The position numbers were made by a program, and so were the translations under genes. The notes under the pieces were generated by a model. That model was not told the DNA's origin, did no database searches, and worked only from the letters and a program-made list of their open reading frames with translations. From Ostrea edulis (Eukaryota): 64,000 nucleotides of DNA. Location of the stretch: contig NC_079171.1 in NCBI RefSeq assembly GCF_947568905.1, positions 28,458,001 through 28,522,000 on the forward strand, given 5' to 3'. Position 1 is the stretch's first letter. Every line of letters starts with the position of its first letter. Positions 1-64,000 of this stretch are shown piece after piece.

Positions 1-774
1 TGTGGTAAGACCTTACTATTGGCAACGACATCTTTGACCTGATGATCTTTTCACTGACCTTCGACCTACTTTTAGAAAAAATCATAACATAAGCCTTTTT
101 TTAAATCGTAAAAAGTACTGTTTTATATTAAGCGTGTGCATGTTTTGTGAGAGGACCTTTCCAATGATACAAGATCTGTTGACGTTGTAACCTTGACATT
201 GACCTCGTTTTTGGCATTTTTCCAAACAAAGCTTTAACCTTGGTCATATCTTTTAAACGATAAAAGGTAGACCTTTCAGATTTAGCATGTGTATTCCCTG
301 TGGCACAACCTTTCTATTGGTCCAAATGTGTTGATCTTATGACCTTGAAATTGACTTCTGACCTACTTTGAAAATGATTCCATATAATGTAATCCGGGAA
401 CATCAGTGTTTCAAAAACACATTTTGTTTTTCATTGCTTCAGCAAAGAAAAAAATGCATTATAACAGTGGTTTGTTAACGTGGAAAGGGATTTCTGGTTT
501 TTGCGGTGTTTTTATAATACGGATTATCATTTTTTGTTATTTTGCTGTGGTTTTATATTATGGATTGTTGTCTATGTGATTACTCAGTGATTATTTGAGA
601 TATCCATAACTGTAATTTTCTGCAATTTGATGACATGCAGTTTCATAACTTTATTTTTCAGTGGTTTGAAGATATGCAGTGTTTAAATGTTATTCGCAGT
701 GATTCTGTAATATAGAGTGTTGTAACTGTGTTTTTCAGTGGTTGGATAATAAGGAGTGTTGTGGATGTTATTTA

Positions 775-1816
775 CCAGGAAAATGTGATATACAGTGTTG
801 AGCTGTTATTTTACAGTGGTTTGATGATATACAGAGCTGTTATTTTACAGTGGTTTGATGATATACAGAGCTGTTATTTTACAGTGGTTTGACGATATAC
901 AGAGCTGTTATTTTACAGTGGTTTGATGATATGTTGAGCTGTTATTCTACAGTGGTTTGATGATATAGAGAGCTGTTATTTTACAGTGGTTTGATGATAT
1001 GTTGAGCTGTTATTTTATAGTGGTTTGATGATATACAGAGATGTTATTTTACAGTGGTTTGATGATATGTTGAGCTGTTAATTTACAGTGGTTTGATGAT
1101 ATGTTGAGCTGTTATTTTACAGTGGTTTGATGATATGTTAAGCTGTTATTTTACAGTGGTTTGATGATATCTTGAGCTGTTATTTTACAATGGTTTGATG
1201 ATATACAGAGCTGTTATTTTAAAGTGGTTTGATGATATGTTGAGCTGTTATTTTACAGTGATTTGATGATATGTTGAGCTGTTAATTTACAGTGGTTTGA
1301 TGATATACAGAGCTGTTATTTTAAAGTGGTTTGATGATATGTTGAGCTGTTATTTTACAGTGGTTTGATGATATACAGAGCTGTTATTTTACAGTGGTTT
1401 GATGATATGTTGAGCTGTTATTTTACAGTGGTTTGATGATATACACAGCTGTTATTTTACAGTGGTTTGATGATATACACAGCTGTTATTTTACAGTGGT
1501 ATGTTGATATACAGAGCTGTTATTTTACAGTGGTTTGATGATATGTTGAGCTGGGGGGTTTTTTGTTGTTTTTTTTTTACAGTTGTTTGATGATATGTTG
1601 AGCTATTATTTTACATTGCTTTGATGATATGTTGAGCTGGGTTTTTGGTTTTTTTGGTTTTTTTACAGTGGTTTGATGATATACAGAGCTGTTTTTACAA
1701 TAGTTTGGTGACATACAGTGTTTAACTGCTATTTTACAGTGGTTTGGTGACATACAGTGTTTAACTGCTATTTTACAGTGGTTTGGTGACATACAATGTT
1801 TAACTCTATTTTACAG
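775..1816 (+). repeat. 34-bp minisatellite (~30 copies; last units 38-39 bp) containing the exon-1 splice acceptor
   Basis: Unit agctgttattttacag|tggtttgatgatat(acag/gttg). Confidence 0.95.
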
Positions 1817-1930
1817 TGGTTTGGTAATATGGTAACTATGCGGTGGTGGGACGATCTGTGGTTGAATGAGGGCTTCGCGAGTCTTCTGATGTATTTTGCA
1901 ATGGACGCCATTTACCCAGACTGGAACGTC
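1817..1930 (+). CDS. M1 aminopeptidase (APN/APA-like) exon 1 of 16 in window: WFGNMVTMRWWDDLWLNEGFASLLMYFAMDAIYPDWNV
   Basis: ttttacag acceptor, gtaagt donor, 114 nt. The WFGN..WW.DLWLNEGFA motif follows HEXXH in M1 peptidases; its E is the third Zn ligand. Confidence 0.95.
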
Positions 1931-2742
1931 GTAAGTTTAGAAATACTGTTTCAGATCATTCTAAGTCAATATATACATAAAAACGATTCAACCAATCAGA
2001 TGTAACAGCGCTATTTACTGCAATGCCTTCTGCGACACAAGATAAGTTTATAATGGTAAATGTCTGCTTATAATGACATCGCTAGAAATGCACATCTGCT
2101 ATTTGCTCGGAACGGTATCGTGAAACTTTATGAAGAGCATTTCTTCAAATTTCAGTCATGTAGTAGTCCTGAAGGTGCTAGGCACGAATTGCCCTGCCAC
2201 CTTCGGATACGTAATGCACTGCAAGATGACGTACCTGCAGTGACGTGTACAGCTTCTCGCTCCCTCTCTTTGTTAACTACTGACTAGAGCAGATATGTCT
2301 CTGTCAGCTCCGCTATATAGTAGTATTGTAGTAAATGTGGGCATGATACTATATCGTGATTTATTTGTCCAGTTATATAGTCGCATACTTCTTACAGAGA
2401 AGTGGGGGAAGGGGTTGTCTATTGGTTTCTGACTTTTAACGTTTTGGGGCAAAGACAAAGACTTCATTGATGTTTTTGTCTAATGAATGTGATGTTTTGT
2501 ACGTATGATAATTAATAAATTACAATACACTGTAAGACCTATTTTATCCAATATGCTTCCGAAGATAAGTCTTATGTCGGATTCACACTATTAGACTACT
2601 CGGTATAAAAAAATGTGGAAAAAGAGGAGTGGTAACAAAAAATAAAGCAGTGATACGGATTACAAAAGAGTCGGATTAGGCAGGTTAATCTTTCATCTGC
2701 GATAATTTCTTTATCTTGTGTTGATAATGTTTTTTCTTTCAG

Positions 2743-2880
2743 TTTACTTTATCTGTTGTTGCAAAAGAAGTATTTCCAGTGATGGTCAAAGATGCTCTGA
2801 CGACATCACATCCGGTTTCTACTCCGATCGCCACACCTAACGACATTGCAGAATCGTTTGATTCCATTTCATACAGCAAG
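2743..2880 (+). CDS. M1 aminopeptidase exon 2: [46 protein letters not shown]
   Basis: tttctttcag acceptor, gtaatc donor, 138 nt in frame. D...SHP and FDxISYxKG motif with the catalytic Tyr. Confidence 0.95.
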
Positions 2881-3390
2881 GTAATCGTGAATCTCCAATC
2901 AAACCCTCAGTTACATATACATACAGCAAGGTAATAGTGAACCTCCAATCAAACCCTCAGTTACATACAGCAAGGTAATCGTGAATCTCCAATCAAACCC
3001 TCAGTTATATATACATACAGCAAGGTAATAGTGAATCTCCAATCAAACCCTCAGTTACATACAGCATAGTAATAGTGAATCTCCAATCGAACCTTCAGTT
3101 ATATACACGGAAAGGTAATAGTGAACCTCCAATCAAACCCTCAGTTACATACACAGCAAGGTAATAGTGAACCTCCAATCAAACCCTATGTTACATACAG
3201 CAAGGTAATAGTGAATCTCCAATCAAACCCTCAGTTACATACACGGAAAGGTAATAGTGAACCTCCAATCAAACCCTTAATTACATACAGTAAGGTAATG
3301 ATAGTGAACCTCCAATCAAACCCTCAGTTGCATACACAGCAAGGTAATAGTGAACCTCCAATCAAACCCTCTGTTACATATAGTGAGGGT
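2873..3390 (+). repeat. ~44-52-bp minisatellite containing the exon-2 splice donor
   Basis: Unit catacagcaag|gtaatagtgaacctccaatcaaaccctcagtta, about 11 copies. Confidence 0.93.
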
Positions 3391-5309
3391 AAGAGAAAAT
3401 CTCATATATTTCATGTTGCACAGTAAAGTAAAGCAAAACCTCAAATCAAAACCATTAGTTTCATACACGGAGGTAAGAGAAAATCTCATTCCAAAATCTC
3501 ACTTTACTTAAAACATTTTTGTTACGCAATTCTTTGTCTTTTTAGGCTTTTACATAGAAGAAAGTCCACTTATAGTGAAAAAGGTTACCTGTAGGTGTCC
3601 AATAAGTTGACAATTGTTGTCCATTATTTTTAAGAAAGGACAGAAACTGTCCGTTCTTAAAAATAATGGACAGTAATTGTCAACTTATAGGACGGTGCCA
3701 GGTAAACCCAATAACTTATTAGACGTCTATAGGTAGGCTGAAAATAAGAGAAAAACAATACGTTTGTCAAAGAGCTACAAATTTAATTTTAAATTCCCTA
3801 CAAGTAAGAATCAACACAGATGTCGGAAAAATCACTGAAACACTTAAAACGATATCCCCCCCTTAGTATAATCCTCTGCTCCAACTTTGAGATTCACAAT
3901 TTAAAAAAAAAAAATCCATGGGCCATTATTATATCGCATAAAAACTTAAATTTGAAAGACATATTTTCATGCTGTATTGATCCAGAGGCACATTCCGAAA
4001 CTTCCTCACAATGCTTTTTTTATGCTTTCTTTATTAACATATCCTGATTCTGAATTATTATTTTCGCTTTCATGAATAATTTCATTTCATTTCACGAGAT
4101 GGACGTATTGTGTTCTTTTTTGGCTGGCTTTAATTATTTCCTCATCCAAATATTCGAAAACACAATGCTTTTCAGATCAAAATTTGGCTTCATAATTTTT
4201 TCACCCTCCATCTCCAGAATATAACACTCATGAAGATAATATTCGCAGTACTTTCATTAAAATCCTTAAATTTTGATTGTGCAATGAAAATTATCTCCCC
4301 ATCAGAGGACGACATGTTGATATGACTCAGTACTTCATAGTGAGTTAATATAAAAATTGCAATACAAGACTACTTAATTGAGATTGTCCAGTAAATGAAC
4401 AAAAGAAACAGACTTTTACGCAAGACTGGTTATATTGTCAGACTATTCAAAAATAGCTTTATTCATAATTGTCATTGTCAATGGGTTTACCTGAGTATGT
4501 ACATTCTTAGAACAAAAGATGCAATGTTTTAAGTTGGAAAAAAGCCTCAAGCTGTCCATTCTGTGAGAGAAAGAATTGATCTCGGCCCTACAGGGCTCGA
4601 TTATCTTAATCGTAAGATTTTTTGTCAATCCCAGATCTTTAAAGTAGAGACCTTATAGAGATGTACTTTAGTCAGATTGTCCTCAGTTCACCACAATAGG
4701 AAAATATACAGTGCATTGACATTTTTGTGATAATATGACAACCAACTAATAAATCAAATTCAAAAAACATATTAGTAAGTGTTGATAAGAAAATTGCAGA
4801 TACTATCGAACTACACTCTGTACGGGAGATAAGCAGCTATTAGTAGCTCATTACTTCAGGATATGACGTAAGGGTGACGTAAGACGTGGAATTTAGGGGC
4901 GAGATCAAAAGTTCAATGTTTTACAAAAAACTAAATTCACATAGTTTTCATCAATATCCCCCATCCCCCTTTAAAACTAAATAAGATGAATGTTGAAGCT
5001 AATCGATTAACAAGTAAAAACATACAATTATACATAACACTCTGTATACCTTTTCTACTGTTTATTCACAAATGAAAGTCACTGCATTAAAGCTATGAGA
5101 TGTTCATTAAGATGTAATATTATTATGTGGTTTTTAACAGTCGCTTGTCTTTTTCCACTAAAGTGAGTAGTAAGGGTCTTTATCGTGCCACACCTGCTTT
5201 GACATGGGACCTCGGTTTTTGCGGTCTCATCCGAAGGGTATTTGAAGAAATTGAAATGTTGTAGAAAGGCATCAGCAAAACGCGTTGAGAGTAAATCCGC
5301 TAATATAAC

Positions 5310-5710
5310 ATGAAAGGCGAAGATAACGAACACTGATCAATCTAATAATCCTATAAGCAATACAAAATAGATAGATTGGCAAACATGGAACCCTGGACAC
5401 ACCAGAGGTGGGATCAGGTGCCTAGGAGAAGTAAGTATCCCCTGTCGACCTGTCACACCCGCCGTGCGCCCTATATCTTGATCAGGTAAACGGAGTTATC
5501 CATAGTCAAAATCGGTGTTCCAAGAACGGCCTAACAATCGATATGAAATATGTCAGACAGTATTTGACCCAATGATAGGTTGTATTGGCGAACTAGATCG
5601 TTATAACGACCATAGAAATTGCGAAATACTGACTTCAATCGAGACTACCAGTACCATCCACTTGTTTGTCAGTAGCTTGCCTCGATTTAAAAGCTGATTA
5701 TACGCAGAAC
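5310..5710 (-). mobile_element. Penelope-like element 3' fragment
   Basis: Same tail as 31878-32330 (cagaggtgggatcaggtgcctagg..gtaagcatcccctg family). Further copies near 16976-17115, 23690-23820, 33417-33632, 38457-38630 and 41501-41575. Confidence 0.75.
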
Positions 5711-5774
5711 AAGCATACATATATATATATATAATATACATTATAAGCTTTAACGTCTATACATACACTGTAAT

Positions 5775-6490
5775 TGTCTATATATACACTACTCCAATGT
5801 CTATATGTACACTGTATGTAATATCTATATGTACACTGTATGTAAACATCTATATGTACACTGTATGTAAATGTCTATATGTACACTGTATGTAAATATC
5901 TATATGTACACTGTATGTAAATGTCTATATGTACACTGTATGTAAATGTGTATATATACACTGTATGTAAATATCTATATGTACACTGTATGTAAATAAC
6001 TATATGTACACTGTATGTAAATATACATATGTACGCTGTATGTAAATGTCTATATGTACACCTGTATGTAAATGTCTATATGTACACCTGTATGTAAATG
6101 TCTATATGTACACTGTATGTAAATGTCTTTATGTATACTGTATGTAAATATCTATATGTACACTGTATGTAAATATTTATATGTACACTGTATATAAATA
6201 TCTATATGTATACTGTATGTAAATGTCTATATGTACGCTGTATGTAAATGTCTATATGTACGCTGTATGTAAATATCTTTATGTACACTGTATGTAAATG
6301 TCTATATATACACTGTATGTAAATGTCTATATGTACACTGTATGTAAATGTCTATATGTACACTGTATGTAAATATCTATATGTACACTGTATGTAAATA
6401 TCTATATGTACACTGTATGTAAATATCTATATGTACTCTGTATGTAAATATGTACGCTGTATGTAAATGTCTATATGTACACTGTACTTT
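5775..6490. repeat. 25-bp minisatellite (~28 copies) ending just upstream of the exon-3 acceptor
   Basis: Unit ctatatgtacactgtatgtaaatgt. Confidence 0.95.
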
Positions 6491-6517
6491 GTATCTATCT
6501 ACACTATATTTGTTCAG

Positions 6518-6583
6518 GGCATGGCGATTCTGAGAATGTTGATGGGATTTGTGGGATGGGAAGACTTTCAGAAAGGACTGCGG
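6518..6583 (+). CDS. M1 aminopeptidase exon 3: GMAILRMLMGFVGWEDFQKGLR
   Basis: ttgttcag / gtaagt, 66 nt. Continues the YSK-G..LRML...G...F..GL motif. Confidence 0.92.
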
Positions 6584-6671
6584 GTAAGTACTCAGTTGTC
6601 CGTCTAAAATTGTTTAGTGATTTTTCCATTTACAAAAACGTATACAAACTTCACGTTCTTTTGTTTTATAG

Positions 6672-6737
6672 ACCTACGTTAGCAAATTTAAATATCAAAA
6701 TGCAGCAATGGACCAACTGTGGGACACTTTTACAGAG
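6672..6737 (+). CDS. M1 aminopeptidase exon 4: TYVSKFKYQNAAMDQLWDTFTE
   Basis: tgttttatag / gtatgt, 66 nt. Y...F.Y.NA...LW motif. Confidence 0.9.
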
Positions 6738-6769
6738 GTATGTAAACACATATAGCAAGGGAAAACCTA

Positions 6770-7365
6770 AGTAAACCAAGAAGACAAGAAAAACCTAAGT
6801 AAAGAAAGAAGACAAGAAAAAATCTAAATAAACAAAGAAAACAAGAAAAAACCTAAGTAAACAAAGAAAACAAGAAAAAACCTAAGTAAACAAAGAAAAC
6901 AAGAAAAAACCTAAGTAAACAAAGAAAACAAGAAAAAACCTAAGTAAACAAAGAAGACAAGTGGATAATTTTACAAAAGTATGAAAACAAAGTTAGCAAA
7001 TAAAAAAGCAACAACACAAATAACATAATAGGGCAATTCTACAGATGTGTGAAAACGATAGCAAACTTAAAAACAACAACAACTGCAACACAAATAACGC
7101 AATACCACAGATGTGTGAAAACGATAGCAAACTTAAAAACAACAACAACTGCAACACAAATAACGCAATACCACAGATGTGTGAAAACAAAGTTAGCAGA
7201 TAAACAGCAATAACAACAACAACAACACAATGGGACAATTTCTCAGATGTGTGAAAACAAATATAGCAATACACAACAACAAGAAAACAAAAACAACATT
7301 ACTATCAAAGAAGCAAATAAGACAATGGGACAATTGTACAGAGGTATATAACACAAAGATAGCAA
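6770..7365. repeat. 29-bp A-rich repeat (6770-6960) followed by degenerate exon-4 donor-derived repeats
   Basis: aaaaacctaagtaaacaaagaaaacaaga x ~7; then tgggacaatt..cagaggtat / cagatgtgtgaaaac..tagcaa units. Confidence 0.85.
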
Positions 7366-7394
7366 TCAAGACTTCTGGATACCTTTAGAAAGGT

Positions 7395-7400
<6 letters not shown>

Positions 7401-7457
<57 letters not shown>
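7401..7457. repeat. (TA)n microsatellite; others (TG)n 29604-29645, (GA)n 29747-29797, (TA)n 31584-31621
   Basis: Directly visible dinucleotide runs. Confidence 0.98.
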
Positions 7458-7460
<3 letters not shown>

Positions 7461-10394
7461 GAAGAAATGAATAAAAGTCTGGACTCTTTTTACATATATA
7501 CATATCAAAAGTCTGCACTCTTTTTACATATCTCTTAAAATCCTAAATAACCCGGTGTTGTGAAGTAATGAGTTAGGTTAGAAGACATATTTTCACTCAA
7601 TGAAGACTACAAATTATTCCACACTTCGTTTTAGATTCTGTATTTTTCTATGAAATAATGATTAAACATACAAGGAATACAATAGACTGTTGAATATAAA
7701 CACAGACTAACAGTGGGGTTTACTATAAACCTGTAACTTATGAAATAGGCCAATCAATGTGTAACCCTAAATAGTGCAATATCGATTTATTATCAAACTA
7801 CAATTAATATATAACAAATATCTTCTACTTGATATACTAGTACCTCTAGCCTCATCTTATATGAAAGACATTTCTTAATTATCCTTCAAATAGGCAAACT
7901 TCTATAATGCTTGATCTATGAATGGGAAGCTGACGTCATGGCGTCATTACACACATAATATCATATGATTTTCCATATATATACATGTATATTTCTCTTC
8001 GATATCTTTACCAATTGTAAGTATGAATGCTTTCCATTTGTGAACAATCTGCATGTGTATCATTATCTATACAGTTTTATGCTGTTTTAATGGCTGGGAA
8101 TTTCAAGAGAAATGAAATTAGACTGTATTTTTAAAAAAAACACTAAAAAATGAACTCGTGACATCAAGTACGGTATAACGCCTTGCTCCCACTTCCTAAC
8201 GACGTGTAGACCAAAAAAAAAGTGTACACTAAATAATAGTAACAAGTATAGCTTTTTAACAAAGCCTGCCGTCTTTAGGAAGAACCTTATATAGTAAACT
8301 GATATAAATGTATGATATGCTTTTTAAGTATCTATATTTTTATTAAATGACCACATAATCAAACTTTTCTAAAATGTTAAATCTTATATAAAGTCAAGTT
8401 TTTAAAGAACACCTACTAGAAACTACTGTACAATAATTTTTCTAGTATGACCTTGAAGTAGACATGATATTTATACTAAAAAATAGAAAGCATTGTTTCT
8501 TTTCAACCTTAAGAAAACAATGAAAAGCAGATGTTCAGCGTGTTTAATTTTTCACAAAGCATGAAACAAAAACTACTAAATAGCTGAAAATTGCCAAAAT
8601 TTTATCAAGAAGAATTGTAATGTTTGCGTGGGGAAAAAAAGACCATTTTTGTTGTGTGATGAATTATAGAAACTGTTTTTTTTATCGTTGTTATGAATAA
8701 GATTAAAATGTCAGTTTCAATTTTTCTTCTTTCTTCTCTTCGTTTACTCTCTCTTTTTTAAGATCGAAAATCCTGTAAAAGTGTTCAGTCGTACGGAAAT
8801 TAGATCATCACGAAATTATCCCCCTTGCGTTTAACAGAATTTCAACCAATGAAATAAATTAAATATTTTCACATCATGCATTTCTACCAATCACAAAGTA
8901 GAGGAAGGACATCGTCTGAAGTCTAAAATACTTCAACAATATGATACCGTCTTCCTTGGAAGACGGTAATAAAAATGCTTTGTTGAAATAAATTATTGTG
9001 ATTTCCACGTTAAATGTGATTACTTTTATTTTATATTTATTTTCGAAATGCACCCGTGACAGTAGGCCTAGTTGTCAACGATGTAGGTATCAAATTTGTC
9101 TAATCCCAAAAATGAATAATAATTGCACTGTTTATTTGAAAGAAAAAAATGACATACGTTTAAAGGAACAACATTACCAAATAGTGTTGAGACAACGACC
9201 CATGTAAAGATTATTTACTCGCAATTGTCGATTCCATAAGCGCTTTCCTCGCTACATTTGGGAATTTATATCGCTATTTGCATGCACTGGTGACTAAAAC
9301 ATATAACATTCGAGAAATTTGTCAATATCGAAATGAATGCTGTCCACGGTGAATAAATTAGGCCCCTAAAAGCTTATATTTTACAACTACTTAACCCTAA
9401 TTTCCCTATCAGTTGATCGAAGGTCACTGTATCACGTGACTACCTAACTAATTAACGAGACTTTTTGAACTCGGGTCTTATATTTGAATCAGCATTTTGG
9501 CTAAATATCGCAATATTTCGACAAACGAACCATTAGAATTCATTACTAAAAGCAGCGGAATGACGAAATGCATATTTTTATAGGTGTACCTGTACTTTAG
9601 TCGTATTGTCCAGAATTCACCACGATAAGAAAATACACAGGACATTGGCATTATTGTGATAATATGACAACCAACTAATAAATCCATTTCAAAAACATCA
9701 TATTCATGCGTGTTAATAAGAAAATTGCAGTTGCTATCAAACTGTATTCTGTGTGGGAAATAAACAGATCATTTACCTCAGGATATGACGTTTGTTTGAC
9801 GTAAAACGTGGACTTTACATAGGTTATATGAAATGAAAGGATGAACCTGCGTATTGTCGTGACGAATAGTTTTATACTATTTCAACGGCCTGGAATTTCA
9901 AGAGAAATAACATTAGACTGTATTTTTAAAGAAAATAATCATTTTGTGGGATACATGAGGGTCTTAACTGCATCTCTTCACATCAGCATAATTTATGCAC
10001 AGCATGAAGTGCGCAGGCGTGAAGTGTCACAGTTCATTCCTTCAATGAATTCTAATTCATAGATTATAAACTTACTTAGTTCTTACATTGTTAAATTCTT
10101 TACTTTAGACGGACAAAGAAATTCAAATTCAAATTCTAAATCAGTACATTGAAATATTTGTTGACAAATAGCTACAGATTGGGGTTTATTAATTTACATG
10201 ATTTGTTAATTTACACGTACATAAGCTCTGATTGAGAGACAAAGCATGTGCTACTAAAAACAAAAAGCCCCGCCATATAGACAATAACTGCGAGTATAGA
10301 AGTAATGAAGTCTACAACCTGTGTCTATTGAATCCTCTAGTAACCTAGTAACAATAGAGGCTACAAACAGGTGGATGGTGCAGGGGTATTAATA

Positions 10395-10990
10395 GTATCC
10401 ATTAGAATCATCATTTTCCAAATTCTATGGTCGTTATAATGATCTCGTTTGCCAATACAACCTGTCATTGGGTCAAATGCTGTCTGATGTCTTCCATACC
10501 AATTAATAGGCCGCTCTTTGCACTCTAGCCTGACGGTTATAAAACTTTTTTGAGTACGTTTTCATACTCAAACCCCGTGATCTAAATCGTATTCATACTC
10601 AAAGGTGAAGGTTATAAAACTTTTATCAAATTATTCTCATACTCAAATGGAGTACATTGCTCAGAGTTGTACTCAAAGCAAAGAAGGCTGAGTTTGAGTA
10701 TGAGTACAGTAGAAGTTTTATAGCCTCCAGGCCTAATTTCGACTACGGAATACTCCGTTTATCTGATCAAAATATAAGGTTCACGTCGGGTGTGGTCGGT
10801 GGACAGGGGACGTTTACTCCTCAAAGGCACCTGATCCCACCTCTGGTGTGTCCTAGAGTCCGTGTTTGTCCAGCTCTCTATTTTGTATTGCTTGTGGGAG
10901 TGAGATTGATCACTGTTCGTTATTTTCACTTTTCATGATATAGTGAAATCCTCTAGTGTGTCCAGGGGTCCGTGTTTGCCCAAATTTGAT
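10395..10990 (+). mobile_element. Penelope-like element 3' fragment interrupted by a MITE
   Basis: ..KFYGRYNDLVCQYNLSLGQMLSDVFH.. RT C-terminus followed by the family tail. Confidence 0.7.
10528..10732. mobile_element. MITE, 205 bp, PIF/Harbinger-like (3-bp TSD)
   Basis: TIRs gcctgacggttataaaactt / aagttttatagcctccaggc; CTA duplicated on both flanks. Confidence 0.7.
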
Positions 10991-11990
10991 TGTGTATTTG
11001 TTCAGGGTTTGTAAGATTGTTCATTATTTTCACCTTTCCTATTAGACCTTTTAGCCACAAAAGAATAGGTTTCTTCCTCTCTTGATATCAAAGCTATATG
11101 TAAAGTATCAAATCTCAATTAAACAAAAATAATGTTTGATATTATATTCTTAGAATACCGGTCGCGGTTGCTTAAATTCGCTTCATAACCGGGAGGTCGT
11201 AAATTCGAGTCTAACTCGTGCCATGGCCATGTCAAACCCAAGACGTTAAAATAGGTAGTGATTGCTCCTTCGCCAAACGATCGGTGTGTAGAAGAGAGAG
11301 TCCGGGTAATTTCGAATATGCCTTTAAAACCGGAGGTCTCGTGTCGCGACACGTTAAAGAACCCTCGCTGCTACGTCCCTTAAATGTAACACTACTCAGG
11401 TCTTTTACAGCTGGGAACTTTTCGACATGAAGGGCCGTAAAACATTTTTTCAAATCCCTCTGAAGCGGTATCAGCTCAGTGACTGTATTTTGGTAGAGGT
11501 CATAGGTCAAAGGGGGAGACGCATACAGTGTAGGTGTGTGGAAGTTCCCGAATCGTGTGTAGAAGCAGACACCCACTGACGTTAGTCGCCAAATTTCCCA
11601 ATTCATAAATCATCCGGTGAATCTGACACACTGGTGAACCGGGCCACGTCTTACAACAGAACTTACGGTCTTCTTTTGTAATTCATTTTATTCTTTACGT
11701 TGATTAATTACAAAACTAATTTCACAAAATTAATGAAGTTGACAAATATTGAGAACTATATAACATTGTTATGGTCGTAGTATTACCGTCAAGTTCTTTT
11801 GTAAAGCAATGGCCCTGTTAACAAAAAAAAAAACCCCAAAAACTTACGATTAAGATGAAAATTTTAAAACATTTTAATTCTTTTATAGTTCTTTGCTCTC
11901 CTATTTTTGAATGAGTAAAAGTTAGTAGATACATTGGTGATGAAACTCTATTCTTACTCGGGACACAGTTGAGTATAAGACAGAGACAAT

Positions 11991-14240
11991 TTTTTAACTC
12001 AGTTGACCTATTGCAATTGGTTTTCGTCCGTCTTCGTCTGTCGTGCGTTAACAATTGAACATTTTTAACTTCTTCTTAATAACTACCGGTCCAATTCTTT
12101 TCAAATTCGGTATGAAGCATCATTGGGACAAGGGGGACATAAATTATAAATTTCAGGACTCCACCACCCCTGGGGCCTTAGGGACGGGGCAAAAACTGCC
12201 CCAAAATGACAATTTTTCAAAAATCTTCTTCTCAAGAACCACACACATGTAAGAAAAACTAAATGCATAGTAATGTAGAGCAGGAAAGCCTCTACCAAAA
12301 TGGTAAATTTCATGATCTCCGGGTAGGGATTCTGAGCCCAGGGCGGGACCAAATTTGGTATATAGTGTTTATGTGTAAAACACTTAAATAACATTTTCTT
12401 TAGTTCTATTGATACTAAATTGAAAGTAAATAGATATTTAGAAAGAATTTACCAAAATTGTAAATTTGATGATCCCAGGGGTAGGGTTTTTGGTATCAGG
12501 GTGGGGCCAAAATGTTCAGTTATTTAGTGTGTGAACAATAGACATTTTTAACTTCTTCTTGATAACTATCATTCTAATTCTTTTCAAATTTGGTATGAAA
12601 CATTTTTGGAACAAGGGGAACATAAACTGTAAATTTCAGGATTCCTGTACCCCTGGGGCCTTAGGGGCAGGGTAAAAAAACTGCCCCAAATTGACCAATT
12701 TCAAAAATCTTCTTCTCAAGAACCACACACATGTAAGAAAAACTAAATGCATAGTGATGTAGAACAGGAAAACCTCTACCAAAATTGTAAATTTCATGAT
12801 CCCTGGGGTAGGGGTTCTGACCCCAGGGCAGGGTCTAACTTGTTATATAGTGTTTGTGTGTAAAACACTTAAATAACATTTTCTTTAGTGCTTTTGATAC
12901 TAAATTGAAACTAAATGGATAGAGCAGGTAGTCTTTTACCAAACTTGTAAATTTGATTTTCCCGCAGGGATCGAAATTAACTTTTTTCACCACTAGCAAA
13001 TTTTAGCCAGTGGATTATTTTCCAACTAGCAAAATTGAGCTTTTACTAGCATTTTTCAATCGATTACTGTTTTACATGCATTTAAGAAAACAAGCATGTC
13101 TATTTATCAAAATTTTGGGAAAATCTTTTAAAATCTCCTTTAAAGTGCAATAATAAAAATAAGATTGCGAATTCTTTCATTTAAAATTCAATGAATTATC
13201 AGACAACATACATGATGTGGGTCATAGGGTACACTTGTGCGGCGTACTCGCTGTCCAGAGATCTACCACCTATTTACAGCATCATGTGGATTGAAATCTT
13301 GAAGACTGTTTGCGCCAATTCAAACTATATGTTCAAAACGTTTGGAAATTTCATCTAAAAAAAATTCTAGTTGAAAAGAAAACCCCTCGAACTCGAAGTG
13401 TTTGACTGTAGAGTACAGAAGGACACCGCGTGAAACGGTGACACACTGTCATGTGTTGTTTCATGTAGACACGGACGAGATCAATATGCTTGCTATTTAA
13501 ATCAGACGTCTCTGAGACGTCCGAAATGTGTATGAAGTAGGCCATCTTCGACATCACTGACTGAGATTATCTTGGCCCTAGTTATTTATTCGATCCAAGT
13601 TTACTTTTTCAATACTTGTATATTCATTCTGCAAAGCGTTTCTATGCACAAGACAAAATTATTGTAAACTTCAAAGTACAGCCAATAAACCGAGGAAATC
13701 CGGGAAAAAGATCGGGGTTTTGTCACTCGCAAAAAGTTGCGATCACTTGTGATTTTTTAGTCGCAAATTCAATTTTTAACTCGCATTTAGCGAGTATTTC
13801 CCCTTAATTTCGTTGCCTGTTTCCCCAGAGTAAGGGTTTGGACCCCAGGGTGGGGCCAAACTTAGTATATAGTATTTATGCGTAAGTTTGCTGATACTGT
13901 ATAAAATCTTAACGCATACTTAGGAATAGCAGAAAAGGATGTACAAAAAATGGTGAATTTCACAACCCAGGGTTATGACTTTAAGATGAGTCCAAATTAG
14001 CCATATCTTTTGAAGTTTTAATGCTAATACACCTATTATTTAAAGCCTTTCATCAGTGTATGCACTTTTGAGGGCAGTGAAGTTTTAAGAAAACATCTTG
14101 TTTTATACTGTTGCTGAACATTAGAATTTAGCTTAGATATTTAGAACAGGAAATTTTTTCTAGATTTCACAGCCCATGGAAGTAGTGATACTTTTTCACT
14201 AGTATTCAGGTGACCGATAAGGCCTGTGGCCCTCTTGTTT
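11991..14240 (+). mobile_element. Helentron/HINE-like non-autonomous element with internal tandem repeats and a nested TIR element
   Basis: gtcc/gtct microsatellite-like 5' region, repeated internal blocks, 3' aggtgaccgataaggcctgtggccctcttgtt end followed by a T run. Confidence 0.7.
12965..13819. mobile_element. hAT-like TIR element nested in the HINE
   Basis: cagggatcgaaattaa / ttaatttcgttgcctg imperfect TIRs; imperfect 8-bp flanks ttttcccg / tttcccca. Confidence 0.55.
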
Positions 14241-15020
14241 GTTTTTTTTTTTTTTTTTTTTTTTTTATCTTAATCGTAAGATTTTTTGTCAATTCCAGAT
14301 CTTTGAAGTACAGACCTTATAGATATGCACTTAAGTCATATTGTCCTCAATTTACCACAATAGGAAAATATACAGTGCATTGACATTTTTGTGATAATAT
14401 GACAACCAACTAATAAATCAAATTCAAAAAACATATTAGTAAGTGTTGATAAGAAAATTGCAGATACTATCGAACTACACTCTGTACGGGAGATGAGCAG
14501 CTATTAGTAGCTCATTACTTTAGGATATGACGTAAGGGTGACGTAAGACGTGGAATTTAGGGGCGAGATCAAAAGTTCAATGTCTGACAAAAAAACTAAA
14601 TGCACATAGTTTTCATCAAGATCCCCCCATCCCCCTTTAAAACTAAATATGATGAATGTTGAAGCTAATCGATTAACAAGTAAAAACATACGATTATACA
14701 TAACACTCTGTGTACCTTTTCTACTGTTTATTCACAAATGAAAGTCACTGCATTAAAGTTATGAGATGTTCATTAAGATGTAATATTATTATGTGGTTTT
14801 TAACAGTCGCTTGTCTTTTTCCACTAAAGTGTAATCAATGTCGGATGACAGAAACTTACAGGAAATTTTATCCCCCTCCCCCTAACTATTTGAATTTAGA
14901 TTTTTATCCGGCATCGATCTTTACATGGGTTGTACATAGTGAGACTGATATCGTTTCTATGGTTTCCACAAATAAGTAATATTTGTGTAACGCAGTCGTT
15001 TCTTCGGGGATACTTATCTT

Positions 15021-16456
15021 GGGTGTTGCTAAAATGCAGAACGGAAAACGAAACGGAACGGAATTTAAGAATCACAGGATTAATGTAGCTATGATATCAC
15101 CAAAAAATCGGACCAATGCGCTTTATTTAGCTTAAAATCAATATTTGCGTAGTATGTTTACAAGCGGTAAAATAATTTCATCTTAAAATTCTACACCATG
15201 AATTGATTAAGCTAGGTTAATTTCGGCATTGACGATATTCACGAGCAGCAACATCTATGGTTAGAGAATGGAAAGAACACACAAGGTTTATATGCCCCCT
15301 TCCTCTCGTAGTAAAAAGTATATAATGCACATGTATTTACACATAATACGGTGTATGTGTGTACTTACAACAAGTTAAACATCTTGTGTTTGATTTATCA
15401 TTATTTAACAGAGACTGAGTGAGCGCAGCGCTTCAGTCCTAAATAGGGAGGGCTTCTGGTAGTTTATTTCTAAACTAAGTACTGATATCTTATTATTTAG
15501 ATTAATAATGAGACCGACTTATAATTACAATAAAACACAACTTGTAAGCTAGACTTTTAGCAATTTCAAATATTACTAAACCTGTTAAATCCTCTTACTT
15601 ACGATGGGTCGTACACTTCACCTTAGTTTGCTTTGGTTCTTTTGCAATCGTTTTCCCGCTGTGTCTCCTCGGGTTCAACACTATACCGCAGGAAAATCGA
15701 ACTTCGCATGTAAAAGTTATGGAAAAACCATATTGTCAAAAGTGGGGTCAAGGTCAAGTTCCCCTGCTACTACGTGTCTGTAATCATTCTTTGTTCTTAG
15801 ACTCACGTGTACCTTACACGTGTTAATTACTGGAACTCGTGTTCTATACGTATGTCATAGTCAAAAATTCATGAATGACATGCAGCCTTCTTGTTCATGA
15901 CGTTGCATAGGTTAATGTCAAAAATGGCACAACGTTATCGTAAACTACACTGTATTTACGTTATTATTGTATATAAATAAAGCTTCCTACAGACATATGA
16001 CGATCATTTTATGGAAATATACACTCTATAAAGGAAATATACACTCTATAAAGGAAATATACACTCTATAAAAGAATTTTGAGTAATGTCATTTTATTTG
16101 GACGCGGGCCAAATTTGGTCCCAAACGCACAGTGTCCTTTGATAGGGGTTAGATTATAATTCAATTCTTTCTCAGTGTATCTATCTTAATTTTTCTTAAA
16201 TTTGAAACAACATAAAAGTACTATCATAATTGTAGGGGGTTGGGGTGTCAGAAAATGACAAAACCGGGAAAAGGGGCCGGGGGACCCACAGACACTTTCT
16301 TAATAGCTTTGATAAGTTTCAATCATTTTGAAATTCATATGCATTAGTATGAAGAATATGAAACGGTTGATTCTGAGGGGGACTTCCCGTTCTCTCTGAA
16401 ACTGCTTTCCTTCTTTTCTGTTATGTTGATTTACATTCCGCGTTTTAGCAACACCC
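15021..16456. mobile_element. Putative TIR element
   Basis: Perfect 14-bp inverted ends gggtgttgctaaaa / ttttagcaacaccc; TSD not clear. Confidence 0.5.
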
Positions 16457-17595
16457 ACCCATCTTGAGGACATTTGATACGTATGAAAAAATAAAAATTT
16501 TAAAAAAATATGGATGTATGTGTCGATGTATTCATTTTGGTTTACATGTAGTTTGGTTGTAACAAGTTCTAATATAAATTTCATAAAAACATTTAGGGGT
16601 CTGAATATTTTCTATGATGTTCAAAAGTTGAAATATATTACTTTTCTATAATTTTATATACATGCATCTCCCCCACTGTTTTGGACTGAATTATGATCAT
16701 AGAAATGAATTACATTATACACATTTTACTTATCTAAAAACATAAGAGTTTTCATTTTTTCTTATAATTCTTGAAAAATAGCGTTTGTAACAAGAGTCCT
16801 TAAGCATATTTTGGACGTTGAATGTGATAATCATGTTTATATATGTGCACTCAAGTTTATTAAAGATTCATTTCGAAACATTTTCTACAATTTCTACCAG
16901 TGCAGTATTCACTAGACGCACGGGTACAGGTGCAATGTCTGTGAAAATATATACCAATTGTCAACTGATGCAATCATGAAAGGCGAAGATAACGAACAGT
17001 GATCAATATCATAACTCCTATAAGCAATACAAAATAGATAGTTGGGCGAACACGGACCCCTGGACACACCAGAGGTGGGATCAGGTACCTAGGAGGGGTA
17101 AGCATCCCCTGTCAGGATAAAAAAGTCGATATCCAGCAGAACAAATACAGTCAAACGCGCTTTTAACGAAGTGCTGGGGGACCAACAATTTGGATTCGTT
17201 ATAAATGCAATTCATTATATCCAATAAGTTCATAACGTGTTTTAAAACTACATTCATTATAAGATTTCCTAGTCATTAAAATAGGCATGTAATATTTATC
17301 ACGATTCATCCGCACGTTGTCCACAACTGCAACGTATTCACAAGGAAATTGTTATCGTCGAAATTTGTGAAGACATTAAAGGCAAAAGCATTGGAAATGC
17401 CAATATTAGGACTTCACTCCGGCGTACTTTTCATGAAGCGCTAACAGACGTCATAAAGTTTGCCGCGTCGCAGTTCATAACCTCATATATTTTCAAAATT
17501 GAAATTTATTTTTAAACACATCAGTATCCTTCCGTGACGTCATACGATTTATGACCCTTGGTGAAGATCAATATATTTCTTCTTGGTTTTTTAAG

Positions 17596-17762
17596 GCAGT
17601 GAATTATAAATACGACATTAAATCTACTATGAACACATGGACCCGCCAGATGGGTTACCCAATCATTACGATGCACGCCCAGGGAGACAGTTATTATCTA
17701 ACCCAGAGTAGATTTCTTCTTGACGACGGTAAAACCACCAACTCTAATGGAGGGATGTACGA
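17596..17762 (+). CDS. M1 aminopeptidase exon 5: AVNYKYDIKSTMNTWTRQMGYPIITMHAQGDSYYLTQSRFLLDDGKTTNSNGGMY(D)
   Basis: ttttttaag / gtaagt, 167 nt. M.TWT.QMGYP.I and Q.RFL motifs. Follows a 10.9-kb intron. Confidence 0.93.
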
Positions 17763-17960
17763 GTAAGTAGTCGTATTGTTTTAATGGAGGATTGTACAAG
17801 TAAGTAGTCATATCGTTTTAATGGAGGGCTACCTGTCCCAGTAAGTAGTCGTGTCGTTTTAATGGAGGGTTGTACGAGTAAGTAGTCGTGTCGTTTTAAT
17901 GGAGGGTTGTACCAGTAAGTAGTAGTATCGTTTTAATGGAGTGTTTTACCAGTAAGTAGT
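17746..17960 (+). repeat. 37-bp repeat x6 containing the exon-5 donor
   Basis: gtaagtag at 17763, 17800, 17841, 17878, 17915 and 17952. Confidence 0.92.
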
Positions 17961-18072
17961 TGTATCATGTACTTAGAAGTACTTGTTGAGTAAAACAGTG
18001 TATATAAACACTTTGATACGAAGACTGTAGTATAGTTGGCGATATATTAATGTGATGCATTTGACAATTCAG

Positions 18073-18152
18073 CTACAAATGGGTGGTGCCATTTACTTAC
18101 ATCACAGAAGGTGATCAGGAGGTGCAACTGCAGTGGATGAATAAATCTTCAG
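18073..18152 (+). CDS. M1 aminopeptidase exon 6: YKWVVPFTYITEGDQEVQLQWMNKSS
   Basis: attcag / gtaaga, 80 nt, phase compatible. Y.W.VP.TY motif. Confidence 0.9.
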
Positions 18153-18240
18153 GTAAGATAACAAATCTTCAGGTAAGATAACAAATCCTCAGGTAAGATA
18201 ACAAATCCTCAGGTAAGATAACAAATCCTCGGGTAAAATG
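18143..18240 (+). repeat. 20-bp repeat x4-5 containing the exon-6 donor
   Basis: Unit aaatc(t/c)tcag|gtaagataac. Confidence 0.92.
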
Positions 18241-18424
18241 TGTGGATATAACAACCAGATGTGGATATACTAAAAAATTATTCAGGTAAAATATGTGGAC
18301 AGTTCAGTGAGATATTTTTGTTTTTACAATATATAGAAGACATTTAAGAAATACTAGTAAATTTCATTTTTGAAAATACCTGAGGGTATGAACAGCAACA
18401 CTTGACGCTGGCATACTTTTCAGG

Positions 18425-19085
18425 AAGCGGCGATGCGCTTATGGGAAGTGGCGACGCGCTTTATGGGAAGTGATGACGCGCTTTATGGAAAGTGGCGACG
18501 CGCTTTATGGGAAGTGGCGACGCGCTTTATGGGAAGCGGTGACGCACTTTATGGCAAGCGGTGACGCACTTTATGGGAAGCGGTGACGCGCTTTATGGGA
18601 AGTGGCGACGCGCTTTATGGGAAGTGATGACGCGCTTTATGGAAAGTGGCGACGCGCTTTATGGGAAGTGGCGACGCGTTTTATGGAAAGTGGCGACGCG
18701 CTTTATGGGAAGTGGCGACGCGCTTTATGGGAAGCTGTGACGCACTTTATGGGAAGCAGTGACGTGCTTTATGGGAAGTGGCGACGCGCTTTATGGGAAG
18801 TGATGAAGCGCTTTATGGAAAGTGGCGACGCGCTTTATGGGAAGTGGCGACGCGTTTTATGGAAAGTGGCGACGCGCTTTATGGGAAGTGGCGACGCGCT
18901 TTATGGGAAGCTGTGACGCACTTTATGGGAAGCAGTGACGCGCTTTATGGGAAGTGGCGACGCGCTTTATGGGAAGTGATGAAGCGCTTTATGGAAAGTG
19001 GCGACGCGCTTTATGGGAAGTGGCGACGCGTTTTATGGAAAGTGGCGATGCGCTTTATGGGAAGTGGCGACGCGCTTTATGAAGT
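18425..19085. repeat. 22-bp CpG-rich minisatellite (~30 copies)
   Basis: Unit ggcgacgcgctttatgggaagt. Confidence 0.95.
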
Positions 19086-19360
19086 ATGCAAGCGTAAAGC
19101 ATTGCAGTTCATACCCTTAAGTATTTTCAAAAATGAAATATATTTATTCTACTTTCCTTTTCGTTGGAATCTCAATCCGTTAAATCATATGTACTGTATT
19201 TATTAGAACTCGTATACACATTATTCACAACAAATTCATTATTGCAATTCGTAAAGATATTGAAGGCAAACACATTAAAAATATAGACGTGTTGTATTGA
19301 ATTTCTAGTTACTGATATCCTATCTCGTATTTGATCCATTTGTTTCTTTACGAAATGCAG

Positions 19361-19485
19361 CCACAATACCAAGGACTACAGACTCGTGGATTCTGGCCAA
19401 TTATGAGTACGTGGGGTATTATCGCGTGAATTATGAGGTTGACATGTGGGCGCAACTGGCCGGTATTCTGAATCGAAACCACACC
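19361..19485 (+). CDS. M1 aminopeptidase exon 7: ATIPRTTDSWILANYEYVGYYRVNYEVDMWAQLAGILNRNHT
   Basis: atgcag / gtaagt, 125 nt. W...N....GYYRVNY motif of the ERAP1-like C domain. Confidence 0.95.
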
Positions 19486-19703
19486 GTAAGTCACGCCCGC
19501 ATTCTCGTTCACATAGACACCTCAAACAAAGAAATATCGATAATGTTGTTGCCACAGTGTTAGAAATGAACTACATGTATGTTGTTTCTGTAAAGCAGAT
19601 TCATGTTGTATGATATTTCAACTGTAATCATGAAATGGGCATACTCTGAAATGTAGAAAATTTATTTTTTAAAAATGGAGTAATGTTTACGACACTTTTT
19701 CAG

Positions 19704-19759
19704 GAGTTTCCGGAAGCAAACCGAGCGGGATTGATAGGAGACTCCTTTAACCTGGCCAG
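19704..19759 (+). CDS. M1 aminopeptidase exon 8: EFPEANRAGLIGDSFNLA(R)
   Basis: ttttcag / gtgtgt, 56 nt. NRA.LI.D.FNLA motif. Confidence 0.93.
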
Positions 19760-19761
19760 GT

Positions 19762-20010
19762 GTGTTCTCTAGAGAATGCGAAACTGTACGAATTAATTAT
19801 TGAAATCACGCGTGTTCTCTAGAGAATGCGAAACTGTACGAATTAATTATTGAAATCACGCGTATTCTCTAGAGAATGCGAAACTGTACGAATTAATTAT
19901 TGAAATCACGCGTGTTCTCTAGAGAACGAGAAACTGTACGAATTAATTATTGAAATAATGTGTGTTCTCTAAAGAATGAGAAACTGTACGAATTAATTAT
20001 TGAAATCACA
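19762..20010. repeat. 50-bp repeat x5 starting at the exon-8 donor
   Basis: Unit gtgttctctagagaatgcgaaactgtacgaattaattattgaaatcacgc. Confidence 0.93.
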
Positions 20011-20471
20011 ATCAATTCTGAATAGCAGATGATCTAACTGATGGTAATTAAAACACAAATTTTATTTTTATTTAATACTCGAGGACATGAACTGCGACAT
20101 TTGATGCCAGCATACTTCATGAGCACATTCATAGAAATTATACTGGCGTGAAGCGTTGCTGTTCATCATATAATGTATTTTCAAAAATGAAACTTATTTT
20201 TTCATATTTGCATTTTATTCTTATTTCTGTCGGAATACCATCCTTTGTTAAAATAGCTGTACCAACTTTATCAAGATTAATACGCACATTGAACACATTC
20301 ATGAGGAAATGGTTATCATTTCAATTGGTAAAGATATCGAAAGTAAAACATGGGAAATGTAAATATTATGTTATACATATCGAAACTCTTCTACATATTT
20401 TAGACACACTGAAACTCGTAAATATAATAATTCTAGAACTACATGATTAATTGCACAGATGATAATTTTAG

Positions 20472-20619
20472 AGCGAAAATCCTGGATTATGACGTTGCAC
20501 TAAATATGACGACATATCTGAAATACGAGAGAGGTTACGCCCCCTGGGTGGCGTTTCTGGACTCCGTGGAATACATCAGAAGTTCCATCTCCAAGTCGGG
20601 GGCATATGTCCTCATGCAG
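20472..20619 (+). CDS. M1 aminopeptidase exon 9: AKILDYDVALNMTTYLKYERGYAPWVAFLDSVEYIRSSISKSGAYVLMQ
   Basis: attttag / gtacat, 148 nt. AL....YL..E..Y.PW motif. The upstream cag at 20458 would give an immediate stop. Confidence 0.9.
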
Positions 20620-20869
20620 GTACATAATTTACAATGTAGGTAAATCTAGAAGAAAAAAAATCTAATCTTGTATTTTTTTTTTGCTAGAATAATTGTGAAT
20701 TATTTTGGTTGAGATAAACGGCAATCAGTCTTATTTCTCGATAAGCTTTCAAAACATTCAGAAAAATCAACAACACTACATTCTTTGCATTGCGCTGGCA
20801 GATGTTCCAGCACTATAATAACTGACCAACATCACGCCGTCCGTAGAAGTGGTTCTCTAACGTTAAATC

Positions 20870-21530
20870 TCTATAACGTGGTATGTAGAGATGTTACTAT
20901 AATGTTTAATCTCTATATCGTTTTATGTAAATGTCTATGAATCTCTATAACGTGGTGTGTGGAGATGTCTATATAAATCTCTATAACGTGGTATGTGGAG
21001 ATGTCTCTATAAATCTCTATAACGTGGTATGTGGAGATGTCTCTATAAATCTCTATAACGTGGTACGTGATGTCTCTATAAATCTGTATAACGTGGTATG
21101 TGGAGATGTTTCTATAAATCTCTATAACGTGGCGTGTAGATGTTTCTATAAATCTCTATAACGTGGTATGTGGATTTCTCTATAAATCTCTATAACGTGG
21201 TATGTGGAGATGTCTCTATAAATCTCTATAACGTGATATGTAAATGTGGAGATGTTTCTGTAAATCTCTATAACGTGATATGTGGAGATGTCTCTATAAA
21301 TATCAATAACGTGGAATGTGGAGATGTCTCTATAAATATCTATAACGTGATATGTAAATGTGGAGATGTCTCTGTAAATCTCTATAACGTGGTATGTCGA
21401 GATGTCTGTATAAATCTCTACAGCGTGGTGTGTGGAGATGTCTCTATAAATCTCTATAACGTGGTGTGTGGAGATGTCTCTATAAATCTCTATATCGTGG
21501 TGTGTGGACATGTCTCTATAACCTGGTATA
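20870..21530. repeat. 36-bp minisatellite (~18 copies)
   Basis: Unit aaatctctataacgtggtatgtggagatgtctctat. Confidence 0.95.
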
Positions 21531-22095
21531 TATATATGCCTCTATAAAACGTTAGACATGTACAGCTGAACTACATCAAGGCGTCATGTTTGTTTGTTTT
21601 ATATGCAATGACTACCATTACTCGACAAAGAAAACATTAGTCTCATCTAAAATCATAGAGAGAGGGAATACCACCAAGTCACGTGATGATCACGCTGGCC
21701 ATTAAACTTATAGTACCCCGTTATGATGATGCTTATTGTCTGAACTACAATATGTTATTTCTACCTCAAACACGCGAGAGAAACCCAGCCAGCTACAAAT
21801 TGTCGTACAGATCAAGAGGTACTTTATATTCCAAAAGCATTAGTCAGCTGAAAACTTCTAAACACATGTCTGTCCATTGTTACTGTCAAACAAAATGAAA
21901 GTTGACAAACGTCTGCCATTCCTCGTCTAAGCTGATGAACGTCATGAGGAACAGCTGCCGTGTCTTATACTGTCTCTGTAAATGGACTATGACAGGGCCG
22001 ATTGAATTGGAATTATTTGTATATCGTTATCATTTTCGCAAATGATCGTAAACGTTTCGGGGAATTGATTTTCTGTCCATCATTTTTGAATTTAG

Positions 22096-22169
22096 AAGTA
22101 TCTACGTGATTTGGTGGCGCCAGTGTTTGACTCCATAGAGATGACCATGGAGGGGAATCTCCCAGAAAG
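22096..22169 (+). CDS. M1 aminopeptidase exon 10: KYLRDLVAPVFDSIEMTMEGNLPE(R)
   Basis: tttgaatttag / gtattt, 74 nt. Supplies the phase 0 to phase 2 link needed between exons 9 and 11. Confidence 0.88.
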
Positions 22170-23827
22170 GTATTTATTGCACAGGAAGTTCGTCAGTTTC
22201 TGTTCCCTATCGAAATGAAACTGACATACAAATCTTTTAATACCAAGAGTCCAGTTACACACAATCAAAAATACTGGAAATACCCCGGTAATTTTACAAA
22301 ATTGTCACTTTAATAAACAAATGCGAAACTAATGCATCTTCTAAGTGTGTCAACTGCAAAGCATGACAACAGTACATACATCATTTCGTGTGTTGGCGGA
22401 ATAATGTTTAAAAAACCAGGCGTATTTCTTATGTGGCACTGATAACGACTCGTATGATCTTTATAACACTCTAGTTTTTACGGAGCATGTCGGGATACCT
22501 ATAAATCAATACATGTAGTCATTGAATGTGTCTCCATTCCCCATTGCGTGTCTGTCAATATTTAGTGTGGCAGTTTCCGCAATTGTTTGGGGGATATTCT
22601 TCCCGTCTCTTGTTACCAGTTCTAAAGTGCTTTTCCTCCGATTGTCCGCCCCGAAAAACGAGGCACGAAATGTCACGGAGTACACCAAAGCAGTACATTG
22701 ATTCTGTGTAGAGGTATGTCTATAAATCTTGATATATCCCGGACAATATCATGGAGAAAGAGCGCATTGGTAACAGGACATCCTCATAAATTTCTCTGTC
22801 CCTCAGCATTTGTCCATATTTAGTAGTGTGGTTATTTGTCATGCAATTCGACATGTATTTTCAGAAACAAGGTTTTTCTCCTACATATCTCAGTGAAGGA
22901 CCCGCATAATGTGCTCTTGAATTTTTTTTATGTACATGTATAAAATTTTGTTTGTATAACGTGTTCGATTTAAGCTAACTTGAAAATACCTCTTTATTGT
23001 TCATATATATAGTTTCTTTCTTATACGTTCAATGAAGTTTTGTACAATTAACGAGGTTCTAACTTTGTAAAATCATATCCCATTTTTTAAATGGATCACT
23101 ACAGTGAAACCAGCTTATACGCAATCCCCGGGAACACTTATTTTCTTATAGCCGAGATTCGTCATATCGAGATAAGGACATTTCATGTTTTTGCAAAGAA
23201 GTATCTTATATCCTAAACGAACTGACACTTAACTGCAATAATCTTGTCAGATTTTTCTCCTTGGAGATCAAAATCGTATGGTGCACACCGCTATATCTTT
23301 TTGCTATATTCTTACAACTATTCCATATTCTAGTATTGTATTTTCTATGTCAACTATGCAATTAAAATAGCACCGTCATATGTACAAACCATGACCAAAA
23401 ATAGATTTGGAGAGCCTATCGGGAATTGCACAGAAAACTTATACGGGTGTTGAATGGGATTATAAGAATGTGGTTATGATGGGCCAATGACGTCTGTTGG
23501 AAGAGATGAAAATACTATTCCGATGTTTTCACAACTTCCATGGACTCCGATGAAAATGGAACACTTACAATTTCATAATATGTTAAAAATAATATGTGAA
23601 CGAAGTTTACATACATGCATACTTTGTATTTTCGACTCGATCACAAAATTGGAAAATATCCTTCAGGGCAAAAACTATCAAACGGTTACTTACTCCTCCT
23701 ACACACCTGATCCCACTTTTGGTATGTCCATGGGTTCCTGTTTGCCTTTCTCCTAATTTTGTATTTTCTATGCGTGGGCTTTATAGGATTGATCACTGTT
23801 TGTTATCTTCACTATTTCATTGTACAG

Positions 23828-23932
23828 ATACTTACGGCAGACCATTCTAAAGCTGGCCTGTAATGTTGGTTACAAGCGAGCAGTGGAATACGCCAAGGGA
23901 ATGTTTTATCACTGGAAGAACGACGGAATCAC
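23828..23932 (+). CDS. M1 aminopeptidase exon 11: YLRQTILKLACNVGYKRAVEYAKGMFYHWKNDGI(T)
   Basis: ttgtacag / gtgagt, 105 nt. LR..IL..AC..G.....A...F..W motif. Confidence 0.92.
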
Positions 23933-24289
23933 GTGAGTAGCGCAATTCCTTTCAACATCTGTACGTACCATACCCAACCTACCCTATTAAGAATACTATA
24001 TCTTGATACACTGATTTCCTATAGTAAAAACTGTGACACTTTGAATAAGTAAAAACCCTATGATTTAGTAAAAATTCTGATAACTTGATTTATTGTAGTA
24101 TAAACTCTGACCCTTTCATTTCTCATAGACATTGAATACCTTAAAATAGGTATCGTGACAATTGTTAATGATCAATCTCATTAGAGAAAATACCTTCATG
24201 CAAATGTAGTAAAACGTTTAGATTATATCATGCTTTAACTATTGTATAGTATACTAAAGAAAACATTTATACTGTATTCTATTTCAGGA

Positions 24290-24660
24290 CGGTTGCATTT
24301 TACACTATATTTGATTTTAGGACTGTGACGTTATACACTAGGTTTCATTTTAGGACTGTGACGTTATACACTAGATTTCATTTTAGGACTGTGACGTTAT
24401 ACACTATATTTCATTTCAGGACTGTGACGTTATACACTAGATTTCATTTTAGGACTATGAAGTACACTAGATTTCATTTTAGGACTGTGACGTTATACAC
24501 TAGATTTCATTTTAGAACTGTGACGTTATACACTAGATTTCATTTTAGGACTGTGACGTTATACACTAGATTTCATTTTAGGACTGTGACGTACACTAGA
24601 TTTCAATTTAGGACTGTGACGTTGTACACTAGATTTCATTTTAGGACTGTAAGGTTGTTC
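24290..24660 (+). repeat. 33-bp minisatellite (~11 copies), each unit ending tttcattttag
   Basis: Unit gactgtgacgttatacactagatttcattttag; one more unit lies after the TIR insertion at 25430. Confidence 0.93.
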
Positions 24661-24678
24661 ACTACGGGTATATTTGTA

Positions 24679-25429
24679 GGACTCCATAGTGCGATGGTCA
24701 CGACAAAGTGTGATGGTCTGTGTCAAACCCCGATGGTGTGACACGCCAAAGTGCGATGATCCACTTTCATGCGCCAAAGTGCGATGAGTTATAAACGACA
24801 CAATGTTTTGGTCAATACTGGTAACAGTATCAACCGTGTATTGTTTCACCAAAATATCAGTGCAAAATCCTTGCACAAAAAGGAAAAGTAATTTCATTAC
24901 CATTTAGTTGTCGTGTTATCAAACACAAAATTTTCCAACGCGAAATCGTATAGAATGTTTTGCATCATACCATACTCTCAGGAATTTATTACGTGTACAT
25001 CAAAAGTAATAAATAATCATGAATTAAATAATGTTTGGGCGAAGTAGATAGTTCGACAGCAAACGTACTTTGCCGTTCTCACAATCATCAACAGTGTAAA
25101 CCTTGCCGTTGCTGTTGTCCATGACAATCTTAATCACTCATACCTTCGCGAAGACGATGACCAGTGCCAGCACTGCAGCAGAAAGAACCTTCGTTGGGGC
25201 AAACTGACGTTGTTTTTCTTCGGTATTATTTTGAAAGACGTTAAAAATGACGTCACAAACGTTACTGAACCCCGCACTATCGGACTTTGGCGAGACCATC
25301 ACACTTTGGAGCGACCATCGCACTTTGACGTAACCATCGCACTTTGGCATAGCCATCGAACTTTGGCGCAGACCATCGCAATTTGGCGTAACCATAGCAC
25401 TTTGGAGCGACCATCGCACTTTAGAGTCT
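24679..25429. mobile_element. TIR element with inverted subterminal ~20-bp repeats (accatcgcactttggcg), TA TSD
   Basis: ggactccatagtgcgatggtc / gaccatcgcactttagagtct; TA at 24677-24678 and 25430-25431. Confidence 0.7.
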
Positions 25430-25544
25430 TACATTTTAGGACTGTGACGTTGTTCGCTATATTTGATTGTGATGTTTTACCCTATATTTGATTGTGACGT
25501 TTTACCCTATATTTGATTGTGACGTTTTACCCTATATTTGATCT

Positions 25545-25599
25545 TTCCGTGGGTACCAACATTTTTGACCCTGTGACCTTGGAGTTTGACCTACTTGTA

Positions 25600-25634
<35 letters not shown>

Positions 25635-25640
25635 AAGTGA

Positions 25641-25673
<33 letters not shown>

Positions 25674-25789
25674 AGTATTCTTTGTGACAAGACCTTTCGT
25701 GGGTACCAACATTTTTTAACTTGTGACCTTGACCTTGGGGTTTGACCTCCTTTTTGAAAATTTTAACCTTGCTTTTGAACAGTAAAAGA

Positions 25790-25825
<36 letters not shown>

Positions 25826-26064
25826 CCAAGACCTTTCCGTTGGTACTAAACCTTTAGACCTTGACATTTGACCTACTTTTAAAAAAAAATGACATTGGTC
25901 ATAACTTCTAAATGGTAAATATTAGAGCTTTCATATTGTACATGAGCATTTCTTTTGACAAGATCTTTCTACTGGTACCAAGATATTTGTCCTTGTTACC
26001 TTGGCCATCTTCGGAATTGGCCATTAGGGGGGGGGGGACATTTGTGTTTCACAAACACATCTTT
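25545..26064 (+). mobile_element. Helentron-like repeat with ~150-bp gaccttgacc-rich units; related pieces at 1-430, 28546-29105 and 62642-62745
   Basis: Shared unit gacaagacctttcc..tgtgaccttgaccttg..tttgacctactt and shared end tgtttcacaaacacatcttgtt. Confidence 0.6.
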
Positions 26065-26160
26065 GTTGGGTTTTTTTTGGCATCTATAACAAAAGTTTGA
26101 GGTCAATTTTAAAATTAAACTCGCACATTTCTCTGATGTATGTGATGATTTCGCTTTCAG

Positions 26161-26328
26161 GTTGCCCAGTGATTTTGCCTCTATGATCTACACAGTGGGG
26201 GTCAGTGAGGGAGGGATGGAGGAGTGGGACTACGTATGGAACAGGTCGCTGTCCACTAACGTGGCCGTGGAAAGGGAGATGCTGATGCAGGCCCTGGGGC
26301 AGTCCCAGAAACCATGGCTACTCTGGAG
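26161..26328 (+). CDS. M1 aminopeptidase exon 12: LPSDFASMIYTVGVSEGGMEEWDYVWNRSLSTNVAVEREMLMQALGQSQKPWLLW(R)
   Basis: gctttcag / gtgatg, 168 nt. P.D....Y..G...G...EW and E...L..AL motifs. Confidence 0.93.
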
Positions 26329-26646
26329 GTGATGATTCTCTCTGTCTCTTTCTCTCTTTCTTTCTTTCTCTCTCTCCGGCTTATATTGACCCTATTCGAC
26401 ACACTATGCCACGATAAACAACCCTTATCGCTACGGTCCTCAACACCATGTATCCGTCATACTTTGTGGTGATTCATTTGAAGCTGATGACCTCTTCACA
26501 AGGGATACAAATTCTCGGCCGAGGGCGTAAATCAACATAGAAACAATCTAGTACGCAATCGACTGGTTAAAATACGACTAAATCTCCCACTGAAAATGGT
26601 ATTTTGATGAAGTCAGTCAAATGGAATCACCAGTACCGATATCTTA

Positions 26647-26688
26647 TTGATGTTGGTTGTGTATTGTTTAACGTCCCATTCGAGCATC

Positions 26689-26720
<32 letters not shown>

Positions 26721-26895
26721 TGAAGGGCTGCAAAATTTAGGCCTATGTTCGGCGCCTAAGAACTTTGAGCAGGGAGGGATCTTTATCTTGCCACACCCGG
26801 ATTTTGCTGTATCATACAAAGGACCGCCCCATATAGTCGCCTCTTACGACAAGCAAAGGGATTCTGAGGACCTATTCTAACGCGGATACCCACGG
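26647..26895 (-). mobile_element. Second SINE family with a related Deu/Nin-like core; core-only fragment at 5168-5238
   Basis: Minus strand ccttcggatgagaccgcaaaaaccgaggtcc..gtgtggcacgataaaga core; tail aaacaatacacaacc. Confidence 0.65.
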
Positions 26896-27061
26896 GAAGA
26901 TATCTTAGTGAAACTTAATGATAGAGAATCGCTAGTCCTAATGATTTATTGTTACTTTACAGCAGTTTGATTTACGTTCCGTGGATAATTTTCACTCGTA
27001 TTATCAGCAAATGTCGTGGGAGAAAGTTACAAGAAGATATCAGAATTGGGAATTCTCTGAA

Positions 27062-27391
27062 CCGGTCGTTGTAACTCATAGGTAGAGCCTTCGCTTCGTA
27101 ACCGACATGTCTTGAGTTCGAGCCGCGCTCGTTTCATGACCGCGTCAAACATAAGACGTTTAACAAATAGTGATTGCTCCTTCGCCAAAAGCTCGGCATT
27201 TAGAATTGACAATCACGGGTCTTTCGGATATGACCTTAAAAACGGAGGTCCAGTGTCACGGCAGGTGTTGACACGTTAAAAACCCCTCACTGCTACGGTC
27301 CTGAGCGCTACGCATATGTCTAGATTTACAGCTGGTGACGTCTCAATATGAGTGGGAAAAAAATTGACGGAACGTAAAACAATCAATCAAT
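27062..27391 (+). mobile_element. tRNA-derived SINE (Deu/Nin-domain-like core); other copies 11160-11447 and 55590-55888, head only 54033-54130
   Basis: A/B-box-like head (gagttcgagcc), shared body tagtgattgctccttcgccaaa, core tttcggatatgaccttaaaaacggaggtcc..cacgttaaa, (caat)n tail. Confidence 0.75.
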
Positions 27392-27583
27392 GTAAGCACT
27401 GAACCACGTGACCGATCAATGTAGGCGGTCAAGTTAGACCTTGATCATTGACCTTTCCAATTTTAATTTTCAAATAAAGAATTATCTGCAAATTCTGTTC
27501 ACGTCAAACATATTACAAACTTAACTTTCCAAGAGATTTGTCATGCAAGTGATGCTACAGTGTATTATCTGATTTCTTTATAG

Positions 27584-27724
27584 ATACGCCAATTGGATCT
27601 TTGATCCAAGCAAAATAAGGAGGCAGGACGTTAGATTGGTTATTAGCTACCTGTCGAAGCGCCCCCTGGGGAGGATGATCTCTCTACATCTCTTGATGAC
27701 GAAATGGGACAGATTAAATGAACA
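27584..27724 (+). CDS. M1 aminopeptidase exon 13: YANWIFDPSKIRRQDVRLVISYLSKRPLGRMISLHLLMTKWDRLNE(Q)
   Basis: tttctttatag / gtaagt, 141 nt. IR.QD and P.G......W motifs. Confidence 0.92.
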
Positions 27725-28208
27725 GTAAGTCCCCGCATGCTGCCATGAAAACTGTCACAGTGAACTAGCGATATCTAGAGGTCGCTTTCATCTGATTGCA
27801 AGCTTTACCAGATGGCGCTACTCAAGCTTCGCTTTTATCTCAGTTTTCGTCTCTGAGGCAGTCCACTGTAAAATTTTAAAAACAAAACCGCGTAGGAATG
27901 AAAAATGATACTTTAAATATCTTAGTACATCAAGCACATATGTATTTTTACAGGGAAATTAAAGAGTTTGCATGATAGTTGTAATGTCCCCGTTAAATGA
28001 ACAATCATTACAGACCTTTCATTTAAGTGTCTTATAAGATTCTTGTAAAATTGTCTATAGGAGAGGGGAAAGTGAAATTTGGTAGACAACTTGATATTTG
28101 GATAAAATTGGGAAAATAAATTATCAGCAATATTCATATCATCAAATTGTGATACATTGCACATTAATCAAAAGTGAATTTTTCTAACAATTTTTTTTAT
28201 TATTACAG

Positions 28209-28290
28209 ATTTGGATTTGACAATTTTTTACTGAGGGAAACAATATCGGAAGTGACACAGTTTGTTAATTCGGAGTTTGAATATAAACAG
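28209..28290 (+). CDS. M1 aminopeptidase exon 14: FGFDNFLLRETISEVTQFVNSEFEYKQ
   Basis: tattacag / gttgga, 82 nt, phase compatible. Confidence 0.85.
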
Positions 28291-29416
28291 GTTGGAGTCT
28301 TTTCAGTTTGAGTTTTCATTCACCTCAAATCTACTTTTAATATGAAGTACGATCTTTTGATTTTTATACACAAATGTCTGATTTTTCGTTGTGTTTGTAC
28401 GTCTGCGTTTGAAGAGATTTTGAGGCTAGCATCTGCTTAGTGATCCATATATTGGAAATGCAATTGTTTTGATATTTTATGCTTGGATATTTTGGGAAGG
28501 GGGTTCCTTTTTTATGAATAGATGTTGATCGAGCTTGAAAGCTCATGTTTCACACGTGTATTGCTTTTGACAAGATCTTTCTTTTGGTATCCCTTTGGAC
28601 CAAATTCTGATCTTGTGACCTTCACCTTGAAGCTCGGCCTACTTTTAAGAAACATTAGCCTAGATCATAAATTATGAATGGTTAGTGATAAGGCCTTCAT
28701 ATTTCACATTTCTTTTGACAAGATATTTCTTTATTTCTTTTGAAAAGACAATTTTTTGAGATATTAAATTATTTTATCTCATGACCTTGACATCGAAGTT
28801 TGACCTACTTTTGAAAATCTTTAACCTTGGTCATAACTTTTGAATAATTAGTGATAGAACTTTCATATTTCACATGTATATTCCTTTTGATTAAAAATGT
28901 ATTTTAGTACCAAAGGTTTTGACCTCACGACCTTGGAGTTTGACTTACTTTTGGCAAACTTTACCCTCAGACAGAACTTTTGAATTGTTACAGATAAGGT
29001 TTTCATAATTCACAAGTGTACTCCTTGTGACAAGACCTTTCTATAGGTTCCATAATTACTTTGCTTCCATACGCGGGCATCGCTGTTTTACAAACACAAC
29101 TTGTTTAGGAAGGTGCATGATTTGCTTTTCGTTTCTTTTCTTTTAACTCTTAAAATAATATCATTGAAATCCTTTAAATCAGATATTTTATCATAAAAGC
29201 TAAATGAATGAGGAGGAGTAAACAATTAACTCTCAACTCTTGATAATTCAGCAGATAGTACATGAAAGATTTACAATTTAGTTAATATTATTACCATTCC
29301 ATCTCTATTCAGTAGGTTGTACATCAAATAGATCATGTTTCCATATCTTTCTAATTCAGTAGTTTGTACGTGAAAATAGTCATATCGTGTCATGAATTTT
29401 TATAAATGTTTTGCAG

Positions 29417-29490
29417 TTAAGAACTCTATTTAAAGACCATCCCCCCAAAGTGGCGAAAAAAGAGACACAGAACTCCTTAGCCCTCATCAG
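29417..29490 (+). CDS. M1 aminopeptidase exon 15: LRTLFKDHPPKVAKKETQNSLALI(R)
   Basis: ttttgcag / gtaacg, 74 nt, phase compatible. Confidence 0.82.
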
Positions 29491-29599
29491 GTAACGCGTG
29501 TACGCACTGTTCGTTTTCATTCATCTTCCAAGAATTACAGGGACATTCTACTCCAAGTCAAATAATAATAGAAGAGCAGGGGTTTTTTTTACTGGTGTT

Positions 29600-29646
<47 letters not shown>

Positions 29647-29741
29647 ATAACGGTACATCAGATATGCATTAATATTATATCTAGAGAAACAAAAACAAAA
29701 AGCAAAAAAAGAGAAACAAAACATAAGCTGAAGGTATGTGG

Positions 29742-29802
<61 letters not shown>

Positions 29803-30038
29803 TCCATGGGCATCAAATTTTTCCCCCTTTACCATTTTTATACGAAATAAATTTTTGTGTTTCATAGAAAAATTTCTTTTGTGATATTGCAGCACGCACA
29901 CTAGAAGAACAATTAATAATTCAATTTAATGAGCGATTTTCAGTGAACTTTTGCTTAACAATATACATGCAGATCTACATGTACATAAGATGTTTTCTGC
30001 ACGAGATACCTACTAAATAAAACCTGCGCATTTTTCAG

Positions 30039-30117
30039 AGCCAACATCAACTGGATGGATGAAAATTACGACGTCATCACTGACTGGTTACGTGATCACG
30101 TGGTTGGTATGTTATGA
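30039..30117 (+). CDS. M1 aminopeptidase probable last exon: ANINWMDENYDVITDWLRDHVVGML*
   Basis: tttttcag acceptor; N..W...N...I..WL terminal motif; TGA TAA double stop. A donor-like G|gtatgt at 30106/30107 makes the exact end uncertain. Confidence 0.85.
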
Positions 30118-30599
30118 TAATTGATGCTTAGGAATTGACAAGACCAAAGTTTTCCAAATGTTCCACGTGATTAGAATTCATGCCACTGACGTGATTTTAA
30201 AAAAAAAAGATTTTTCACAAACTTCAACTTGGATACGAAATAAAATGAATTATACAACATTTGAATTCCTACGGAAACAGAAATTATCGGATAGAGTGTT
30301 CCATTTTCATTCGGCGAATAGGTACCAAGATGTGTTCAACTGGAAAAAGCAGGGGCGGAACGTTGGAAAGTGTAACTAAAAATTAACAGACTCAAATGTC
30401 ATGTATATAGTGGTTTCTTCATTAAGATATTTTGTTTACATTTAGTTTGTGAATATTTTGTACAGAATGTTGGGTGTTATAATCGTTGTGATGTAATGGT
30501 ACCAGCATAACTTACAATTTGAAAATTGTACATTCAAAATAAATTGATACCTACATTCAATGTTAGATGACGTATACAATCAATGTTTAATGACGCAAA

Positions 30600-31280
30600 C
30601 ATTTCATTTAAATTGACACGTACATACAATGATAATTGACGCCTAAATTTCATGTTAAACGACGCGTACATTCAATGTTAAATGACGCGTACACTCAATG
30701 TTAAACGACGCGTACATTGTATTTTAAATGACACATGCATTCGGTGTTTAATGACGCGTGCATTCGATGTTAAATGACGCATACATTCAATGTTAAACGA
30801 CGCCTACATTCTATTTTAAATGACACATCTATTCGATGTTTAATGACTCGTACATTCAATGTTAAATGATGCATACATTTGATGTTAAATGACGCGTACA
30901 TTCGATGTTAATTGATTCATACATTCAATGTTAAACGATGCATTCATTCAATGTTAAATGATGCATACATTCGATGTTAAATGACGCGTACATTCGATGT
31001 TAAATGATGCATACATTCGATGTTAAACAATGCATACATTCGATGTTAAACGATGCATACATTCGATGTTAAACGATGCATACATTCAATGTTAAATGGC
31101 ACATACAAAAATGTACGTTAAATGACGCCCATATTCAATGTCAGCGTTATTTAAATTTAACGACGCCTACATTTTATGTAAAAACGTACATTTGATGTTA
31201 ACTGACGCGTACAATCAATGTTAAATGACGCCCATATCCAATGTCAGCGGTCGTTGAATACTAAATGACGTCTACATTTA
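30600..31280. repeat. 23-bp minisatellite downstream of the aminopeptidase stop
   Basis: Unit aatgttaaatgacgcgtacattc. Confidence 0.9.
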
Positions 31281-31579
31281 AATTCATTTGAGTTCTGAGA
31301 TAATCTACGAATGATAATGCAGGGTCACGTGTCCTACAATGTTGTATTCTTCTACATCTATTAAATACAACCATTTACTCCAAAAAGTTGTGAGTTTTGT
31401 TTGCTAAATAAACTTGTTATGTACAAATAATCAGTGAAACTGTATATTGAAATAAATTGTAATTTTTCTGGGTTTTTTGTTTTTGTTTTCAAGTTTACAT
31501 CCCTTACATTCATTTAGGACCCAGTTGCACGACGGTTAGTTAACATTATTTAATAGACAGTTAACATCCTACTAACTTT

Positions 31580-31623
<44 letters not shown>

Positions 31624-31877
31624 GTTAACTATCTGTTAAACTTCATTAATTTTCATGCAACTGAGCCCTGGTGTTTTGTGGTAATTAGTAACTGTTTAAA
31701 TTGGAAAATAAAATAGGTAGTGCCCAATATAGTGAGTACTGTACACTATTTCTTGCGATAAAATCTTAACAAGAGTTCCGCAAGACGAGCCACATCCAAT
31801 GAGTGTCTACTAACGTTTTTTTATGAAGGTCGTTCCCAAACTCAACAGGTTCTTCCTCTCTTGATAACAAAGCTACA

Positions 31878-33290
31878 TGAAAAGGTGAAGATAACGAACA
31901 GTGATCAATCTCATAACTTCTATAAAGAACACAAAATTAAGAGGTGGCCAAACACGGACTCCTGGATATACAAGAGGTGCGATCGGGTGCCTAGGAGGAG
32001 TAAGCATCCCCTGTTGACCGGTCACACCCGCCGTAAGCCCTATATCTTGATCAGGTAAACACAGTAATCCGTAGTCAAAATCAGTGTGATAAGAACGGCC
32101 TAACAATCGGTATGAAACACGTCAAACACCTTTGACCCAATGACAGGTTGTATTGGCAAACTAGATCGTTATAACGACCATCGACTTCGCGAAATGCTGA
32201 CTTTAAACAAGACTGTTTTAAAAAACCCTGTAACATCAACTTGGTTGTCAGTAGCCTGCCTTAATTTTTAAAAAAACCTGATCACACGCAGAACAAGCTC
32301 TTGTGTATCAAATCAGTTGAGGGACATTAACGCCATATGCAGATGATAATGGAATATTGCTAGATAAATATGAGAAATTGACGATGGAAAAGCCGAAATC
32401 ATCCAGTTTGTCATAAAGTTGACAGTTTGCCGTTAGCATGAAAGGTAAAGATAACAGTCATCAATCTCATAACTCCTACAAGGAATACAAAATAAAGAGT
32501 TGGACAAACACGGACCCCTGACATAATATGGGAAGTTGATGATGGAGAAGCTGCAATCAACCCGTTTGTTATGAAGTTGAATGGTTAGTTTGCCGTTAAT
32601 ATTCATTTTCAATAAGATATCTAAGTACGATGCAGATGTGGGTGATCCTGTTGTGTCTTTTATCTCGAGTTCACTGGAATATATCGAATTGACACATGAA
32701 TAAAAAAATTGTCATTGTTAATAGATAAAACGTCGTCGATTTATCTAAATGTCGAGTTGAAAGTCACACCTAGAGATTTTTTCTTCTACTTGTATGTAGA
32801 AGCTTTTGAATAAATTCTTGTCTCATAAGAGTATACAAATAGGTCAGCTAACAAAGGAGCACAATTCGTGCCCATGGGAATTCCAACATACTGTTGGAAA
32901 TCCAGATCACTAAAGACTACGAATGTATTATCATTGAAAATTCGGCTCGCAAGTATTCAAAATCGGCCCGATAATGCTGCCTCCAGCTGGAGGCGGCGAA
33001 TTTCCAGTTTACGTAATGGCGCCGGTTCTGACGTTTTCCTGGCACTGTAAATATCAAAATCATAAAAAAGCGAGGAAAACCTCAGGTATGTCGGACTACA
33101 TCTGACCCAACGACAGGTTGTATTCATTTGACAAACAAAGGAGTTATTTTTGAATGATCGATCGCTAGATATGAATATTTCCTTTTCCCATTTTTGTTGG
33201 AGAAGCAACTGTTTATTATGTCCATTCAATTTATCGTGAGGAATGGTCCTACAGTGTATAAAGTATTGAAAAGTCATACGTTTTGATGTT
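31878..33290 (-). mobile_element. Decayed Penelope-like retroelement (RT remnants with stops, plus 3' noncoding end)
   Basis: TIPHDKL motif, TFNSTFR*IDDVLSIN (YIDD catalytic motif with a stop), ELEIKDTT..SASYLDILL, then the family 3' tail ending ttatcttcaccttttcat. Confidence 0.8.
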
Positions 33291-33761
33291 GATTTGAGAA
33301 AATTTTTGTTGTTATTTCAAATTTACTAGTTCTTTAAAATCTTTTAGAATCCACATTTGATTTACACCACATCTGGCCTATGTAGTGGTACAGTACGTTG
33401 GACGTTTCGCTATCACATGAAAGGCGATGATAACGAACAGTGATCAATCTCATAACTCCTATAAGCAATACAAAGTAGATAGTTGGGCAAACCTGGACCC
33501 CTGGACATACCAGGGTGGGATCAGGTGTCTAGGAGGGTAAGCATCCCCTGATCCGTGTTTGCCCAATTTTCTATCTTGTATTTGTTATAGAAGTTATGAG
33601 ACTGATCACTATTCGTTTTCTTCGCCTTTCATCAGACAACTGCTTTTTTGCATAAAAATGGCACTTAACATATTCATATCTTGCGAGCAGTCATCTAAAA
33701 CATTACTTCGTTAAACTCCACTCTAAATACACACAACTTTTCTTCTAACGTTGATATAAAA

Positions 33762-34216
33762 TAGGGGCGGATCCAGGAATTGCGGTTAGGGGGCCCAACT
33801 CTATGAGGCAAGGGAGTTTGGGGGCCGCCCTGAGCTCCCCCCCCCCCCCCCCCCCCCCCCGTGGGTTCAGGGCAAAGCCCCCGGAAGCACATTTGGACTT
33901 TACAGATTTTATAGGGCTTCAGATATGTCTCCTATATAGTGATATTTACTATTTTCTGTGACATTCGATAGAGGGAAATCAATAAAATGACGCAAATTTT
34001 AATGGTTTTTGGAAAAGTTAAGTTCTCCCAATAAAAGTAATTCAGTAAATCAAAAGATTTTGTCATTTTATTGCGCTGAGAGTGGAAGAAATCATTGCTC
34101 CTTTTATCGTTTATATTTTTCTAAACAAGACACCACGATTTACCTTAAATTTGAATTTTTGTAAGGGGGGGGGGGGGGGGGGGGGGGTCGGCTGCGCCAC
34201 CTTAAATCCGCCACTG
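33762..34216. mobile_element. Putative hAT-like MITE with long C and G homopolymers
   Basis: taggggcggatcc .. aaatccgccactg imperfect inverted ends. Confidence 0.5.
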
Positions 34217-34618
34217 TAAAAGACGTTATCTATGTAATATAAAATATTCCAACAATTTCTTGGAATTTACATGGGCACAATTTGTGTTCCTTTGATTGCT
34301 GCCCTGTTTTGTATTCTTATGATGTAGAATTTATTCATAACTTCTATACGAGAAGAGAAAATATCTTGTTGTGTCCTCATATATGAACATAGACGTTAAT
34401 GGCAATCTAACAACTCAACTCTGTGAAAAACAGGATAACTCAGCTTTTTCACAATGAACTTCACAAAATTTAGAAATTCATTTCAAAATTAAGGATTATC
34501 TCCCTCATGCATAGCTCTTATCCTTGGACGAATTTGGCTCCACTTGTTTGGCACGCTGTTTTTGGCTATATTTAGATCTAAAACTTCATAGTTATTTCGG
34601 ATTTCAAACATTTCGGTT

Positions 34619-35364
34619 GAGCATCACTGAAGAGACATTGTAATGATTCCGGATATTTGAGGTACGACCATGCGGAGTTCTCAATTAGTCACTTTCCATC
34701 ACGTGATCTAATTTGTGTATAAATACCGAGACTCCGCAGTTGTCTGTGTCATTCTGATAGAAGACCCAGCCAAGTTGAGAGGACGAGATTATGTGTACTA
34801 ATAAAGTATTCAAAGTAAACAATTCCTCGCCTGTTCTTACAGTTAGAGAGTGAATTTGGAAGGCCATCAGAAGTCTGGCCTGCCACGAAGAGGTTGACCT
34901 CCAGTAAAGAGGCTAGCCATAGTTTGTTTTCTTTGGTGTCGTCCGCATTGGCTGAACAGACCGTCGTCCAGGCCGTTGTACTCATTGTCCGTCCTGAATA
35001 AGGCATCCTACAATGAGTGCAGCGGTTGAAGGGCTACCACATATACTGTCCGTCCTGAATAAGGCGTCCTACAGTATATGGGGTAATCCGAGGGCGACTG
35101 GGCTCTAGATCTACATTTTGTCAAGTTAGCACTACCAGTTTATCGTTGCTTGCCTCTGATTGATATAGTGATTCTCTGTTTGATGATAATTAACCTAGAT
35201 AAGGTTAGGACATATTTGTATATTTTGGCAGTCCACTAAAATCATACCAATTAGTTTAAATTAGTTATTGTTGAATACCCCAAACCCTGGAATTGACCAG
35301 GTACGATCCCAGAAGTTAACGTTAATACGTTACAACATTACTTGTCGAAATGCGCATCTGGTGC
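34619..35364 (+). ncRNA. Minimal type I hammerhead ribozyme of a Penelope-like element, interrupted in loop II by a solo LTR
   Basis: GCATCA (stem I) CTGAAGA (core) GACA [loop + insert] TGTC (stem II) GAAA TGCGCA T C (palindromic stem III; predicted cleavage after C35358) TGGTGC (stem I partner, one G-U pair). Confidence 0.8.
34639..35334 (+). mobile_element. Solo LTR (Gypsy-like), 696 bp
   Basis: Ends TGTAATG...CGTTACA; 4-bp TSD ACAT at 34635-34638 and 35335-35338; TATAAAT near 34719 and AATAAA near 34800; internal ~27-bp direct repeat. Removing it restores the ribozyme exactly. Confidence 0.85.
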
Positions 35365-36374
35365 ATCAAAATTGGTACCGTATAAGTTTTACATGCATGT
35401 ATTTATGTAGCACTATTCCATTATCACCTACATACGGTATTTTTAATATCTCTCAATTGATTCAATACTTGAAAGCATGGTCAGCGTATGATCACTTTTT
35501 AAATCGAGGCAGGCTACTGACAAATAAGTTTAGTCACAGGGGTTTGAACAGCCTTCTTTAAAGTCAACATTTCGAAAATTCTATGTTCGTTATAATACAG
35601 CTTGTCATTAGATCAAAAACCGTCTGATGTGTCAAGCCCCTCTTTTAAAACCAGATTTCCACTACGGTTTACCTGAATGAGATAGATGACTCGCGATGGA
35701 TGTGACTGGTCAACAGAGGATGCTTATTCCTATAGGCATTCTATTAATACTAGTCGGTTTACGCTTGCGGTCAGTTTTGTCCTACATAGTGCGTTGTTCT
35801 TGAAAGGCTTCACGTCTGCCAGACATAAAAATGTTTGACCAGAAAAAACAATCCCCAATCGGCTCCACTCGCATGTAGTTTGTCTTTGGTTTACGGTAGC
35901 TCATTACACTAAAATGTTATTCAAACGCTCGTTAAAACACCTTATATGAAATATCATTTCACCATCAAAAGAGTGATACAAGCTCTCGGTTATATTATAT
36001 TTGCATTCTTGTGATTTTTTTCTGGAATGATAAAACGGGTGTTTTGTTTGCAGAGTCCAAAAAACATGTCAGTTAGATTTATTAAACAAACATATTTCAA
36101 AAACACATATTGGAATGAAATGACTAAAATTCAGATTTATCGCTATATTTTGGAATCATTAAAAAAAAAAATTTTATCCATAGATTCAAAGATATCAATA
36201 ATTTACCTTTTCCACTTTCATAGATGTTTTCTAGAAAATTATCACGTCTATCCGATCCTTTTCTGCATATTTTATTACATATTCATATCATGCACCAAAA
36301 CACAGCGAAATTTTGACTCTAAAATCTATTTGTAAACAAAACACCTGTTCAATAATTCCGGGGGGAAATCACAC

Positions 36375-37477
36375 ACAAGAGGCCCATGGGCCTAGAATCG
36401 CTTTTCTGATACATTGTAGAACAGGCAAAAATTCTTACTAACCAAGATTCATCAATTAACAAAGTTTGATGATGTTAAGTCAAATAGTACCTGAAAATTT
36501 AAATGTAACTGTCCAAAAGTGGGTCACGGTGACCTACTTTAGGTCCACACACTGAAGACTCAAGATGCATCAACTGACAAGTCAAATAGTATTCAAATAT
36601 AGCCGTCAAATTCCAAAAGAATGCCACAGTGACCTACTTTTTGGTCGACACACTCTGAAGACTCAAGCCCCATCAACTGACAAAGTTTGATGATTGTAAG
36701 TAAAATAGTATCTGAAATATTCAAATATAGCTGTCAAAATCCAAAAATAGGTCACGGTGACCTATTTTTTGGTCGACACACTCTGAAGACTCAAGACCCA
36801 TCAACTGTTAAAGTTTGATAATTGTAAGTCAAATAGTATCTTAAATATTAAAATATAGCCGTCAAATTCCAAAAGTAGGTCACGGTGACCTACTTTTTGG
36901 TCAACAAACTATGAAAACTCAAGATGCATCAACTGACAAAGTTTGATGATCCTAGCTTTCATAGTGTCCAAAATATGCATCTAAAATTGAAAATGACCTA
37001 CCTTTGAGACAACATATTAGGTCCTAAGATGCATCAACTGACAAAATTTGATGATCCTAGTCCTTATACTAAGCAAAATATCAAAGTTTTAACAAAACAA
37101 AAGTTATGGTCAACTTTGAAGTGACCTTGAGACCACACCCTTTGCCCCAGGATGATGCCTTGAACAATTTTTTATCTCATCCTTAAGCATAAGTTTGGTG
37201 ATAATTTGCCCGATGGTTCTTGAGGAGAAGATTTTTTAGCAACCACTACTTTTATTTGCATTTTCCAAATTATCTCCCCTTGTTAAAGGGTCACAACCCT
37301 AGTTTTAGTACAATTGAAAGCCCTTGGGCCAAGGATACCCTGTGACAAATTTGACAAAAATTGGCCAAGGGGTTCTTGAGATATAGCCCTTTTTTCAAAA
37401 AAGTTGACGCACACCGCACGCCAGAGATATGGCCATATGATAAGGTCTTAGAGCCTTCGGCTCAGAAGAGCTAAAAA
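36375..37477 (-). mobile_element. Helentron/HINE-like element with ~127-bp central tandem repeats
   Basis: Minus-strand start tttttagctcttctgagccgaaggctc, end aggcccatgggcctcttgt palindrome; 3-4 internal repeats. Confidence 0.75.
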
Positions 37478-37794
37478 TTCATATGCTTGTCTTATTTTTT
37501 TTTATGGTACAAGGCGCTTAAAGAATCATTACATAAAATTTAAGTGTATAGAGCCCCCTTAAAACAGATATACAACAATACTGTTGGAACTACATAAAAT
37601 AGATCGATTTCTCTAAATGCTTTATGACACATATAACACACGAAAAGTTCTCTAGAATGCATGCCATATTTGATTTTTTCCCCATCTACGCTTTACTATA
37701 TGCTTATTGAAACAAACGTGATAACTGAAAATAAAAGAAGAAAATAACTACTTTCAATTTTCATAAAACAATAGCTACATGTACTTGTCCTCAA

Positions 37795-38325
37795 GTTCTA
37801 CACGACCACACGCACGTAATCTGTGTGACGAGATACTACACGACCACACGCACGTAATCTGTGTGACGAGATACTACACGACCACACTCACGTAATCTGT
37901 GTGACGAGATACTACACGACCACACTCACGTAGTCTGTGTCTCTGTGTGACGAGATACTACACGACCACACTCACGTAGTCTGTGTGACAAGATACTACA
38001 CGACCACACTCACGTAATCTGTGTATCTGTGTGACGAGATACTACACGACCACACGCACGTAATCTGTGTGACGAGATACTACACGACCACACGCACGTA
38101 ATCTGTGTGACGAGATACTACACGACCACACTCACGTAGTCTGTGTCTCTGTGTGACGAGATACTACACGACCACACTCACGTAGTCTGTGTGACAAGAT
38201 ACTACACGACCACACTCACGTAATCTGTGTCTCTGTGTGACGAGATACTACACGACCACTCACGTAATCTGTGTCTCTGTGTGACGAGATACTACACGAC
38301 CACACTCACGTAGTCTGTGTGACGT
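37795..38325. repeat. 38/46-bp minisatellite
   Basis: Unit ctacacgaccacactcacgtaatctgtgtgacgagata, with an 8-bp tctgtgtc variant. Confidence 0.95.
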
Positions 38326-40505
38326 AATGAAGTGCTTTTTGATAGTTTGAGGTGATGATTCATCTATTTTAGGAATAGAAATAAATCTATTAATTTCATA
38401 CCATATAAGGTAAGTTAAGGCCGTCTACGCATTGTAAATTGCAAAGATGTTTATTAAAAGGTAAAAATAACGAACAGTGATCCTCACAACTCCTATAAGC
38501 AATTCAAAATAGAGTTTGACAAACACCGATCCCTAACACATCAGTGGTGGGGTCAGGTGCCTAGGAGGAGTAAGCATCCCCTGTCTAATGGTCACACCCG
38601 CCGTGAGCTCCATGTCTCTCGATCAGGTAAACAGAGTAATACACAGGTAAAGAGGCATAAACATTCCCACTTTATTTTCTATCGGATACATTTAGTAGAA
38701 GTTACTGTTATTGCGTATGATTTAATTTTGATAAAACTCTTTTAGTGTAATTTGATAACTAATTTCATATGATGCGGAGCAATATTGCTGTAGCAACTGA
38801 AAAAAAGGGAGCCTAATGAATTTGTGACGTCATTCCTAGGACGCCATGTAGTCATACGACAATCAGAACTCCTCGAATGTCTCACACACTCGACAAAGAT
38901 CTCTGATGTAATACGATGGCATCCATGAGTGAATTTGATATATTGTCAAGTATGATGTCACAGCCTACTGCACTACGTTATACCTAACAATGCATCATAA
39001 ACACTCATGGATACCATCGTATTACATCCGAGATCTATGTCGAGTGCGCGAGACATTCGAGGAGTTCCGATTGGTGCAATACGATGGCAACCATGAGAGA
39101 ATATGCTGCATTGTAATCTATGACGTATGTAACATAGTTCAGTAGGCTATTACGTCATAGTTAACGATGCATCAAATTCTTCATGGATGCCATCGAGGAG
39201 TTGCGATTGGTCCATACGATATACAGAATGGCTGATAGTCCAATGACCCAATTAAGTTACATTTTACAAGTGAAATCAAATTATTGCATTACACAGCAGA
39301 TTTGTTCCTCCTTTTTTTTTTTTTTTTAAAAACGTTAAGTCATTATGGTAAATCTTGAACTTTTCCCCAACTGACTTCCTTTCTACTGACTCGTATCAAC
39401 CAAGGCATCACTCAACCACAGCTAGCACTAACAATACATAATTACATGTAGTTTTATTGAAAAAAATGTGATGAAATAATTTTTCTGATTTTTTTTTTTT
39501 TTAAAGAAAATGCTTTACAATTTTTGTGTGTTTACAAATGGCTCTCTTAATCTTATTCCAATATTGCACTAAAAGTCCTAGGTAAAGATTAAAAATACAA
39601 CTGTACATCTAAAAATTAGTGTTTGTAACAGAGGTATATTGAATATACGCACATATAATATTGAACAAAACATTTAACAAATCGAAATCTGTAAATACAA
39701 TGCATGAAAGAACTACAACAGAACAATTAATTTTGTAACAATCGACAGACATGTTTCCAAATGTTAGGTATATTTATCATAAAGCTACAAGATGATAATC
39801 AAATATTTTCCTTCAAAACTCTCAATATTTAAGCATTTCACTTTCAAATTGAATCACTGGATGGACGTATTTTACACATGATATCATAAATGTTTTTTAC
39901 TACATATGCACAACTCAAAATCTAACAAATCCGCAGTAATACAATGTGTGAAACGAGTAGGAGAAAATGAAACTGCATGAACGTAACTCTTTTGTAGCGA
40001 AAGGTACATAAGGTGTATTAAAAGACTTGGAAGAAGCTGTGATTCACCGGAAGTTGATTGCTTTAATATGATAATAAGAAAAAAAAGGGACAAAGAAATC
40101 TACTGTATACAAATCACAATCAGATTGCATTTCTATACATAGAGGTGTGTCGTTAACTAGTTCTGTATCAATTTCTAGAAAGCAATTTGTATTGGGGAGC
40201 ATAAATACAGGGGAAAAAAAATAACAGCATCAGATACAATAACACTTCGCAACACTTTTATTTATCAGGATGTTCAGAAAGGATAAAATTTCTCCCAGCC
40301 ACTTAAGAGTGTTGAAGGCATCTGTGCAGAGCCCCCCACCCCCCATACATGAGACAAATAGAAGTACAAAGAGAACCACAGCTACAATAGATGTATATTA
40401 GTACATGCAACATATTTGTAAACACACCTGTTCACAATATCTATCTATCTATCAATAATGCTGGGACGTGGCAAGATATTTGAACTCGGATGACAAACCA
40501 AAATA

Positions 40506-40711
40506 CTGTATACCAACTTTTATTCGAAACAACTTTATTTTGCGATTTATTTGTGATGGACCAATTCGCAGCCACTAATTTTCATGACCAAGATAAAAAC
40601 ACTGTACATGGAACATTAATGGTCTGGTCTGCGGAGAGAAATATTCACGATGAAGTGGTTCTTCCGACCTTCATGAAAAATTCTCGCTCGCGAATACAAG
40701 TTGATTTACAG
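40506..40711. mobile_element. Tc1/mariner-type MITE downstream of the SMAD4 stop
   Basis: ta|ctgtataccaactt .. aagttgatttacag|ta. Confidence 0.65.
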
Positions 40712-41219
40712 TAGAAGGAACTTTTTCTCGTCAATTATCAATATTCGTGCAATCCTGTTTAGCTCTGTGACCTAGGATCAATTCAAAACAACAACTGAAA
40801 ACTTTCAAGGTTTCAACAAATCCAGACATTTCTGTCACTCGAAGAATACCTGTAATTCTAGCTTCTAAAACTTGAATCTCTATTCCATTCAAAGTCAAAA
40901 TCCCACAAACACTGGCAACACTACTGCTGACAAACTTTGGCATACAATTGAGCATTAATAAAACAAACCAGTAGGTAAAAATACAACCAATTAAATTTCA
41001 TCCAAATCTGAAAAAAAAAATTTGGTACAATGGAAAATAACTATATACATGTACCTCTATAAATATACATCTTTATGATATATTGTCTACACAGAGTGGC
41101 AGCTCAAATACAAACAAATCTAAAAACAATCTTTACAACCATAAGGACTGGAGAAATTGTGTTTCTAATATCTTGTCTTCCATAACTATTGCTCTCCATA
41201 AAGAAAACACCTCTATTAC

Positions 41220-41430
41220 TCAGACATGAGGATCTAGAACCTTGCTCAGACAAAATGAGGCTCCAGAACCAGCTCAGACAAAATGAGGCTCTAGAACCAG
41301 CTCAGACAAAATGAGGCTCCAGAACCTGCTCAGACAAAACGAGGCTCCAGAACCTGCTCAGACAAAACGAGGCTCCAGAACCTGCTCAGACAAAATGAGG
41401 CTCCAGAAACTACTCGGACAAATGAGGCTC
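41220..41430. repeat. 28-bp minisatellite; a 30-bp minisatellite lies at 42525-42770 (both downstream of the SMAD4 stop)
   Basis: Units ggctccagaacctgctcagacaaaatga and ctggactggcttaattatctaaaaagaaa(c/t). Confidence 0.9.
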
Positions 41431-43495
41431 CAAAATCAAACAAACTAATCATCCACAGCATGTTCAAATAGAACAAAAAAAAAACCCAACTGTATGTATG
41501 CAAGGTGAAGATAACGAACAGTGATCAATCTCATAACTCCTACAAGCAATACAAAATAGACAGTTGGGCAAACATGTATACTTCTTTTCTCTAATTTAGA
41601 ACTTGGTGCAGCAGAGCTGATGCTTTGTCTAATGCAACCATGATTCAGCACTTCTTCTGTGAACGATAACGGATAAATAAAGAATATATTTTTAGCACAA
41701 CTATAAATCAGTGCTCCTGCTTCACCTCCAAAGCCGCTAAAATTTGAATCCTGCTAAACTGAGTAAACATACACTATGTCACCAAACCATATCTTCTCCA
41801 TATTCCCGACCTCTATTACACATTATTACGATGTGTATAAAACTCTTATCAAAAACCTCTCTATCCAACACAGGTACTGGTCTTTTAGAGGACTGACCCT
41901 ATTTCCATTTTAGGACCTCTGAATACATATCACTACACAGTCATCCCCCACTGTCAATCCCCTGCTTATGGGAATTTCTGATGTTTGCTATAAACATCCC
42001 CCCCCCCCCCTTCACCCTGATAAATTAATTCAATTTCCCTGTATATTCCTCTGTATCTTGATCTAACTTTTCTTTTCTTTTTTGCAAATGAATCACCACT
42101 TTGAGATTTGCAAATCATGAAATGTCAGTAACACTACAATGAATATTGAACAAACTTTCCCCGTCGTCATCAAAACACACTGTGAAAAACATAGTTCTTA
42201 TCAAAAGAAACATTTGTTACAGATTTCATAAATTTTGGCAGTATGTGGATACACCCTGAGAAATATCTAACCTGGCTTACTGTATACAGGAAATAACACC
42301 CCCCTCTCCCTGTTTTATTTTCATGCCTTTTGCCCATGTTGCCCCCCCCCCCCCCCATATCTCTCTTAAACACAGCTGTGTCTGGGCAAATTTAAAATGG
42401 AGCAAAACCATTAACAGGTGCAGAAAGACAAAAATAACACGGGGAGGAAATAAGCCTGTATACAGTGACTATGAAGAAACTTGACTAGCTTTATTAACTA
42501 TGAAGAAACTCAACTTACTGAACAATCTAAAAAGAAACCTGGACTGGCTTAATTATCTATAAAGAAATCTGGACTGGCTTAAATATCTAAAAAGAAATCT
42601 GGACTGGCTAAATTATCTAAAAAGAAACCTGGACTGGCTTAATTATCTAAAAAGAAACCTGGACTGGCTTAATTATCTATAAAGAAATCTGGACTGGCTT
42701 AAATATCTAAAAAGAAATCTGGACTGGCTTAAATAGTTACACAGAAATCTGGACTGACTTTATTATCTACAAGTGTGAACCGGAATAGCTTGCACTAATT
42801 TTGAAGAAAGCTCTCCATGTTTTCTATTATCTTTAAAAATATCTTTACTTCATTGAAAAAGGTATATCTACATGTAGGTAACCTTGACCTTGGAAGAAGA
42901 ATGACCTACATTCCCTTATTTCTGGTCTCTAGAGGTATTTCTTATTTCCCGAGGTGGCAAATTTGTAATACTGGAAAAACGATTGAGCTTTGTGGAAAGA
43001 TAAAACATTTACCATATAAATGCATTTGTTGTTGATACTTACATCAAGCATCAAACAAGTGCAAACTCACTCTCAGAATAGTTCTCTCCTAATAATACAC
43101 ATTTTCATATTTCGTATAAGAATCATAAATGAAACACTTTCTGACCCCAAAACAGCAGTCACTTTGCAAACCTCAGCTGGAACTGAAAGTAAACATTCTC
43201 CAAGGACTTTGCAGGCTAAGTACTGAATTAACCCCGCTATCTGTGTGTCACTTCCACTGCTGCACGGACATTTGAAACACAAGTACTTGCTTTCCTGATT
43301 TGGTAAGTATAGTACATATACAGTATATATCCCAGTACTTACTAATAAAATATCACAAACAACAACAAGGGGGACACCAGATAGCACGTTGTACAACACA
43401 GCTGATCGTAAAGTACACCAAAAACAAGGAGGATCCACAGATACAAGCTGTCATGTCCTCCCTGGGTCAAAACTTCATAACAAAGATTAAAGAGA

Positions 43496-43719
43496 TCAAC
43501 CGAGGAAGAAGCCCCTGGGTCGTGGTTCATTGATCGGCATCGTCTGTAGGACCTCATCAAGAAGCTGAAGTGGTCGGTGAAGTTGTACCTCAATCCAACA
43601 GGGCGTCTCCTTGATGCTGTGTCGGGGGTAGTCTGGTCCCCAGCCCTTCACAAAGCTCAGACGTAAAATACAGAGTCTTCTCAGGTCATCCACACCGATG
43701 CCGGCCGCAGCACTCAGGC
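43496..43719 (-). CDS. SMAD4: SMAD4 last coding exon: [73 protein letters not shown]
   Basis: ttccag acceptor; L3 loop [10 protein letters not shown]; no C-terminal SSxS motif, as expected for a co-Smad. Confidence 0.97.
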
Positions 43720-44125
43720 CTGGAAGTTAAAAAACAATCACTGTGATGACATCAGAAAAGAGTCACTGTGATGACATCATAAAACAATTAGCGCCCGAGG
43801 GTGATAACCCTACTCAGACCTGATAATTTGTGATGTCTCACTGATAAACAGTCCATAATAATTTTATCCTGAAGAATCTGAACGTTTAAAAACTATCACA
43901 CATTTATTGACTTGTACCATGTATCTTTTTCTTATTTAAAACGTCAACAAATTCGTAATAACTTTCTGCAGAAAATTCTGATAACTTTTCAATAGTATTT
44001 GAGGGGTGAAAATAATGTTACCCTCAACCACATACAATATTTTGTTTTACACTCAATGTCATACATTTATTAGATACATGTATAATTATATGCTAAAGAA
44101 AGCAAAACATTGAAGTTTGAGAAAG

Positions 44126-44971
44126 CAGGGTTTGACATTTACTTTTTTGAGCACTAGACCAGTCGGGCTACTTCAAATGAATTTTACTAGACCTGACCTT
44201 ACATCCACTAGCCCTGACCAACTGTACAGAAAAAAGTGATAGTTTCTCAATATTTAATTATGCTTTGATATGCTTTAATTACTTACTTCTAATGACAAAC
44301 ATTAAGTTTGAACTAATCCTTATTTGATTGTCTCAAAAACATCAGTCTCGTCAATCAATTTGATATGCTTTAATTTTCAAACACATTTTCTGTTTCGTTA
44401 AATTCTACTCGGCACGGGAATTCTTTAGGCCATTTAGAATAAAATGATCTCAACCGGTTTTTTTTAAATTTCTATTTCATAAGCCCTGCTTTGTTTCTTC
44501 CCAACCTTTTCCTTTTCTTTCTTGGGACACCTTTCCTTGAGGACGAGATGTCGTATTTGAATATAGAGACATTCCCGCACATATGTCAACACCAAAAAAA
44601 ATGGCTCTTTACGACGTAATTTATTAATTTGATAAACACTTTTTTATATTTAATTCAAATAAACGTTTTTTTTTTAAAATGAATTCAATTTATATTTATT
44701 TATCCGAACATACATTAACTTTACACCCATCATCGAGCAGATGTCGTAAAACATCACTTCCGATCACGACTTATGTATTAGAAAAAGAAATAAAGATTAT
44801 GTCATCACGCGGTTCAAAATTGCTCACAAACTCTTTACAATCTTATTGTTTTAAAGTTTGTTGTTTATTTTTTCAACACGACCAGTCGGACTAGTAAATC
44901 GACATTTTACCCGACCGGACCCATCATTCAGTAGACTCGGTCGGTCGGACGTGCCTTAGTGTCAAACCCTG
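44126..44971. mobile_element. TIR element (CAGGG ends) in a SMAD4 intron
   Basis: cagggtttgaca / tgtcaaaccctg TIRs; gaaag on both flanks. Confidence 0.6.
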
Positions 44972-45374
44972 GAAAGTTAAACGAAAGAAAGCTTTCAATT
45001 GTGATGTCATAGTAGAATGACGCAAAAACATAACGTCAAACGTATACATTTCATAACGTATTTCAAGACAAAAACATAAACATCAAGTGAAATGCATTAG
45101 AATGGAAATATTTTTCTTCTCGATTGTTGTTTGTGACCGTTAACGTTGAAATTTATGATTAACAATCCCGCATATTTTCAATTATATTTAATAGAGCTTT
45201 CTCGCTTGTGCCATTAGAAGTTTTCTAAAGGGAGACAACGAATTGTCTCCCTCCACGTGACCAGCCCTCGACCAATGAAATTGACTGTATTATTCTGAAG
45301 GATAATAATATAAAACAGTCACTGTGAACACATTAGAAATCTATCATCCAGGTTATGTCAGCAATTTGTGATTC

Positions 45375-45650
45375 CGATAAAGTCAGAAATCTGTCCCAAT
45401 AAAGTCAGAAATCTGTCATCCCAATAATGTCAGAAATTAGTCATCCGGATAAAGTCAGAAATCTGTCATCACGATAATGTCAGAAATTAGTCATCCCAAT
45501 AATGTCAGAAATTAGTCATCCTGATAAAGTCAGAAATCTGTCATCCCAATTATGTCAGAAATTACACATCTCAATAAAGTCAGAAATCTGTCATCCCAAT
45601 AATGTCAGAAATTACACATCTCAATAAAGTCAGAAATCTGTCATCCGAAT
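45375..45650. repeat. 25-bp minisatellite in a SMAD4 intron; ~58-60-bp minisatellite at 56465-56730
   Basis: Units gtcagaaatctgtcatcccaataat and ggtttgtaaggggaggtaattctgg..gatttgatact. Confidence 0.88.
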
Positions 45651-45885
45651 CATGTACCATCATGGTTCTTGAGAAGAATGTTGAATTTTGTCACACACAT
45701 TCTTCCATTAAGGTCCACCAGGCTAATACACTTCATATAGCAGCATACCAGCGTGAAATGTCGCAATTCATAACCTTACGCATTGTCAAAAATAAAAATT
45801 TAATTCTGAAATACATAACTATGCATAATATAGTTAACATTTAAGACTGAGCTTTTTGATGTCCTGTTCACGGTTACACACTTAC

Positions 45886-46024
45886 CTACAGCCGGTGCAA
45901 TCCCACCGACGGACGCCGGACCTGGAACATTTCCTGCTACGGCGGCAGCTTGTGCTGCGGCTGCCGCTTGGGCGGTGGCGGCCTGCTCCTGCATCTGCCT
46001 GTGACATTGACGAATGTCAAACAC
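45886..46024 (-). CDS. SMAD4: SMAD4 MH2 exon: [46 protein letters not shown](G)
   Basis: ttttcag / gtaagt, 139 nt. The Ala-rich insertion is diagnostic of co-Smads (SMAD4/Medea). Confidence 0.97.
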
Positions 46025-46296
46025 CTGAAAAATGCAGACCCATTTCATCATGTCTAGGTGTTTACAGAATAAGTAACAAACCCACAAACAACATTGTCAC
46101 CTGAGCAACTGCATGTTCCCAAAGAAGTTTTAAAATTGAATCCTAAAATTTATGGTGTGACTCTCATTTTGGGATCATGGTGTGAATGTGACTCTAAACT
46201 ACATCAGCATGCTTGCCCTTTAAGAAAAGGGTACACTTTTTCTACTGTTTTGCCCTATTTATCACTGTATTTTCAAAATGTTCACTATATTAGAAG

Positions 46297-47912
46297 CAGG
46301 GTTGTCACTAGGGACTTTTGAAGGTGAGTCTTGGACTCATGGTTTATGAGAAGCTTGAGTCCCATGGAAATTTCATGAATCCTTTATATCAGATCGAAAT
46401 TTTTCTGCACCCCTATTCAGAATGAACACAAGCTGATACTTTCCTCTGTTTGGTTTATTCTCAAACAATTGCAAGCAATGAAGTACGTGTTAATAACTGT
46501 CATTACCTACTTATTGCATAATTGCGATATACCGTTAATTAGATGTAAGAAGTCGCTATTTGGCCTCCGATTAGAAACAATTTTCAGTGTAATTGTCCCT
46601 GCGGTCAGCAATAAACTCTTGGGTCATCACAACAACCCGACCTCAATATGACAACAAATAAACGTAAATATAGGACATATTGGAGTGACAAACAAGAGAC
46701 CCAAGGGCCACATCGCTCATCTGAGTCACCTTGGCTCATATCTAAAGATTTTCCCTATATATTTGTATGGAAAACTTTGATCCCCCCCCTGTGACTCCAA
46801 CCTAACCCTGGGGGCCATGATTTTAACAAACTGAAATGTGAAATATATCAGAAAGCTTTCATGTAAATATCAGCTTAAAGATTTTCCTTATATATTTGTA
46901 TGTAAAACCTTGATCCCCTATTGTGGCCCCCATCAAACCCCCAGGGGCCATGATTTGAACAAATTTGAATTTGCATTATGTCAGAAAGCTTTCATGTAAA
47001 TCTCAGCTTTGCTCAGTGGTTCTTGAGAAGAAGATTTTTAAAGATTTATCCTATATATTAGTATGTAAAACTTTGATCCCCTATTGTGGCCCCATCCAAC
47101 CCCCTGGGGCCATGATTTGAACAAACTTGAATCTGTACTATGGCAGGAAGCTTTCATGTAAATTTCAGCGTTTCTGGCCTAGTGGTTTTTGAGAAGATGA
47201 TTTTTAAATGACTCAAACCTATTTTTGCAATTATCTCCCCTTTGAAAGGGACATGGCCCTTCATTTGAACAAACTTGAATGCCCTTCACCTAAGGATGCT
47301 TTGTGGCAAGTTTGGTTGAAATTGGCCCAGCAGTTCTTAAGAAGAAGTTGAAAATGTGAAAAGTTTACAATGCTGATGACAGACAACGGACAAATTTTGA
47401 TCAGAAAAGTTCATCTGAGCCTTTGGCTTAAGTGAGCTAATAATTATATAATGTGATGGAATATTGTTGTTGTTTGCCTGTGATCTGTAAATCATAACAA
47501 ATGAAGCTACTTTCGATTCTGATAAAAATGGCTATCGGAAGATGAAGATTTGATAAAACATAGACTCCGATTTTTTAAATAAATGAATAACAAAATCTTA
47601 ATTTAATCACCCCTATAAGTGAATGGAGTAGTGGATGTACAATATACCCATATTAACACACTATACAAACAACTGGAGCTCAGTCAACTCTGTGGTATTA
47701 TCTCGGTTCACTAGAGCGTAGCATGTCACCTGGGTTTTTCCAACTGTGGGTTTTAAATAATACACAAATAACAAAGCTTCGGGGAAATTGGATTTTGGAC
47801 TGATTTTTATTCGAGTCCGGGACGTGTCCGCGGGACTTGCATTAGACATCCTTGCGTCTACAGTGAATTTTCTGTATCTAGGACGCAGATTCTTGCGTTA
47901 GTGACAACCCTG
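46297..47912. mobile_element. TIR element hosting the HINE
   Basis: Perfect 14-bp TIR cagggttgtcacta / tagtgacaaccctg; flanks ttagaag / ttagacg. Confidence 0.65.
46691..47443 (-). mobile_element. Helentron/HINE-like element carrying ~163-bp satellite-like monomers (resembles the oyster Cg170 family)
   Basis: Start ttagctcacttaagccaaaggctcagatgaacttttctgatca, end gggtctcttgtt. Monomer recognised from memory of oyster satellite sequences, not aligned. Confidence 0.75.
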
Positions 47913-48319
47913 TTAGACGACAGAAAACTGCACATCATCAAGTCAATGAACAGCATCACCTGTCAGGTCAACAACGGGTGGATATTCCTACTTTTTTGCA
48001 GAAGACACACATTTTCAAAGTATTTTAATTTGAAAAGAAAAAAAAGTTGAACATAGGCACTGCCAACAACAGACCAAAAACATGATTAGTCATGCACTGG
48101 GGTTTCATGCTACAGGGTTGTGACTGAATTCCTCAGAAATCATGGGAAAACTGGTCAAAAGGGAGGAAAACACTTCACCCTACCTGGAAAAATATCATTT
48201 TCTGTCACTTTAGATCAAACCCAGAGTGTTTCCATTTTTTCGCAAATAGAGCCATTTGGAGAGAGGAATAATCACACCCCTGAGTTACCTAGGGTAGATT
48301 CTATGTTGTATCTTCATAC

Positions 48320-48488
48320 CTTGATATAAGCACTGGGGTAGATCTTATGGACTGCATCCCCCGGTTGTCGACCCGCCTCGCGGTCTAAGTAGTACGACTG
48401 GACAAACACACTGTGATCACTGACGCAGCGGATCCAAACATCGCCTTCTCCGTTGTAGTCCAGCTGGACTCCTTTGCCAATGTGTAAC
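48320..48488 (-). CDS. SMAD4: SMAD4 MH2 exon: [56 protein letters not shown]
   Basis: ttgacag / gtatga, 169 nt; SMAD4-specific sequence. Confidence 0.97.
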
Positions 48489-48908
48489 CTGTCAAGTAGT
48501 ACCGTGTCAACATACATCTCAATAACGTGTCAACATATAACTCGTACATCTCAATAACGTGTCAACATACAACTCATACATCTCAATAACGTGTCAACAT
48601 ATAACTTGTACAAGTATAGATTCTTGATTTGACCTACATAAACAGTACCGTTACATCTCATTAACATCTTGTGTCAACATACAACTCATACGACTGACCA
48701 TCATAAATTCTAAGTTTTATGCCAATTGTGTGAAGGTTTTTTCAAATTTGGCTAAATAATAAAAAAACAAGAGGTCCATGGGCCAGATCATTCACCTGAG
48801 TCACCTTGGCCCATATCTGAAGACTTCTCATATATATTTGTACGTAAAATCTTGGTCCTTATTGTGGCCCCAACCTAAACCTGGTGGCCAGGTCACTTGA
48901 GTCACATA

Positions 48909-50314
48909 CCGTATAACAGTTTTTTTTTCTCAGGATAATCCAATTTTCGCTTTCTTCGTGAGTATTTCTGAATCGCAAATAATTAAATTCGCATAAAATT
49001 TACACCAATTGTGTACCATATCTTACAAGATAAAAGAATAACTCAGTGAGTAGAAAATCACCACCTCGGATATAATACTAACTATCTTAAAACAGTGGTC
49101 AGGTGTTATCACTGTAAATGCACCTGTTTAACTTGTTGAGTGACAACACGTGTAACGGTGATATTTGTTCTGTACGAAATTGAAACCTGTCAAATGTCAA
49201 TTAATTTGTAACTTGGAAAATCGCAAACAAAGAAGTACGCAAATAAAAAAATAACAATGTTTTGGGGGTATTTTCGCAAAATTTGTGATACGCAAAAATA
49301 ACCCATTACAGTGAAACTTCTCCAAACCGGCCCCTCAGAAAACCGGTTCTCCCTGAATATCGGCCGATTTTCAAAGTCCCGGCAGAAATCTTAACATTTC
49401 CTTACAAAGAAAGTCTTACAAAACCGGCCACCCCTGAAAACCGGACATCGGCCACTTTTTAAAGTACATTTGTTAAGAAACATGTGTAATTTACCCTTAA
49501 CATACTGGCCACTTTTTGAAGACAAGAAAATTTTGGCCAGAGGTTGATCAAGATCATCTAGGTGTGCAAATTGATGGACCAACTGGCCAAGTGGGAAATT
49601 ATCAACCGGAGGTGTGAAAAACACTAGTGGCCTCTTTAATTTCTATTATTTACCTGTGCTGTCAAGGGTGTTAATTGACACTTAGCTAATCCAAGAAACC
49701 CTTCCAAATCCTGCTCAAAATGTCAAAAACAGTTAGGAGCATATTGAATGAATACACAATAAAACGCCATATTGTTTCACCATACTATCGTATGGATATA
49801 AGGGGTAGTTAATAAAGAACAAACCCATGACCGTTAATGATAATTATTAAAAGATAGATTAATTTTCTTGGTTTCCATAGACTTAAAATTCCAAAGAAAT
49901 ATTCAAATTACAATTTCATATTTACTACTGTACTTTTGAAAAACGTCAAAACAAAATTGTTAATGACATAAGCGATGAATGTAAACAGAGTTTTTATAGG
50001 TAAGAGGAATTACAATAATAGGCCTCTGTGTTTTCTTTATGTATCCTGTTATAGATTTTCAGTTTAAAATTAGATGATTTCAGCGAGAATACTTGTTGTA
50101 ATTCATAATTACCTTTAGGTACAAGGGGACTAATTTAATCTCCACCAATAATTGATCATAGATCACCAGATCAGAGTGAACAGTACCTACTTTGTGAATA
50201 TTGAGATAAAACGTCTATAATTGCTAAATTCTCGGTATACCGGCCATCCCTCTAAACCGGCCGTTTTTTCCGGTCCGAGAGCCGGCCGGTTTAGAGAAGT
50301 TCCTCTGTATACGG
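48909..50314. mobile_element. Tc1/mariner-type MITE (ccgtata..tatacgg, TA flanks) whose right TIR is split by the 49309-50307 element
   Basis: ta|ccgtataacag at the left; cgcaaaaataacccat[insert]tatacgg|ta at the right. Confidence 0.65.
49309..50307. mobile_element. Tc1/mariner-pogo-type non-autonomous element, TA TSD
   Basis: TIRs cagtgaaacttctccaaaccggcc / ggccggtttagagaagttcctctg (3 mismatches in 24), flanked by TA. Confidence 0.8.
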
Positions 50315-50796
50315 TAAATTTTTTTTACGGTCATCCTAGTATCACACAAGTAAAAGACTTGAGGGACACCTGAGTATTACAAAAGTAAAAGACTAAGTGA
50401 GAGGAGCTGTTATGTTTTGGTGTTATACATATAAGTACAGATATCAAACTCAAAGATCAAAGGACTTCAGTTTCCATGACCTAAAGTAACGTTTCTTTCT
50501 TCTTTTGAATTAGCAAAGTTTGTGCCAAGCATGAACTAGTCTCTGTTACAAGTCGTGGACTTGGAAAATAATTCTGAAGTCTCTAATTAATGACCTTGAC
50601 CTTATAAAACCATGGGTTTAGGTCATGACACGTCTGTTCTCTAATAAACAATTTCTTGTGTCCAGTCTGAGCTTCAAATGCCTCTCTTTCAGTGGAAATT
50701 TACATGCACGAATCAAACCCCTCAAATGTTAACAAAAACCGAGCAAAATAGGCGACTTTGATAATCTAAAAATAACATCCTTCAGACTGACCCTAC

Positions 50797-50980
50797 CTGG
50801 CTTTGTCACTGGCCTCGGTGCGATGGACATTAGACAGCTGACCCAGACAGAAGCGGTCCAGACTGGAAGGATCTGTGTAACCGTCCACCGTGACCCTCGC
50901 ATAGCTGTAGGGAACTTTAAAGGTCTCACCGACCTGTTGGTCCAGCTCAAAATACGTAATGGTGCACCAGAACTCGGGGG
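50797..50980 (-). CDS. SMAD4: SMAD4 MH2 exon: (A)[60 protein letters not shown](R)
   Basis: ttaacag acceptor, gtaggg donor, 184 nt. Near identical to the start of the SMAD4 MH2 domain ([31 protein letters not shown]). Confidence 0.96.
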
Positions 50981-53210
50981 CTGTTAAGGTTAAAGAAGAA
51001 TTAATCTTACTGTGAGAATCCATTTTATGTGTTTACCACAATAAAATAAATCTCAATATGAAGTAAATATATATTCTTATTAAATTAACACCTAAAATCC
51101 ACCCACATGGAAAAGTACATCAGGTAAATAAGCTAGCTCCACCCTAATGTGACTTATCAATATCATTGGTTGAAAATGAAACAACTGTGTCAATTTCCAC
51201 TCAATATAGCTTAAGGTAATTCCCCATACCACATCTTAATATTGAAAAACCTACAGATTTCTATCAGCATTTGCATGTATTTTGTTGAGGATGTATATTG
51301 ACCAAATTCCCGAAGAAAAATATGTTTAGCGGCCTTTCCCAGAGTACAGCCACTTCTAAAAATAGAACACATCACTTTAAAACAAGCAGTGTTAATATAC
51401 ATACATTTTAAGGCACTGTCTTCATTTAAATGATAGAAATATGTTTTCTTCATATGAATTGAAGAAAATGTATTGCATTTGACTGTTTTCAATAATTTTT
51501 CATCTACTGAACCATGCTCTTGGTTTCAAGGTGATGAAAATGCACGTATAGTGGTGAAATTTTGACTAATCATAGCCTACCATATCTGGAAAATTGTGTT
51601 TTCAAAAACCTTCAGATTTTTTAAACATTTCAATATGTTTTACCTTTACACTCCAGCAATCATTTGATATAAGAAGTAGATAGGGTATCGGATAATTTGA
51701 GAGCCCAATGACCCCTCTAGGTTAAAAACCTTGAAAAAACGCATATTGGAAAATGGTGTCTAAAATTCCTATCTCTGCAAACATGTTTCATTCATCATTT
51801 ACATTATTATATTACCATTTCAAGAAATATTACAGGGTGGATTTTGAAAAACAGTTTAAAACATTAAAGCTTCAATTAGCTAAAAACCATTTTCATTGAT
51901 TGCCGTAAGCTTTAGGGATCGGGCTTGAAGTTAGAAAAATCCTAACTTTACTATGGAGCTTACTAAATCCATACCCTATGTCACATGAACACTGACATGA
52001 CGTCACAACAGATGAAAAAATAAAATTATGTCGCCAGATCTTGTTGGAACAAAGTTATGTAGATCAGAATGAGTTGTACATTTTAACGCTCATTCAGAGA
52101 ATGCTAACCTATGCTCAAGTTACAAATTTTGGGAAATTCGAATATTTTAATAATTTTTATTTTCTGGTAGTTTTTAACAATACGACACAGCCATGTGATG
52201 CGAGTCTTAACGACATGAAACTATCGCGTACATTCCGAGACGTTTTAATCAAAACATCAGTAAAGGTCATGTCCGGCCAGAAAAAGAAAATTACATTACA
52301 ACACCCATGATCTATACTGTATGTACAAGAGCACAAACGTACGACACCTACACATAGAGATAGGTCCTATACGTATGTGATAAATCTGTCAGCGTCTGAT
52401 CTAAATTGAACAACCTGAAATCATTAGACACAACGGAGATATGCACATACATGTTCATGTATATGCACATTTATTATGGATTCGGAGGGCCCCAAAAGCG
52501 ACTTTTGTCGTGTAAATAAATATTTAAAGAATTGCGAGGGGAAAGGGGGGGGGGGGTTGGGGGGGTTACAATGTCAGTATAGCTTTAGATTATGCATATA
52601 TTCTATTTAGATCTTGACAACATCGATCGTATTCTTTCAGGTTTAAATAAATTATAAGGAAAACATAACAAAAATATAAGACTGTCGACATCAGTACATG
52701 TAGCACACAAAAATTTGCATTTTGTTGAATAGGAGATTCAATATGTCTACCCGTCATTAACTATCAGAAATCACACAAAAGAAATGGCCTACAATAGATA
52801 CAATGAAAATTGGCAACACGATTTACATCATAATCTGCAATATATGCAGAAATCTCACGGAATATTACTAAACGACTGTGTGTCACAACGCAATGTGTAT
52901 GGAGAATTTACGACTTCGCGATGTATATAACTATAAGCATTTTCTCTCCCGAGCGTTGTCTTGTATAAAACCGGCTTGTTTGTATTATTGCAATTCGTAC
53001 AATGTATGTTGTTTTTTAATTCTAAATTTTTGTTATTTGCTTTCAAACAATCAGTACTAATACGGTCTACAAAATTTACCAAATTGCCATCGGGTTCGTT
53101 GAATGTGTTATAACGTTCATGACTCGTGAATAACGTTTCTAACGTTATTTGACGTGGTATGGGGAACTACCTTAATTTGATTAATAACCAAAGAAAAAAG
53201 ATTTGTCAGT

Positions 53211-53645
53211 AAGGCCAATTCAATTTAATTAGTAGATTATCATCCAGGGTCACCAAAAAGTATAGGGCAGGTGGGAGGATTTTATTTCTTAATTTTTATT
53301 TTTGTGAAAAATATTTATGACAGACGAGTTTTGTCAACAGAAGTGCTTCATTTAATGCCAGATGGATATCAATTTATGCTTATTTCACAGACGAATTCCA
53401 GGTTAAGCTTAATTTGAAACCCAGAAAGATATCAAACTTCTTCAAGATTTACGCCCGTAAGAATGCAAGAAACCATATTCTTCATGTGGCTTTTCATGTT
53501 GCTATACCAGAAATGTAAACAAGAAGTAGAGTTGGACATGAAAATTTTCCTGAAATCCCAAGTTTCGCAAAATAGAAATTTTTTGGGCCGGGCCGATTTT
53601 TGAGGGGCGGGTGGGGATGATAATCAATCAAGTTGAATTGGCCTA
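53211..53645. mobile_element. Putative MITE
   Basis: Inverted ends aggccaattcaa / ttgaattggcct. Confidence 0.5.
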
Positions 53646-56600
53646 AGATTTGGCATTTGCCGGTAAGATTTTCTTTTACATCAGTTTCACATTAATAAAT
53701 GAAGGACATGCACCTACATGTAACCTTAAAAATAAACACATGAATAAATAACTGAGATTGCATCTCTCTGCATTGAACATTTTAAATAAATATGAATAAC
53801 AAAATAAATATCAAAAGAACATGTAAATGCCAAATGTCATGAAGAAATTTCTCATTTCGTGTATTAGTCTTTCTTTCAGTTATCAATTTTTAATCCTAAT
53901 TTCACAAACATGTACTTTCGTTCTTGTTATTCCCATCTGTAAGGAGTCCTCCCATTATTCAAGAAATTCATTCATAATTCAGTTCTACTTGAGAAGCAAT
54001 TCTCAACATTAGTGTGCTTCTCTTTCAATATGTCACAGTAGTTCAGTGGAAGAACATTCGCTTTGTAACCAGGAGGTCGTGACTTAAAGTCCCGCTCCTA
54101 CCATGGGCGAGTCAAACCAAAGACATTAATCAAAGGCCTGAAGGGCCACAATGGCGTCGTGCTAAGAAAGCAAAGATTATAATGAAACTATGTACTGTCC
54201 AGTTTATCAATGCTTCATCCCTTATTGTATGTACACAGAGTAGATATAGCTTTATATAAATCTCAATGGAGAGTCTTCTACCTGTGAATATTTTGATGCC
54301 ATTCACTACAGTCACACCTTGTTATTGCAAATTCAACAGGACTGAAATTAAATTTGAGATATCCAAGGATTTGCGATAACAAGGATAACACACACACAAA
54401 AAAGAAGTGGTTTGGACCGGCAACTCTATTTACATATTCCCGATAACGAAGATTAGCTGTACATGTATTAAAAACACACATACAGCTTTGAATTCAAGCA
54501 ATACCAAGAATATTTATCCTTCATACAGGAATAATGCTTCTAATACATCTGTACAGTAGCTCTTTTCACAACAAAAAATTCAATTACAGATATATTTTTT
54601 TTTACAATTCCATTCATTTCTTCAGAATATTTTTCAAAGGATTATTTACAATATCTAATGTTATTAAATAATGAAGATTTTTGTGATCAACCATTGCTCT
54701 CAATTAGTCACACATCTTTGCTAGCCAAGGGAGTACTCTACAATCCTTGGCACAGATGTAATTCACAAAGAACTGAAAATTTGTGCATTAAGATATTTAG
54801 TGAAAAAGTCAACTGTTGTGAGAACTCTCCTTTTAATAGTTGTAAAGGGCAGCATTGCATATACTTGTTGATAACATAATAAAAACAAGAAATAAGTTTT
54901 AAACCAAAATTTTAATAAGAAATATGTGAAACAATGTAAACAACTATGGACCATTTGTAGTATATATCACTGCTAGCATCTCAAGAGATGAAAATCTAGT
55001 CAGATTAAAATTTTTTTTGTTAATTCAGCAACTTTTACCTCCACAAAAACCTTTACTTGAAAGCCTTATAATAATGAATGCTTCCGCGCTTGGTTTGTTT
55101 ACAATAACATTAACACGTGCCAGTGTTTATATACCGAGTTGACCAATGATTTGCAAACCTACAGATGCGTTAATACCCTACTGAGAATGCTACAGTCAAA
55201 TAAACATTACCTACCCTAAAATATAATGACCATAAATAATCCGCGATACACTATTTCTCAGTTTAAATTTCGCCAACAGCACGCAATGTTTACAAACAAA
55301 ACCCACGCTATCTTTCGTCTAGACACGTTATCGTTTCAGACATCACGTGACTTTGCAAATGTAGTTCGCATTGAAATTGGAATTTTTATTTGACTTGTTT
55401 TTATTTTTTGGGAAAGTTTTTATATGTTAAAGTAAATCAATGTGATAATTTTCATTTGTTTCTCATTAACAACTTTAAAATGTCGTAAATCATTAAACAG
55501 TACAGATATTCATACGCCATTACAAGAAGCGCAGGATTTTTCCGCGGAAACATCGATAGTCTGACACCTTCGGTCGCGTAAACTTTTCAGCTGATTCAGT
55601 CGTACACGCTGACTAGATGCCATTTGAGCAAAGCTCGACGCCATAAAAACAGGTAGTGATTGCTCCTTCGCCAAACGCTCAGCATATAGAAGTGAGAATC
55701 GCGGGAATTTTGGATATGACCTTAAAAACAGAGGTCCCGTGTCACCCTCACTGGTACCCCCCCCCCCCCCCCCCCCCCCCCCGAGTGCTGAGTATAGGTT
55801 TGAATTTGTGGTGCTTCACCTACAGCTGGTGACGTCTCAATATGAATAAAAAATTCTCCACCGCATATGAAACATACAATCAATCATTTCAAATTGCCAA
55901 TACGTAGATGTACTTCCTTTCGTAGACGGACTGAGGAAATAAATGGTCTTACCTCGCCTTCTTTCGTGGGGTTTCGGCCATTTTTAAATCGCTTGACCAA
56001 GGTTACAATCACAGAAATGTTTTACTACTCGCATTTTTGGAACAATTGATCAAGCGTCAAAAGGAAACTGAGAATAACACGTACTATAACTGCTAAAATG
56101 CATGCATACAGATTTCCGTATTTTCTGTATAATGAAAACATGAGACATATTTTGGACTCAAATCCATACAAAATACAGTGAAATCGTAGGAGTAAACAGA
56201 TATGGGTACATAAGCTTAAGAAGATGGGAGTCCTTGACTTGATATACAGAGTACTTCCTTAGAATTAGTGAAGTAGAATAATCACTTTATTTCTTTTCTT
56301 AAAGAATTACTAAATACAATCAACAATTACACAATCCTTAATTTGCTGACATTCCGGTCTGATGCATTTGACATTTGAGAAACTTGTGATTATTTCACAA
56401 TTTTAACAATAGTTAAACCAACAAGGTGCTTGTGATCAACAATGCTGATATTTAATTAGATACCAACGATTCCGGTTTGTAAAGGGAGGTAATTCTGGTT
56501 GGCAATACCTTGATTTGATATTTGCATTTCTGAATTGTAAGGGGAGGTAATTCTGGTTGGTGATACCTTGATTTGATACTTAAAATTTTGGTTTGTAAGG

Positions 56601-57734
56601 GGAGGTAATTCTGGTTGGCGATATACTTTGATTTGATACTTACGATTTTGGTTTGAAAGGGGAGGTAATTCTGGTTTGGGAAACCTTGATTTGATACTTA
56701 CGATTCTGGTTTGTAAGGGGAGGTAATGACTGCACTTCAGAGGACTGCATGTGGTTGTTATTCCCTAGAATACAATAAATTCAACCTCCTTTCAATTTAT
56801 ACCTAATACAAATACCTCCACCATTACATACAATAAAACATCTAAAGATTCAAGTGAAAACCAAACCATTTTATTATAGATATGTAGAAATTTTTTTTGG
56901 GGGGGGGGGGGGGGGTTATCATGTCATTTGTTTTTAATTTTGAACAATAAATGGCCTTGTAAACCAATCAAATATTATCTATCAATGGATATCAATTTAC
57001 TTTCTGATAAAGAAAACTGATTTTAAATAAAAATCTTTATTATAAGTTATGGAATTGATAAAGGGGAAGGAAGTGAAATCCAGATGTTTTTAAACTTTGA
57101 TAAGTTGATATCAAAGCAAAACATGAGACATTTAGACCTAAAGAGTCACCAGAGAAATATGCAACAACAGACATCTCAATCAAACTATCTCAAACAAATT
57201 AATCTAGTGACTATTACCTTAATGCTTAGTCATTCTAATTCAGTGACAACTGACTTAGTGCTTAAAGTTTAGTGACTATTAAGTATGGTTCCACGTAAAA
57301 ATCAGGCAAAACCGCATTTTCGTGATAAGTCCATGTTCACGAAATGAACCCAAACTTAGCATACTAACTCATCGTAATATGTTTAGCAAATATACAAAGT
57401 AGTTTTGATTTATTTCGCCTTGTTCCAAAACTATGGACAGATAATTATGAACATGGAGAATTCACGCTCAGTGCAAATCTATACAAAACACTACTTGTAA
57501 TCCCTTTGAAATCTAAAAACAGCAAAGCGGGTATGAAAATATATCATTATATAACATTAAACAAATAAAAAATGCATGCTCTGAAATAAATATTTTTTTT
57601 GAAAGTTTCAATATAACATTTTAAAACCTCTCTAAATGTTTCGATTTTAATGCAATTTCGGTTATCGTTCTTGAATTTAACCTCGATGATCGCTAGAGGC
57701 GCTGCGTTGTCAACACACTAAGTGCGCGGAATAT

Positions 57735-59718
57735 GGCGGATCCAAAACTGAATGCCGTGTAGGACAATATTCCGACAGAGTGTGATCTACCCTCAAGCCT
57801 CATCTAAAGGAAACGAATATATTTACCTTCGGAGAGTGTCAGAAATACATTGATGCATATGCCGTCACTGAAGATAGAACGTGTGTGGAGCAGCCAACAA
57901 CGAAGACCGAGCAACATTTCTTATATGACATGTCACCAAGTCGGCGCATTACGGTAATTTCAAATGGTGTGATTTACATATTTAATAAGTCAAAATTCGC
58001 AATATTTATTATTACTAGCATAAAAATCATAACGAATGTTGTATTATACAATGTAGCATTGTATGAGATGACTGTGTACAGATGACACCCCCTCCCTTGT
58101 TTCAAAAAGTCATACTTTCAACAGTAACGCTATGATATGTTTTAGGCCTAGGCTAATCGACGGCATGTTTCATTTGTAATTGTCTGCAATAATAGCAGAC
58201 ATCTACGTATCCTCCACACAAACGCCTCTTGTCTCAGATAGAAATCTAGATTATGCCTAACTGAGGATCAGTAGGAGTAGGTATCATTTCAAAAGAGTGT
58301 GGTTTTATGTACTACATGTAGATTTCAGTCGAATTTGCATATAAAAATTTAAGACATGATATGACTTTTTGAGATGCAATGCTTAGTGTATAATGTATTC
58401 CTCCTCATTTCAAATCACAGATAGTCAAGTGGTAAGGTATCTGGATTAGTATGCCGTAGGTACCGGGTTCAAATCTCAGGATGGATTGGAATTTTTTTTC
58501 TTCAATTTATTTTATATACACATCATTGTTTTTTCCTTCAATGTATTCTATATAAACACACACAAATTTTTTAAATATTATTTCATATGCACAAAATCAT
58601 TTCTTTTAGTGGTCACCATTCAGCTCTTGACAAATCGGAATTCATATTTTAAAAACATATGCATACTATTAGACATATCAAAGAAAATATTTAGGGTCTG
58701 TAGTTTTTTAAAGAATTCCATTTTATTGTAAAACAATTCATAATGTTGATTATAAATCTTCATATCAATCAATAAGTTGAGTCTTCTTGACATTTTTATT
58801 AGATATCTATTATATTACTATTTAAAGTCTGCCTCAATTTGATATGGTCATGGGGACTGGTCAATGCATGGGTTCTTGAATTTATATTTCTAATAATAAT
58901 ATATAAATATAACAAAGATCAAGTCATTTAGCTAATGTGTATTTCTTTAAAGTTTTCATACCAGCATCATGGAGAGTCATTACTATCACTACATGCATTG
59001 GAAACCTCTGTGGTAAATACATAACTGTAAATACATGTAGCACATATGTACCAATGAATCTACAGTGTAAATGTTTTATAAACCTCAAACTTGGTAGAGC
59101 AGTATTATATAATAATCCTGATATACAAGCACTATATGACCCCTTCTGATAATGAGGTCAAAGTCAACCAACCCCCAACCCACCATTATAGGAAAATATT
59201 GGTCACTCAGAAACCAGACTCAAAACCTGATACAGCTGTTGCCCTGACTAGTACCTGAACCTACTTGTCACTGATTTAGAATATTTGGAACACCTTCTCA
59301 ATGCCATATACAAGTTTCTTTAAGCATTTCTTGTTTTCAAAAGTTTTATATGCTGTTTTAGTATTTTATTCTTTCTAACTACATGTATAATTTAAATATC
59401 AATGTGTACTATGACTACTAGGCTCTGAGGTGTGTACTTTATTTTTTAACTGAAATTTTTATGATATAAAATGTTCAAACATTCTCAAAAACTAGAGAAA
59501 TATATATTATACATGTATATTGAGGAGAGAAAAATAAGTAAATTCTTGTGTCCTGAAAATCAGTGTCTATCTTATTGTATTGTAGGTGCAAAACCCAAGG
59601 ACATACTTAAAGTGGTAACAGGAGGAAAATCAATCAAACCAAGTGAAAGTACAAGACACTATTACAAAAGGAAAGCAAAGGAGTCCATAAATTCAATGTT
59701 GAACATCAAGACAGTCTA
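57735..59718 (+). pseudogene. Possible decayed multi-exon ORF of unknown family (may be TE-borne)
   Basis: ATG in a GC-richer patch, exon-like segments with GT/AG ends, in-frame stops and frameshifts; terminal segment AKPKDILKVVTGGKSIKPSESTRHYYKRKAKESINSMLNIKTV* followed by AATAAA. Confidence 0.25.
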
Positions 59719-59899
59719 AAATATTGAATCCAAACAAAATATCAAAACTTTATGAAGAAATAAATGACAAATTGTCATATAAACATGAAAGCATTCTTAT
59801 ATATGGTGTTTATTCAAATTATTTCAACTGAAATTTCTAATGTACCTAAATTCGAAAGGGAAACAACTTATGAAAAAATTAAACACCAATGGGTTGAAT

Positions 59900-62800
59900 T
59901 GCCCTTACAGAAATGAGATGTACCCGAAAGGTACCCAAAATGTATCTGTAAGGTACCCGAAGCAACTTTTTCCTTGAAAAATGTACCCAAAAAGTACCCG
60001 CAAAAAACTTAGCCATTTTTCGACAGTACCCGGAACGTACCCGACTATTGTAAAAAGTACCCAAAATGTACCCAGATTAAAAATTGAAAAGTTAAAATGT
60101 ACCTGAAATGTACCCAACAGAAAAATATAAATGTTCAAATGTACCCGAATTGTACCCAGGGTATCAATTAAGTTAAAATGTATTCGATATGTACCCACTT
60201 TAAAGTTACTAAGTTGAAATGTACCCGAAATGTACCCAACAAAAAATATTAATGTTGAAATGTTTACCAGAAATGTACCCTGGGTAAATTAAAAAGTTAA
60301 ATTGTACACGTAATGTACCAACTTTAAATGTGACTATTGAAAATGTACCCGAAATGTACCCATTTAAATAAACCTTGTCATTTCACAACAGATACAAATA
60401 ATATGAAAATAAACATTAAACAATTTCACAACTGATTTTGAAATAAGAAAGCTTTTATAGTCAATTGTACCAGCATTATGTACCCAACTTCAATCTGGCA
60501 TGTTTTTTTTTTATTGATGTATGTATGTTGTAGACATTTTTTGTTTAAAAAAATATATATATATATGAAATAGTGCAAATCCTGTTGATGTTAATGAATT
60601 TTAATTTATCTATAAAAAGTTTTTTTTTTTGTTCTGCCATTAAGGTAGCTATAGTATTAAAGAAAATCTGAAGGATTACATGAAGGGATCCATCCCTAAA
60701 CCTCTAAATGGAAAGCTATTTTCCATTTTTTAAAAACATAACAATCAAAAATAAATAATTGTAGAGACCTAGTAGTAAGATATAGTCTTTTGAACTTGAT
60801 AATGCTACATGATTGTTAGTCTGCACCAATTTCATAAGAAAAAATTATCTGACAGTCACTGAATTTAATTATATATTTGGTAAACAATCTGTATATATCA
60901 TAATACATACATATATGGATCTATCTGTATTTGATTTTTTTTGGGGGGGGGGTGTTGTTTTTTTTTTTAATATTGATATACACTGTATGTCAAAAGATGT
61001 CCCTGCAGAAGGAAATTATTGAAGATCATCATATTATTTTTATAAACTAGTTAACTTATTAATTAATTAACCAATCAATTCAGAGCGGGTCTTCACAGTA
61101 CTTGGCTCTAACGACCGTAAATTGAGATCGGGTTCCTGATAAAAAGCATCAGGTGTGCACTCTGAGTTCCTGCGCATAGTCAGCATGCAGACCATGCAGA
61201 CGCCATTTTTATGATGTTGTGACCTACCGTAAACATTATGAACAGACAAAGAATAGCCTTCAACAGGGACCCGAGGGAGTTCGTGGTGTTATCCTGAAGA
61301 GATTCCCAACCATTAAGTAAGTGATTTACACACTAGTGTATTTTGTAGATTCTTTGACTTCATGCCAGTCATGATCACTGATAATCCGAAATTCCTCCGA
61401 TTCTTATCCCTTTCACATTTGTGTCTGATGATCTTCACTGCACATAACATATAAAGAAAGCAAGGGTAACAGTCAGAGGTATCTTGAATTATGTAACTCA
61501 TGTGTCTTTTGTAAAGTAGGACAATGAAATTCGCTAACTAGTCTAAATGCGTCTATTGTCGGACACTTAGACGATTTTCATTTTCTACCCGGCACTTGAT
61601 AACCCGCGATTTGCATCAACTAGATATCTACTCGCTAGACACAGCAATGCTATTTCATTTGTAACACCTCATAGTTTAACCACTCTTATTATGTACAAAG
61701 CAGGTCAAACTGAAATAACTTAAGTAACGTCGGCATTATGTTAAAATCAGCTCGATCCGCTCCTTTATTTTTATGTTGTCGCAATACGAGGAGCGGATCG
61801 AGGAGCTGGTTTTAATCAGATTGGTCCGAAGGAACAGTAAGAGTTATCAATTGACAAGTAAAAATTTAAGTTGATAGCACAAGTGACCAGTGATTAGAAA
61901 TATTTATTTATTGTCCTGTAATTTGGTTATAAGAAGGTCTTTGGTATCCTTTGATTATTTACAATTTCATTTCTCTTTCAGAATATAATTCATGATAGAT
62001 ACAGAATTTATATGGTGTGACCACTGACCAGACTGGTTTTAATATGCCATTCTGAGAATTACACTATGCAGACCTGGATCAATGTTTATATAGTTCCAAA
62101 ATGAGTTTACTCTGAATGACACTTCAGTTCATGCACATTTTAGGTAAGTCCAATGAGACTGCTAGGCCTATATGTATAGTGGATGGGAAGTCCATGACCC
62201 TGATATGTCTTAAATTTGTTTGACAGCAAGTCAAATTGGGATGACTTTAATTCCACTATCAGTTTCAAATCACTGATTTAATTTGAACAGATCATACAAA
62301 CTGTTTCTATTAATTTTAAATAGATATATAACATGCCCACAAAATAATTGCATTATTATTTTTTTTAGAATGTACGTCATCAATGTTCTCCCAAAGGAAA
62401 GTGAGCAAAAACTTATCCAGAGAATCAACAGCTCATTTTTGTGAAACTTTTTAAAATGCGCAGGTAATATTGCTGTTAAAATATTTTGTATCCTATGATC
62501 TGTAATAAAATATAAGTGGCATATTGATATAACTTTAACTTAGTTATAACTTTTCAACTAAAATGGGTAGGGATTTTATATTTGCCATTTTTATTCTTTG
62601 TGACAAGAAAATATTTTTTAATATATAAGTACCTCATTAATGACCTTTTGACCTTTCTGATGGTACCAAATTTGATCTTCTGACCTTGACATGAATTTTG
62701 ACCTACTTGTCTTGAAAAGCGTTAAGTTTGGGGGCATCCATGGTTCACATTCATGTCTTGTTGCTGTTAAGAATGATTATCTAGCACAACCATTTCATGC

Positions 62801-63998
62801 AAAGTTAGATAAGTTAAAATATTTTCATTGCAATCTTGGTATTGTATTGCATGTGGTAATCATTTATGATGAAAATGTTTTTTTTAATTTCTTTCATTTA
62901 TGCACTTATTTACATGTATTTGTTAGATTTTAATCGAATTAATAATAAAGGAACAATATCCAAGAAAATATAATATATAAGTATATTTAATTTAGAAGGT
63001 TACAAGAGACTAAACGGGTGTAAAATAAAGATAATTTAAAGCGTCGAGTCAACTGAATTAAAGACAAAGAAAAGTGCAGTATAAACTACATTCGTATTGT
63101 GATTTGGTTTTATTATATTTCATTAAATGGTTTTTTTTTTTTATTTGCAGGAGAAATAGGATTACGAAGAAGAGAAGCTTTGTCATAATTTTTATAGTAT
63201 GAATTAAATGCAATTTCTCATATATTAAGATTCTTCATTTTTTCAGGACACATGGTTGGTAATATTCATGAAAACTAGCAGAACTCCAGTACATTTGAAG
63301 TGTTAGTCAAGCATACTTTAGGAGAGGCAAGCAAAGTCTGGAAAATGCCATAAATGGTACCCGAAAAGTGCCTAAAATGGCACCCAGAGTGTACTTAAAA
63401 TGGTACTTATGCTGTACCCGGAATGTACCCAAAATAGCACCGGGTTTGTACCTAAAATTGTACCCGTAAAGTACCTATAATGTACCTAAAATGTACCCAG
63501 TTTGTACCTAAAATGGCACCGGGTTTGTACCTAAAATTGTACCCGTAAAGTACCTATAATGTACCTAAAATGTACCCAGTTTGTACCTAAAAACTGTCTA
63601 AATTGGTAACCGGATTTTACCAATAATGTACCTGAATAGTACCTAAAATAGTAGCAGAATTGTACCTAAAATGTACCAGAAAAGTTTCTGAAATGGTACC
63701 TGGATTGTACCTGAAAAGTACCTAAAATGTACCTGGATTGTATCAATAATGTACCCATAATATACCCTGAAAATGTATCAAAGAAATGTACCCAAAAGGT
63801 ACCCCAAAATGGGAACAACAATGTTGACAAAATTGCACCTAAACGGTACCCCAAAAATTAAAACCTTAAAAAGTTGTACGGGAAAGAAAATGTACCCGAA
63901 AAAGTACCCGCCTCCAGCTAAAAATATTTTTAAAGTCCGGTTCCAAAAAGGGTAGACTTTTGGGTACCCTTTAGGTACATTCTGGGTACTTTTTAGTG
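59900..63998. mobile_element. Candidate non-autonomous DNA transposon with GTACC-rich subterminal arrays (59900-60370, 63350-63998)
   Basis: Dozens of aaatgtaccc(g/t)aaa motifs in both arrays; last ~50 bp inverted, reading CACTAAAAAGTACCC on the minus strand. Confidence 0.4.
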
Positions 63999-64000
63999 TA

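What the first reader, a model, noticed from the sequence alone, without database searches (positions are those of the whole stretch)
34619..35364. Hammerhead ribozyme split in two by a solo LTR inserted exactly in loop II
Seen: deleting 34639-35338 (LTR plus one ACAT copy) restores GCATCA-CTGAAGA-GACA-ttact-TGTC-GAAA-TGCGCA-TC|TGGTGC. All core nucleotides and stems I and II are intact, and stem III is a loopless palindrome. Established: Penelope-like elements carry such minimal type I hammerheads, which are thought to act as dimers through the palindromic stem III. Inference: the insertion sits in the one position that spares the core, so this may be a natural 700-nt loop-expanded or bimolecular ribozyme. 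The LTR TATA box points at the 3' half. The motif is sense to the aminopeptidase gene, ~4.5 kb past its stop, and could cut read-through RNA before it overlaps the SMAD4 3' end.
Basis: partly seen in the sequence, partly recalled or inferred. Interest (0 to 1): 0.8.

Follow-up and report, generated by a model that had tools for sequence, protein, structure and literature searches.

The report
Hammerhead repeat copy broken by LTR
One truncated copy of a hammerhead-ribozyme repeat present about 15,000 times in this mollusc genome was hit by a solo retrotransposon LTR inside the ribozyme's loop II; this is an ordinary nested transposon insertion, and nothing indicates a working split ribozyme.

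Summary
Window 34621-34638 and 35339-35364 are the two halves of a type I hammerhead. They are separated by a 696-nt TG..CA solo LTR (34639-35334) with a 4-bp target-site duplication, ACAT.

- **The hammerhead family.** Uninterrupted copies with the same flanks exist. The 32-nt core occurs about 15,300 times in this genome. An intact copy scores 31.2 bits against Rfam Hammerhead_1, just under the 34-bit threshold. The family is an ORF-less repeat of about 349 nt with a fixed 3' end, variable 5' truncation and frequent partial tandems. That matches the known metazoan non-LTR retrozyme / Penelope-type architecture, and this scan has noted it many times elsewhere in the genome.
- **The window copy.** It is a 235-nt, 5'-truncated copy with a single hammerhead.
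- **The LTR.** It belongs to a Ty3/gypsy family with about 190 LTR termini, mostly solo LTRs with 4-bp duplications.
- **Chance or selection.** Both junctions are unique in the genome. Another LTR copy landed in another family copy, inside the catalytic CUGANGA box, so there is no core-sparing pattern.
- **RNA evidence.** RNA contigs show only the uninterrupted family form, never either junction.
- **Folding.** A trimmed construct could still pair the two halves, but with native flanks this is strongly disfavoured.

Verdict: a real but ordinary nested insertion. The functional reading is unsupported.

The parts
34465..34638 (+). 5' portion of a 5'-truncated copy of the ~349-nt hammerhead-bearing repeat (unit positions ~158-330)
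   Evidence: BLAST against 30 family loci. Many alignments start at 34463-34465 and run to 34639, with up to 99.4% identity (L001).
34621..34638 (+). Hammerhead 5' half: helix I 5' strand GCATCA, core CUGAAGA, helix II 5' strand GACA, first loop-II base
   Evidence: Sequence. Identical to the 5' part of intact copies. Intact copies align to RF00163 positions 1-45.
34635..34638 (.). Target-site duplication ACAT, left copy
   Evidence: Sequence. 4-bp duplications flank 26 of the 37 other sampled loci of this LTR family.
34639..35334 (+). 696-nt solo LTR (TGTAATG...CGTTACA) of a Ty3/gypsy-type family. TATAAATA at 34718-34725, AATAAA at 34800-34805.
   Evidence: 40 full-length genomic matches at 95-98% identity. 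191 5' termini in the genome. Orientation is set by the PBS-side and PPT-side flanks of full elements. A full element, L099, encodes gag, protease, RT, RNase H and integrase.
35335..35338 (.). Target-site duplication ACAT, right copy
   Evidence: Sequence.
35339..35364 (+). Hammerhead 3' half: rest of loop II (TACT), helix II 3' strand TGTC, GAAA, palindromic helix III TGCGCA, U16.1-C17 (TC), predicted cleavage site between 35358 and 35359, helix I 3' strand TGGTGC
   Evidence: Sequence. Identical to intact copies. Rfam alignment of an intact copy.
35365..35394 (+). 3' tail of the repeat. The family's fixed 3' terminus lies ~36 nt past the cleavage site.
   Evidence: 26 of 30 sampled family copies end at unit position 34-40, and two more within six positions of that range. 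Hundreds of contigs in the laid runs diverge right after 35394 (table 7).

Best explanation
This is a nested transposon insertion with no function of its own.

1. A non-autonomous hammerhead-bearing retroelement first inserted into the transposon-rich spacer between an M1 aminopeptidase gene (+) and a SMAD4-like gene (-). The element is an ORF-less repeat of about 349 nt, of the metazoan non-LTR retrozyme / Penelope-mobilised kind. It arrived as a 235-nt, 5'-truncated copy carrying a single hammerhead near its 3' end.
2. A Ty3/gypsy-type LTR retrotransposon later integrated between the first and second bases of the hammerhead's loop II and duplicated ACAT.
3. That element then collapsed to a solo LTR, by inference through LTR-LTR recombination.

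The result is a ribozyme whose CUGANGA strand and GAAA/cleavage-site strand lie 700 nt apart in a copy that was already a dead-on-arrival fragment. It most likely does nothing.

Shown here: the anatomy, the family membership, the uniqueness of the junctions, and the absence of junction-spanning RNA contigs. Inferred: the order of events and the inactivity.
For: - **Family size.** The intact motif occurs 15,327 times at up to 3 mismatches, against 0 for the reversed control. Flanks are identical in intact copies.
- **Family architecture.** The 3' end is fixed ~36 nt after the cleavage site, the 5' end is variable, and about half the loci are partial tandems with the hammerheads 345-351 nt apart. 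The only ORFs over 180 aa in 60 sampled loci lie outside the repeat units. This matches PLE-type insertions (5' truncation, partial tandems, a 30-40-bp tail, a hammerhead near the 3' end; PMC8557442) and non-LTR retrozymes (PMC7229834).
- **Hammerhead identity.** An intact copy scores 31.2 bits against Rfam RF00163 over the full model.
- **The LTR.** It has TG..CA ends and a 4-bp target-site duplication. 26 of the 37 other sampled loci are solo LTRs with perfect 4-bp duplications. A full element carries gypsy-order domains.
- **One-off event.** Each junction occurs exactly once in the 895-Mb genome.
- **No core-sparing bias.** L033 carries the same LTR family inside the CUGANGA box of another family copy, with duplication AAAA. 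That is 1 of 37 other copies in a family that covers roughly 0.5% of the genome, which chance alone would give about 19% of the time.
- **RNA.** The true RNA-seq run X3 holds a 377-nt contig of the uninterrupted form. No listed contig spans 34638/34639 or 35334/35335. The unique flank 34152-34348 has depth 0-0.3 in the RNA runs.
- **Folding.** With native flanks (34465-35394), helix I has p = 3e-8 and helix II p = 1e-4. Forcing the hammerhead fold costs +10.2 kcal/mol, against +4.3 for the LTR-free version.
Against: - In a construct trimmed exactly to the motif ends (34621-35364 or 34615-35370), ViennaRNA still gives helices I and II p = 0.64-0.87, at a cost of 0.9 kcal/mol or less.
- The reason is that the LTR's 5' GUAAUG (34640-34645) pairs with CAUUAC (35336-35341, duplication copy plus loop remainder). 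This extends helix II by 6 bp and packs the LTR as a side domain. Residual cis-cleavage in vitro is therefore not excluded.
- A discontinuous hammerhead with a 150-1500-nt insertion is known in mammalian Clec2 3' UTRs (PMC6155905).
- The laid runs are contigs. They show presence, not absence, so lack of transcription at this locus is not proven.
Confidence: 0.9

Rival explanations
1. Loop-II-expanded cis ribozyme. Read-through RNA from the aminopeptidase side folds so that the LTR forms a closed side domain. Helices I and II re-form and the RNA self-cleaves at 35358/35359, acting as a terminator-like element ahead of the SMAD4 3' end.
For: - All core nucleotides and both strands of helices I and II are intact.
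- In the trimmed 744-756-nt RNA the helices are predicted with p = 0.64-0.87, helped by a fortuitous 6-bp extension of helix II.
- The Clec2 discontinuous hammerhead is a precedent (PMC6155905).
Against: - With only 156 nt of native 5' flank the pairing probability falls to 1e-4 to 3e-8.
- The 5' half would have to wait through about 700 nt of transcription while local hairpins with the LTR 5' end are available, at -9 to -15 kcal/mol.
- Loop II, which in natural hammerheads makes the tertiary contacts needed at physiological Mg2+ (PMC6155905), is destroyed.
- Helix III is only 2 bp plus a tetraloop, and there is no second hammerhead nearby to dimerise with.
- The junctions are unique and the element is a random truncated copy.
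- RNA runs give about zero depth over the unique flank left of the element (34152-34348).
- The site lies about 8 kb from the SMAD4 stop and at least 6 kb from the last aminopeptidase exon I could verify.
Confidence: 0.04
2. Bimolecular ribozyme. An LTR-initiated transcript carrying only the 3' half is cut in trans after pairing with a separate RNA that carries the 5' half.
For: The LTR is in sense orientation, with a TATA-like box at 34718-34725 upstream of the 3' half.
Against: - The two RNAs would be held together by only 6 + 4 bp.
- The LTR carries AATAAA at 34800-34805, about 80 nt past the TATA box, so LTR transcripts may end long before 35339.
- No RNA contig joins the LTR to the 3' half. 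The one X1 contig that reaches 35338 continues for 49 nt that do not fit the window.
- In dimeric hammerheads each active site still needs its own CUGANGA strand, so abundant intact family RNA cannot substitute for it.
Confidence: 0.01
3. Targeted integration. This gypsy-type family prefers the hammerhead repeat (its sequence, structure or chromatin), so LTR-in-hammerhead events are enriched rather than random.
For: - 2 of 38 sampled LTR loci, including the window, lie inside hammerhead motifs of this family.
- The target ACATTAC resembles the reverse complement of the LTR 5' end, TGTAATG.
Against: - Setting aside the ascertained window copy, the count is 1 of 37, against an expectation of about 0.2, giving P of about 0.19.
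- The two insertion points differ (loop II versus the CUGANGA box).
- The other duplications are simply AT-rich and share no motif.
- Neither junction recurs anywhere in the genome.
Confidence: 0.05

Closest known systems
Metazoan non-LTR retrozymes (Cervera & de la Pena 2020, PMC7229834). In mussel: about 5000 type I hammerheads in repeats of ~350-390 bp, expressed as circular and linear RNAs.
   Same: - ORF-less, low-GC repeat of about 349 nt with one type I hammerhead per unit.
- Dimers and trimers with 345-351-nt spacing.
- Thousands of copies in a mollusc genome.
- Family RNA is present in an RNA-seq run.
   Different: - The window copy is less than one unit, carries one hammerhead, and that hammerhead is interrupted by an LTR.
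- Circular RNA was not demonstrated here.
- Self-cleavage was not tested.
Penelope-like element insertions and their hammerheads (Cervera & de la Pena 2014, PMC4209133; Craig et al. 2021, PMC8557442)
   Same: - Fixed 3' end with a tail of about 36 nt after the hammerhead, variable 5' truncation and partial tandems.
- A palindromic helix III that allows dimeric hammerheads.
   Different: - No RT or GIY-YIG ORF next to the sampled copies.
- The hammerhead has the canonical metazoan helix sizes (I = 6 bp, II = 4 bp, III = 2 bp plus a 4-nt loop), not the PLE min-HHR form (helix II of 7-8 bp, no helix III).
Discontinuous hammerhead of mammalian Clec2 3' UTRs (Martick et al. 2008, as summarised in PMC6155905)
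   Same: The two strands of a hammerhead core are separated by hundreds of nucleotides in one transcription unit.
   Different: - In Clec2 the insertion is in helix I of a type III hammerhead, sits in a transcribed 3' UTR, is conserved across species and has been shown to cleave.
- Here the insertion is a recent LTR in loop II of a type I motif, in one repeat copy, in intergenic DNA.
- There is no evidence of conservation or of transcription.
Solo LTRs of Ty3/gypsy retrotransposons
   Same: - TG..CA termini and a 4-bp target-site duplication.
- Many sister solo LTRs.
- Full elements with gag-PR-RT-RH-IN order.
   Different: Nothing unusual. The family also has 2.3-kb non-autonomous derivatives.

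Membership tests
Hammerhead ribozyme, type I (Rfam RF00163) | Conserved core: CUGANGA ... GAAA ... U-H at the cleavage site | tested here: met
   CUGAAGA 34627-34633, GAAA 35347-35350, UC 35357-35358. The same is seen in intact copies.
Hammerhead ribozyme, type I (Rfam RF00163) | Three helices around the core, with helix I open (type I topology) | tested here: met
   - Helix I: 6 bp, GCAUCA/UGGUGC.
- Helix II: 4 bp, GACA/UGUC.
- Helix III: A-U and U-A closing GCGC, or an 8-bp intermolecular AUGCGCAU helix.
- The 44-nt joined motif folds with helices I and II.
- The cofolded dimer is -27.3 kcal/mol, against 2 x -7.8 for monomers.
Hammerhead ribozyme, type I (Rfam RF00163) | Covariance-model score at or above the curated gathering score (34 bits) | tested here: not met
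   - Intact copy L022:1495-1538 scores 31.2 bits, E 2.3e-6, over model positions 1-45: a near miss.
- The interrupted window copy gives no hit.
- 20 loci searched together at E<=1 gave no hit.
Hammerhead ribozyme, type I (Rfam RF00163) | Contiguous motif on one RNA, able to fold co-transcriptionally | tested here: not met
   700 nt (LTR plus duplication) separate the halves in the window copy. With native flanks the pairing probability is 1e-4 to 3e-8.
Hammerhead ribozyme, type I (Rfam RF00163) | Site-specific self-cleavage | not testable with these tools
   Needs a transcription/cleavage assay.
Metazoan non-LTR retrozyme | Tandem ORF-less units of ~170-400 nt, each with a type I hammerhead | tested here: met
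   Met for the family: spacing of 345-351 nt in 13 of 30 loci, with a trimer in L022, and no ORFs within the repeat units. The window copy itself is a single truncated unit and does not meet it.
Metazoan non-LTR retrozyme | Expressed as unit-length linear or circular RNA | tested here: inconclusive
   RNA-seq run X3 holds a 377-nt contig of the uninterrupted family, roughly one unit plus k-1. Contigs cannot show circularity or RNA ends.
Penelope-type (target-primed) insertion | Fixed 3' end, variable 5' truncation, partial tandems, short 3' tail | tested here: met
   26 of 30 copies end at unit position 34-40, and 5' starts are spread across the unit. Compare PMC8557442.
Solo LTR of a Ty3/gypsy retrotransposon | TG..CA termini, flanking target-site duplication, sister copies, full elements with PR-RT-RH-IN order | tested here: met
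Discontinuous (split) functional hammerhead, Clec2-like | Lies in a transcribed UTR, is conserved between species, and cleaves | tested here: inconclusive
   No contig over the junctions or the unique flanks in the RNA runs. The junctions are unique in the genome. Cross-species conservation and cleavage could not be tested.

The most novel reading that the evidence does not exclude
The LTR 5' end (GUAAUG) is by chance complementary to the duplicated target plus the loop remainder (CAUUAC). Helix II would therefore be lengthened to about 10 bp, with the 680-nt LTR body as a side domain. On that reading, the split motif would still be a foldable hammerhead with a 700-nt loop II that self-cleaves when transcribed. 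It would be the first natural example of a loop-II-expanded type I hammerhead created by a transposon.
Probability: 0.04. Interest if true: 0.5.

Novelty: new member of a known kind. Interest (0 to 1): 0.15.

Why it matters
It matters little for biology. The locus is a textbook nested insertion and can be annotated as repeat within repeat.

Three points have some use:
- The locus gives clean, dated anatomy for two active-looking transposon families in this mollusc genome: a hammerhead retrozyme-like repeat of about 15,000 copies, and a gypsy family with very young non-autonomous derivatives.
- Rfam's gathering threshold misses this whole hammerhead family by about 3 bits. Genome annotations will therefore not flag about 15,000 ribozyme motifs.
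- The interrupted copy could serve as a ready-made natural construct for asking how much loop II expansion a type I hammerhead tolerates. That is a biochemical curiosity, not an inferred function.

Tried and rejected
- **Rfam on the whole window** at gathering scores found nothing.
- **RF00163 over the whole genome** with the genome search gave 0 matches. Only 73 of 85,583 candidates were scored and the tool's own controls also gave nothing, so this is uninformative.
- **Rfam at E<=1 on 20 loci together** gave no hammerhead hit. A 161-nt search was needed to see the 31.2-bit match.
- **A relaxed hammerhead pattern in the window** gave 3 hits against 1.9 expected, and none is this family. The family core at up to 3 mismatches has no other copy in the window, so no partner hammerhead is nearby.
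The family is so young that covariation would be uninformative anyway: 20 of 30 copies sampled without regard to the hammerhead have an identical 44-mer.
- **A DNA search with the 136-nt upstream part** of the unit returned nothing because its words are too common. I replaced it with a 32-mer pattern, which gave 5,289 hits.
- **LTR preference for the hammerhead repeat.** I tested whether the LTR family targets the repeat: 1 of 37 other copies, not significant.
- **Autonomous partner.** I looked for a PLE ORF beside 60 family loci and found none. The only RT-like ORF (L013) looks like an unrelated LINE.
- **LTR presence/absence polymorphism** could not be resolved. Contigs in the laid runs break at the repeats, and the many '700-nt skip' joints come from other, uninterrupted family copies, not from an empty allele.
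- **The exact aminopeptidase stop codon** was not determined.

Full report
**1. The observation**

- The 5' half reads GCATCA (34621-34626), CTGAAGA (34627-34633), GACA (34634-34637) and T (34638).
- A 696-nt element follows, starting TGTAATG and ending CGTTACA (34639-35334).
- A second ACAT copy lies at 35335-35338, matching 34635-34638.
- The 3' half reads TACT, TGTC, GAAA, TGCGCA, TC and TGGTGC (35339-35364).

Removing 34639-35338 recreates a 44-nt type I hammerhead motif. Helix I has 6 bp and helix II has 4 bp closing a 5-nt loop. The complete core is present (CUGANGA, GAAA, U-C before the cleavage site). Helix III, together with A15.1/U16.1, forms the 8-nt palindrome AUGCGCAU. The 44-mer folds with helices I and II. 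Two copies cofold through the palindrome at -27.3 kcal/mol, against -15.6 for two monomers.

**2. It is not a chance motif**

- The joined 32-nt core occurs 15,327 times in the 895-Mb genome at up to 3 mismatches, with zero hits for the reversed control.
- The first 30 loci carry the same flanking sequence as the window on both sides of the motif.
- An intact copy (L022:1495-1538) aligns end to end with Rfam Hammerhead_1: 31.2 bits against a gathering score of 34, E 2.3e-6.
- Searches of larger sequence sets missed it. Standard annotation will therefore not flag this family.
- By helix sizes this is the canonical metazoan type I hammerhead of PMC4209133 and PMC7229834. It is not the Penelope 'min-HHR', which has a long helix II and no helix III.

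**3. What the host element is**

I mapped 30 loci onto a unit taken from a trimer in L022.
- The unit is 349 nt long.
- 26 of 30 copies end at unit position 34-40, about 36 nt past the cleavage site.
- The 5' ends are scattered across the unit, and element lengths run from about 100 nt to about 1000 nt.
- About half the loci carry two or three hammerheads 345-351 nt apart.
- The only ORFs over 180 aa in 60 sampled loci lie outside the repeat units.
- An upstream 32-mer of the unit is three times rarer than the hammerhead core (5,289 against 15,327 hits), as 5' truncation predicts.

A fixed 3' end with a short tail, 5' truncation and partial tandems are the hallmarks of Penelope-type insertions (PMC8557442). 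They are also the hallmarks of the non-LTR retrozymes proposed to be mobilised by such elements (PMC7229834; bioRxiv 10.64898/2026.07.22.740005).

Earlier notes of this scan describe the same 349-351-nt tandem hammerhead unit at many other places in this genome.

The family is young. In a sample chosen without regard to the hammerhead, 20 of 30 copies have an identical 44-mer and the rest differ by 1-2 bases.

The window copy spans 34465-34638 plus 35339-35394. It covers unit positions 158 to 40, is 235 nt long and has one hammerhead. It was therefore a truncated, single-ribozyme fragment before the LTR arrived. No other copy of the motif lies in the 64-kb window.

**4. What the insertion is**

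- The 696-nt element has 40 scored full-length matches at 95-98% identity and 191 5' termini in the genome.
- Of the 37 other loci I examined, 26 are solo LTRs with perfect 4-bp target-site duplications. These are AT-rich and share no motif.
- The remaining loci are ends of full or short elements. There the ...TTACA end is followed by gaatttggtggc and the TGTAATG end is preceded by the purine-rich aggcatgggtag. This fixes the window LTR in + orientation.
- A 7.3-kb element (L099) encodes gag, aspartic protease, RT, RNase H and integrase in Ty3/gypsy order, with its reading frame broken.
- Short 2.3-kb derivatives have LTR pairs that are 99.65-99.86% identical, so the family was mobile very recently.

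**5. Is the position in loop II meaningful?**

- Both junction sequences occur exactly once in the genome. The composite was never copied, and the site is not a recurrent target.
- One of the 37 other LTR copies (L033, C8:73322761) also lies in a copy of the hammerhead family. It sits inside the CUGANGA box, with duplication AAAA.
- The family covers roughly 0.5% of the genome, so one hit in 37 is expected by chance about 19% of the time.
- There is no sign that insertions sparing the core are favoured.
- Loop II is also not a neutral position. In natural hammerheads, loop-loop contacts between helices I and II give activity at physiological Mg2+ (PMC6155905).

**6. RNA evidence**

All four laid runs are contigs, so they show presence only.
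- The one run on record as RNA-seq (X3) holds a 377-nt contig of the uninterrupted family form. It lies on 34465-34634 and 35335-35394 with at most one mismatch. Its length is about one unit plus k-1, which fits a tandem or circular template but does not prove one.
- The many '700-nt skip' joints in all runs have the same origin. They come from other family copies, not from an empty allele.
- No listed contig spans 34638/34639 or 35334/35335.
- The unique flank 34152-34348 has depth 0-0.34 in the RNA-type runs.
- There is thus no evidence of read-through transcription across the locus.

**7. Folding**

- For an RNA trimmed exactly to the motif (34621-35364 or 34615-35370), ViennaRNA still predicts helices I and II with p = 0.64-0.87.
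- This happens because the LTR's 5' GUAAUG pairs with CAUUAC (the second duplication copy plus the loop remainder). That extends helix II by 6 bp and closes the LTR off as a side domain.
- With the element's own flanks (34465-35394), helix II drops to p = 1e-4 and helix I to p = 3e-8.
- Forcing the hammerhead fold then costs +10.2 kcal/mol, against +4.3 for the LTR-free element.
- The nascent 5' half can form local hairpins with the first 30-60 nt of the LTR, at -9 to -15 kcal/mol.
- Residual cleavage of a trimmed construct in vitro is therefore conceivable. Native-context activity is unlikely.

**8. Gene context**

- ERAP1_C-domain exons of an M1 aminopeptidase lie on the + strand at 26090-26329 and 27573-27725.
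- MH2 exons of a SMAD4-like gene lie on the - strand at 50796-51032, 48317-48529 and 43499-43726, the last being the C-terminal exon.
- The motif is sense to the aminopeptidase gene, at least 6 kb past its last exon that I could verify.
- It lies about 8 kb from the SMAD4 stop codon.
- The spacer between the two genes is packed with high-copy repeats.

**9. Verdict**

The functional interpretation is not supported. This is one interrupted, truncated member of a known kind of element (a metazoan hammerhead retrozyme-like repeat), hit once by a gypsy-type LTR. I give 0.90 to the ordinary nested-insertion reading and about 0.04 to any self-cleaving activity of the split motif in vivo. Interest is low.

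Noticed in passing
L033 (G000:C8:73321261-73324953), LTR at 1501-2193: A second copy of the same LTR family is inserted into another, already degenerate, copy of the hammerhead repeat. This one sits inside the CUGANGA box, with target-site duplication AAAA.
   Followed up: yes
L048, L040; genome pairs such as G000:C4:5548550/5550167 and C5:18491832/18493464: The LTR family has short non-autonomous elements of about 2.3 kb (LTR, ~900 nt, LTR). Their LTR pairs are 99.65-99.86% identical, which implies very recent mobilisation. A 7.3-kb gypsy-type element (L099) has LTRs that are 96% identical.
   Followed up: partly
window 36428-36980: Tandem array of a 128-nt unit, 3-5 copies at 80-89% identity. 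Each unit carries a CTGAAGA-like string and a GGTCACGGTGACC palindrome. Depth in the DNA runs is very high, so it is a high-copy repeat.
   Followed up: no
window 33837-33860 and 34165-34187: A run of 23-24 C and a run of 23 G form a perfect inverted pair about 305 nt apart. The origin is unknown. Read-laying skipped these places as repeats.
   Followed up: no
window 33417-33632: 81-nt inverted repeat arms (84% complementary) separated by 54 nt. It looks like a MITE and belongs to a very high-copy family that matches many fetched loci and has extreme depth in all runs.
   Followed up: no
window 31788-32181: Another extremely high-copy repeat, with the highest contig depth of the laid stretch in both the DNA and the RNA-type runs.
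   Followed up: no
run X3, record 13: An RNA-seq contig of 377 nt from the uninterrupted hammerhead family. Its length is close to one 349-nt unit plus k-1, as expected if the assembler closed a circular or tandem template. This hints that the family is expressed, possibly as circular RNA.
   Followed up: partly
L011:611-691: An 81-nt near-perfect palindromic hairpin beside a hammerhead copy. It scores 46 bits against the mir-3688 model on both strands, well below the 84-bit threshold. It is probably a MITE-type hairpin rather than a miRNA.
   Followed up: no
L037 and L045 (G000:C8:54449698 and C8:54383267): Two LTR copies have identical flanks and the same duplication (ATAT) about 66 kb apart. 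This is a segmental duplication, not two independent insertions.
   Followed up: no
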